A stretch of 64,000 nt of DNA from Eledone cirrhosa (taxonomy: Eukaryota). The notes below the pieces were generated by a model. The model was not told the DNA's origin and made no database searches. It worked only from the letters and a program-made list of their open reading frames with translations. Below are positions 1-64,000 of this stretch, piece after piece (position 1 is the first letter of the stretch; each line of letters starts with the position of its first letter). A program made the position numbers and the translations under genes. The DNA is taken from positions 239,320,001-239,384,000 of the forward strand of contig OZ024743.1 in the NCBI GenBank assembly GCA_964016885.1, given 5' to 3'.

Positions 1-390
1 GATTAGCTTTGTCAAATTTCATTTGAAAAGGAAAATCAGGGTAGAGAGGGAGGTGCTCTCTTCCCAGCATTTTGTTGAAAGATGTGTGAGAGAAGCAAGT
101 ATGCCCCGAGTGAATGGGCCTACTCTGAGTATGTGTCTGTAAATTAAAGGTGGAAAACTGGGAGAGGGCACTTGCCCTGGTGGTCACGGTAAGTGTGGCT
201 TTTAATGGGCTTTCTCCGCAAATGTCCCTCGGAAGTCTCCTCCCTATTGGGGAATTTTTTAAATTGTTATTTTTTTTTGTTACATCCTCTGTTTTTTTAC
301 ACGCAGAAATGCCCATTTGAACCCTCCTGTATTGTCCTGTACTGTCCTTAATGTCTACTTTATGTAAACCCTTGTGGTTAATGAAGAAAG
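1..390 (+). mobile_element. 3' end (ORF2 C-terminus and 3'UTR) of a Tx1/L1-type LINE
   Basis: 1-140 aligns by eye with 45700-45820, the end of the Tx1 ORF2. Ends in gtggttaatgaagaaa plus an (ATT)n tail, like gtggctaataaagaaa at 46021. Confidence 0.7.
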
Positions 391-415
391 TATTATTATT
401 ATTATTATTATTATT

Positions 416-2329
416 ACAGCTGCATTTATCTTGCTTTATGTTCATACCAGTTATCACCAAGTCACAACCAGTGACCTCAAGAGACAGGACGTTCCGCCAT
501 GTTCAAGAAAGAACATACATACTCACACATGCATCTTTAGGAGTTTAGACTTGTGATGTACTTATATTGACAGAATCTTCCTTAGTATATGGGCAGTTCC
601 CATTAGTACTATCTTTTGTATTTCTCCTATACCCGGGTTTCCTGGGATTTGCGATAAGTAATCATTAGACCCCTTAGGTATCATTCCTAGAGCGCCTACA
701 ACCACTGGTATTGTTTTAGTTCTCAATTTCCACACTTTTCCAATTTCTATCTCCAGGTCCTTATACTTGCTCAATTTTTCAAATGTTTTTATAGATACAT
801 TCTTGTCTATTTGGAACGGACATATCAATTAGCAGGCATAGCCTCTTTTTAAAGTCCTTCAGTATTATATCAGGTCTATTTGCATCTATTTTTCGGTCTG
901 TTTGGATGCTAAAGTTCCACAAGATTGAGATGTGATCTTTTTCAAGTATGGGAGGTGGTTGATGCTCCCACCAATTCTTTTGATGGGGCAGGTCAAAGTG
1001 CTTACACATTATCCAATGTATGTATTGTGCAGCTTTGTCATGCCTGTTTAGGTATTCGGTTGGAGCTATAGGACTGCACATTGAAATTATATGGTCAATG
1101 GTCTCTGGTTGTTTTTTGCATACACGGCATAATGGGCTGCATCCATTTTTTATTATGTTGGCTTGGTAATTTTTTGTTGGCAGACACTGATCTTGTGCTG
1201 ATATAATCAGTCCTTCAGTCTCCGATTTCAGTCCAGAGGATGCCAACCACTGATGGGTTAAAGTTTTGTCAACATCAGGATTGTTAGCTCGCTGTGGGTA
1301 TTTTCCATACAGAGGCTTTTCTTGCCATTTCTTAGCCAGTTTCTGTAGCAGTTCTTTCTTTGGAGTTACTTTTACCTGCTTTGCTTTTTCTGTGTTTTCC
1401 CTTTCAGCAGTAAATGGGACTTCTGAAATTTGTAGACCATTACTGTATCTTTGTGCATCTTTTGTAATGGAATATGATCTTTTGATGCTTTCGTGTTTCA
1501 AAACGAGTTTGATCATCCAATCATGTGATTCCCTTAGATATGTAGATAATCCAATTGTTGCAGTTTTCAACGCAATGTCTAACTGGACTAACCCACGTCC
1601 TCCTTCTTTCCTAGGGAGATATATTCTATCTATATCTGCCTTAGGGTGATGCATTCTGTTCATGGTTAAGAATTTTCGAATTTTTGTATCGAGCCTACGG
1701 ATCTCTGTGCTTGACCAGTTGATGACATTGTAACTGTAGGTTACTACTGGTATGGCAAGCGAGTTTATGGCATCGATCCTATTCCTTGCATTCAATTCCG
1801 TTCTTAAGATTGCTCTTACTCTGCGGTAACATTCCTTCCTTATCCTTTCCCTCATTGTCGAGTGCTTGATTCCGTCTCCTTCACAAACACCTAGATATTT
1901 GTAAGTTTTTTCTTGATGAAGTTCTCTCATCACGTTCCCCCGATCAAGATTAATTTCTGAACTCTTCAGCAGCTTTCTTCTGGTGAACGTTGCTTTGGCG
2001 CATTTATCTAGTCCAAACTCCATTTTAATGTCATCACTGAACTGCTCCACAGTGGATAATACCCCTTGCAATTGTTCATCATTTTTTGCAAATAGTTTCA
2101 GGTCATCCATGTAGAACAGGTGATTAATGGTTTTGTCATAGACTTTATATCCATGTTTTGTTTCATTGAGCATTTTACTTAATGGTATAAGTGCGATGCA
2201 GAATAAAAGCGGTGATAAAGAGTCACCCTGAAAAATTCCACAATTAATATTAACTTCTCCAGCTTCCAGTGATTTTGTTTCACTATTCAAAAGGAGTGTC
2301 GTTTTCCATGTCTTCATATTGAATGACAA

Positions 2330-2330
<1 letters not shown>
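416..2330 (-). mobile_element. 5'-truncated Dong/R4-clade non-LTR retrotransposon (RT + CCHC + restriction-like endonuclease), family A
   Basis: ORF 779-2329 has GIFQGDSLSP, LFYMDDLKLF, YKYLG, CRVC..ETIDHIISMC..YLNRHD and RPDI. The frameshifted ORF 562-828 ends KYKDL...IPVVVGALG. Flanked by (TAA)n at ~390-415 and ~2328-2385. Confidence 0.92.
562..2329 (-). pseudogene. RT-REL endonuclease ORF of Dong/R4 element (one frameshift near 820)
   Basis: Overlapping ORFs 779-2329 and 562-828 together give a continuous RT/zinc-knuckle/PD-(D/E)xK protein. Confidence 0.88.
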
Positions 2331-2385
<55 letters not shown>

Positions 2386-2386
<1 letters not shown>

Positions 2387-2577
2387 GGGCAGTGGATTGG
2401 CTGTATCGGTAGAGGGTCCGACGTCATGCTTTGAAGCATTGAGTTACTTACCTTTATGATCTGAGTTCAAATCCCGCCAAGGTTAACTTTGCCTTTCATC
2501 CTTGCGGGGTCGATAAAATAAAGTACCAGTAATGTACTGGAAATTGCTGGCCTTGTGCCAAATGTAGAAACAATTAT
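2386..2577 (+). mobile_element. tRNA-derived SINE
   Basis: A-box-like tggctgtatcggtagag, B-box gagttcaaatcc, conserved body gcctttcatccttgcggggtcgataaaataaagtaccag. Multiple copies in the window. Confidence 0.85.
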
Positions 2578-2584
2578 TTTTGCT

Positions 2585-2797
2585 GGTTTGGCAGTATCGG
2601 TAGAGCGTCAGACACCATCCTTTGCGGAATAGAGCTATGGCCCTTTACGTTCTGAGTTCAAATCCCACAGAGGTTAACTTTGCCCTTCATCCTTACGAGG
2701 TTGATAAAATAAAGTACCAGTCATGCACTGGGATCCATTGAATCGACTTTCCTCTCCCCCAAAATTGCTGGCCTTGTGCCTATATAAGAAACCATTC
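2585..2797 (+). mobile_element. tRNA-derived SINE (second tandem copy)
   Basis: Same A/B boxes and body as 2386-2577. Confidence 0.85.
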
Positions 2798-2859
2798 TTA
2801 TTATCTTTGTTGTTCAGTCTTTCAAGACATGTGTACACATCGCTCTGTAAGTTTTGTTA

Positions 2860-4590
2860 ATTTTTCACATATTTACATAACATTCATTGTTATAAGTTTA
2901 TCACCAACTGTCAATACGGCGCTATACATTGTCCTCTGAAAAGGAGGCCCCTTCATAGTATTTGAGTCATTGTCACTTGCCAGCGACTCAAATGTCGACA
3001 GTAATGTCACCACTGTTACTACAGACAAGGCCACCATATACAATAACATCATCAACAACGACAGCAACAACGGCAAAAACAAAAACAGCAGAAGCAACAA
3101 TGACAACGACAACAACAACAGTTACTACAACAGCAGCAACGACGATACAAAAAATACAACAGCAGCAGCAGCAACAGCGGCAATGACAAAAACAACACTA
3201 GCAGCAACAACAACAACACCATCAACGACAACGACGACAACACCAACAGCAGCAGCAACAACAACACCATCAACAACAACGACGACAACACCAACAGCAG
3301 CAGCAACAACAACACCATCAACGACAACGACGACAACACCAACAGCAGCAGCAACAACAACACCATCAACGACAACGACGACAACACCAACAGCAGCAGC
3401 AACAACAACACCAACAACGACAACGACAACAACACCAACAGCAGCAACAACAACAACGGCAGCAGCAACGGCAACACTATCAACTATAGGAAAACTAAGG
3501 GCAAACACAAATACTGCAGCAACAACAAAGGCAACAACAACAGCAGCAATAACATTAAAAACAACAAAATATCATTCGTAGCTACGGCTGCGAAAACAAT
3601 AGAACTGTTCGACATGGACTTGGGTAGGGGTTGGCAGCAACTGAGAGAAAACTTCTCATATATAGATGTATTGGCGTTATGTCGAAAAAGCCGGAGCTGG
3701 CCGCACCATTCCAGGTGGAGGCTGCTCTGAAGGGCTTAATGTCAGATATTCAACACTTGGAAATAGTCAAGCAGTTTGGGAGCATCTCGGTGCTCAGCAA
3801 TAGCAAGATCCTTGCAAAAAAGTACTGCGTGGTTCCTTGCAAAATAGACCAATATATTTTCTTCCCCTCTTACATAGAAGGAAGGACACCGAAGATTTGC
3901 ATTTCTAAGATATTGCTAGAAATGGATATCTGGTGGATCCTAACATGAATAGGTCTAGAGGGAAGCGAAGCACTCCTCGAGGTAAAAAGGATCTGAAGAG
4001 AGAACTAGCCTGGAATCAGTTTGGAGAAACTTCTTCAGTTCAAATTAGACAAGCTTGAAAAGATCCAGACCTAATACGCCTTCCTAGTGTGGAACGAAGT
4101 GTCATAGTTGAGAGTAAAAATCCCTGCTGTCATATTTTGCAGAAAATCCGGTTATATGAAATATTTTAGCCCTCAACAAAAGGCATAAACAAATACCGGA
4201 ACATCAAAAACAACAGCAGAAATTGTGGTACCAACAATGCCAGCAGCAGCAGCAAAAACACCGATAACAGCAGCACCAGACACAAACAAAACCGCCCAGG
4301 GTGTCCGTCAGAAAAGCCCCCCCCCCTCCTTCTTTCTCTGTCTCATCTAAACACAAGAACACACATAAATACCTATACAAACACAAACTTACTCCCAGTA
4401 ACATCCGAAACGGATTCTACAAACACACGGATCTCCTCATCTCGAAGTGAAGTTGAAGGGGAATCCACAAAACCAAAATTACAAAAGCGAAGAAGTAAAA
4501 CAAGAAAAAAAAAACTGGTAGAAAGAGACGGCCTTATTTTAAACATCAACACCCTTAACGAAACGATCCAAAACACGACACGTCAGACTG
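2860..4590 (+). mobile_element. Decayed Tx1-type LINE ORF1 region with Asn/Thr low-complexity N-terminus
   Basis: PKICISKILLEMDIWWIL (~3890-3945) matches KIKIQSIIPNIDIWWVL in the Tx1 ORF1 split by the Gypsy insertion. Degenerate zinc knuckle near 4120-4160. Confidence 0.6.
3207..3450 (+). repeat. 48-bp minisatellite, ~5 copies (encodes TTTPSTTTTTTPTAAA)
   Basis: acaacaacaccatcaacgacaacgacgacaacaccaacagcagcagca repeated in tandem. Confidence 0.9.
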
Positions 4591-6290
4591 TAATGTATCG
4601 TACTATCTGGCTAATGACTAGAAAACTAGAGAGAAGCACAGAGACTCTAATTCAGAAGGCTTTGGATTCCGTATGGGATCAAAACACTTTCATCTTAAGA
4701 GTCAGGGTTTTTGGCAGGGTGGAGGTGAGGTTTGCTACGGAGGAAGAAGCAAGATCTCATTCCATGAAGAATCTACAGAGTGACGAGATGCTGCTCGCCC
4801 CATTCAGCAAATGAAGGAGACTAGTAAGGATGAGAATTTCGCAAATACCACCGGAAATAGCCATTCATTGTCCAATAGCAGCACTCACGGTACGCATTGA
4901 ACATTCGAAATTCTTCGAGGACTAATAAAGAAATTTGGTCGGGAATGGGAATTGAAATCCTTATGTAAACGACGCAAAAGAATGTAGATGCCATCCACGA
5001 GCAAATACATATTCCAGGCGGTATAATTTTACCAGTCCAAGTAGAAGGGAAGAAAGCCAGTTGTATGTCCACAAACTACATGAGAGCGTTCTGCCCTCCA
5101 CTAAAAGCAAAAGAGAAAAAAATCACCTACAGACACCAAGAAAAGAAACATCAGCATCAACACCAGTAGCAGCAACAAAATCAAATGAACAGCAACACCA
5201 ACACCAACAGAACCAACACCGCCAGCAACAACCATCGAGATCATGCCACTCTCCGGCATCACACAGTCAGGCTTACATTCTGTCGGGACCAAGGATTGGC
5301 AAATAATCAGCCTTTAACAGAAAAAAGAGAAAAAACTCCTCACCTTTGCCTTCAAAAAGAGGGCGAAAGAGACAAAAAAAGTTTCAAATCAGAAAGGCAA
5401 AGAAATTTACACCTACATTACCACCACAAGCACCTGCAACACAAGCGCCTACACCACCAACGTCACTACTATCAACACTACGACAATCACCACGTACACT
5501 AACAACATACCAAATAGAACCTAACCCACAACCGCAAAAACAAAAACAAAAATACAATCATTACACTTTATACAGCAATAAATGCTAACAACAAAAAACT
5601 AACGAACTACTTACAACACAACACTGCAATTAGCCCCAAAGACTTAGTTACATCCTCCAAAATCACACAACACACATATAAATCATACAGACACATACGC
5701 ACATAAAAACAAAATTCCACGATTCAATTGGAGACTTCCAAGAGCCACACTCCTAAAGAATCTATACTGACATATCGACACAAGAACCTATCGGAAGGAC
5801 GGAACAACCGTCTTTCCCACCCCCCACCCTCCAAAAAAAATCTGAGGTAAGCCGCCACAACCACCTCTCCTTCTCTTAATCAACCATGGCCTCACTCAAG
5901 CTAGGCAGTGTGAATGCAAGTGGCCTGGAGTCGTCTTGGAAGAAGGCCACCTGCTCAATGACCGTAGGTCACTGGACATTAACCCGACCAGGGTTTCGGA
6001 CGCACGAACCATCACACCAATTTCCGGTGTCTAAGAGATGTACGCACCTCTGATCCGTCCGGAATCTGAAGGCGAAGTTGCGGTCTTGTTCCAGGAATCC
6101 CTGGGTCTCGCAATATGGAGCATCTTCCAGGACCCGGAGGGTAAGTCGGTGGTTACTGGACATGACCACCAATGAAGAGCACACCGTCAGGCTTGTTGCC
6201 GTTTATGTTCCGACTGGGCAAGACGAACTAATTTTTTCCGATGCCTTGTGGACTATCTCTCTGTTGACCACTGGCCGCTGGTCCATGTCC
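4590..6290 (+). mobile_element. Second decayed Tx1-type LINE piece: ORF1 remnant plus start of ORF2 APE endonuclease
   Basis: VFGRVEVRFATEEEA and VQVEGKKASC in ORF1-like frames. ATG at 5886 gives MASLKLGSVNASGLE (APE N-terminus), then VRLVAVYVP. Confidence 0.6.
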
Positions 6291-6399
6291 TTTGAGGCAT
6301 TTTCACCAATTGCTTTGACAGCATTTAGCTATTCTAACGGCTGTTCTAGCGATGAGCTTTCTCATATATATATATATATGTATAAATATATATATATGT

Positions 6400-6768
6400 A
6401 TGTGAATGTATGTATAGTATATTTGGCAATATACCATATGTTTAATTAAAAACATTTTGAAGATCATAAGCTATCGGTTTTAAAGTAGTGACTTTGTCAC
6501 TTACTTCTTTTCGGCGAAAGAAGGGAGAGAAGCTATCAGTCTGTTTCACGCTGTTTGGCGATCATCAGAGCCACGCAACCTCTAATTCCTCCGAAAATTA
6601 TAGAAGGTGGATTCTTATAATATTCCAGTAATAATCAGGAGCTGATTATCCAGAGCGATTGGCGGTGCAGCAACAATTAGGTATTAGGATTGGTGCTCTG
6701 AAATAGCGTTGTATACATGAATGTATGTATAGTATATTTGGCAATATACCGTATGTTTAATTAAAATC

Positions 6769-6770
<2 letters not shown>
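6400..6770 (-). mobile_element. Short ORF-less element with ~45-bp terminal direct repeats and a degenerate hammerhead (6532-6571)
   Basis: gtatagtatatttggcaatataccrtatgtttaattaaaa at ~6410 and ~6727, also at ~7490 and inverted at ~8836. Minus strand reads gct CTGATGA tcgccaaacagcgt GAAA cagactg AT agc. Confidence 0.55.
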
Positions 6771-6856
<86 letters not shown>

Positions 6857-7127
6857 TAGCGAGAATCGTATTTCGGCTATTGGAAATTAGTGAAAAACAA
6901 CTTCCGAGATGTGTGGCAAGCGCTCAATAGATTCTAATGAACCAGAGCTACAACATAAGATAAAAGGCCAAACACACTGAGACGATGATTAAACCATTAT
7001 CCGCACATCCATAGAAGGACCAAGTAATTCGGATCAAACAAATAAAAAAAATATGATAGAAAAATTTACCCGGATCCCTGGATGGTTGGTAAATATCCAG
7101 CATTTGGGTTTCTGCGACTCCTAAATC

Positions 7128-7186
<59 letters not shown>

Positions 7187-7262
7187 CGAAGGAAAAGTGG
7201 TAAGGAACCAGGTGGACCATAATTCACCAAAGTACTCAATACTTAGGGTAGTAGAGTGGGTA

Positions 7263-7375
7263 ATAGGAGTAAGTAAGACCACGACGGCTGAGCTCAAGCC
7301 GTTTCGACGGCTAATTCTGAATTCAGAATTAACCGTCGAAACGGCTTGAGCTCAGCCGTCGGGGTCTTACTTACT

Positions 7376-7380
<5 letters not shown>
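7263..7380. repeat. 118-bp near-perfect palindrome made of two 3' halves of a hammerhead-bearing Penelope pLTR end
   Basis: Axis 7321/7322. Each arm reads GAAA cggcttgagctcagccg TC g(g/t)ggtcttacttactcc, matching 61504-61543. Confidence 0.85.
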
Positions 7381-7461
<81 letters not shown>

Positions 7462-7550
7462 GTATATATATATATATGTATGTATCTATAGTATATTTGG
7501 CAATATACCGTATGTTTAATTAAAAACACACACATATATATATATATATA

Positions 7551-8818
7551 TAAATCAATAATAATGAGTTCAAATCTCAGGCAATCTTTTACAATGAAAT
7601 AGCTCAAAGAAAGAATATTTCTGAGCCGTGTAATACAGGTTAATATAAATTAATATATTTGATAAACACAAATACCAACATATTCATGTTTGTATTGTAA
7701 ATGACCAAGTTAGCTAGATTGAAATATACTAATAATAATATTACAGTTTGCCTATCTTGACTTAAGATAATAAATCAACAAAAACAAATTGTATTGGCAA
7801 TGGCCGTGGTGCTTGGACAAATTTAAATATCAAAATCAAACCTGTTCCGTAGACAGGTTTATACCCTAAAATCCAAATATGTTTCGAATAATGAAAAAGT
7901 GGAAGAAATACCGCATTTTGATCTCCTCAGCAAGCACTATAACAATTGGTATGTTCCACTTCAAAATATTTAGAAAGACTGTTTAGCGCACGAGGTAATT
8001 TCACGCGGTTATCCAGGGTCTAGCTAGTCTCATACTCGTGCTGCTAGAAATAACAGCCGTTTGTATGGGGCTAAATTCAGCTCAACGAAGGAGCAGTGAT
8101 AAATCAATAATAATGAGTTCAAATCTCAGGCAGTCTTTTACAATGAAATAGCTCAAAGAAGAGTATTTCTGAGCCGTGTAATACAGGTTAATATAAATTA
8201 ATATATTTGATAAACACAAATACCAACATATTCATGTTTGTATCGTAAATGACCAAGTTAGCTAGATTGAAATATACTAATAATAATATTACAGTTTGCC
8301 TGTCTTGACTTAAGATAATAAATCAACAAAAACAAATTGTATTGGCAATGGCCGTGGTGCTTGGACAAATTTAAATTTCAAAATCAAACCTGGTCCTTCG
8401 TTGAGCTGAATTTAGCCCCATACAAACGGCTGTTATTTCTAGCAGCACGAGTATGAGACTAGCTAGACACTGGATAACCGCGTGAAATTATCTCGTGCGC
8501 TAAACAGTCTTTCTAAATATTTTGAAGTGGAACATACCAATTTTTATAGTGCTTGCTGAGGAGATCAAAATGCGGTATTTTCTTCCACTTTTTCATTATT
8601 CGAAACATATTTGGATTTTAGGGTTTAAACGGAACAGGTTTGATTTTGAAATTTAAATTTGTCCAAGCACCACGGCCATTGCCAATACAATTTGTTTTTG
8701 TTGATTTATTATCTTAAGTCAAGGTAGGCAAACTGTAATATTATTATTAGTATATTTCAATCTAGCTAACTTGGTCATTTACAATACAAACATGAATATG
8801 GTGGTATTTGTGTTTATC
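7551..8818. mobile_element. Non-coding element: ~549-bp unit in ~1.5 tandem copies followed by an inverted copy, in (TA)n
   Basis: 7551-7840 repeats at 8100-8390. 8395-8818 is the reverse complement of ~7660-8093. HHR-like CTGAGGA...GAAAC at 8556-8606. Related to 58490-59455. Confidence 0.75.
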
Positions 8819-9194
8819 ATATATATATATATATGTTTTTAATTAAACATACTGTATATTGTCAAATATTCTATACAGACATTCATGTCTACAACGCTGC
8901 TGGGCACACAGGCATAAGGACTTGTGTTTTTTACCTGCCAGCGACATATCAAACATATCGATTTTCATCTGAGGAGACCGTTCTCATAATCAACAGCAAA
9001 TGCATGAATGACTTCTCCATTGCATGGAAAACCGTGGAAATAATTATAATGATTAAACGATATATGTAACCTCAGCATCGTATTGTGTTATATATATATA
9101 TATTATTGTGTTATATATATATATATATTTATTAAAATAACAGATTCAAGTTTAAGCAAATAATCGCTGCTTTCACCCTTAACGGGATCTTATT

Positions 9195-9372
9195 GGCAGT
9201 ATCGGTAGAGGGTTGGACGCCATGCTTTGTAGCATAGTTACGTCCCTTTACAGGCTGAGTTCAAATCCCGCCGAGGTTAACTTTGCCTTTCATCCTTACG
9301 GGGTCGATAAAATAAAGTACCAGTAATGTACTGGGTATTTGCTGGTCTTGTGCCAAAAGTAGAAACAATTAT
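9195..9372 (+). mobile_element. tRNA-derived SINE
   Basis: Same family as 2386 (B-box gagttcaaatcc, conserved body), (ATT)n tail. Confidence 0.85.
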
Positions 9373-9886
9373 TATTATTATTATAATATATATATATATA
9401 TAAATATATACATACATTTGTACGTGTGTGTGAGTGAGTGTGTGTGTTTATATATGTATGCATGTATGTATATATTATAGAAGTTAGGAAAAACAAACAA
9501 AAAACAACAAAACAACGGGAAATTTCCGTTTATTAGCTACTCTTAACAGGTGGCTACCTTTTTTGTTGATGAGAGTTGACAACCTATAATTGGTATTCCA
9601 CATTTGCAATATGCTTAACATAAGCCAGTTGCTGTACGGAAATGATTTTTGATACCGAATTAGAATTTTTCACACTGGAGTTCCACTTGTGTATTCTCAG
9701 GATCTTCATAAGATACTTCTTAATGCACAGGTGAAATTCCAATGCAACAAGATTCTAACTTAGCCTTAATAAAGAAAATATAAGTCTCTACTATGGTATT
9801 CAAACATATTCGCGACCGTTAATAGTAAGCATATATATATATACGTATATAGTGTATATTATACATGTGTGTATGCATATATATAT

Positions 9887-10003
<117 letters not shown>

Positions 10004-10029
10004 ATGTAGAAAGGTAGCACACGATTTGA

Positions 10030-11280
10030 TGTATATAAAAAACAAATAGTAGAAAGGAAAAAGATATTTTCTGTAGACAATGTTGAAGAGATATTTTTGG
10101 TGAAATTTCAAAGTATTAATTTATTTACAATACCGGTATCAGCATTAAATGCATTTTCAATTGCGGATATGCAGAATATTGTTAAGTTGCATATTTGTAC
10201 AAATAGAGAAAAATAATGATAATAACCCCCCCAAAAAGAGAACAAATATATATAGAGAGGGGAAAAAAAGTTAATTTTCACATACGTTGTCCTTCAGAGA
10301 AGAAAGTCATTTTGTCTGTCCATCCTTCTCTACTAATGAGTTTGTTGTGACTAGAGATGCAAGAAGCAGGAGGGGAGAGGAGAAGAAGAAGGATGGGAAG
10401 GGGGTAGGGGATGGTTGTAGTGGTTGCAGACTGCTATGTGGGACCCTTTGAATAGTGGATACAAGGTTTGGCTGGGATGGTTTGAAAGGCTGGGTGACCT
10501 TAGAGTTGACCGGGGGAGGGGGGGATTGCTTCTAAAAATATCTATCTTTGTATTTTTTCTTAGAAGCAATCAACATTGACCTTGTCTTTTTGCCACAAAG
10601 AAGATTTAGAGTTATTGAAATATTAATTCCATCCCTAGCAGGAATTTTAGATTTAGGGGGATGGAGAAAATGTTGCTACAAAGAGGGGCTTAGAGCCACT
10701 GGAATACCCATTCTATCTTCAGCAGAAGCTTCCAGATTCAGGGGAATGTGAAGCATTTAGTTTGGCACCTGAGTGTTTCCATTTATCCGATTACCTTCAT
10801 GGAGGTCTTCCAGGACTTGCTGATGTGGGTGTTACTATGTAGTTGTCAGAGATTGTTGGAATCTTGGAGAAGGATACATTGCTAAAGGGTTAATTTGTCT
10901 AGGGTGTTGATTTTTAAGTGTGCTAGCTTTGGTTTAGTTCGGAGTGGAAGCATTTAGAAGGAGTTCGTATATGGTGATAAATTGTGATTCCTTGCTAAAG
11001 CGTTGGGTGTAGGAAGCGTTCTCTTTGAATTTGTAGATGGGAAAAATTCTTAAAATTGGGTTGTTCATTAGATGCGCAGGTCGCGATGTGTTCACTTAGT
11101 GCTATCCTTCTATATTCCCGTATTTTGATTTGGGATCTATGGGCGGTCATACGTTGTCAGAGGCTCTTTTGGTCTGTCCAACGTAGAGCTCTCGACAACC
11201 TGACTAGGTCAACACATAGATCAGGTTTTCTGATGCACATGTGAAATTGCACTTAACTGTAAAGTGGTGTCCTTGTTTGA
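10030..11280 (-). mobile_element. Penelope-like element fragment (Neptune-type GIY-YIG plus 3' pLTR)
   Basis: Minus strand reads NFTCASENLIYVLT*SGCRELYVGQTKR...HRSQI. Degenerate HHR at 10127-10164 (gcaa TTGAAAA tgcatttaatgct GATA ccgg TA ttgt). Confidence 0.65.
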
Positions 11281-11339
11281 AATGGAACTGAGTCCCCCCC
11301 CCCCCTCTCTCTCGTTTACTCTCTCTCTATCTCTCTCGC

Positions 11340-11376
<37 letters not shown>

Positions 11377-11489
11377 ATATATATATATATATATATATAG
11401 ATAGATTATATATATACTTACGCATATATGTGTGTACATTTCCTATTTTCTTATCTTTTGCAAAATAGTGCTTTGATAAATGATCAATA

Positions 11490-11605
11490 AAATGTGCCAG
11501 GCTTGGAAGAATCCGCATTGTAGTCTATATAATTGACTAAATCCCTCCAAGGTGGTGTTCCAGTACGTCTGCAGCCTGACACTAGTAAATGACTAAAAAA
11601 AAAAT
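11490..11605 (+). mobile_element. Degenerate SINE 3' tail
   Basis: gactaaatccctccaaggtggtgttccagtacgtctgcagcctgacactagtaaa followed by an A-rich tail. Confidence 0.45.
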
Positions 11606-11974
11606 AAAAAAAATATCGAAAAGAAAAGTTACAAACAAATGCAAGATAACATGTAGTTATACATTTTAATATTATTTAGTAATAGTGAGATATACATTAT
11701 ATAATTATACCTAGGGTATCCTGAGTAATTAATTGATTGGAGAATTTTTTCTATATATCTCTATTGCTAACACTAAAAATGCGTTAGAGGAAAACATCTT
11801 TGTAAAAGAATTTAATATATTATTTTCTTTGAGAATTCAATTACGACGTACATATATCAAGTTGCTCTAGAATAAAATTGATATCTCGGCAATATTGTGT
11901 CTCTCTGGCCGGTCAACTCTATTGTAATATATTTTCTTAATTATGTCTTAAACTGACATAAGGTAATAACAATT

Positions 11975-12310
11975 TATAACACTGACACAAAGCCAGCAAC
12001 TTGGGGGAAGGGGAAGGTCGATTATATCGAAGGCAGTACGTAACTGGTACTTTATTTTAGCAATCTCGGAAGGATGAAAGACAAAGTTGACCTCGGTGGG
12101 ATTTGAACGTAATGGGTCTTAACTAAATACTAAAAAGTATTTTGTAGTATAAACTGTCTGCCAATCCACGCCCACAATAATAATAATTGTTTCTACACTG
12201 GGCACAAGGGTAGCATTTTGAAGGAAAATGGAAAAATACTATTAAATCCACCTCAGTACTTTACTGCTACTTTGTTTCATCGGCCCACGGAGACATGATG
12301 AGATTTGAAA
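11975..12310 (-). mobile_element. Two degenerate SINE copies (minus strand)
   Basis: Reverse complement of the SINE body (ggtactttatttt...ggatgaaagacaaagttgacctcggtgggatttgaac) and tail (cacaaagccagcaac, ggcacaagggtagca). Confidence 0.7.
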
Positions 12311-12324
12311 TATAAATAAAAAAT

Positions 12325-15300
12325 TATAATCGACTGTGCCTTGGAACTAACACTGAGTGCTTTGTATCTGTACATGTGTATATGCAGTTATTAGATGCAA
12401 TATTTTTGGAATGTTTTACATATTTTTACTGTTCCATTAATGGATTGTACTTGTAATTTCCTAACTAGTTGTGTTCTTTCTGTACCTGTGAAGCCCAGCT
12501 TCTCAAGATTTGCATTGAGGCAGTTACTAACATATCCCAGTGCCCCAATAATCACAGGCATAAATCTGAAGGTGTAATCAGGGTGGAGTATCTGCAGATT
12601 TCTCATCAGTTCTGCATAAATATTCTCCTTTTCACTAATCTTTGATATTATATTGGCATCTGCTGGGCAGCTAATTTCCACTACTGTGCATGTTTTCTTC
12701 TCCCTGTCCCATATCATAATATCTGGTCTGTTATGCCTGCATTTTATTGGGGTTTTTACTGGAACATTCCACCAGTACTCTTTCATATTATGTACATGGA
12801 TGTCTTCTACATTGTTGTAGCTTTTAATGTGTTTGTTATCGGGGCTATCTTTTTTACGAACTGCATTGTACAGTGTTTTGGCCACTACATCATGCCTCAT
12901 AGGTAGATAGTACCGCGATGACATCTTTGGGCAGCTGCTGATGACATGGGTGATATCCTCGATGTTAATTCTGCAGAGTCTGCACTTTTTATCACATCTA
13001 GGTGTTTTGCCTGCATCCCTATCTCTTTTGTGAATCAGGTATTTCGTGCTAATCTCCTGTTCTTGGATTGCAAAAGCGTATCCTTCAAAGTGGGAGCCAA
13101 TATAGCGGTTGTTGGTCCAAGATAGACTACTTTCCTTATCTATATTACTCTCACTCTGGAGCTTCCTGGCAACATATCCATGCATGATTTTTTGCTGATA
13201 AGCATGCAGTTTTTCATCCATGGATTCACTGCGATACTGCTGAGCGACATCCCTGGGTGTGAGTTTTTGATTATCACACGGGGAATATCTCTCAAGGAGT
13301 TCCTTTCCAACTAAACTATCATGATCTTATCTGTTTCATGCAGATAGACTTGCCCGAGAAGCGGGCTCCTACTCTTAGAGGTTCGTAGATGTTGTCGGAG
13401 AGATATGATGCGACATTCAAATGTTGTCTGGACTGATGTTAGGCGTCTGCCTCCCTGCTTACGTTTGAAGTAAAGGCGGTCTATGTCACTGTTGATGTGG
13501 AAGTTTCCGGTGTTGTTCAGTATTTTTCGAGTTCCAACATCAACTGCTCGGATTTCGTCTATCGTCCAATTGAGTATTCCAAACGTTGGTGTTAGGACAG
13601 GCACAGCAAACACATTGTGAGCCACTGTTTTGTTTTGCGCAGAGAGTTCCGATGACCAGATCTTTCTTAATCGGGTGTAGTATTCCCTGGTTACGCGTTC
13701 TTTATTACAGATACCATTATAGGATATGTTCTCATCCGAGGTATCTGTAGCAGTCCTCATCAGATATCGGTGAAACAGTTAGACTATTGATGACAATGTT
13801 GCTAGATTGGGTTGTTGTATTTCCCCGCTTTACAGTCATGTATGAGCATTTATCTTGGCCAACCTCCATTCCTATATCCTTTGAGAACGTTGTAACCAGG
13901 TCAAGATTTTTCTTCATCCCATCCATGTTCTTGGCATAGAGTTTCAGATCGTCCACAAAGAGGTTATGGGTTAGGTTCGTATTTCTGTCCTCCCCTGAGC
14001 CAATGATGTATCCCTCACATTTCTTGAGCAGAAAGGACAAGGGGTTTAATGATAAGATGAACAATATCACAGAGAGACTGTCCCCCTGAAATATACCCCT
14101 GCAATATTTTATTTTATCAGTGAAAATAGAGTCCTCCCTCTCTGTCTTTAACATTAGGATAGTAGCCCAAGAAGAAGACAGCCTCTCTATGGCTCTGACA
14201 ATAATGTCTGGGACTTTAGAGAGTTGGAGGGCCTCTATCATCCAAGAGTGGGGAACAGAATCGAAAGCTTTCTTGTAGTCCAGCCAGACTGTAGTCATAT
14301 TCCTCCTAATTTGTCACACCTCCGACATCGCAGTTTTGTTGATTAGGAGTTGTTCAGCACATCCCCAAACCCTTTTCTTTCCAGCTGCTTGTTCATCTGT
14401 GATGATGTTATTATTTTCACAGTGATCTTGGAGGAATAGGTTGAGGCAGGCTGTATACATCTTATACATCAGGTTCTGGCATGCAATGGGTCGGTAGTTT
14501 TTTGCCAAGTGGGTGTCTTTGTTCTTAGGGACCAGTAACGTTTGTGCTAATGTCAACCATTCTGGTATAAGTGTATCTCCCTTAAGAACTTGTTGGTAGA
14601 GGTCAGTAAGATACCTCCGATAGAATATTAGTTTTTTGTACCAGTAGCCGACAATCATGTCTCTTCCTGGTGTTTTCTTAACTTGGAGTTTTCCTATCAC
14701 AGTCTCAAGGGTACCCTCACTTATTTCGTATGTTTTTGTTGTAGTGTAGGAGCAATAGTTCTGTAGGATTTCTCTTAGCCATACTGCATCTTGGTTGAAA
14801 TTCTTCTTTTCACCCCATATTTTTCTACAAAAGGAATCTATGTCTTTCTGGGATGGGGCCTCAGTGACACTTATTATTTTGCCCTTCATATCTCTATAGA
14901 CTGATGTTTCGTTTCGTCTGAATCTTTTATTAAGCACTTTTCTCTCATCTATCTTCTTCAGGTATCGGCGTTTTTCGTAACAGCTCTCAATTCTTGTTTG
15001 AGGGTGATCAGCTTATATTGGAGAGTTCTGGTTCTACTGTTACCAAACATCGTCTCTATTTTATTTTTCACTCTTTGTTGGTGAGGAGTGAGGTTTTTTT
15101 GTGTTTGTTTGCATGTAAGGAGCATTATCACATGTCCTATGTTTTTTCGTAGGTCAGCACTCTTTTTTTCTATTTTAGTTATATATGATGGTATTTTTGG
15201 TGGTGTTTTGTTCTTGTTAATATCTCTGCTATTACCAAGATAATGCTTCACTGTCATTGCTAAGGCATATAAACAGGCGTTGATTTGCCAAAATGTTGGG

Positions 15301-16260
15301 GTTTTTATCCGTCGTAAATATTCATCCCCTATTTCGTCAATAACACGTAGTATTTCATTATTTGTTTTTTATTCACCATTGTCATTTTAACACGTTCAAC
15401 CAGAGAGATATTTATACATGAGTTAATTTCTCTCTGGAAGATTTCGTTGAGGGAAACGTTCAAATGTTTATACTTTTGATTATCATTATCGATAGTATTT
15501 TCCACAACAGTCGAGGTAGACTCGGATGGTATACGTGATGTCACATTTATTCGATTATTATTATTATTTCTTCGATTATTATTATTATCGATAATGTTTT
15601 CCCAAGCATTCGAGGTAGACTTAGATGGTACAGGCATAGTTGTTTCAAGGCGCTGTTCGACCTGGTTGCTAGGAAGTCTAGTAGCATAGCACGTGTTGTT
15701 GATTCCATGTTTGTTGTGGGGGACTTACAATAAATAATATTTATCTTATTTTTACGTTCAACAAACGTCGCTTGTTAGCGTAATTGTTTCGCTGTGAAAT
15801 AATTTAGCTCTGGGTGCATTTCGTCCCAGTGTAGCTTCATTCTATTCATATAGCCAATGGAGGGATTGTTTTTTGCCAATTTATAACAATTAAATAAATC
15901 ATTATTAAGTTCGCAACTCCAAGAGAAATGCGATTTATAATTTCGGTTTCTTTTGTAGCTACAACTGAATAAAGTTTGATTACCTTCTTTGTTATTTGTC
16001 TTCGATACTTCCTTAATTTTCTTGTTGATGTTGTGTTCAGCCATGCTGTTTGTAGCAAATCCTTGTAAAATGAATTATGTATTTAGTCGGATATCTCTAC
16101 GAATTCGAATAAAAGGTGTCTTCAGAAGGGATAGTTAGAAGAATAACCAGTTATTCAACCTGGCTGTAGTTATGGCATTACTGTCGGAGATAGTATTCAT
16201 CTTAAATGTAATAAATAGTCTCCCACACCAAAATATGCGACTGATCGAGTTGACTGATGG
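12325..16260 (-). mobile_element. Near-full-length decayed Dong/R4-clade LINE (family C)
   Basis: Successive broken minus-strand ORFs 16044 to 12391: KTPGRD, YRPIACQNLMYK, WLDYKKAFDSVPHSW, GIFQGDSLS, LFVDDLKLY, CRLC..EDITHVISSC..MRHD, RPDI..VVEISCP, IIGALG. Confidence 0.9.
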
Positions 16261-16294
16261 AAATGTATGTATGTATGTATGTATGTATGTATGT

Positions 16295-16990
16295 CCCACT
16301 CTGGTTTTGTGCAGGGCTTTTGCTCACTATAAAAGCTTCACAGCACAAGCATTTCTTTATATCTGGAGATCTCTCTGCACTTGTCGTCACATGGTACCAT
16401 GGGCCCAGCACTATGTGTCAATAATTGTCACAAGTGTAGTGTTTGTACCAGAGTTTTCAAGTCGCTGGCTGGACTAAAAAGTCACACTTGTTCAGCGCAT
16501 CGGTAGGGGTTCTCCTACATGGATATAAGGTAGTGGCCGTACTCGAAAACGAGTTGGCAGCCACAATGTATGTATGTATGTATGTATGTATGTATGTATG
16601 TATGTATTTATGTATGTATGTATGTATGTATGTATGTATGTATGTATGTATGTATTTATGTATGTATGTATGTATGTATGTATGTATGTATGTGTGTATG
16701 TATGTATGGTTAAGAGAGTGGGACTGGCTTTGGACAGTGCCTTTGCTCACTATAAAAGCTTCACGGCACAGGCATTGCTTTATATCTGGAGATCTCTCTG
16801 CACTTGTCGTCACATGGTACCATGGGCCCAGCACTATGTGTCAATAATTGTCACAAGTGTAGTGTTTGTACCAGAGTTTTCAAGTCGCTGGCCGGACTAA
16901 AAAGTCGCACTCGTTCAGCGCATCGGTAGGGGTTCTCCTACATAGATATAAAGTAGTGGCCATACTGGAAAACGAGTTGGCAGCCACCAT
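16295..16990 (-). repeat. Two ~270-bp direct repeats separated by (TATG)n; probable 3' fragments of an REL-type (HERO/NeSL-like) LINE
   Basis: 16295-16567 matches 16725-16990. Minus strand reads QRLENSGTNTTLVTI..., resembling the REL C-terminal L..TIEIGSLG segment. Bounded by (CATA)n. Confidence 0.5.
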
Positions 16991-17154
16991 GTATGTATGT
17001 ATGGGTGATTTTGGACATCCTGCAGGACAAAAAACAAAACCTGCAAAGGGCGGAAGAACTCATAAGAGTCAACGGCCATCCAAAAGTGTATAAATATGTA
17101 TATACACATGTACATATGTATGTATATGTATATGTGTATATACATAGAATTAAT

Positions 17155-17295
17155 TAATAATTATTAATAATGGTATATCGTGCAATGGCCATGCTCGATA
17201 ACGAGGGGGCAGCCATCACCATGTATGTATATATGATGGCTGTCCCCTCGTTATTGAGTATGACCATTGCACGATATAACATTATTAATAATTAT
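17155..17295. repeat. Imperfect palindrome, nested within a larger inverted repeat (17000-17095 / 17650-17735)
   Basis: tatatcgtgcaatggccatgctcgataacgagggggcagccatca vs tgatggctgtcccctcgttattgagtatgaccattgcacgatata. Outer arms gattttggacatcctgcaggacaaaa / ttttgtcctgctgggtgtccaaaatt. Confidence 0.8.
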
Positions 17296-18415
17296 CAGTC
17301 AATGCTATCGTGCAATGCCTCTGCGTAAACAATTTTTTAAAAGTGACGAAAGACTGTGCACTGAGCCAATCCCACTCTCTAAGCGACAGTAGCTTTAATC
17401 CGAAAAGAAGAACACATCAACAACATCATCGTTAACTACTGAGCCGCAGGATTTATATCGGAGTTATCCCAGTTTCCTGAGTTGCCTTCTCCTAGAAGAA
17501 TACCCTAACAGGGTTAGGGATCCTTCACTCCCAATGGTTTAAGCGCACGTTCGAGTATCCAGCCAGATTATTTCTATGTCCCCGCGCATATACATTCACA
17601 TGCATACATATATATGCATATATACACATGCATACATGTATATACATATCTACACATTTTTGGATGGCCGTTGACTTTTTCGCCCTTTGTCAGGTTTTGT
17701 GTTTTGTCCTGCTGGGTGTCCAAAATTACACTCCTCACCAAGGAAACTTGGTGTGGTTTGCGATTTAGTCGCAGACGACCCGACCATGCGACAAGTTGTA
17801 CTGGGTTACATGTTACCAGTAGCACTCAAGGGTGATCCGGCATAATGTATATATATATATAAATATATATAGAGATATTAAAAATATTAATGAATTGAAA
17901 ATATCTTTATAACAACATATTTATACATATTTCAAGGATACTAGATTATAGTATGCTTTCTTCAGATAAAATACAATATTTGGTGTTAAGATATTGACAT
18001 AGCCAGAACATGACTTTACAATGTAAGCCAGCCAACAATGGGCAGTGAGAGAAAATCTCACAATTTCGAAGGATATAAATTAATAGGGATACATTAAAAC
18101 AGAAAAAGACCGTTATTATAGATGCTTGATAAATTTTGAAAAATAACGTGTTTATATTGGTCGTGTGGTGGTCGTTAGAGAGTGAAGTATTAATGTGGAA
18201 TCATGTATATATACACACACACACACACAATATATATATATATATTTATTTAGGTTTGTTGGTTCACCACTGGATAGAACTGGTTATTCCGTGTGGTCAA
18301 CCTCAACGTAATGCAACTCACCCGTCTTCGTTTGTGTTGTTGGTGGTGCGAGTATGGAGTTAATTATTATAAAATAACAGGAGGCTGGACTGGTGTAATT
18401 CCTTAAAAGTTTATT

Positions 18416-18473
18416 ATACTATGATCATTTCAATGACCGGGTTCAGTATGAATCCGGTGACATCCTCTGGTAT
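18416..18473 (-). ncRNA. Type-I hammerhead ribozyme, one core substitution (CAGAGGA)
   Basis: atac CAGAGGA tgtcaccggattca-tac-tgaacccggtcatt GAAA tgatca TA gtat aataaa. Palindromic stem III ATGATCAT. Confidence 0.6.
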
Positions 18474-18671
18474 TCTAAACATAATAAAAGAATATAATAG
18501 ACAAAATCCATGGGGCTGAAAAGCAGAGACATGAGGGCGGCCGAACATTTAGCAGCTTCCAACCCGGTCAGCCGCCCTCAATATATATATATATATATAT
18601 ACATATATATATACATATATATATATAACATAAGAAACGGAGAATCAGTGGTGCGACGAATAAAATTTATT

Positions 18672-18768
18672 AGACATATTACAATCGTTTCTCTGGCGAC
18701 CAGTTCGAAGCACGTACGATGTAATGATCGAACCTGACTCTGAAATCGCAAGGTCCTCAGACACGTCT
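18672..18768 (-). ncRNA. Type-I hammerhead ribozyme with enlarged stem II
   Basis: agacgtgt CTGAGGA ccttgcga...tcgccaga GAAA cgattg TA atatgtct aataaa. 8-bp stem I including GU pairs. Element 18625-18840 has inverted ends. Confidence 0.7.
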
Positions 18769-19469
18769 CTATTCTACGAAGCAGAGTTTCCAGAGTTTTA
18801 TTCGTCACACCACTGATTCTCCGTTTCTTATGTGATATCATACTCTGCTCTGCAAGAGCATCGAGTACTCAAACGGCATACCGTTTAAGGACGCTTTACG
18901 CATCCCACACCAATTATATATCTATATATATATAAGCGCAGGAAAATATCACGCACATATGCACATATATTTTAGGAATGTGAATCTATTTATATTGGTT
19001 ATATAAAGCAATAATTGTATTGTAATATATTGTACGATACTGATGCATATGGTTAGGTATAATCCTTTTGTGAATAAATGAATGAAATATCTATCAGTTT
19101 TAACCTAATTTATATTAATTGTTATATGTAAACAACGACGGAGAAGTAACTCTTATTTTATAACGTTTTTTAGATAAGATTTAAAGCACCGTATTCGAAA
19201 TATGATTTTGATAACGGTGTTTTTTACTTTGAATAAAATATGCTTGTATCTACTAGATCTTATAGTTATTTATATTGTAAATATTACAGTAAATGAAATA
19301 AATATTACAGTAAATTAAATAAAACATTACAGTAAATTAAATAAATGTTTAATGTACTAACTGATTGTGTGCGCGTATATTTTGTATATGTATGCGTATG
19401 TATGCGTCGGCGCATACTTATACACTGACCTAAATCTTAACGAAACTTACTCTTACTATTTTAATAATT

Positions 19470-19645
19470 GTTTCTACTTTAGGCACAAGGCCAGCATTAC
19501 CCAGTGCATTACTGGTACTCTTATTTTATCGACCCCGTAAGGATGAAAGGCAAAGTCAACCTCAGCGGGATTTGAACTCAGATCGTAAAGGGACGTAATT
19601 ATGCTGGAAAGCATGGCGTCCGACCCTCTACCGATACTGCCAATA
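19470..19645 (-). mobile_element. tRNA-derived SINE
   Basis: Reverse complement of the 2386-family SINE (ggatttgaactcag, ctctaccgatactgcca). Confidence 0.85.
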
Positions 19646-19973
19646 ATAATCTCTGTCATTTTCATTTAATAAATTTATTTAGAAAAAACAAATAACGAAA
19701 CGAAATTAAATTTCGTTTCGCTTCTAACTCACTTTTGTATGACTGACACTTATACAATTAAGTTAAAGTGTACATCTACATATGTATACGGAAGTATTAG
19801 TATGCATATAAATACACACATGTATACATATGTACATGTACTGAGTTTTTCACTAGACACTTTACAGTGAGTGTCAGCTAGTCTGTATGTAACCACACAG
19901 ACGGACCGGGTTTTAGAGTCATACGAGTTTTCAAGGAAACACATTTCCTCTATTCTCTAGAGGGCCAGACAGG

Positions 19974-20018
19974 AATATTAGACTAGTTTCGATGTTATTA
20001 CATCTCATCAGCAATATT
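19974..20018 (-). ncRNA. Minimal type-I hammerhead ribozyme (intact core)
   Basis: aatattg CTGATGA gatgt-aata-acatc GAAA ctag TC taatatt. Confidence 0.85.
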
Positions 20019-20710
20019 TACCCATCTTCCGGCTTCTCTGGAGAATTGTAAAAGCACATATCGTTATATGCTTTTTCTATGAAAATTAGTAGTGGGTAGA
20101 CTAATTTGCATAGAACGTGAGTCATTGTACGCACCGGTTCAGCGGAAACGATAAAAACAAATAACGAAACGAAATTAAATTTCGTTTCGCTTCTAACTCA
20201 CTTTTGTATGACTGACGCTTAAACAATTAAGTTAAAGTGTACATCTACATATGTATACGGAAGTATTAGTATGCATATAAATACACACATGTATACATAT
20301 GTACATGTACTGAGTTTTTCACTAGACACTTTACAGTGAGTGTCAGCTAGTCTGTATGTAACCACACAGACGGACCGGGTTTTAGAGTCATACGAGTTTT
20401 CAAGGAAACACATTTCCTCTATTCTCCAGAGGGCCAGACATGTGTGTATTTATATGCATACTAATACTTCCGTATACATATGTAGATGTACACTTTAACT
20501 TAATTGTTTAAGCGTCAGTCATACAAAAGTGAGTTAGAAGCGAAACGAAATTTAATTTCGTTTCGTTATTTGTTTTTATCGTTTCCGCTGAACCGGTGCG
20601 TACAATGACTCACGTTCTATGCAAATTAGTCTACCCACTACTAATTTTCATAGAAAAAGCATATAACGATATGTGCTTTTACAATTCTCCAGAGAAGCCG
20701 GAAGATGGGT

Positions 20711-20757
20711 GAATATTGCTGATGAGATGTAATAACATCGAAACTAGTCTAATATTC
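20711..20757 (+). ncRNA. Minimal type-I hammerhead ribozyme (intact core, predicted GUC cleavage after 20749)
   Basis: gaatattg CTGATGA gatgt-aata-acatc GAAA ctag TC taatattc. 8-bp stem I, 5-bp stem II, palindromic ACTAGT stem III. Confidence 0.9.
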
Positions 20758-21279
20758 CTGTCTGGCCCTCTGCAGAATAGAGGAAATGTGTTTCCTTGAA
20801 AACTCGTATGACTCTAAAACCCGGTCTGTCTGTGTGGTTACATACAGACTAGCTGACACTCACTGTAAAGTGTCTAGTGAAAAACTCAGTACATGTACAT
20901 ATGTATACATGTGTGTATTTATATGCATACTAATACTTCCGTATACATATGTAGATGTACACTTTAACTTAAAATTTATTTAGATTATCCTTAAACTCCG
21001 GAGCTGAGAATCATTCGGTTATTCTAAATAGAATGTTAGTCTAATGACTCCATTTAAACCATACATGTACTTTTGCTTTTGCAAGAAAATGTTCTCTTCG
21101 GTCCACATAATTATCCTCGCTTTTTTACGTCCATCGCCAGGCAACGTCACGAACCAAAGTATCGTCTTCCTGTTTTCCTTCGGTTGCAACGTTTTTCGAA
21201 ATATTTACTTATGCGTCCACAGAAAATCCCGTTAAGCGTGAAAGCAGCAATTTTTGCTTAAAATTTAATCTTTGCTCTA

Positions 21280-21438
21280 CATGGACACACTAGAAGAGGA
21301 AGACCAAGGTTAACGTATGTTGATGCCCTAAGGACAGACACTAGTCTGTTGGAGACGCAGGACATGGCAGTGATAATGAGGCACAGAGACTGCTGGAGAG
21401 AACTCGTCCATGGATCTCGGGAATTTTACCCGCCTTAG
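21280..21438 (+). mobile_element. 3' terminal fragment of an RTE-clade LINE
   Basis: Reads HGHTRRGRPRLTYVDALRTDT...MRHRDCWRELV*, a typical RTE C-terminus. (TA)n tail. Confidence 0.7.
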
Positions 21439-21501
21439 ATATATATATATATAATCCTTAGCGAGCCCTGTTCGGATTTTAGTCTTCATATTTTTTATTA
21501 T

Positions 21502-21539
<38 letters not shown>

Positions 21540-21599
21540 CAACCAGGCCCTCAAGCGGAGTGGCTTCCGGGAGGAAATATCCTTTTATCCAGCTTCCCT

Positions 21600-23075
21600 T
21601 AGCGGATCCAGCAGACGACACCGCCGCTCACGCAACGTAACGTGGTTCAATCCTCGCCATAATGCCGTGGTGGCAACACCTATCGGGAAAATCTTCTTTA
21701 GACTCCTCGAAAAACACTTCCCACTACAACACCGCTACCACAACATAATCAACAAAAACACCATCAAACTCTCCTACAGCACCCCACCTAACTTCGCACA
21801 AAACATCGTCTCCTAAAACAACAAAAAACTCAACCCCTATGGAAGAAATAACCAAGATATCAGTGGAGAGCCGACCAGGAGGTGTAACTGCCCTGATAGA
21901 TCTACGTTCCCCCTCAACAACAAATACCGAGAACGTAACGTGATCTACCAGTGCAACGTGAAGACGGACACCTCCAATAAAGCTTATATAGGATTAACCG
22001 CGTGTGACTTCAAGACCTGGCTCTACCAACACCGACATACTTTCCGAAACCCGGTCCGGCGACATGCCACTACTCTTTAGGGCCACATCTGGGACCTCCA
22101 AGATAATAATATAACCTACAATCTCACTTGGAGTTTACTGTCCAAAGCTAACTTTTACACGGGAGGACGCCGTTCGTGTAACTTATGCTCGGAGAAAACA
22201 TTACAAATGCTGTTTTCGAAGGACCAACTCCTAAACAAGAAAGATGAACTGGTACCCGCATGCAAACACAGATTGTGTAGGACTTACCTCGTCCTCAAAC
22301 CCCATAACGACCCGGGTGGGTAGACAAGAGCTGATACCCCCTACTTGCCGAATAAGTTAGAGGAAACCCCAGCTTACTTAGGTAGATGTATCTCTTTCCT
22401 TTTCTTTTCCTCTTTGTCTTCTTCTCCCTGTCTCATCCTATCACTTCCTTCCACCCCCTATTTTCTTCCTCGTCTGCTTTTCCCCTTCGCCTACCCCGAT
22501 GCAGCCCATCGGGCCTCTGTAGCATCAGTTCCCCACCCCTGTATTTTAAAGATAGAATTGGCCGAATACGGTTTACTAACTACTTATAGCAGACGTGTTA
22601 AACCCCTTTAATTCTGTATCAGTTTTGGTACTACTCAATTTCTACAAGTTTGTTCTATTCTCAACTTATTAACCTGTAATTGTAGGATAGCATTGTGATT
22701 TTTTTATTCATTTCTCACTATCTAATTTTATATATTTTTTTTATTTATTTCTATTATCTTGTATTGTCTCCTACTCTCATTCGATTTACCTATTCTATAA
22801 CCTCCCTCCTCCACTTCATACACTATTCTGCTGTATACATATCACTTTCAACGCTTGACCGCTCCACTCACTCCCCTATTGTTCAAAAGGCAAGTTCAGC
22901 CACCCCTACCTCCCAACAAATGCCGTGATAGACTTATTTGTGTTTACAAAAAAATTTAACCAAGCCTCTTGACAACTACAATCTTCCCATATAAAGAAGT
23001 ACCCCCTTGAAAAGTTCGGCTATTTATTCACCAGGCTAAAGATTCTAATTTAGTGTAGAAATAGCCGACAAATCT
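21600..23075 (+). mobile_element. 5'-truncated Penelope-like element (Naiad-type GIY-YIG plus long 3' pLTR)
   Basis: WFNP, IGKIFFRLLEKHFP, IKLSYS, CNCPDRST.PLNNK.RERNVIYQC, AYIGLT..DFK, CNLCSEK. The 3' region 22180-23070 is shared with 59955-61545. Confidence 0.8.
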
Positions 23076-24329
23076 TTAAGTTAAAATAAGAAAGTACTTA
23101 ATTGCCGGAAGAAATATAATGTAATTCACAACTGGCATATACACGAAAAATACACAATGAAGTATGAATATTCACAACGAAATAAACATTTTTTTTTTCT
23201 ACACATACTCTATTTTTACAGCTTTGTGTGGGGAAAGGCGTGTAATGTTTATAGAGTATTCATATACAGGTTTGGATAGGTTAGTGTAATTGTCAATGAT
23301 TAGATTGCGGTTGTCTTTTAGAAACCGCTGAGCCGCTCGACGATTATATATTAAATACAAGCTTCGAGCCTCTTATGCACAATCTTTTAAATTATTTTAA
23401 ACATAGATACGGCTTTTATGCTTCTATTTAGAGATTAAATACACTTATTTATCAGTGCAGTGATTTATCTTTTATTTATAGTCACAGAATATTATGCAAT
23501 AATCTGTGGTAGTCCAATGAACAGGCAATGACATTGTTGCAAGAACATACATTTAATATGCAAAAGGAAGAATGCATATTAATATTAAAAGTAATACTAT
23601 TTAATTCCAGATACATTGTGTTTGGAAACTTTTCAATGTCGTCAGTCACAAAAAATAACAAAAAAAAAACAGGTTATGTTCATATAGCAGTTGTATCTCT
23701 GCATCATTTGACCGTTCAATGTTCTTGGCGATGAAGGAATAAAACTATAGTTTACAAACAGAGCCGTTGCTGCTATTTAATCTTACGGACAGCTTATCCT
23801 AAATTCAATCGCCGAGCGATTTTACATATATATTACACTAGATGACGGAGTGGGTAAATAGAAATGTATGCAACATTTCCTGATGTCCCACACCCCATAA
23901 AACGTGACAATAATGCCTCACTAGCCTCCTCATCACCGCTTTGTTGAGCAATAATATGTTTAAGGTGTGAACATATTCCCGTTCTCTAAGTCTACTAACA
24001 CAAACCGCTCTAGTTGCCTGACCTGCTGGAGGTGCCATTACCATTACGAGGTTGACTCTTCTTTACAACTTAACACCGTTACTCATATTAAATATGCATC
24101 GATGACTATATGCCACGGTATTATATATTACACTTATTGCGACGAACAGGCAGACACGCAGACAGACGCAAAGACAGACATGCAAACAGACACACAGAGA
24201 ACAAAGTCAAGCAATTTCCTGCCTATGTGTAAATTACTTTATATATCTACCAACTGATTATGCAGCTACACAGAAACACACATATGTACACACGGGTACA
24301 GGCACACCACAGACATACAGACGCACACA

Positions 24330-24366
<37 letters not shown>

Positions 24367-24680
24367 CTATACATCTATAATATGCATATATATATACAGT
24401 GTATACATACATATATATATATATAAGTATATATATATATAGAGAGAGAGAGAGTGAGAGAGAAAGAAGGGGGGGGGGGGGGGTTAGAAACACGACTGTC
24501 ACGCCTATCGTTTTCAGCAAGGCCTGTCAGGCCTGACGTCACGGTGTTGGGCTACCTTCCTCTATACATACTCTGCATCTTCCATTGTATAGAGTACTCC
24601 CCTGACTTGTGGCCTCCCTGGTCTCATCACCGCAGCCATTCTCTTTCTCTCTTTCTCTCTCTCTCTCTATCTTTCTCTCA

Positions 24681-24757
<77 letters not shown>

Positions 24758-25164
24758 CAAAAAGTTATGAAATGAAAGGAGCCGTGTGGTTACTAAAAAC
24801 AAGGTTTAGGATGGTGGTTAGGACGGAGCAGGAGGAGAGTGGAAGAAAGGAGTTTCCATCGTCAGCTGTAAATCTATCCCGAACCGATGTTTCGGCGTTG
24901 AATTACAGGACAACGGTGTAGTTCGGGTGCGCCCGATGCCTTTTATTAATCAAAATGCGAGGTGGAAAAGGAGAGAGAAAAGAGAGAACAAAAGGAGAGA
25001 GAAAAGGAAAGAGTGGGAAAGGAGGAAAAACAGGAGATGAGGAGAGAGGGAGAGGGGGAAAACTAGGAATGGAATAGAAGAAAAAACGTGTACCGATCCC
25101 ATCGTGGGAAGACGCAGGTGAAAGAAACATGCAAAAAAGTAACCGTGGAAAAAAAAATATATAT

Positions 25165-27730
25165 ATATACAATAAGTCAAATAGAGCAGAACGTCGCACA
25201 GCATTAATTGCAAAAGAAATTGATAAATATGATCTGGACGTCGTTGCATTATCTGAAACACGACTACGTGGAGATGACGAACTTATTGAAAGGCCATTAG
25301 GTTACACTTTCTTTAGGAAAGGTTTGCCTCAAGGACAAAGGAGAGATTCAAGTGTTAGCTTTGCAATTAAAAGCTCTATCTTAGACTATCCAAGAATTTC
25401 CAAGTGGTGTATCTGAAGGCATGATATCTTTCTGACTCCAGCTAAAAGATCGTTTCCTGACAATTGTCAGTATTTACGCACCGACAATATCCCACTCCAT
25501 TGAAAGCAATGAAACATTTTATCACGATCTCGGGAAACTGGAGCGAAAAGTTCCAAGGAAGGAGAAGCTACTCATCATGGGTGAATTTAATGCTAGAGTG
25601 GGAGTTGACGATGTAACGCGACCGATTTTTTGGAAGCAAGGCACTGGCAAATGCAACGAAAATGGACTATCTTTTCTCACATTTTGTACCGAACACCAGT
25701 TGGCTATCTCAAATGCTTTCTTCAAGAAAAAGAAAAATTTTAAAACACATGGATGCAACTTAGGTCTAAATGTTGGCACATTCATGACAATATAGTAGTT
25801 CGCAAAGCATCTATGAATGGTATCACTAGTGTCCGAGTAATAAGGGGTGCAGCATTTTGGACGGACCATAAGTTTGTTAGGGGGAAATGCAATTTCTCAA
25901 TCAGGCAAAATAATCAGAAAGATGGTGTCTGAATTACGAAAGAGAATAAACACTGCAAGCTTCCAATCCCCTATGATGTTGAAAAGTGTTCAAGGTGGAC
26001 TTATGAGCATTACTTATGAAGATAACCTTTGGTAGTTTCAGGTCTCAAGTCTATGAAGTTGCATGAGGCACTTTGGGTTTCAAATCCATGAAGGTGACTG
26101 ATTGGTTTGCTGATCATGACTTAGATATATCCAGACGTCTGCTTGAAAAGAAGAGATGTATAAACAAATTCTAGGAAAGTTCGAAAATCCCAACAAATAC
26201 AGTAAGATTAAGGCTATTAAATCAAAATTTCAGAGCACTCTTCGGCAAATGAGAGAAAATTCGTGGTACCAGAAAGCCAATGAAGCACAAGCAGCTGCAG
26301 ACTGTAAATACTCTAAAGACTTCTTTTCATATATAAAAGAGGTATTTGCTCCTAAAGCATCTGTGATATCCCCTGCAAGATCCGTTGAACGACAACAACT
26401 CTTTACAGATGTCATATCCACACAGAAATATTTGGTGCACGACTACTCTGATCTCTGATCTACTTCACAGGCCATCAAATGTGAATATGGACACAATTGA
26501 GAGAATGGACAACTTTCCATTTATCGAGAAAATGTCTTCTGAGTCTTCATAGATGACTTCACTGCAGCTGTGAAGAATTTAAATAACAATAAATCTCCCA
26601 GTATCGATGGTATCAAGTCGGAAATTTTGAAATTTGGTGGATAATGGGTGATCAAAATGCTTCACTCATTACTTTTGCATTGTTAGAGAACGGAGGAAGT
26701 ACCACAAGCATGGGTGGATGCTATTTTAATATCACTTTATAATTCTGGTCTTAAAGATTTATTTGGTAACCTTCGTGGCATATCTTTGGTATATGCTTGT
26801 GAAAAGGTAATCTCGTGCATGATTTCAGAACATCTTCACAAATTCATTGTTTCAAGGGCTGTTTCAGAACCACAGTGTGGTTTCCATCACTCTCGCGGGA
26901 CAGTTGGCATAAATTTCACTTTTCGCCAGCTACAAGAACAATGGACGGAGCAAATATGGAGTTGTATCACTGCGTTCGTCACTGTTAACAGGTCAGCATT
27001 GTGGTTGCTGAAAAAGTTTAACTGTCCTGGAAAGTTTGTGAACATGATTAAAGCCCTCCATAAAAGTATGAAGGCCCGTATTAAATTTGGTGGTATTCTT
27101 TCAGAATCATTCGCATTGGAAAATGAAGAGGGCGAGCTTGAAACAGAAACATTCTTCGCCATCTATTATGTGGAGATGCTGTCAAATGCATTGCAACATC
27201 AAGAGACGGAGCCATCAACAGACGGAGTCTTCATCAGATATCGCTCTTCAGGCAATGTGTTCAATTTGACTAGAATGAGATTCAACACTAAATTCTTCAC
27301 CTCTTTGATCCGTGAACGTATATATGCAGATGACTGCGACTTTATAAGTCGCACTGAGGCGGGCCTTCTAAACCTGACAAATGATTTCGACACTGCTTGT
27401 GATATGTCCGGTCTTATAATTAATCTGAAAAATATTGTTGTAATTCATCGGCCTGCTCCTGGAGAGCTGACAACTGCACCTCGATTCCACGTTAAGGGGA
27501 CAATGCAAAAAACGGTGACTTCCTTTGAATACCTTGGTAGTAGCATGCAGGCTGATAGTAAATTGAATACTGAAATGACATTTCGCATACAAAAGGCAGC
27601 AAAAGCTGTTGGTGGACTAGAAATTAAAATCTGGTCACAACGTAACATTATATTGAAGCCTAAGATTGGTGTATATGTCTCAATAGTACTCTCCGTACTA
27701 TTGTATTCATCCGAGACGTTGTACACTGAT
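25165..27730 (+). mobile_element. Decayed RTE (BovB-like) LINE: APE endonuclease plus RT
   Basis: ERRTALIAKEIDKYDLDVVALSETRL, MGEFNARVG, WTDH, KSPSIDGI, RGISL, QCGF..RGT, YADDCDF, FEYLGS, LLYSSET. Many stops and frameshifts. Confidence 0.9.
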
Positions 27731-27849
27731 GATGAGGAAGGTATTTATGCATATATATATATATTTTTTTTTTAATATATATATTATATATATATATATA
27801 TATATTATTTAAACACACACACAGACACACACATATATATATATATACT

Positions 27850-27922
<73 letters not shown>

Positions 27923-28019
27923 GTAAGTATATATATATATACACACACACAAACACACGCACACATATACGAGCGCGCACACACACGCACACATATACAC
28001 ATATATTTATATATACGTC

Positions 28020-28365
28020 GTCTTTGTATTTCTTTTGCAAGATTTTTTATCTGAAAATGTGTGGAGATGATATCCACACAGAGATAGAACAAATAATCGA
28101 CTAATGAGAAGTAAATAAACGCATAAATAAAATAAATAGAACTACATACACACCTGATATGACACATGTGCAACCCAAGTAAACAGCACACAACACACAC
28201 ACATAATTTGTCACTGGTGAGGTCAGATAATGTGTGACGAAAGAGCTTTGACAATAAATACACAACCCTCCAATTATTATACCAACCAACTGGTAATTTG
28301 TAATAAATTGAAGTGAAAACAGTTGCGTGTTTATTGGCAGCATGACTTTCCCAAAGTATAACAAT
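28020..28365 (+). mobile_element. ORF-less HHR-bearing mini-element (same family as 34430-35100, 47045-47203, 59605)
   Basis: Shared terminus ttattggca(g/a)catgac..tcccaaagtataacaa. HHR at 28208-28254: ttgtca CTGGTGA ggtca..tgac GAAA gagc TT tgacaa. Confidence 0.7.
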
Positions 28366-28494
28366 ATATTTTAAGTTAAGGCCTCCGTCGGTCAAGGCTG
28401 ACCGTACGTAAACAATATATATGTATGTATATATATATACTCTACTACAAATCTGATAGAAATATCCATGGAAAAGCGTACTCAGTCCATAGGA

Positions 28495-29590
28495 CAGGTT
28501 AAGTATAGTTAGTTACAACAGTGACACATACTTAGATGTTGCTGAGTTATACATCCCAGCTCATCCAAACTGTTATATAAACAAGGCAGCACCCTATTAC
28601 AACTCAACTCTTAGCAACTGCGGCTTCTCCGAAAGAATCACTTACTCTCCAGATCACCGCCCTCCATTTAGCAAGAAAAAAACTGAACATAAAACCGTGG
28701 TTTGCTTCTCGCCACCATTCACACTAAATATGAAGACCAACGTAGGTAGAACATTTCTAGTCCTCCTAGACCTTCTCTTCCCCGTAGGCCATAAATACAG
28801 ACAAATATTCAATCGCTATGCAATGAAAATAGACTACTATTGTATCAGAAGCATAAAATCCCACATAACCAGCAAACGCAAATGCATTCTCCCTTTCAGA
28901 GGCTCATACAGAAGGCCAGAGGCATGCCCAATGGATCAGCAGTGCAACACTCCAGTGGGGGTATATCAAGTAAAAGTGACTCCACTAACCAGAACCACCA
29001 ATCTGAAACCTAGACGTATATTGGAATGTCTGAGAGACGGGTCAAAAGCTGGTACATGAACCACAACCTTCAGACATCCTGACATACTACTCATCTCGCG
29101 AACACTGTGTGGCACCTCAAAAATGACGGCACAGCGTTCACTCTTAGATGGAGGATACTAGAAAAATCCACCCCTATGTCAATGGGACAAAGTTTTGCCA
29201 GCTGTGTAACGCGAAAAAGTAGATTTTACTCTCGCAACTGGCTTCAGAGAAACATTGATAATACACCCACCCGACTGCTGTAGTCACTGTCCAGACGAAG
29301 TAAAATTTATTCTAAAAATACGGTATGGATAAAATTAACTAAATTTATTTTCTGCAACATTGTAGCTCTAATTTAGCACAACACAAGTTCCCCCCTTTTG
29401 GTTGTTTTAAAACTTACCTCCCTTTACATTATTTAAGGGATGTGTCTATTTGTCTATTTGTGTATTTTCTAAAAACTCTTTTGTGGAGTTGTGGTGGTAG
29501 CCATCTTTGTTTATATAATAGGCTGACTAAGTCGGGTTGTATTACCCAACGAAACTAAATAACTGTATATGTCACTTTTGTAACTAATTA
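28495..29590 (+). mobile_element. Penelope-like (Naiad-type) GIY-YIG fragment with short inverted 5' pLTR piece
   Basis: FSPPFTLNMKTNVGRTFL..LFP..HKYRQIFNR, CPMDQQC..VYQ, CQLCN. ~28508-28531 is the inverse of ~29565-29588. Degenerate HHR at ~29513-29570. Confidence 0.75.
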
Positions 29591-29600
29591 TATATATATG

Positions 29601-29760
29601 TATAATAATAAAAGGACGATTATTATGTCTTCAATACGTTTATTGAGTAGTGACGCGTGTTTCGCTATTGTTCAGCTCAATTGAGCTGATCAATAGCGAA
29701 ACGCGCGACACTACTCAATAAGCGTAATGAAGACATAATAATCATCCTTTTATTATTATA
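29601..29760. repeat. 160-bp palindrome made of two hammerhead 3' halves
   Basis: Axis 29680/29681 (ctcaattgag). Arms read caatagc GAAAC (g/a)cgc G(T/A)C actactc aataa. Related half-copy at 35165-35237. Confidence 0.85.
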
Positions 29761-31029
29761 ATTACAATTTGTTTAGTTCTACACCTCTTTAGAGACTGGA
29801 AACTACGCATCGAGTGCTCACTCGGGTGAACCTACGGTAACTGCACGTTACATTCCCTAGATGCATATGTATGTATGCATGTATGTTCCTTCACAAACCA
29901 CACAGACACATACAAAAGCAATAATGCACACCCGCGAAATGTATCCCATCTGCACACACATCTATGTCACACCTGAACCTTCCATTGCGGCACCACCACC
30001 GCTCGCCGGACTACTCGCCTTCCCTTCACAGACTTCTCAATGTTTCTCTCCAGTCTCCGTCATTTCAACCTTTTACTCTCTCTGTAGATGTTCACAATGA
30101 CAGGTGTTTAAAAGGTGATGGGCGGACATGGGTCGAACATCGATAAAAGAGTGTCAATCAGGTGTAGTCTCATGTGATTATTTCCATCTGATTTTCTTTA
30201 AATAAAGCTTGATTTCGTTGTATGATTTTTAAAAGAGCTGTTATCAATCTCAAGCAAATCAACTCAAATGTCTCTACAAGGAAACCCATTAAAACAACTC
30301 TAACCAATTCCACTCCATGATGAGCTGAAAAACCAACAACTACTCCGACTTCAGCTCTATCATCTCAACAAGGCATTTAGGTTTACATTTATAGATATGT
30401 ACGTGCAATTTCATTTATCATCATCCAGTGATAAAGACCAATATATAAACCATAATCATAATTCATCTTCAGTAGTTTATGCGCATTTACATTAATATAT
30501 AAGTAGTGAAATATGTTACGAATAATATTCAGCACAATTATTTATATACATGACTGATAATAATGGGTTAATAAATAAGCAGGATTTCAGATATTTGGAT
30601 TTAATTTCATTAAATATACGTCACTTCTTCAATATAAAAATGTCTTCAATGTAATAACTCTTTGTGTTATCCACCTATTAATAAAACATGTATCCATATT
30701 ATGTTACTCTATGAAGTATTACTTGTATAACAAGCAGTCAAACTATATTATTTGCTTAAGATAAAATCATCGGATTGACACGAGCTGATTATTGTAGTCC
30801 AAAATTCGATAAATATGTAAACTTAACATTAAGTACACATAACAACGGTGCCAAAATTATATATATATACAATATATATACATATATATATATACAATAT
30901 ATATACACATATATATATATATATACATATACATAGACACACACACACACACACACTCACACATACACACACACATACACACACTCATACACATACACAC
31001 ATACACACATACACTTACATATATATAAT

Positions 31030-33400
31030 CATCTTGGCGTGCTGATTGCGCGGATTGCCATGATTATCGGGCTCAGTCATTCATTGCTCGAGGCAGGTCC
31101 ACAAGATGGTACAGAGTATCTTCACAAAGCTGTTTTATGTAGGTTCTGGGACATCTGCTCACGTTGGTATACCTGTGCTTTAGTGCCATAGTAATACATC
31201 ACGGAAAAGTTCATCCTTTCCTCTCTAGCAGTGACCCTGGATCTGGTTCGTTTCTTTCGTATGGTATAAAAGGTTGCAGATATTATGCGTAATGTGTTTT
31301 TGTAGGGTGCTGTATCTAGGATATGTTTAAAGCCACTGTGAGCATTATCTTATATATTCCTTCAAGTTTCCTCTTAGGTCGCGTCATGGGTGTCCGCGCA
31401 GTCCAAGTGTACAACAGGATTGACTCCAATGTCGCTTGGAAAAATTTACCTTTTATTTTCTTTGGGAGCTTCAATTGCCGGTTTTTATTCTGCTTATCCA
31501 AGACACCTCAATCTTCACATATGCATGTGTTTACTTCACTTTAGATGAAACCTTGTTTCGAGATCTTGCTTCCAAGTAAAATGAACTAGTCAACGGTTTT
31601 CAGAGGTTTTCCGGCTTGTGAATATATACAGACACCACTAGTGTAACATATGTATTCAGTCTTGTTTGTATTTGCATAGTCTGATACCTCTAGCAGCTCT
31701 CTCGAAACTGTATAGCAGGGATTCTTCTTCATGTGCTGTATCCGATATCATTGTAAGATCATCTGCATGGTCAGTATCGGTAATAATATCAAGCGGGTAG
31801 CGTTTACTTCTCGCTATTTTCGGATTGAAGCCATTCTCTTTCATTTAGTCAACTGACGTTCGATGTCCATAATACAGACAGATTATGAATATGCATGAAA
31901 CTGCAGCACGCCAGTAACGATGTCGCAAAATTCTGTGTCAGCATCTGAAGATCGTAGTATGACTTTCGTAACTTTGTACATCATCATTATTTCACTCAGT
32001 TTCTTTTGCTATGCTATATGCCAAGAGTATATCTTTCATTTTACCTCAGTGTATTAAGTCTAAATCCTTCGAGAAGTCAACAAAGAGGGAAAATGCTTTG
32101 AGATTTCTTTCTTGTACTGCTAGAATTCACCGACATGACGTAGGTCTGTTCTTGCAGAAACCATTTTGGTTCTTTCTGAGCTTGCTTTCAACCCCAGACT
32201 GCAGACGTTTGAGTATCATTGCATTATGAATAATTGGCAGCAATAGCTGTATGTGAAATTCTTCTATAATTATTTTCATGTAATTCGCAATATGGGTATG
32301 ATGGTAAATATTATTCCAGAGTCGCTGAAGGATGCCATAAACTTTCGCGTCTTGCATGCGTCGGAAGAAATTTTGTCCAGTCCAGCTGCCTTTATGTTCG
32401 CCACTGACTTCGTAACTACTCCAGTTCGTCATTAGAGAATGCTCCAAACCGAATGTCCAATTGATTTTCGATTGTATTAGTTGATGTCTCATGTAGCTTT
32501 CCAAGATGATTTTTTAAGTGAACACTATCTCACTTGCAGTTTTTAGCTTGGTCTTTGGCGAGCCTTTTCTATCACTAATATCGTTTATCGTCTTCCAAAC
32601 TATTGATGATTGTTTGTTTTCATCAGAACACTTGATCGTGTTCTATTTTTCTTTGCATATAATCCTCTTGCTACTTTTAGTAACGAGAGGAAAGTTCTTT
32701 CCATGCATCGGTGAACTTCCTGATTAAACTGCATCTCATCAGTTCAGATGTTTTTTCTCAATAGCCGCATTTGATTTATATGGTCCGCTGTGTTTGACTT
32801 TTGGCTTGATCAGAATACTCTCAATAGCAACTTTCTTGTGTGCGTTGATAGCGTAGTCCTCTCTGAGAGATTTAGCAGGACTTCAAACCTGAATTTCAAA
32901 CTCAGTACGTACTCCTTGCACTTGACTGGCTTTACAAGCGACGCCCAATTGTTTTTTTGTTTTTTTTTTGCTTACTTTTTGTTTCTTCGTAGAATGTATC
33001 TAATGTTAGCTGAGACTATTTTGTGGTAAAATAAAGCATTGCTTATTATGTTAAAACGCTTCGCAGTTCACCCACTTCTTATTCACGAGTAGCTAGTCCA
33101 ACTGCGCTTTGGAGCCGTTGGTATGTGAGATAATCCACAATTTGACCGTTGGCTTTTGATATCGCATGTTTAGGCATATTAGTCAATTTTCTGCATTGAG
33201 GTCATTCAGATATTCACGATCCCTATTTGTTGTATTATGGAAGCTGTATTTTGTTATTCCGGTTTGAACACAGCCAATTTCTTCAAGAGAGAAGAGAGAA
33301 TGATAGAGAAGAAGAGAATATTCATATAGAAGAATAGTCATGCCTAGTAGTGCTCTGGCACTTCTCATCCATATGCAGAGTATGAAAAGTAACTGTTGAT
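31030..33400 (-). mobile_element. Decayed RTE-clade LINE
   Basis: Minus-strand fragments KLRKNQNGFCKNRPT, ITDTDHADDL, FFQATLESILLY, MLTVALNIS. Endonuclease remnants at ~33050-33380. Confidence 0.8.
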
Positions 33401-33988
33401 CTCAGTGGATTTTAAACTCTGAGAGCAGGTTCCTGGTTCGACTCCACAAACATTCTATCCTCCGTTCTAACAACTCTGCCAAAACATAAACGAATATGTA
33501 TGTCTCCATAAATACAAGAGTCCACCGAGAATAAAGCGAATGAAAGGAAAATAGTAAAGGCAGACAGGAAAAGAAAGAAACATGAACATTGAATTAAAAA
33601 GAAAACTGTAATAGAGGCTGCAGACACAAAAGATTATTGCGAAACCGTCTTCACTGTGTAATGAAATAATGCAAATAAAGATAGATAAAACCAACACAAG
33701 AAGGATGCAGTAAGATTTCCGAAACAGAAAAAGAAAAAGGAAACGAATCATAACTTAATTTCGCTCGTAAGTTATAGCTTTAACTAAGATTACTGAAAAG
33801 TACAAAGCAACATTGCACTAATATGTGTGTACTTGTTTGTTGGTATGCGTAGTTGCATGTGTGTTGTGTATGTATGCATATATATATATATATATATCTA
33901 TATATATATATATATATATATATAGTGGTAGAACACTGGAAGGTAATATCCGTAGTGGTAGAGCACTCAGTCCATGGGACGAGTTAGG

Positions 33989-34182
33989 TAGAGGTGGTTA
34001 CACAACAGTTAGTTCACCATACCGAGAACAATTGTTTCACCTTAGCGGATCCTCAGCTCGTAATAGACGTGGTTATACGGAACAGCTGTTCCGTATAACC
34101 ATGTCCATTACGATCTGAGGATCCGCTAAGGTGAAACAATTGTTCTCGGTATGGTGAACTAACTGTTGTGTAACCACTTCTA
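33989..34182. repeat. 194-bp palindrome carrying two divergent hammerheads, nested in a second inverted repeat (33823-33877 / 34203-34256)
   Basis: Axis 34085/34086. HHRs at 34023-34060 (-) and 34111-34148 (+): cga(g/t) CTGAGGA tccgctaaggt GAAA caattg TT ctcg. Confidence 0.85.
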
Positions 34183-34592
34183 TATGTATAAATATATATA
34201 TACATACATACACAACACACATGCAACTACGCATACCAACAAACAAGTACACACATAAGTATGCATATATATATATATATGCATGTATATATAAATATAT
34301 ATATATATATGTATATATAAATATATATGTATATATATATTTATATATATATATATGTATATATATATATTTCGTTTCTGAATTTGTTTAGCAAGATTCT
34401 TTATCTGAAATCGTGTGTTGAAACCGATATTGTTATAATTTGGGAGGGTCATGTTGCCAATAAGAAACACACGCACCAGTAGCTTTCACTTCAATTTATT
34501 ATATATTTATAAATTTATAAATTTACAAATCTACAAACTTATAAATTTCTGGTTGGTTGGTTGGTTCCACAACCAGATAGTTGTTTATATAT

Positions 34593-34637
34593 AGTCATAG
34601 TCCTTTCGTCACACACTCTGTGACCTCTTCAGTGACT
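34593..34637 (-). ncRNA. Type-I hammerhead ribozyme (intact core)
   Basis: agtca CTGAAGA ggtcaca-gagtg-tgtgac GAAA ggac TA tgact. Confidence 0.75.
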
Positions 34638-34892
34638 GGGGATTCCTTTCTTTGTTTCCGTGCCTTTCCTTTCTTCTGTCCTACGCCATTTTGTTTCTGT
34701 GTGTGTGTTGTGTGCTCAGTTTGCGCATGCGCCACATCCGGGTGTCAGTGTGTGTTTGTGTTCATTTATCTATTTGTTTATTTATTTACCGGATGTGGCG
34801 CATGCGCAAACTGAGCACACAACACACACACAGAAACAAAATGGCGTAGGACAGAAGAAAGGAAAGGCACGGAAACAAAGAAAGGAATCCCC

Positions 34893-34937
34893 AGTCACTG
34901 AAGAGGTCACAGAGTGTGTGACGAAAGGACTATGACT
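34893..34937 (+). ncRNA. Type-I hammerhead ribozyme (intact core)
   Basis: agtca CTGAAGA ggtcaca-gagtg-tgtgac GAAA ggac TA tgact. Stem I covaries with 28208 (tgtca/tgaca). Confidence 0.78.
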
Positions 34938-35095
34938 ATATATAAACAACTATCTGGTTGTGGAACCAACCAACCAACCAGAAATTTATAAGTTTGTAGA
35001 TTTGTAAATTTATAAATTTATAAATATATAATAAATTGAAGTGAAAGCAACTGGTGCATGTGTTTCTTATTGGCAACATGACCCTCCCAAAGTAT

Positions 35096-35159
<64 letters not shown>

Positions 35160-35161
<2 letters not shown>

Positions 35162-35540
35162 TAATAAGTATGGACGAGGTCAAATTTTCATTAAGTTTAT
35201 TGGGGTGTGACGCGTGTATTGCCATTGATCAGCTCAAGGTGCAATCTATTCAAGGTTCAATCTATATCGATTGGGCCCGACTCTGGAATCTAAAGCTTAT
35301 CAGATTTCTGCTAGGTGACAGAAATGTTATTCCATATAAGTCATTCCGGTCTGATGGTAAAATCCTGCCCAGTATTCTCCTGATCATTGTGCATGTGGTT
35401 GTTTATAAGCCAAATAGTGGGGTTTTTATCAAAGTTATGTTTGTGATCTTTGAGAGCAAAGTGTGGGGGTTTCAGTCCGTTAATTAATTTTAACATTTGT
35501 ACGGGTAACATGAAGGGCTTTGTCACTTGCTCTATATTTT
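35160..35540 (-). mobile_element. Penelope-like RT fragment fused to a pLTR 3' end
   Basis: LKDHKHNFDKNPTIWLIN is the PLE RT motif KDHKxNFxxxPxxRLIN. 35165-35237 resembles one arm of the 29601 palindrome. Confidence 0.65.
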
Positions 35541-36793
35541 TTTAAATTAGAAAATATAATTCCACTTCTTCGTAACAATTCTTGTATCTTACTTTCTAAA
35601 ACTTTCAGATTGTATCTATCTATCTATCTACCTATCTCGGATTCTGTCTAACACGTGGAAAACGCGCTGGTGAGTTAATGTTTTAATTTCATTGGAAATT
35701 GCATGAACTGAATCTACATTCTTACACCATTTTGTAGATACGAGTAAGCTGCCACCCTACACTTTGTAGGTGGTAGCAACCCCAAATAATAAGCCCATCA
35801 GAGCGAAAAACGGAGAAATTCCACAAAATTTCTACCGGAATTATGAATATAGCCAAAATGGCCAAATTCTTTGACCTTATCTTCACAAAAATCACATCAG
35901 AGATTTGTGGAGATGGGCTGTTAATATCACCTTCCACAGCACTAGTAGCAGGTGAAGGCTGCCTGCCTGCTGCTATCACCAACAACAACAACAGTAACAA
36001 CAACAGCAACAAAAACAACAACATCAAAACTGTCAGCCAACAATTAGACAGAGGTGGGGGAGGGACGGTAAAAGTGTCAAGCCAACAAGCAGCTCGCACC
36101 GCCTCATTGAAACACTTCGATATGTTTAAAACCCAACCTAACAACAACACCAGTACCACCAACACGAAAACTGTGAATGGCCCAAACCAAAACAACGCCA
36201 TCAACAACAACAGTGACAACGAGAACAAGAAGAACAATGACAATAAAACCACAACCAACAACAACAACAACAACAACACCAACAACGGAAAAAACGAAAA
36301 CAACAACAACAATAAGAACAATAATATCAACAACAAGACCAATAACTGCAACAAGGAAGTAAACGACAAAATATCATTTGCGCAAACCGTAAAGAAAACG
36401 GTAAGCTACACTCCGGTAGATATTTCAAATGCAAATGAGCTTTTGAATAACGCCAGACAATATGTAACTTTTGGGGAGGGCGGATCATTCTCCATAAACC
36501 CTCCCCCAGATTTGCGAAGAGAAGCTGCCTTGAAACTGTGATTTTCAGGACAATCTCAAACAAAACACGAAAACCGACTCAACTTTCGCAAGGCGAATTT
36601 GAGTTGGCTTTAAAAAATGCCTTAAAAGACATTGCTTTTATTCAGAAGGGTAGACTCTACGGGAGTTTAACCATTCTAATGAAAGACCAATTGACGGCAC
36701 AGAAATATTCTCTGTCGCCAATTGTGTCACCGCTGTTCACCTTTTCCCCACTTACATGGGGACAAGAACACAGAAAATAAAAATCCAAAGTAT

Positions 36794-37019
36794 TTTAGCA
36801 GTATTAGTTGTAGATGTTATCGAGATGCAAGTGACATAATAACAGCAGAAATTAGAGATGAAATATACGTTTATTTTTTGTTGTAGCACAAACAATGGTG
36901 TTGTACAGAGGCTGGTATCTGGCGTGTGATCCGTCGGCTTTCCAGTGGCTGTCTGTCTTTTCTTTCTGGCGTTCTCAACCGGCGTTGTTCTATCAAGGAG
37001 CGTGAGGCGTCTTACTACA
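36794..37019 (-). repeat. 3' LTR
   Basis: Appears identical to 41490-41715. On the minus strand it begins TGTAG and ends ...GCTAAA. Confidence 0.92.
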
Positions 37020-37250
37020 GTACCTCGAGCCAGATTTTCAAATTATCGAAAATCGATGTCATTACTCACATGTGGAGTAAGATGGCGAACAATGCAACAA
37101 GGGGGAGCTATCCGCTCTAGCAAAAATTGAATCCAGAATAAGGATTTGAAAAATGCTAAAAAAAAAAAAACGACATGCATGCATAAAAAAAAACAAGGCA
37201 AAGAAAAAGCAGAAACACAGAGGCCAAAAAAAAGGTGCAGCTAACATAGT

Positions 37251-39350
37251 CTAAATATAGACGGTGCTGCAAAGTTTTTTGGGCCAGTGGACCCTACGAC
37301 CTGAACGGGTCGTGGTCTTGTAACGTGGTGATGGTGGTGGTGTAGGGACAGGCGATGATGGTGGATCAGGAACAGTCGTTCGCTCAACAGGCAAGTACGA
37401 AGGGGTTCGTGGATCAGGAACCACAGCGTCCGTATCAAGGTGCGCCTGCTTAAGCCTGTCTAATGTAACTGTCACCCTGGACCCCTTAATATCTAACGTG
37501 AAATGCTTAGCCGGGCGCGCTAAGACACGGTAAGGTCCAGTGTAAGGCTGTGTGAGCGGGGGCTTCACCGTATCATTCCTTACAAAGACATGCGTCCACG
37601 AGGCAATATCCCTCTGGACAGCAGTCTTGACAGTTTGTTTCCTAGTGTCCATTGGCGGCAAATCCTGGAAATAGGAGCGCAAACGGGACACGTAGGAAGC
37701 GTGATCTTGGGCATCAAGATCGATAGGGGCAAGCATTTGCCCGGGCAACGTCAGAGGGGCACCGTACAGTACTTCGGCCGGTGAAAATCCAAAGTCGACC
37801 TTCACCGTTGACCGAATCCCTAGTAGCACAATAGGAAGGTACTCGCTCCAATGCGCCGAGTCCATTGAGGCCATTAAGGAGGCCTTCAGTTGGCGGTGAA
37901 AACGCTCCACCATACCATTCGAAGCGGGATGGTATGCCGTAGTTCGAATGCGTTTAGCACCAATTATTTTTGACAGCTCGAGGAAAAGGCTCGACTCGAA
38001 CTGTCGTCCACGGTCGGTAGTTATTGTGGATGGAACTCCATAACGAGAGATCCATCCAGACACAAGAGCACGTGCTGTTGTCTCCGCGGTGATGTTTTTC
38101 AAGGGGATGGCCTCAGGCCATCTCGAAAAACGGTCAATGACGGTAAGTAGATAAGAAAAACCATCGCTGACAGGCCAAGGTCCCACTATGTCAATATGAA
38201 TATGCGAAAAACGCGCATCTGGGTTAGCAAAGGTACCCAGGGGAGCCTTGACGTGTCGATGGACCTTTGATCTCTGGCAAGCGACGCAGGAACGGCACCA
38301 AGCAGCAATTTCACGCCTCATATTTGGCCAGAAAAATCTAGCTGATATGAGCTTTGCTGTGGCAGAAGATCCTGGATGCGAGATACAATGTAATCCCAGA
38401 AACACGGTCCGACGATGATTCTCTGGAACGAAGGGCCTAGGCACGTCCAAAGAGACGTCGCAGAGAATTTGGCCAACTGCAGTCGACAGAGGCAAGTATT
38501 TCATCTCGCAATTCGCAAACTCGGGCGATGGTACATCCAATGACTCAAGGGGAGGCTGATCCGCAGCCAAACGAGTCAGATCTATGTCAGAGGATGACGA
38601 GATCGCTGTCACGGGCAAGCGGGACAAATCATCGGCCGCTGTATTTAGTGAACCCGGAATGTGCTGGATATCACTCGTATATTGCGAGATGAAATCAAGG
38701 TGTCTCGTCTCTCTGGGCGAGTATTTATCAGCCTTCGTTCTCAAAGCAAAAGTCAATGGTTTATGGTCAGTGAGGATAGTAAATTGTCTACCCTCTAGCA
38801 CATGTGAAAAATGTTTCACGGCCAAATAGATGGCTAAAAGCTCTCTTCCAAAGGTGCTGTAGCGCGTCTCAGCAGGATTTAGCTTTTTGGAAAAAAACTC
38901 CAGCGGTTGCTGGTAACCATTGATGTTTTGCTGTAGTACTGCGCCCACAGCGATATCCGATGCATCAACACAAAGCGTTAGCTTTGCACCGGGTACCGGG
39001 TGAGTCAGTAACGAAGCATTAGCCAAAACAGTTTTGGCGTGCTGAAAATCAGCAAGTTGAGTGTCTGTCAAAGAAATATCTTTGTTCTTCCTCCGACAAT
39101 TTTTCAAAATTTCTGTCAGGGAGAAAAGCAACTTGGCACAATTTGGCACGAAACGCCTATAAAAGTTAACCAGACCTAAGAACTGGCGTAACTGACGTAG
39201 TGAGGTCGGTGGAGGCAAATCCTCTATGACCTTAACTCGCTCAGGCCGGGGTCGAATTCCGTCAGTATCGATGACGTGACCCAAGAAAGTCAGTGACTCA
39301 GCACCAAAAATACATTTGGGTGCATTAAGCTGCACGTTATACGCCTTCAA
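37251..39350 (-). CDS. pol: Gypsy pol fragment: RT C-terminus/thumb, RNase H, integrase (699 aa open frame)
   Basis: KC.F....[72 protein letters not shown]. Lacks gag, protease and the YxDD motif. Confidence 0.9.
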
Positions 39351-39544
39351 TCGGCAGTATTAGTTATAGATGTTATCGCCACTTTAGCAGGGTGGTAGAA
39401 TCAGTGGTCGTTAGTTGCCAGTGTGGTAAGTGATAGTATCCTCGTTGGATTATCTTGTTGACATAGACGTGAGGGAAGGTCCCTCGATCTGTTTACCATC
39501 TATTTACAATATTCCTTTCGTCAGGTCGCCAATTCCAGCAGCAT

Positions 39545-39902
39545 GGATTAAAGATGTTATTGAGACACGAGTAACATAACAACGACTTCAACCGCAGTAA
39601 TTAGAGATGAAATGTTTGTTTATTTATATGGTTGAAGTTACAGATAAAAAGAGGTTACATGAGGGAATGTGCCATTGCGCCGTTAAGCCGGCGAGGCTAG
39701 TGGTGCAATATCTCACTGTTACATTATGCGTGTTGCTGGCTCGAAGTTTCTGGTACAAGCTAGAGATTCTTCAAATCTTCGCGGGGAATTTCTTCCTCAG
39801 GGCGCGTAGGGATACATCCTCTTCTACTGGCGCTGATTGGCTGAACTGAGCCAAATCACGCACAGAGAATGTATGTGAGCCCGCGGAATGTAGGTCACTA
39901 CA
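39545..39902 (-). repeat. Diverged internal third LTR-like segment
   Basis: agatgttattgagacacgagtaacataac...attagagatgaaat resembles the LTR. Ends cactaca followed by a PPT-like tcacctccaaccagattttc, as at 37015-37040. Confidence 0.6.
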
Positions 39903-41489
39903 TCACCTCCAACCAGATTTTCAGCCGAAAATCGATAACGAAAAAACCAAGGATCCACATATTATTAAATCAGCAAGAACAAATGGTGAAAGAGCACATC
40001 AGTGAAAAAATAATTGAGCAGAAGGTTGTATGCAAGAACAAAAAATGAGGCGCTACGGGCCGTGTTGAGCCGCTGTGTCAAATGACCAGTTGTTTTGTTG
40101 TTTATACGTGACCGCCAAAGGTCTAACAAAAAACGGATAAAGTCTGACATGGGCGAGGTTGCTGTTCTTGCATTAAATGTTAATGGTAAGCGTTGTACCA
40201 GTAGCTGTGAACGAAGCTATTATGGTAGTTTACCAGTGCTGGCGAGAAAATGATGGCCCCCCAGATGTATTGTCGAATGTGCTGTGGAGCCAGGAAAAAA
40301 TGGCTGGTTGCTTTGTAAAGAACAAAAGGCAAGTTTAATCTGTAGGTGGGTTGCAGTGTAAATTCCATAATTCGGGCGAATCCACAGAAGTGGCCGAAAT
40401 GCTAACAAGTCCAGTTCAATTTGTTGCTTTCCCAGCGAGTCGGGCAAAAACAACAAGACGGATGGCCGTCATGGACGATCAGTGTGCAACGAGATGCGAA
40501 GCTGTTCGAGTTCAGCTGCAATGTATTCTCGTGTTGCGGTGCCTGTTTGAATCCAGTGGATTAAGCTCTGTGAGCTGCTAGCATGTGACAGCATCTCAAC
40601 CAGGTGAAAAGGGACTCACAGAATATTACGCTTGAAGAACATATACCAAGAACAACATGTTGGTGTGTGATAAAAAAAATGTGTGCATATGCAGGCATGT
40701 AAAACAGCAAAGAATGTGAATGAACAAAAACCATGAGCAAGCAAATAGCAAAAGAGCACAAAACAAGTAAATGCATTCTACAAAGAAATATGTGAATGTA
40801 ACAAACTGATAATTCAAAGTCAATCTAGGGGAGCAGAGAAATTGCTCAATAAGTTCAAAGTTTTTCAAAGTCAAATAGTTCACACATCACCAGTGTACAG
40901 ACACTAGTTCTATCTGAAAACTGAAAAAGAAGTTTATTAATGCCGTTAGGGGTTAGATGTATGGTGTTTTGTGAGATTTCGTGGCCATTTTCCCGCCCCG
41001 CCACACGGTTGTGTGGCTTCTTGTTAAAGCAAAGTCAAAGAATCTTCTGTAGAGTAGGAGTCACCAAATATGGCAGTCACGTCTGACGCCATAATGGTGA
41101 GAAAACTACTGTCTCAATTTCTCGCGTCCCTGTGGTAACGAGACAGAAGGTATGGTGGTTGCGTCGGTAAAGTTACAAGCCGTTTTGAAATTTCCGATGT
41201 GTGGTGGTTGGCGTCGGTGAGGTTATGAAGCTGCCACTCACTGTTCCCTGTATTGGTCAGTGGTTAAACAACGCTGTCGCTGCTGCTGTCATTGTTGTTG
41301 TCAAGCGTAGCCATGACATGTCGGTAGCCATCTTGAAATTTTTTCGTGGCGAAAAAGATTTTGAAATACTGCTAACTTTTCAAAAATCTTAAAAGGAATA
41401 TTCTGGATTTTCGCAAGTTGCGACGTGGCAATAAAAGTTAAACTGAATGAATAAGAAGGGCTGCGTGATATTCTTACGCCGGTCACCAC

Positions 41490-41715
41490 TTTAGCAGTAT
41501 TAGTTGTAGATGTTATCGAGATGCAAGTGACATAATAACAGCAGAAATTAGAGATGAAATATACGTTTATTTTTTGTTGTAGCACAAACAATGGTGTTGT
41601 ACAGAGGCTGGTATCTGGCGTGTGATCCGTCGGCTTTCCAGTGGCTGTCTGTCTTTTCTTTCTGGCGTTCTCAACCGGCGTTGTTCTATCAAGGAGCGTG
41701 AGGCGTCTTACTACA
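41490..41715 (-). repeat. 5' LTR
   Basis: Matches 36794-37019 and is followed by the PBS-like TGGTGACC. Confidence 0.92.
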
Positions 41716-44700
41716 GTATCATACCAAATATTGACATTTGGTGGGTACTATGTGGATTTGTAAACCACGAAACAGACTATATAATATCGGTAGGTAAGTC
41801 CTCCGGCGACCTATTCAGCGGAATTAGCCTGGAAGTTCTGGTCCAAATGACACCAGAACGAATAGTTAGGATCCCGGAACGTGTGTTGCTGGATGGACTT
41901 ATATACATAAACATTTCGGTCGAGGGTAGGCGGCCTTCATGTTACCACTGCTCAAACAGGGGTCACCTGAGATCCTCCTGTCCTCGGCTAACTAGCCAAA
42001 AAAAGGCACTACTGCCAACATCTGCAACACCAGCACAACAATCACCACCACCACCACAACATCAACATAAAAAAATAGTGACAACAAAACAAACGACAAA
42101 CACAGTCCCACCCAACCCATCCCCACCTAAAACAACTCCAGAAACACCTACACACATAACAGCTCCCCAAACTGCACCTCTCCCCAACAACACAGATGAG
42201 GCCTCATCCTCGTCACACGATGGCGATGAGGGAGAGCCTTTCTGACCAGTAAAAAGAAAAAAGAAAAGACATAACACAAACAAAAATGCAACAAACACAC
42301 AAACACCAACACAAGTGACGCAAACAGCACAAACAAAAACACCCCTTCCTGAAAACAAAACACCTACTACAAAACGTAAACACACACAAGAACCACAGAC
42401 AAAAAACAACCCAACACAACAAAACTGTTACACCTACATAAATACTAACAATAAAACTTTAACAGGCTCCATATATAAAAACCCTTCGGTGGATACCGAA
42501 GGGAAAACTTTTACACACTCTTCAGAGAATCCTAATCTTAAAATGATTAGGACCTCCATGGACACACATAAACAGTTAAAAGAAAGATTTCCTAACGACG
42601 TAGGTAACCCCTGCGTCAAACCCTACAATCGAGTCCTGTTAAAATGTTTCCCCACCCCCACCCCATCCCACCAGGCACCCCCTCCCCAGCAAACATCTCT
42701 GTCCCCACCTCTCCAGAGACCAGCACCCCACCAAACAACCCCCTCCAACACTCCCATGGAAATTGTGCAGCCTGGTCGCCAGGAGACGAAGAGGTGAGTG
42801 TTTTCTTTTCCTCTTCTTTTAACTTTTCAGCACCAACATGGCCAATATAAGAGTTCGATGTGTGAATGTACGCAGCTTAGGGATGCCCTGGAAACAGGGC
42901 AAACACTTAAACGACCTCAGGTCGCACAGTATGGATGTAGTAGCAATTTGCTAGTCCATGATCCACAGCGAGCGACAACTGGCCCCCTTCGACGATTTTG
43001 AGATCTACGCATCTCTCTGTCAGCCAGGAGATGAGGGTGGGGTTGCCGTTTTGCTGCGGTAGTACCTGGACTTCGTAACACAGACGGTATTCAGATCACA
43101 AATTAGTGACCTACTAGGTCAACCTCAACAAAACCCATAGACTGGTACCCGGCTACTGGAAGCTGAACTTGTCGTTACCGACATGCAAAGCCTACAGTAG
43201 ACGGATTAGCACTTTAGTTAAGCAGCACTTGACGGGGGCCATTGTCAACAACAGATGGTGGTACTCTCTCAAGAGGCCAGTTAGATTAGACTCGATATGT
43301 TTTAGTAAAGAATTATTGTTAGATAGAAATAAGACCGAAAAGGAACTGGTAGATAAAGTAGAAGAGGCACTTAGAAGAGGCCACGTAGCCAGCGTGCTAG
43401 CGACGAGAACGGCCTTGGACCAGTTCTTCAACGCAAAGCAAGAAGGCTGCGTTGTCAGAAGCAAAATACGTGCTCTGGGAAACGAGGGAGCCAAAGCAGT
43501 TAGCTGGGCCCGAGTGACGTAGGCGAAAAGTTGCAACAAGTCCACGATCCGGTCTTTGAAGGACCAAGACGGACGCGTAATACGTGAGCCGAAGGTAAAG
43601 TGCGCGGCCTTTCAGCGACACTTTGCTCAATTGTTTGGGCAGGGCGGCGCACCGGGAGGGGCTATGGATTTCGGTTCATACCTCGACGGCCTACTGCGAC
43701 TCTCGGACAGCGAGGCGAAGTTCTGCGAAAGGCCGATTTCGGCCGCTGAGATAGGGGACGCGCTGAGCCAATGTGGCAAACGCAAATCTCCAGGTCTCGA
43801 CGGTCTACCCTACGGATTTTACGTAGCAATGCCGGACTTGTTCTCCGGTCTCCTGTTCTCAGTTCCGTGACCAAGGGCGTAATCACGTTAGTCAGGAAGG
43901 ACGAGAACAAGGGGTATGACATAGGCAACTTCCGGCCCATAATGCTGCTCAACACAGACTTACAGATTTTGGCAAAGGTGTTGGCAAAGAGGCTAGCGCT
44001 TCTCGTCGAAAACCTGGTGGGTGAAGCGCAGACATGCGCAATCCCGACCAGATCCATACACGACAAACCTCCACCTCATGCGATACATCATAGAGAGGAT
44101 AGGGTGTAAACCCGGCTTCGGTGGGGTCCTGATCAACTTGGATCAGTCTAAGGCTTTCGGTAGGGTTGACCATCGTTACCTGGACGCGATGCTCGAGGCT
44201 GCAGGTTTCGGACCCGTGTTCATGGGCTGGTTGCTGCAATGCACAGCAGCAACATCTGCTCAAGGGTCAAGGTGAACGGCTACTTCACTGAGCCGTTCCA
44301 TATCACGCGATCCATCCGACAGCGATGCCCTCTCTCCTCTCTTCTGTACGTACTGACTCTCGAGCTACTACTGCGGAAGTTGGAGCTATTGCAGGGCATC
44401 CCTTTGGAACCGGGACTGCGAAAAGCGGCGTCGGCCTACGCCGACGATTTGACTGTAATGGTGTCGAGCACGTCGCAAATCGGGGAGATCGGCACCTTAC
44501 TGGAGGAATACGAAAAGTTCACAGGAGCGAAGCTGAACCGGGACAAATCCGTCGGTTTGCAACTCGGAACGTGGAGAGGCAAACCGATGCCTTCCGATGA
44601 CGTCGTCGGATGCTGGACGGAACGACCGGTAAAGCTGCTGGGGTCTGGTTTGGTCCGGATCTCCAGGTGGAGAAGAACTGGAACGAGGTGACGGTCAAGG

Positions 44701-46169
44701 TGTTTGCGCTCACCCAGAAGTGGGACGAGTGCAAATTATCTTTAAAAGGTCGAGCGGAGGTGGCGACCACTTTTATAGCGTCCGTGATCTACTACTGCTT
44801 GACCGTCGTGCCTTGTCCAGCCAAAACGCTCACCAAAATGGAGCGCGCGCTCTTCCAATTCCTTTGGAAGAAACGGACTCCTTTGGTGAGAAGATCCATC
44901 TGCTGCCAACACCCTTCAAACGGATGGCTCGGAGTGCCGTGGCTGACGATGCGCAAACACGCGCTCAGGCTGCAGAACCTCTACGTATTCCTCACCAGAC
45001 AACCGGTGTGGGCGCCGTTCGTGAGGCAAGCCTTCCCACGACTCGTCTCGCTGACCGAGCTGCAGTCCTGGGTCAAGGAAAGACCGAGGAAAATGGGCGA
45101 CTGGCACATCAAATGTGCTCAGGCGCTCACAGTCCTCTGGCAAACGGACCCGGCGATCAGTGGAGACTCCACTTCGACATTCTATAGAGGGTTGGTCCGC
45201 AGCAAGTACGACGACAAACTCGGAGAACTCTAGGCGTAGAGGAGGACGAACTGGCCAGTCCGTTCGGTAGGACCTTTCGCTCGGGACTAATGGACAACTT
45301 CCAAAAGTCCCTGGCCTGGCAGTGCTATCGAGGAGTTCTACCAGTTCGAGATAAGCTCTACAGACACGGTCGCCCGGGTAGGGTCCCTGCGAAAAAGATC
45401 TGTCTGAGATGCGTGCGCGACGAGGAAACCGTCGTACACGCATTTTTAGTCTGCCCGGGCGTTACCGACCTGTGGGGCTATGTAGAACGACTATTGTCGC
45501 GGGTGGGACCAATCCAGTTGACCACCGAGTCCATTGTCATGATCAAACCGCCACCCTCCTTCAAAAATGAGGGAGAGGCGGCTTTCCTATGTGTTATGGC
45601 TATGGTGAACGAGGTTATATGGTGGACTAGGTTAAAAGGGCTGAGGTCAGACACCTTTCTCTCCGGCGAGCAACTGATTCGTTCTTTCAAATATCCTTTT
45701 TGAAGAAGAATGAGGATGGAGAGAGAGGTGCTGTACCCCGGCAAATTTTATAAAAAGGTGGGTGAATATGGCAAAGATGGCCCGAGTGGTTGGGCCTTCT
45801 CTCTATATAAGCCTGTAGGTTGGGGAAAAAGAGGAAGAGAGGGGAGTACTCACTCTTGGTGCTCCTGGAGATGTACATTTTTTCGGGGTGTGTACAACCC
45901 CTGTGTAACGCCTCCCTATTGAGGATTTCAATTGTTATTTGTTATTTTATTAATAGTTTTATTTTCATATACCTGTATGTAAACTCCCCATTTGTATTTG
46001 TCCCTTTCTTTTGTGCCCTTGTGGCTAATAAAGAAATTTATCTATCTATCTATCTATAAGCAACCCGGCAGTCACGTTAACAAAATAAAACAATCGAAAT
46101 CCCCAACAGGGGGTATTGTTGATTTCGATTGTTTTATTTAGTATGTATTTCATTATCTATAAATATTGT

Positions 46170-46262
46170 TAAATATGTTATTAGCCCCCCCCCCCCCGGT
46201 CACATCTTGCAATGTCCCATTTTTGTACGCCCTTGTGGCAAATAAAGAAATATATCTATCTA
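46170..46262 (+). mobile_element. Additional Tx1 3'UTR fragment
   Basis: gtcccatttttgtacgcccttgtggcaaataaagaaatatatctatc matches 46000-46050. Confidence 0.65.
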
Positions 46263-46374
46263 ACTTTTCAAGTTACACTTGGAAAGTAAGGATAGAGAGG
46301 AGAGGGAAGCACTGCGCCCACCCAGTCCAGTTGTTAAAAGAAGGGTAAATATATTTGTGTTTTACCATGGGCCT

Positions 46375-46660
46375 ACTCTAGTCAACGAAACAAACTTCTC
46401 GGGAAATTAACTGAACATTCCATAGACACATGTACTCGTAACATAATTCTCGAGGAGATTGAACCAGTACGTGGGAACACTGGCTCATGGAATTACAGGT
46501 ACACTCCATCAGACGAACATTTTCCATCTACTCTTTCATTCAGAAAGCATGGGTCAACATGGGCATATTGTAAATGACACATGCCCAAGATAACACGCAA
46601 TGCGATTGGAATAGGGACCTAATAATCACGAAGCGGATTTCTTAAACATTCAACTATGCT
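46375..46660. mobile_element. Degenerate SINE-like repeat (second family)
   Basis: ctgaacattccatagacacatgtactcgtaacataattctcgaggagattga... and gacacatgcccaagataacacgca resemble mollusc SINE bodies (recognition from memory). Confidence 0.4.
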
Positions 46661-46664
46661 GCGG

Positions 46665-46842
<178 letters not shown>

Positions 46843-47008
46843 ACGTCTTATATATATATATATATATATATATATAAGACGTCTTATATATTATTGTTCT
46901 GCATTCTCCTGCATTGAACCACCTAGGTACTATGACATAAACATAACCTGTATATTTGCTGGCATTAGCGTACATCTGTGCGCTTATGTTAGTAGATATA
47001 TTAAATTA

Positions 47009-47044
<36 letters not shown>

Positions 47045-47049
<5 letters not shown>

Positions 47050-47203
47050 ATACTTTTGGAGAGTCATGTTGCCAATAAGAAATACACGCACCACAAGCTT
47101 TCACTCCTAATTATTATAAAGTAAATTTATAAATTTAATTAATAATAAATTGGAGTGAAAGCAACTGGTGCGTGTGTTTCTTGTGGGCAACATGACCCTC
47201 CCA
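47045..47203. repeat. MITE-like inverted pair of the 34430-family terminus
   Basis: gagtcatgttgccaataagaaatacacgcacca..gctttcactcc / ggagtgaaagc..tggtgcgtgtgtttctt..ggcaacatgaccc. Confidence 0.75.
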
Positions 47204-47258
47204 ATGTGAAAATAGCCAGGAACCCGACGGCTGACCCCGGCCGTTTCGACAGGTAGAT

Positions 47259-47317
<59 letters not shown>

Positions 47318-47360
47318 AGTGTGTGTGTGTGTGTGTGTATATATATGTGTGTATATATAT

Positions 47361-48295
47361 ATCAACTAGAATTAGATTGACATATATATATATAAAATAA
47401 ATACATATTTATTTTATATATATATGTCAATCTAATTCGTATTTGACTACTGTGATTTACTGATTAATTGGTGAAATATATTTCTTACTTAAAGAAATAT
47501 ATTCAAAGGAGATTAATCATTTTAAAAGGTATCTATATGTGAAGTTATAATTAAACTTTAATTAGTTAACTACCTAGCTTTGTATGCTTACATTGTTTAC
47601 AGATTATTCCTTGTGATTTTTCCATGTATTTTTATATATATATGTCAATCTAATTCTAGTTGATATGAAATGCTCGGATCTATTCATTGGAATCTTTGAG
47701 CTTATTTTACAGTGGATATGACGCATGTCTTTCAGGCATGACAACCTTTAATTTAATTTTGGATATATACACGGCCCCTTGATTGTTGAGCTAATTCAGT
47801 TGAATGGACTCGGCTGCTATTTCTAGCAGTCGATAACCCTATTCACGCCACTGGGATGACGCTGTGCGATGTGTGTATTTTTTCTTTTTAATGCAACACG
47901 TGGTTCGAGTCATTCACAGATTTGCATTTGCTTTGTAAACGCAAATAGTTATTTCTTCTCCTTTGGTGACCATCCAGTATTTGACTACTGTGATTTACTG
48001 ATTAATTGGTGAAATATATTTCTTACTTAAAGAAATATATTCAAAGGAGATTAATCATTTTAAAAGTCCTAGTTAAACTTTAATTAGTTACCTACCTAGC
48101 TATGTGTGCTTTCATTCTTTACAAATTATTCCCTGTGATTGTTCCATGTATTTATTTTATATATATATATATGTCAATCTAATTCTAGTTGATATTAAAT
48201 GCTCGGATCTATTCATTGGAATCTTTGAGCTTATTCTACAGTGGATATGGCGCATGTCTCTCAGACATGACAACACTTAATTTAATTTTGGATAT
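47361..48295. mobile_element. Non-coding ~538-bp unit in ~1.6 tandem copies with a short inverted 5' piece, in (TA)n
   Basis: 47439-47770 repeats at 47977-48295. 47361-47405 is inverted relative to ~47625-47665. Confidence 0.7.
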
Positions 48296-48625
48296 ATGTA
48301 TCTATATATATGTATATATGTATATCCATATATATATATATAAAATTGAGATAAGAGGGGGAAGTAGGATTCAAACAATTTTTTTACCATTGGTAGACCA
48401 TCGGACTTCCAATCTTTTGTCAGGCGAAGCGGCAAATGGAATGAGTAAATATTTAAATTATATTTTTTATTTTTTTATTTATTTAAAAAATGTGAATCTT
48501 ACTTGCTCCGCTTATCTCAATTTTATAGTTCATGTATGTCAAATTGATACCATAGAACAACAACTGTATCATAGACACCCTATATATTTGCACGGGTACT
48601 TAGTACATGTGGCAATATTGATCTC

Positions 48626-48675
<50 letters not shown>

Positions 48676-48713
48676 ATATACATATCCTATATATATATAT
48701 ATATATATATATA

Positions 48714-48792
<79 letters not shown>

Positions 48793-48828
48793 ATATGTAT
48801 ATATATATCCATAGGTATATGTATATAA

Positions 48829-48897
<69 letters not shown>

Positions 48898-48902
<5 letters not shown>

Positions 48903-51900
48903 GAAAAAGTGGAGAATAACATGGTCAACAGTACAAAAAGGGGATTTATTTACAGTCTAACAATTGTTCCACTGATATAGATGTCGAAAAATTGCTGAAC
49001 ACTAGAAGCAGTGCCACTGAATTTTAAATACGATGTTAGCTCGATCAGATCTTCGGAAACTGTTATTGAAAATATATGTAACCGGCAAATTTACAAATTC
49101 AAATTACATCATCAATAATAATATTTATAATAATGATATAGAAAGAAAAGAAGGAAGAAAGGGAGATAGATACAGTAAAGAAAGAAAGGAAAGGAAAAAG
49201 AAAAAGAGAAAGAGAAAAAAGCGTTAACAAGGAAGGTCTTAACATAGTAAAAAAGCTTAAAATATCCGATAGAACCGAACCTCTAACCCCTTGTAAACCC
49301 ACTTTTAATCTGAAGGATCATAAATGAAACTTCGAAACTAACCCTACTATTAGATTAATATGTTCCTTCAAAATCAGATATAGGCAGAATTAGCAAGTTT
49401 ATACTAGATAGAATAATACCACAAATTAAAAAATAACTAATAATCAAACTCTGGGGTAAAACAAATGAAGCAATAGATTGGTTTAATAAATTAGACATTA
49501 GAAAATCTTCCGACTTTATACAATTTGACATAAATGACTCTTCTATTTCCCCAGTTACCCTAAATAAGGCACTATCCTTTGCACAAAAAGACTCTGACCT
49601 TTCACTTGATGAAATTAAAATAATACTAGCTGCTAGAAGAGCAATCATTAAATTCGACAATATTAACTGGGAGCGAAAAATAGACAGAATAACCTCGATA
49701 TAACTATGGGATCAAATGATTCAGCCCAAGTTACAGACATTGTCGGAATTTATATAGCACATTTCTTACATAGGGAATTTGATAACCTACAAGGAGGAAT
49801 CTATAGAGACGATACACTACTTTTAGCTGAAAACCTAAATAATCAAAACTTAGAAAGATTAAGGAAAAAGATTAGGAAATTCTTTAATAATTTAGGCTTT
49901 AACATCACTTTTGAACCCAACTCTAAAAAAGCTAACTTCGTAGATGTATCACTCAACCTTAACTCAGGACTAATCCCTTCCAGAAAAATAATGAAAATTT
50001 AGCTTACATTGATTATAACTCTAATCACCCTCGATCCATAATAAACTCCATAACACATAGTATATCCCTTAGAATCTCGCACCTATCTTCTAACCTAGAA
50101 ATTTTTAAAGAACACCCTAACTACTACATCATAGCTTTACTTAAGGCAGGCCATAAAGAGAGACTCAAATATATACCACATACAAAAAATAACAACACAC
50201 TTAATATTAATAGCACTATCCACACCTATAGAAGCAACAAATCTAGGACTAAACATAGAAATTGGCAACAAACACAAATTAAATGAACAGAATACTAATA
50301 TAAAGACCACTAATAACTATAGAAGATGCAGAAATAGAAACTACTTATGGTTCAATCCTATGTTTAACTCCTCTATAAAAACAAAACTACCTTACACTTT
50401 CTTCAAATTGGTTGACAAACACACTTCCCTAAAATTCATAAATATCATAAAATCTTTAATAGAAAAACTATCAATCTATCATACTCCACTGCCAACAACA
50501 TAGAATGGCACATACATAAAATTAACTATCAAAGAATTTATAATACATGTAGCCCACAAATAAGTACCATAATACAAAATACAAAACATAAGCATATAAC
50601 ATCATCACAACCAAACACACGCCAGAGAACAAAACATTAACAAAACCAATTCTCAGCCCACACATAACAACCTACAAAAACATATCGAAGAACCGGCGCA
50701 TAGAAAAGCATCTAAATGTAACTGCCATCTACCTGACAAATGCTCTTTACAAGATAGATGCCTAGAGACAAATATAGTATACCTATGTACTATAAATTCA
50801 GGTAGCTTAGCATGGCATTACATTGGTTCTACAGCTGGGGAGTTTAAGAAAAGGTGGTACGTAGATAGACACTCTATGATTAACAGGAATCTCTTAAATA
50901 CAACGACTCTCGCCAATAAAATCTGGCAACTCAAAGATGCAAACATGGAATATAAAATCAGCTGGACGAAGCTATCAAAAGCAATGGTCTATCAAATTGG
51001 TATGTCCCACTGCGGTCTCTGTAATATGGAGCTTTTCCAAATTTTAAATTACAACAAAATTCTTCTTATAAGTAAAATTGAAAGGACTATCTTTTGTCGA
51101 CATCGGCAACCAAATTTGAGAACTTTAGACCAGCTTAATTCCATCTTATCTATTCCATAACCGAGATTCTACCACTTGGATCTATTATGATATTACATTA
51201 TCAGCATCATCATCATTATGATTATGATTATAATTATAATTATAATTGTCACCATCTATCAAAGAACAACATCAAAACCTCTTATATTTACATTCTTATT
51301 TTATATATCTCTATCTTTCACTCTCTATCTTTATGTTTCTGTCCCTAAATTTATTTCATCTCTGTCATTCTATTTTATCATATAATATAACTTAAAGCTA
51401 ATTAATTAATTTATTTATTAAAATAACCAATACACACATAAATATATTTAAAATTATCATATTTTTACCTTCATATCTCTCCATATATTTTAACAATTCT
51501 CAAAAACCACTCTCAATAATTTTAATATGTTTAAATATTCTTCGCAAATTTTTACTTCTTTGGCATATTTATTTTCATTTTTCATTTTTCACATTTTATA
51601 CCATTTTATATCACATTAGATGTAATTTATTTATTTATTTTTTTTATTTATCAATTTTTTTAAATATATTTTTTATATATTTATTTTTATTTACATTTAT
51701 TCATGTATTAACGTTTATTCATTTATTTTTCCCTCTATTTTTCTTTCTATGCTTCGTTATTTTCACTTATGCTTGTCTCTCTGTCTATCATCATTTTCTA
51801 TATATTTTCTTCTCTTTATATGTTTTTTCTCTGTAATAATTTCTCCTTTTTCTTCTTCTTTTTCTTTCTCTTTTTCCTTCTTTTTAATTTTTCCTTTCCT

Positions 51901-52145
51901 TTCTCCCTTTCTTCCTTGTTTCCTCTCTATATCTTTATTATTAATATTATTATTGATGATGTAATTTTCAATAACAGTTTCCGAAGATCTGATCGAGCTA
52001 ACATCGTATTTAAAATTGAGTGGCACTGCTTCTAGTGTTCAGCAATTTTTAAATATCTTTATCAGTGAAACAATTGTTAGACTGCAAAGAAATCCCCTTT
52101 TTTGTACTGTTGACCATGTTATTCTCCACTTTTTCAATTTTATTA
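48898..52145 (+). mobile_element. 5'-truncated Penelope-like element (Naiad-type) with inverted 5' pLTR, RT, GIY-YIG and 3' pLTR
   Basis: 48898-49170 is inverted at 51900-52140. KDHK*NFETNPTIRLI, FIQFDI, MGSNDSAQV, GGIYRDD, NFVDVSLNL, SNHP, WFNP, CNCHLPDKCSLQDRC (CxCx5Cx5C), YIGST..FKKRW, CGLCNME. Confidence 0.9.
51975..52084 (+). ncRNA. Hammerhead ribozyme in Penelope pLTR with ~70-nt stem II insertion (core CCGAAGA)
   Basis: cagttt CCGAAGA tctgat...atcagt GAAA caattg TT agactg. Inverted, further-mutated copy at 48953-49062. Confidence 0.65.
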
Positions 52146-52317
52146 CTCCAAGATAAACTTACATAGGAATACAAATGAAATCAGAAACTCGTCATCTACG
52201 TAAACCTCTTGCTGAGTCAAACAATGCCGTACGCTAAAACTATCCATAATAAGAAGTATGCATAACCTCTAACTGGATTACCTATAACGATATTTTGTTA
52301 TCCTTTATATATATATA

Positions 52318-52405
52318 TATAGAAGAGCTTCTATAGGACTAGAACTGTTGCATTCGTGAGAAATCATCAGGAAGCTCAGTTCTAGTCCTGTAGAAGCTCG
52401 TCTAT
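52318..52405. repeat. Short inverted repeat enclosing a degenerate HHR core
   Basis: atagaagagcttctataggactagaactg / cagttctagtcctgtagaagctcgtctat. Minus strand CTGATGA tttctcacgaat GCAA cagttc. Confidence 0.6.
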
Positions 52406-52479
52406 AGTAAACCTTTTATACTCTGCTATGTATTGAATACCTTACGTACTGTGATTACCTCCGATTCAGCCCGGAATAA

Positions 52480-52560
<81 letters not shown>

Positions 52561-52899
52561 TACTCACACTAATGCAGGGACATTACTTTTCACCCCGCAA
52601 GTAAAAGCAAAAAATGTCGGCATTCGAAAAAATCTCCAACACTATCGACTATATCATTTCTCCTTTTGATCCGAGATTGCTTTGCTACACAATGGCAAAA
52701 CACAAATAACAATATTTTCCAGAGCAAAACTAATATACAACGGAAAATTGGGTAATTACTCAGAAAATATAGACAACATACCTCCGTTTTAATGCGTTTG
52801 CTTTTGTTTACTTTCGACACGTTATATGTTGGAATTCTTTTTTCAACCAATTCTTTTGATGGACACAGTTGTTGTTGTAGTTGTTATTATTATTATTAT

Positions 52900-53960
52900 C
52901 GTTGTATTTATCTTGCTTTATGTTCATACGAGTTATCACCAAGTCACAACCAGTGACCTCAAGAGACAACAAGGTCCGCGATGTTCAAGAAAGAACATAC
53001 ATACACACACATGCATCTTTAGGTGTTTAGACTTGTGATGTACTTATATTGACAGAATCTTCCTTAGTATATGGGCAGTTCCCATTACTACTATCTTTTG
53101 TATTTCTCCTATACGCGGGTTTCCAGGGATTTGCGATAAGTAATCATTAGACCCATTAGGTATCATTCCTAGAGCGCCTACAACCACTGGTATTGTTTTA
53201 GTTCTCAATTTCCACATTTTTCCAATTTCTATCTCCAGGTCCTTATACTTGTTCAATTGTTCAAATGTTTTTATAGATACATTCTTGTCTATTGGAAAGG
53301 ACATATCAATTAGCAGGCATACCCTCTTTTTAAAGTCCTTCAGTATTATATCAGGTTTATTTGCATCTATTTTTCGGTCTGTTTGGATGCTAACGTTCCA
53401 CAAGATTGAGATGTGATCTTTTTCAAGTATGGGGGGTGGTTGATGCTCCCACCAATTCTTTTGATGGGGCAGGTCAAAATGCTTACACATTATCCAATGT
53501 ATGTATTCTGCAGCTCTGTCATGCCTGTTTAGGTATTCGGTTGGAACTATAGGACTGCACATTAAAATTATATGATCAATGGTCGCTGGTTGTTTTTTAC
53601 ATACACGGCATAATGGGTTGCATCCATTTTTTATTATGTTGGCTTGGTAATTTTTGTTACCAGACACTGATCTTGTGCTGATATAATCAGTCCTTCAGAC
53701 TTCGATTTCAGTCCAGAGGATGCCAAGCACTGATGGGTTACAGGATAACATCAGGATTGTTAGCTCTTGCTGGGTATTTTCCATACAGAGGTTTTTCTTG
53801 CCATTTCTTAGCCAGTTTCTGTAGCAGTTCTTTCTTTGGAGTTACTTTTACCTGCTTTGCTTTTTCTGTGTTTTTCATTTCAGCAGTAAATGGAACTACT
53901 GAGATTTGTTGTCCATTACTTTATCTTTGTGCATCTTTTGTAATGGAGTATGATCTTCTT
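52900..53960 (-). mobile_element. 5'-truncated Dong/R4 family A copy
   Basis: Highly similar to 416-1480. ORF 53044-53667 has CRVC..RHD..KPDI..KYKDL..GALG. (TAA)n on both sides. Confidence 0.92.
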
Positions 53961-53979
53961 CTTATTATTATTATTATTG

Positions 53980-55635
53980 TTCTTTGAGTCTCAGTCATTG
54001 ATGTTAGTTAACTGGAATGTTTGTTGAAATGAATATCAAGCCACTACCTGCAGCCTCAGATATTCAGGATGTATCGGAGGGTTCTTGCTGTTCCCAGCAA
54101 GCATGCCTTTTGAAGCGTTCCAAAAAGCGTGGCGGGGCCAATTTTCTTTAACCATCCCTGAAAACTTTTTGAGATAGTACCTAGTGCGCCTATGACAATC
54201 GGGACAACTTTGACTTCATGGCAGTTCCAAATCCTTTTTACCTCCCACTTTAAGTCATGGTATCGCTTAATTTTCTCCCTCTCCTCCTCTTGCACTCTCG
54301 TGTCGAATGGGCAGGCCACATCCACAATCAGGCACGATCTTTTTTCCTTGTCCAAAACCACCAGGTCAGGTCTATTGTGTTCCAGTTTCTTGTCCGTCAT
54401 ATCCTAAAATCCCATAGCACCTTCACCTGATCGTTTTCTATCACCGACTCTGGCTTATGCTCATACCACTTCTCAGAATGTGGTAAATTGTTTACTTTGC
54501 ATAGGTGCCAGTGGATCACCCTGCCCATCACATCATGTCGCCAGCCCTTATAGTGAGTCTGGGCTTGGTGTTTACACTCGGATACAATGTGAACCACAGT
54601 CTCCTCTCTCTCTCCACAGATCCTGCACAGTGGGCTAGCCTCCTCCTTGTAAATATGGTGTTTCAACCACTTCGTTTTGAGGGCCTGCCCTTGCGCAGCC
54701 ATTAACATTCCTTCTGTAGCCTTTTTAAAGTTTCCTCTTTTCAACCAGTTCCATGTCTGTGGATCTCTGAATTCAGTTTTCTCAAAGAAGGTACTATGAA
54801 GGGATTTTTCATGAAGGCTACTCTTTCTCCTTGTTGTTATTTCCTCCTTGGACATCCCCTGGTCTATTGTCCTCTCCATTAGTACAATTCTGAGCATTGG
54901 CTCCTTACTATCAGTCACGTATTTGTGTAGCTTGTTTTTCTTCATCTGAACACAGTCCTCTATGCTGATAAGACCTCTTCCACCTTCAGATATCCTTAAG
55001 TAGAGTCTATCGACATCACTCCTCTTGTGGAACATGTTGTAGATAGTCAATAGCTTCCTAGTCTTTCTATCCATTTCTTTTTGTTCAGCAACATTCCATC
55101 TCAGAATTCCCGCACTGTACCTAATAATAGACACAGCTCGGGAATTTACTGCACTTATGGCATTCCTACTGTTTAGATGTGACTTTAATACGCTCCTTCC
55201 TCTCCGAATGTATTCAGATCTTATCAATTACTTCATTTTTTTGTTCTTGATGTCATCAGCCTCCAGAACACCCAAATACTTGTATCCTTCTTCAGTGTCA
55301 ATTTCCTTTATCATCTCACCTGTTGGTACCTGAATTTCGTTGCTTCTGCTCAATTTACCCCTCTTCATCACAAGAAATCCACAATTGCATACATATATCA
55401 TTGCTGAAAATACGGACAGTGTCAACAAACACATCCAACTCCTTCTCACTCTTCCCGGAGAGCTTAAGATCGTCCATGAAGAGGAGGTGATTGATGGTAA
55501 GCTCTCCCTTTCAAAACTTTATCCTGCTCTCACTTTTCGCAGTATAATGGTCAGGGGCATCAGGGCAAGGACAAACAACAGAGGTGACAGACCATCTCCC
55601 TGGAAGATACCTCTCTTGATCGTCACGCCTCCCAA
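53980..55635 (-). mobile_element. 5'-truncated Dong/R4 family B copy
   Basis: GIFQGDGLSP, LFMDDLK, YKYLG, EGGRGL, CRIC..ETVVHIVSEC..WRHD, RPDL..VDVACP, IVIGALG. Flanked by (TAA)n. Confidence 0.9.
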
Positions 55636-55677
55636 TATTATTATTATTATAATTATTATTATTATTATTATTATTAT

Positions 55678-56235
55678 TTGCATTTATCTTGTTTTATGTT
55701 TATACGAGTTATCACCAAGTCACAACCAGTGACCTCAAGAGACAACAAGGTCCGTCATGTTCAAGAAAGAACATACATATTCACACATGCATCCTTAGTG
55801 TTTAGACTTGTGATGTACTTATATTGACAGGATCTTCCTTAGTATATGGGCAGTTCCCATTAGTACTATCTTTTGTATTTCTCCTATACGCGGGTTTCCT
55901 GGGATTTGCGATAATAGTCGTTAGACCCCTTAGGTATCATTCCCAGAGCGCCTACAACCACTGGTATTGTTTTAGTTCTCAATTTCCACATTTTTCCAAT
56001 TTCTATCTCCAGGTCCTTATACTTGCTCAATTTTTCAAATGTTTTTATAGATACATTCTTGTCTATTGGAACAGACATATCAATTAGCAGGCATACCCTC
56101 CTTTGAAAGTCCTTCAATATTATATCAGGTCTATTTGCATCTATTTTTCGGTCTGTTTGGATGCTAAAGTTCCACAAGATTGAGATGTGACCTTTTTCAA
56201 GTATGGGAGGTGGTTGATGCTCCCACCAATTCTTT
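55678..56235 (-). mobile_element. Short Dong/R4 family A 3' fragment
   Basis: Matches ~420-980. (TAA)n tail at 55635-55677. Confidence 0.9.
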
Positions 56236-56236
56236 T

Positions 56237-56334
<98 letters not shown>

Positions 56335-56599
56335 TGTGTGTGCGTGCGTGTGTGTGTGTTTGTGATTTCTCGTTGCCTCTCTGCATGCCTGCCTTCTTGC
56401 ATGCAAGTATTACTGGATGCATTTCCCTGTGTTCTACTTCGTTAATTATAATAGCTTTGTTAGATTGTTCGTTTAGACTAATGCCTGTATTGACGTTGTC
56501 ATTGTTGTTATTGTCTTTGCACTTGGTGAAGATTTATTATCATTTTTGGCTTTTCGTAAGTGCTAACTACTGACCAAATTTTCTGTTCATTATATATAT

Positions 56600-57290
56600 A
56601 TATATAAGTATGTACACGTACATAAATATATGTATACAGACGTATAGTAGTATCTATATATATATACATACATGCACACATATATATATGTACGTATGGA
56701 TTCACCGAACATTTATTATAATGCTAGGTGTGTTTGTAAACAAACATCCCGTATTAAGCCGTAGTGTCTAGCAAGCATCGTTGCTCGTTTGTTCAACACT
56801 GACAAAGGAACGCTGTACTAGTTTCAAGCTTATTAGCTATCGTCAGCAACGTATACCTTCCCGCCAGATTGTTGAACGTATATACTTACCTTATGCATAT
56901 TAACGGCTGAGTAGCCCAATTTGCATATCGAGTGGGTTAATCGGCTGGGTGCACCGAAAACGATAAACGGAAAAAATGAAACGAAATTTCATTTCCCACT
57001 CTTAGTACGGCTGTTACTTAAATATAAGTATGTACACGTACATACATATATGTATACAGATGTACAGTAGTATGTATATATATATACATACATGCACACA
57101 TATATATATGTACGTATGGATTCACCGAACATTTATTATAATGCTCAGTGTGTTTGTAAACAAACATCCCGTATTAAGCCGTAGTGTCTACCAACCATCG
57201 TTGCTCGTTTGTTCAACACTGACAAAGGAGTCTGTACTAGTTGCAAGCTTATTAGCTATCGTCAGCAACTTATACCTTCCTACCAATCTG
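56600..57290. repeat. ~420-bp unit in ~1.6 tandem copies, distantly related to the 19685 element
   Basis: 56604-56865 repeats at 57024-57285. gcaccgaaaacgataaacggaaaaaatgaaacgaaatt resembles 20130-20185. Confidence 0.7.
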
Positions 57291-57637
57291 GCAGGAAGAA
57301 AGGGGGAGATACAAAAATAAATAAAGAGAAAAAGGAGAGTGAAAGAGAGGGACAGAGAAATGGAGGGTAAGGGAAAGATAGCAGCAATAGAAAGGTGACG
57401 CCATTCAAAGGAGATAAGAAGATCCAACGGAAATATTTGAACATTGAAACAATTTTCAACATCTGTTTTAATATACTTATCTCTTAATGTTCTCACTGAT
57501 AGCTGTACATGATCAGAGTGGAGCTCTGCAGCACGATCTCTGTAGGTGTAAATGTATGTGCATGTGTGTGTCTGTGTGTGTGTGCGTGTGTACGTTTGTG
57601 AATCGGTATGTATATATATATATGCACGTAAATGTGC

Positions 57638-57672
<35 letters not shown>

Positions 57673-57674
<2 letters not shown>

Positions 57675-58225
57675 AAATAAAGTTAAATAAAAGTCAAATG
57701 ATTAAAATTTAGCTTCGTTTATTACTGCTATATATATTTCAGTGACAGCCATCTTTGGCTGTGACCTCTTCATGCGGTTTGAATTAGTATGTTATAGACA
57801 AGTACATATGTTGTTTAGGTGTATAATATTGTCAATACTCTGATATGCCCAGTTCCTTGTTGGGTTGTTAATTCACTGAGGAACTGGAGTCATATGACTC
57901 CAGTTCCCCAGTGAATTAACAACCCATTCACTGAGGAACTGGAGTCATATGACTCCAGTTCCCCAGTAAATTAACAACCCATTCACTGAGGAACTGGAGT
58001 CATATGACTCCAGTTCCTCAGTGAATTAACAACCCAACAAGGAACTGGGCATATCAGAGTATTGACAATATCATACACCTAAACAACATATGTACTTGTC
58101 TATACCATACTAATTCAAACTGCCTGAAGAGGTCGCAGCCAAAGATGGCTGTCACTGAAATATATATAGCAGTAATAAACGAAGCTAAATTTTAATCATT
58201 TGACTTTTATTTAACTTTATTTTAC
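57673..58225. mobile_element. Fold-back element: ~200-bp inverted arms each with an HHR, centre of three tandem 55-bp hairpin units
   Basis: 57673-57870 is the reverse complement of ~58027-58225. Units at 57871, 57926 and 57981: attcactgaggaactggagtcatatgactccagttcc(c/t)cagt(g/a)aattaacaaccc. Confidence 0.88.
58119..58173 (+). ncRNA. Type-I hammerhead ribozyme (intact core, predicted AUA cleavage after 58168)
   Basis: actgc CTGAAGA ggtcgcagcc-aaagat-ggctgtcact GAAA tatata TA gcagt aataaa. The mirror copy at 57724-57778 (-) has core ATGAAGA. Confidence 0.85.
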
Positions 58226-58379
58226 ACTACTCCGGAGTAACCAAACCAACCTGCGCACTTCGTCGAGTGCTCCAGCCTGCATACTGAGGTGTTGGTATAC
58301 AACCAACATAAACTCTAAATCTATCTATATATATATATATATATAAAATATATATATATATATACAGTATATATATACA

Positions 58380-59556
<1,177 letters not shown>

Positions 59557-59843
59557 CATATATATATAATTATTTATATATATATATATATATGTTATAT
59601 ATATATTTGGGGAGGGTCATATTTGCGTAATATTGCCAGAATTAATAACAGAACACACTCACTGTTTGGTTGGTTTTCGCTTCTCGCTGTCTTTTATATC
59701 TGCGATCTAACTTACTCGGTCCTCAATGTTGCCATTGACTGACCGACGGTCAAAAATAATACAGATACAATATAGACACAAACACATATATATAGTTTAC
59801 ATAATTTACATAAATCTTTCGTTGCACATCTGCAACATCGCTA

Positions 59844-59953
<110 letters not shown>

Positions 59954-59954
59954 G

Positions 59955-61545
59955 AATAAAGAAATCACAATGCTATCTTACAATTACAGGTTAATAAGTT
60001 GAGAATAGTAAAAACTTATAGAAATTACAAAACAGATACAAGCTTAAAGGGGTTTTTAACATATGCTATAAGTAGTTAGTAAAACGTATTCGGCCAATTC
60101 TATCTTCAAATAACAGGGGTAGAGGAACTGATGCTACAAGGCCCGATAGGCTGCATCGGGGTAGGCGAAAGGAGAAAGCAAACGAGGAAGAAAATAGGGG
60201 GTGGAAGGAAGTGATAGGATGAGACAGGGGGAAGAAGGAGACAAAGAGAAAAATAAAAGAGATACATTTACCTATGTAAGCTGGGGTTTCCCCTAACTTA
60301 TTCAGCAAGTGTGTGTTTGTGTGTGGGGGGGTATCAACCCTTGTCTACCCACCCGGTCGTTATAGGGTTTGAGGGCGAGGTAAGTCCTATGAAATCTGTG
60401 TTTGCATGCGGTTACCAGTTCATCTTTCTTGTTTAGGAGTTGGTCCTTCGAAAACAACATTTGTAATGTTTCCTCCGAGCATAAGTTACACGGAAATATC
60501 ATTCTCCACGCCAATAAGACAGTCCTACTTTTCGACAACTCCAAGTGGATAAAGAGAGCTCCCGACTCCCCATTCGACGTCAGTATGGGCGCGACGGATT
60601 CGGCCGAGGTCACAGGCCTTATAGGATTATTACTACTATTTAAACTCACCGAAATATTTCCTGCATTCGGCGGTGGATTGTACCGGGATGATGGGCTCCT
60701 CACCCTCAAAGAGTACAACCCCAGTAGTACAGACCGGGCTCGTAAACAACTAATCAACTTCTTCCGGGACTGGAGATTTAAAATCACCCTACAAACGTCC
60801 CTAACCTGAGTCAATTTCCTGGACGTTACCCTTAACCACGAAAATGATCTGTACTACCCATACAGGAAACCAAACGATAACCTGCACTATAGCCACCGCT
60901 GCTCTAACCATCCTAGAAACATCACCAATAACCTGGTTAAAAACATCTGCCCCCTGTTATTTTAAGATAGAATTGGCCGTATACGTTTTACTAACTGCTT
61001 ATAGCAGATGTGTTAAAAACCCCTTTAAGTTTGTATCTGTTTTGTAATTTCTATAAGTTTTTTCTATTCTCAACTTATTAATCTGTAATTGTAAGATAGC
61101 ATTGTGATTTCTTTATTCATTTCTCACTATATAATTTTATATATTTTTTTTATTTATTTATTTTTTAAATTTATTTCTAGTATCTTTTATTGTCTCCTAC
61201 TCTCTTTCGATTTACCTATTCTATAACCTTCCTCCCCCACTTCATACACTATCCTTAGAATCTGATGTATACATATCACTTTCAACGCTTGACCTCTCCA
61301 CTCACTCCCCTATTGTTCTACAGGCACGTTCAGCCACCCCTACCTCCCACCAAATGCCATGATAGACTTATTTGTGTTTACAACAAATTTGAACCAATCC
61401 TCTTGACAACTTCTATCTTCCCATATAAGGAAGTACCCCCTTGAAAAGTTCGGCTATTTATTCACCAGGCTAAAAATTCTAATTTAGTCCCGAAATAGCC
61501 GTAGAAACGGCTTGAGCTCTGCCGACGGGGTCATACTTTTTCCTG
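59955..61545 (+). mobile_element. Rearranged Penelope-like (Naiad-type) element: inverted 3' part + RT fragment + pLTR
   Basis: 59955-60492 is the inverse of ~22178-22712. 60495-60946 reads PFDVSMGATDSAEV, GGLYRDDGL, VNFLDV, SNHP. 60950-61500 matches 22538-23068. Degenerate HHR at 61435-61531. Confidence 0.85.
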
Positions 61546-61797
61546 TATATATATATACATATATACACACACTTCTTATACATATAACCGTTACTGGCAA
61601 TCGAATATGGCATCTTACTCAATACCATGCTTTCAATACAGGATTTATATGTTCATGAAGTCGAGGGCAAAGTTACACTCTCCCCCCTCCCTTACTCGAT
61701 CCTGTGTAAGATCTAGGATATTGCAAATGGAAGATACTTTATTTGCCAAGTATTCACTGATTATTTATCTAATTCGAAAGAATAAGACACATAATAT

Positions 61798-62470
61798 TTT
61801 GTAAACATAAATAATACAAATAATATTCAGGAAAAAAATACACACTTAAGGTGGAAAAAGCTATATTTTCCTGACAGTACTATTTTGTAGTCCAAGAGAA
61901 GCCGGCTAAATGAAAATCGACTCAAGCAATCAATTAACGATTATCGATTATCAACTATTGATTCCCATAAATCCAACAGAAGACAACGAACTACTTATCA
62001 GAGGAATTATCTTTGGATATGCTCCACACTGTACAAAATACCATTATATTTGTTGAGAGGAGTGAGTCTGATTTAACTTCAATTCGACATTGTGTCAAAA
62101 AACGTTTAATGATGAAGGCAGATATAAATACACCTGGACATCTTATCGACTAGAAAGAGCAGCGAGACATTCGTCAAAATTGAATCAACTCAACAAATTA
62201 ATAAATTTGGAGCAGCTATGTTAAGGCATCACATCATCTAATATCTATGATAATCGTGTTTCTCTTTAAATAGGCTCAATGGACATTAGTTCAGCTCATC
62301 ATTAATTTAAAAGATATATTCAGAGAGGGAGAGCGAAAGGATTCGTATATCATTTGAGAAACGCAGTATTTTGTACCCATACGAAACAGTACTGTCAGGA
62401 AAATCTAGCTTTTTCCATCTTAAGCATTTTTTTTTTTTCCTGAATACTATTTGTATTATATATGTGTACA
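61798..62470 (+). mobile_element. Small element with ~85-bp inverted ends and an HHR 3' half
   Basis: 61798-61880 is the inverse of 62388-62470. GAAA cagtactg TC agg at 62383-62399. Confidence 0.6.
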
Positions 62471-62749
62471 ATGTACTATGTGTTTCTTAAATGATGTACG
62501 ACTCTAAATGTATCTTTTAAATTTGAATTATACATAAGGTAGATTAGATGAGTTGATAATACTGTATAAGTCAGACAGATATTCAAAGCTCGAATTTGAT
62601 TTTATTACCCACAGCAAGATTAGCAAAAGATAGTTCAGAGTTTAATCCAATTTGTAAATGTCTGGTCATAGTATTTTTACAACGTCACTGAGGATATATG
62701 AAGTGATTAAATAAATAAGCAAGGTTTAATGCATTATTTAATTGACTTA

Positions 62750-62942
62750 CGGCGGTGGATTGGTAGTATCAGTAGAGGATCGGATGCCATGCTTTGAAGC
62801 ATAGAGTTACCTCCCTGTATGATCTGAGTTCAAATCCCGCCGAGGTTAACTTTGCCTTTCATCCTTCCGAGGTCGATAGAATAAAGTACCAGTAATGCAT
62901 TGGGTAATTGCTGGCCTTGTGCCAAAAGTAGAAACAATTATT
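62750..62942 (+). mobile_element. tRNA-derived SINE (full length)
   Basis: ggcggtggattggtagtatcagtagag, gagttcaaatcc and the conserved body, as at 2386. Confidence 0.88.
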
Positions 62943-63079
62943 TAATTGACTTACACATTTTTTATTCAAATACAGAAGGATGTAGCATTATATTCCTCTG
63001 TATCGAATTCATCAGAACCATTAGATAATATAAGAAAGATAGTTTTTTTACCAACCGCATGTCGAATGTCTCCGAACAT

Positions 63080-63290
63080 GTTTGTTATCACTGCTCTTTT
63101 GAGCTTCCATATAATTTTGGTTAAGATGTTAACCAAGGATTACCTTGCGGTGTCCCGTAAATCAATCCCTGTGTTGAAAAAAAACAACAAGATTTACTTG
63201 AAACACTTTATTAATAGTATTAATTCATTTATCCGACGTGTACGATGGAAATTCTTTTTTCACGAAAAGAAAACTAATTATAAAGAATAC
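63080..63290 (+). pseudogene. Penelope-like RT N-terminal fragment
   Basis: SRKSIP...YLKHFINSINSFIRRVRWKFFF resembles the PLE N-terminal S.KNIP...RMRWKA motif. Confidence 0.5.
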
Positions 63291-63628
63291 AACTATATGT
63301 ATATGATGCATATATATGTATGTGTGTATATGTATGTGTATATATGTATGTATATGGCAGTGCATATGTGTGCTACCATACATACATGTGAAACTGCTCT
63401 GATGAATTCGATACAGGGGAATATAATGCTAACTCCTGTATTTGACTGAATCATGAGAGAATCAATTATATAATGCACTAGCAGAATGGCTAGGCGTTTC
63501 ACGGGATTTGCTCTAGGGTTCTTATATGTTTGATATATATTTATCCTTATCGAACCTCGTGAAATGAATACGTTTGTTTATATGTTGTTATTATGTATGC
63601 AAAAATATCTATTACACGAATATATAAT

Positions 63629-63717
<89 letters not shown>

Positions 63718-63840
63718 ACAGATTAAAATAACAGACTAAAGTTTAAGCAAAGAATCGCTGCTTTCACCCTTAACGGGATCTTCTGAAACTAAAAAAATCA
63801 ATCTGTGAACGCAGAAGTGAATATTTCGAAAAACGTTACA

Positions 63841-63880
<40 letters not shown>

Positions 63881-64000
63881 TATATATACATATATACACA
63901 CACACACATATATAGCGTCATAATGTCGGAATGCAGACAGCTAGGCATACAAATAGATAGTATAAGGGCGCAATGTTATATTTATGTATCTGTCTAAAAT

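Follow-up and report, generated by a model that had tools for sequence, protein, structure and literature searches.

The stretch of DNA analyzed here, 64,000 nt of Eledone cirrhosa contig OZ024743.1 (positions 239,320,001 to 239,384,000; hereafter the window), carries an insertion built from a 469-nt unit with a hammerhead ribozyme motif (Table 1). The two arms lie head to head in RNA sense, with their 3' ends facing outwards, and a 13-bp target-site duplication (TSD), AAATTTATTTAGA, frames the whole insertion. The RNA 3' end of the longer arm, at 19684, falls at a fixed site that we term B, and that of the shorter, tail-less arm at a fixed site termed A; phases are counted from the base right after the predicted ribozyme cut, which is phase 1. 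A sequence-only reading of the window had described about 1.6 tandem copies followed by an inverted segment exceeding one full unit, and both features hold, with the overlap measured at 66 nt. That reading missed the TSD, the 3-nt microhomology at the junction and the fixed nature of both outer ends.

Table 1. Features of the two-armed insertion, in positions of the window.
Feature	Position	Strand	Remarks
Left target-site duplication	19671..19683	.	13 bp
Tail-bearing arm	19684..20440	-	757 nt, 1.61 units, RNA sense minus; phase 10 to 297
'Tail' between fixed sites A and B	19684..19750	-	site A about phase 221-231, site B about 291-299
Near-palindromic hairpin inside tail	19696..19720		25 nt
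Direct repeat	19684..19971 / 20153..20440		288 nt at spacing 469; 3 mismatches
Type I hammerhead motif	19973..20019	-	predicted cut between 19981 and 19980; sole complete copy on minus strand
Head-to-head junction	20438..20440	.	3-nt microhomology; likely joining point of two cDNAs
Tail-less arm	20438..20972	+	535 nt, 1.14 units; phase 158 to 223
Inverted segment and its counterpart	20438..20972 / 19758..20292		535 nt; 4 mismatches
Internal direct repeat	20438..20503 / 20907..20972		66 nt; 100% identity
Type I hammerhead motif	20711..20757	+	7-bp stem I, CUGAUGA, 5-bp stem II, GAAA, palindromic stem III; predicted cut between 20749 and 20750
Long AU-rich hairpin, immediately upstream of site A	20889..20960	+	phase 140-211; candidate protein-binding signal
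Right target-site duplication	20972..20984	.	13 bp; first base common to element end

The hammerhead, initially described as perfect, has an intact core (CUGAUGA, stem II, GAAA and GUC) on both strands, but its stem III is only the 6-nt palindrome ACUAGU, and an Rfam search of the window gave no hammerhead match at gathering score, with Hammerhead_HH9 reaching 28.4 and 25 bits against a gathering score of 52 (E 1.4e-4). Matches to miRNA families in the same search were likewise below cut-off and reflect the AU-rich hairpin, which resembles a stretch present in a sibling family. Compared with shuffled sequences, the 50-nt hammerhead motif folds with a z of -3.4 and the whole 469-nt unit with a z of -10.7. 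The longest ATG frame on the circularized unit is 64 codons, in agreement with the initial view that the unit is without coding capacity.

The insertion had also been called recent, which holds in relative terms only: it has six private differences over about 1.3 kb, where the short-locus average is 0.31 per 100 bases. Both of its outer ends are the fixed ends of the family, and the copy is typical apart from its target. Because it carries one ribozyme per strand, it is predicted to be a dead end, unable to release a monomer. A short element with terminal inverted repeats of about 50 nt lies at 18626-18833, adjoining a (TA)n tract.

Copies, ends and targets across the genome

Exact matches to the 35-nt ribozyme core number 1,436 in the 3.0-Gb genome of this species and none in a reversed control, so these copies are not due to chance. 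We sampled 39 other best-scoring loci, the rest of the first 100 core matches listed on contig 1 and one more locus, and after leaving out L032 (a mixed, diverged subfamily) and L074 (a duplicate of L073) before counting, 64 loci with 109 arms were available. Arm ends fall almost entirely at two sites about 70 nt apart, with 52 at site A (phase 221-231), 53 at site B (phase 291-299) and four elsewhere (105/109 at A or B), and (TA)n adjoins 93 of the 109. Two arms are present at 45 of the 64 loci, and every complete two-armed locus has one A end and one B end (41/41). The same one-of-each rule holds throughout the position-ordered chromosome-1 sample (18/18) and in 19 further two-armed insertions that were read by eye. 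At targets other than microsatellites the 64-locus survey gave TSDs of 9-16 bp.

The opposite, 5' ends are distributed uniformly over the unit (n=108, KS p 0.96), with six lying within 25 nt of the ribozyme cut against 5.8 expected; a reading of the 5' end at phase 10 as a ribozyme-cut RNA end was dropped, there being no excess of 5' ends near the cut. The cut site is crossed at least once by 99 of the 109 arms, and arm lengths across many loci range from under 1 to over 57 units. Where two cDNA ends meet, 0-6 nt of microhomology is present, and the junction is palindromic in two of the 45 two-armed loci. The free permutation along the unit that the sequence-only reading had proposed to look for is not borne out: across the 64 loci randomness is confined to the 5' ends, and the 3' ends of the RNA occupy two fixed positions. 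That reading had also held that fixed ends, shared by all copies as the pLTR of a coding Penelope element, would speak against a circular template. The ends are indeed fixed, yet at no locus among the 64 does the repeat serve as the pLTR of a coding element, and since the fixed ends are Penelope initiation sites they do not refute the circle.

Duplication and conversion at the DNA level are active in this family, as seen from 16 variants that occur in some but not all units of short loci and from the higher-order repeats of long arrays (L036, L069, L094-L096). Because of this higher-order duplication the long arrays were kept out of the evidence on circles. The array at L094-L096 (G000:C1:95621000-95648000+) exceeds 57 units, consists of 7-unit higher-order repeats and begins at site A. 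Unit-specific substitutions are concentrated at phases 23-25 (about 20772-20774 in the window; 16 events against about 1.7 expected), perhaps marking a modified base or a site of reverse-transcription error.

Relation to retrozymes and Penelope-like elements

The family consists of small, dispersed tandem units, each with a hammerhead, and has no coding capacity, no LTRs and TSDs longer than 4 bp; by these testable sequence features it is a non-LTR retrozyme, the identity that the first reading had given it. Animal non-LTR retrozymes share non-coding tandem units with a type I hammerhead each, low GC, TSDs of more than 4 bp and co-occurrence with Penelope-like elements, and the 469-nt unit, larger than the 170-400 nt reported earlier (PMC7229834), lies within a range of 51-972 bp (bioRxiv 10.64898/2026.07.22.740005). 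Plant LTR retrozymes, in contrast, have type III hammerheads in LTRs and 4-bp TSDs, unlike the type I topology and 13-bp TSD described here.

For non-LTR retrozymes, circles have been proposed as templates and Penelope elements as candidates for their copying (Cervera and de la Pena 2020, PMC7229834), and a later study added co-occurrence and a pLTR phylogeny, with the mechanisms still to be elucidated (Li, Clavereau and Pollet 2026, bioRxiv 10.64898/2026.07.22.740005). In the accessible text of these papers, the retrozyme life cycle therefore rests on two hypothesized steps, the circle as template and Penelope enzymes as copiers, both supported by co-occurrence and pLTR phylogeny, and editing is mentioned only as a possible cause of RNA heterogeneity (PMC7229834). 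The present family leaves genomic footprints of both steps, circle copying and Penelope insertion. The accessible parts of the retrozyme papers make no mention of ends fixed at two sites, of the one-of-each rule, of a chimeric insertion or of repeated A>G footprints, all of which are found here; the element belongs to the known non-LTR retrozymes, and the mechanistic evidence appears to be new. A literature search, with most subscription journals outside its reach, found no report of retrozyme editing or of rolling-circle insertion footprints; rolling-circle cDNA is used as a laboratory method to measure fidelity (PMC11331410).

Two internal start sites defining a genomic 'tail' have been described as unique to Penelope-like elements (Frangieh et al., PMC11167929; PMC8557442), which are also known for a bias toward (TA)n, for a tail at one end and for arms that are inverted and truncated at the 5' side (Craig et al., PMC8557442; PMC3846280). 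In our family, two fixed internal 3' ends and an optional tail go with an arm that is inverted and 5'-truncated, and the targets are AT-rich DNA or (TA)n. A close comparison is with endonuclease-bearing Penelope-like elements (Neptune/Nematis and Anolis Poseidon; PMC11167929, PMC8557442, PMC3846280), which likewise combine partial tandems with an inverted 5'-truncated arm and may bear a tail at one end; their two internal start sites lie downstream of a hammerhead, and they too insert into AT-rich or (TA)n targets. The retrozyme differs from them in having no ORF, a tail of about 70 nt rather than 30-40, and repeats of the whole unit. Chlamys elements such as MRC1 are also non-autonomous Penelope derivatives with multicopy head-to-tail insertions, but their 3' end is like that of the partner, and a canonical hammerhead is absent from most of them (PMC8557442).

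Potential partners were sought through the GIY-YIG domain, with 150 of 10,594 candidates scored, 30 loci screened and four Neptune-type families examined. The same genome contains young autonomous elements that combine a reverse transcriptase (RT) with GIY-YIG and carry a CX4CX2C motif, on which we place them in Neptune or Nematis (following PMC8557442), a placement by motif only. Two of their inverted insertions (L133 and L140) have one arm with a tail and one without, which is the retrozyme layout. Within the same search (150 of 10,594 candidates, 30 loci) the unit had no sequence homology to the ends of the four Neptune-type families. At L061 (4553-8290), a single (TA)n-flanked insertion, the left retrozyme arm ends at B, with tail, and the right arm joins 41 nt of retrozyme to a 2.4-kb 5'-truncated element of the Neptune-type family N2 that ends at N2's tail-less site. 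This single chimera may have arisen by a deletion that fused two neighboring insertions. A Neptune-type element is the likely partner, with N2 the best candidate.

Comparison of the 600-nt flanks of the 64 loci with six local ORFs revealed no RT + GIY-YIG ORF contiguous with the repeat. Its four matches were the chimeric opposite arm at L061, two old Hydra-type remnants (L037 and L053) and one weak match; the two remnants differ from each other, lie 190-220 nt away at differing phases, and are read as chance neighbors. Collectively, these features indicate that the element is almost certainly a non-autonomous Penelope-type retrozyme. LINE-1 twin priming is similar in that priming from both nicked strands produces an inverted 5' part, together with a TSD and microhomology at the junction; here, however, a fixed site takes the place of the random second priming site, poly(A) is absent, and the two arms are copied from overlapping template for more than one unit.

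Repeated A>G changes and the form of the template

The circular template proposed from the window locus is likely, with its support coming from sister loci; the window locus alone cannot separate a circle from a linear dimer because most of its sites are passed only twice. Both arms have a haplotype in common at 35 of 39 loci, whereas arms paired across loci agree in 128 of 1,561 cases; a single source therefore supplies both arms. If the template is a circle, each change in the RNA should reappear with every turn of copying. Locus L152 alone is decisive, and it came to light when an A>G variant was being traced, not at random. It has 17 A>G changes (RNA sense, relative to the nearest locus), each present in 4/4 or 5/5 passes over both arms and also in truncated partial units. 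A 5' U or A precedes 16 of the 17 (p 0.008), a context that matches the preference of ADAR. The flanking (TA)n is unedited, and the haplotype has four matches genome-wide, all inside L152. Editing of a whole-locus transcript cannot account for this pattern, since the arms lie on opposite genomic strands and one of them would show T>C. The changes at L152 are likely to reflect one edited RNA molecule read repeatedly, although a source array with this haplotype, absent from the assembly, is possible.

Other loci point in the same direction. At least seven such A>G changes occur in 3/3 passes of one long arm at L168, and two private changes at L044 (139T+148G) occur in 5/5 passes and nowhere else in the assembly. 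These two and the L152 set are the only unique variant sets; 142G, 345G and 372G were considered as private lineage markers and rejected, as they recur on other backgrounds and are hot spots. Among 50 young loci that were not selected for variants, A>G makes up 10 of 28 locus-wide changes but 12 of 123 single-unit changes (Fisher p 0.0015), the ratio of A>G to T>C among locus-wide variants, polarized against the common natural unit, being only 10:3 (p 0.054). From these A>G footprints we infer that the family is transcribed. Two loci speak against a simple monomer circle: at L164 and L150 the unit type changes back and forth along the insertion, as would be expected of dimeric or multimeric templates or of duplication after insertion. 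At L164 (2532-7233) phase 372 alternates between A and G, the order being G A G A G in one arm and G A G G A in the other, one informative site suggesting a dimeric circle with one edited monomer. L165 (938-9505) holds about 18 near-identical units over two arms, with several A>G changes in common, and is possibly a very long rolling-circle product.

The foremost alternative is Penelope-type priming from both strands on linear, uncut multimeric transcripts of arrays, with uniformity owed to homogenized sources or to later conversion. A linear route does exist: at L169 (G000:C28:60887900-60893899, about 1850-4320) 58 A>G changes fall within a single unit and its (TA)n flanks, about 1.25 and 0.75 kb (~2 kb together), are converted A>G on the same strand, so that a hyper-edited linear read-through transcript was reinserted. 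At L038 the two arms mirror each other in a variant pattern over their last three units, suggesting a mixed multimer; arrays also expand at the DNA level, and the Anolis Penelope protein used uncut linear RNA as its main substrate in vitro (PMC11167929). Linear multimers are nevertheless difficult to reconcile with L152, where 17 identical edits appear in every pass of both arms without a source locus: independent editing has a chance of about 1e-23 per extra pass, and two separate duplications plus at least five conversions would be needed. L044 is likewise without a source, and among the 16 variants confined to a subset of units none is in register across the arms, save one that is likely an end artefact. 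We consider this alternative unlikely.

A self-cleaved linear monomer, its ends held together by stem I and its nick jumped by the enzyme on each turn, would leave an equal footprint of repeated edits, and phases 469 and 1 do carry six unit-specific changes where about 1.1 are expected (p about 0.001). The cut/ligation junction is read cleanly, however, with a deletion at 465-469 in only 2 of 294 passes and no junction insertions in 64 loci, which favors a closed circle over end-jumping, and the 5' ends do not pile up at the cut; a nicked template of this kind is quite unlikely. An edited circle might instead be copied RNA-to-RNA into a linear multimer that then serves as template, placing the circle one step earlier. 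Edits would be repeated in this case too, and RNA-RNA replication has been raised as a possibility for mussel retrozymes (PMC7229834), but fresh multimers should gain unit-specific edits, whereas among single-unit variants A>G is no commoner than T>C (12 against 13), and we regard this route as highly improbable. Most improbable is a single cDNA that folds back or switches template at about 20440, as first proposed, or a satellite rearranged by replication errors: the 3-nt microhomology and two palindromic junctions would fit, but fold-back would give equal phase on both sides of the junction and leave the far end random, so the end statistics, with fixed RNA sites, one of each, and TSDs, largely refute it, and two separately primed cDNAs joined at microhomology fit better.

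With the covalently closed circle as the preferred template, the following cycle can be proposed. Tandem copies would be transcribed and cut by hammerheads paired through the palindromic stem III, as ribozymes of this kind cut as dimers (PMC7761336; PMC7229834), and the monomer would presumably be closed by a host ligase; holding one ribozyme, the monomer circle would resist re-cutting. An enzyme that is likely a Penelope-type reverse transcriptase/endonuclease would then copy the 469-nt circular RNA from both strands of a staggered cut in AT-rich DNA, usually (TA)n and 13 bp at the window locus, each exposed 3' end priming cDNA at a fixed internal site. Of the two cDNAs, one would start from A and its counterpart from B, which lies about 70 nt downstream, and this pairing would hold every time. 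Both would probably circle the same RNA across the cut/ligation site for a random length, until the two cDNA ends are joined at 0-6 nt of microhomology to give head-to-head arms. The cut, the priming sites and the joining are those steps for which the footprints lie in the genome, and circling is strongly suggested by the repeated edits. We put the probability of this full model, with the monomer circle as the usual template, at roughly 0.7.

A broader statement has, in our judgment, slightly better than even odds: that rolling-circle reverse transcription, target-primed and performed by a Penelope enzyme on a covalently closed RNA circle, has left its record in the genome of an animal. One ADAR-edited circle would have been written five times into both arms of one insertion, with the strands primed at two tail sites in strict one-each order, even when the arms derive from different RNAs. 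If so, editing of the circle would be a main source of new heritable retrozyme variants, and the tail would amount to the offset between the start sites of the two strands. Edits repeated on every turn offer a general means of recognizing circular templates wherever a genome has been assembled, and they point to RNA editing as a source of heritable variation in the repeat. Models of Penelope integration have to accommodate the one-of-each rule, and the family names parts that can be tested, namely the protein of a young Neptune-type element, the pair of start sites and (TA)n as the target.

Related elements and neighboring repeats

A sibling hammerhead family occurs in the window at about 56600-57290 (minus strand) and at L081 and L141. 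It has a similar AU hairpin and tail hairpin, 65-70% alike, and likewise ends in (TA)n, with a unit of about 420-430 nt in the window and L081 and of 480-510 nt in L141. An unrelated 310-nt hammerhead repeat at L032 (5950-9400) has an equal head-to-head layout with one tail, and the window contains two more head-to-head hammerhead pairs by (TA)n tracts, at 33930-34220 (34056-/34115+) and 34370-35100 (34632-/34898+). The 3' regions of the Neptune-type families N1 and N2 (L133, L136, L143, L061) contain a hammerhead-like motif with a palindromic stem III, in which U and A replace the C3 and G8 core pair; this putative ribozyme escapes standard patterns.

Decayed remnants of Penelope-like endonuclease ends, which we take to be Hydra-type from their motifs, lie in the window at 21560-22330, 28493-29059, 50135-51160 and 60302-60853, and are unrelated in sequence to the unit. 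They had no useful Pfam match in the window, and their 3' regions, considered as possible relatives of the unit, share only AT-rich hairpin noise with it. A 702-aa open frame at 37251-39359 (minus strand) presumably represents the RNase H and integrase of an LTR retrotransposon, which its motifs resemble.
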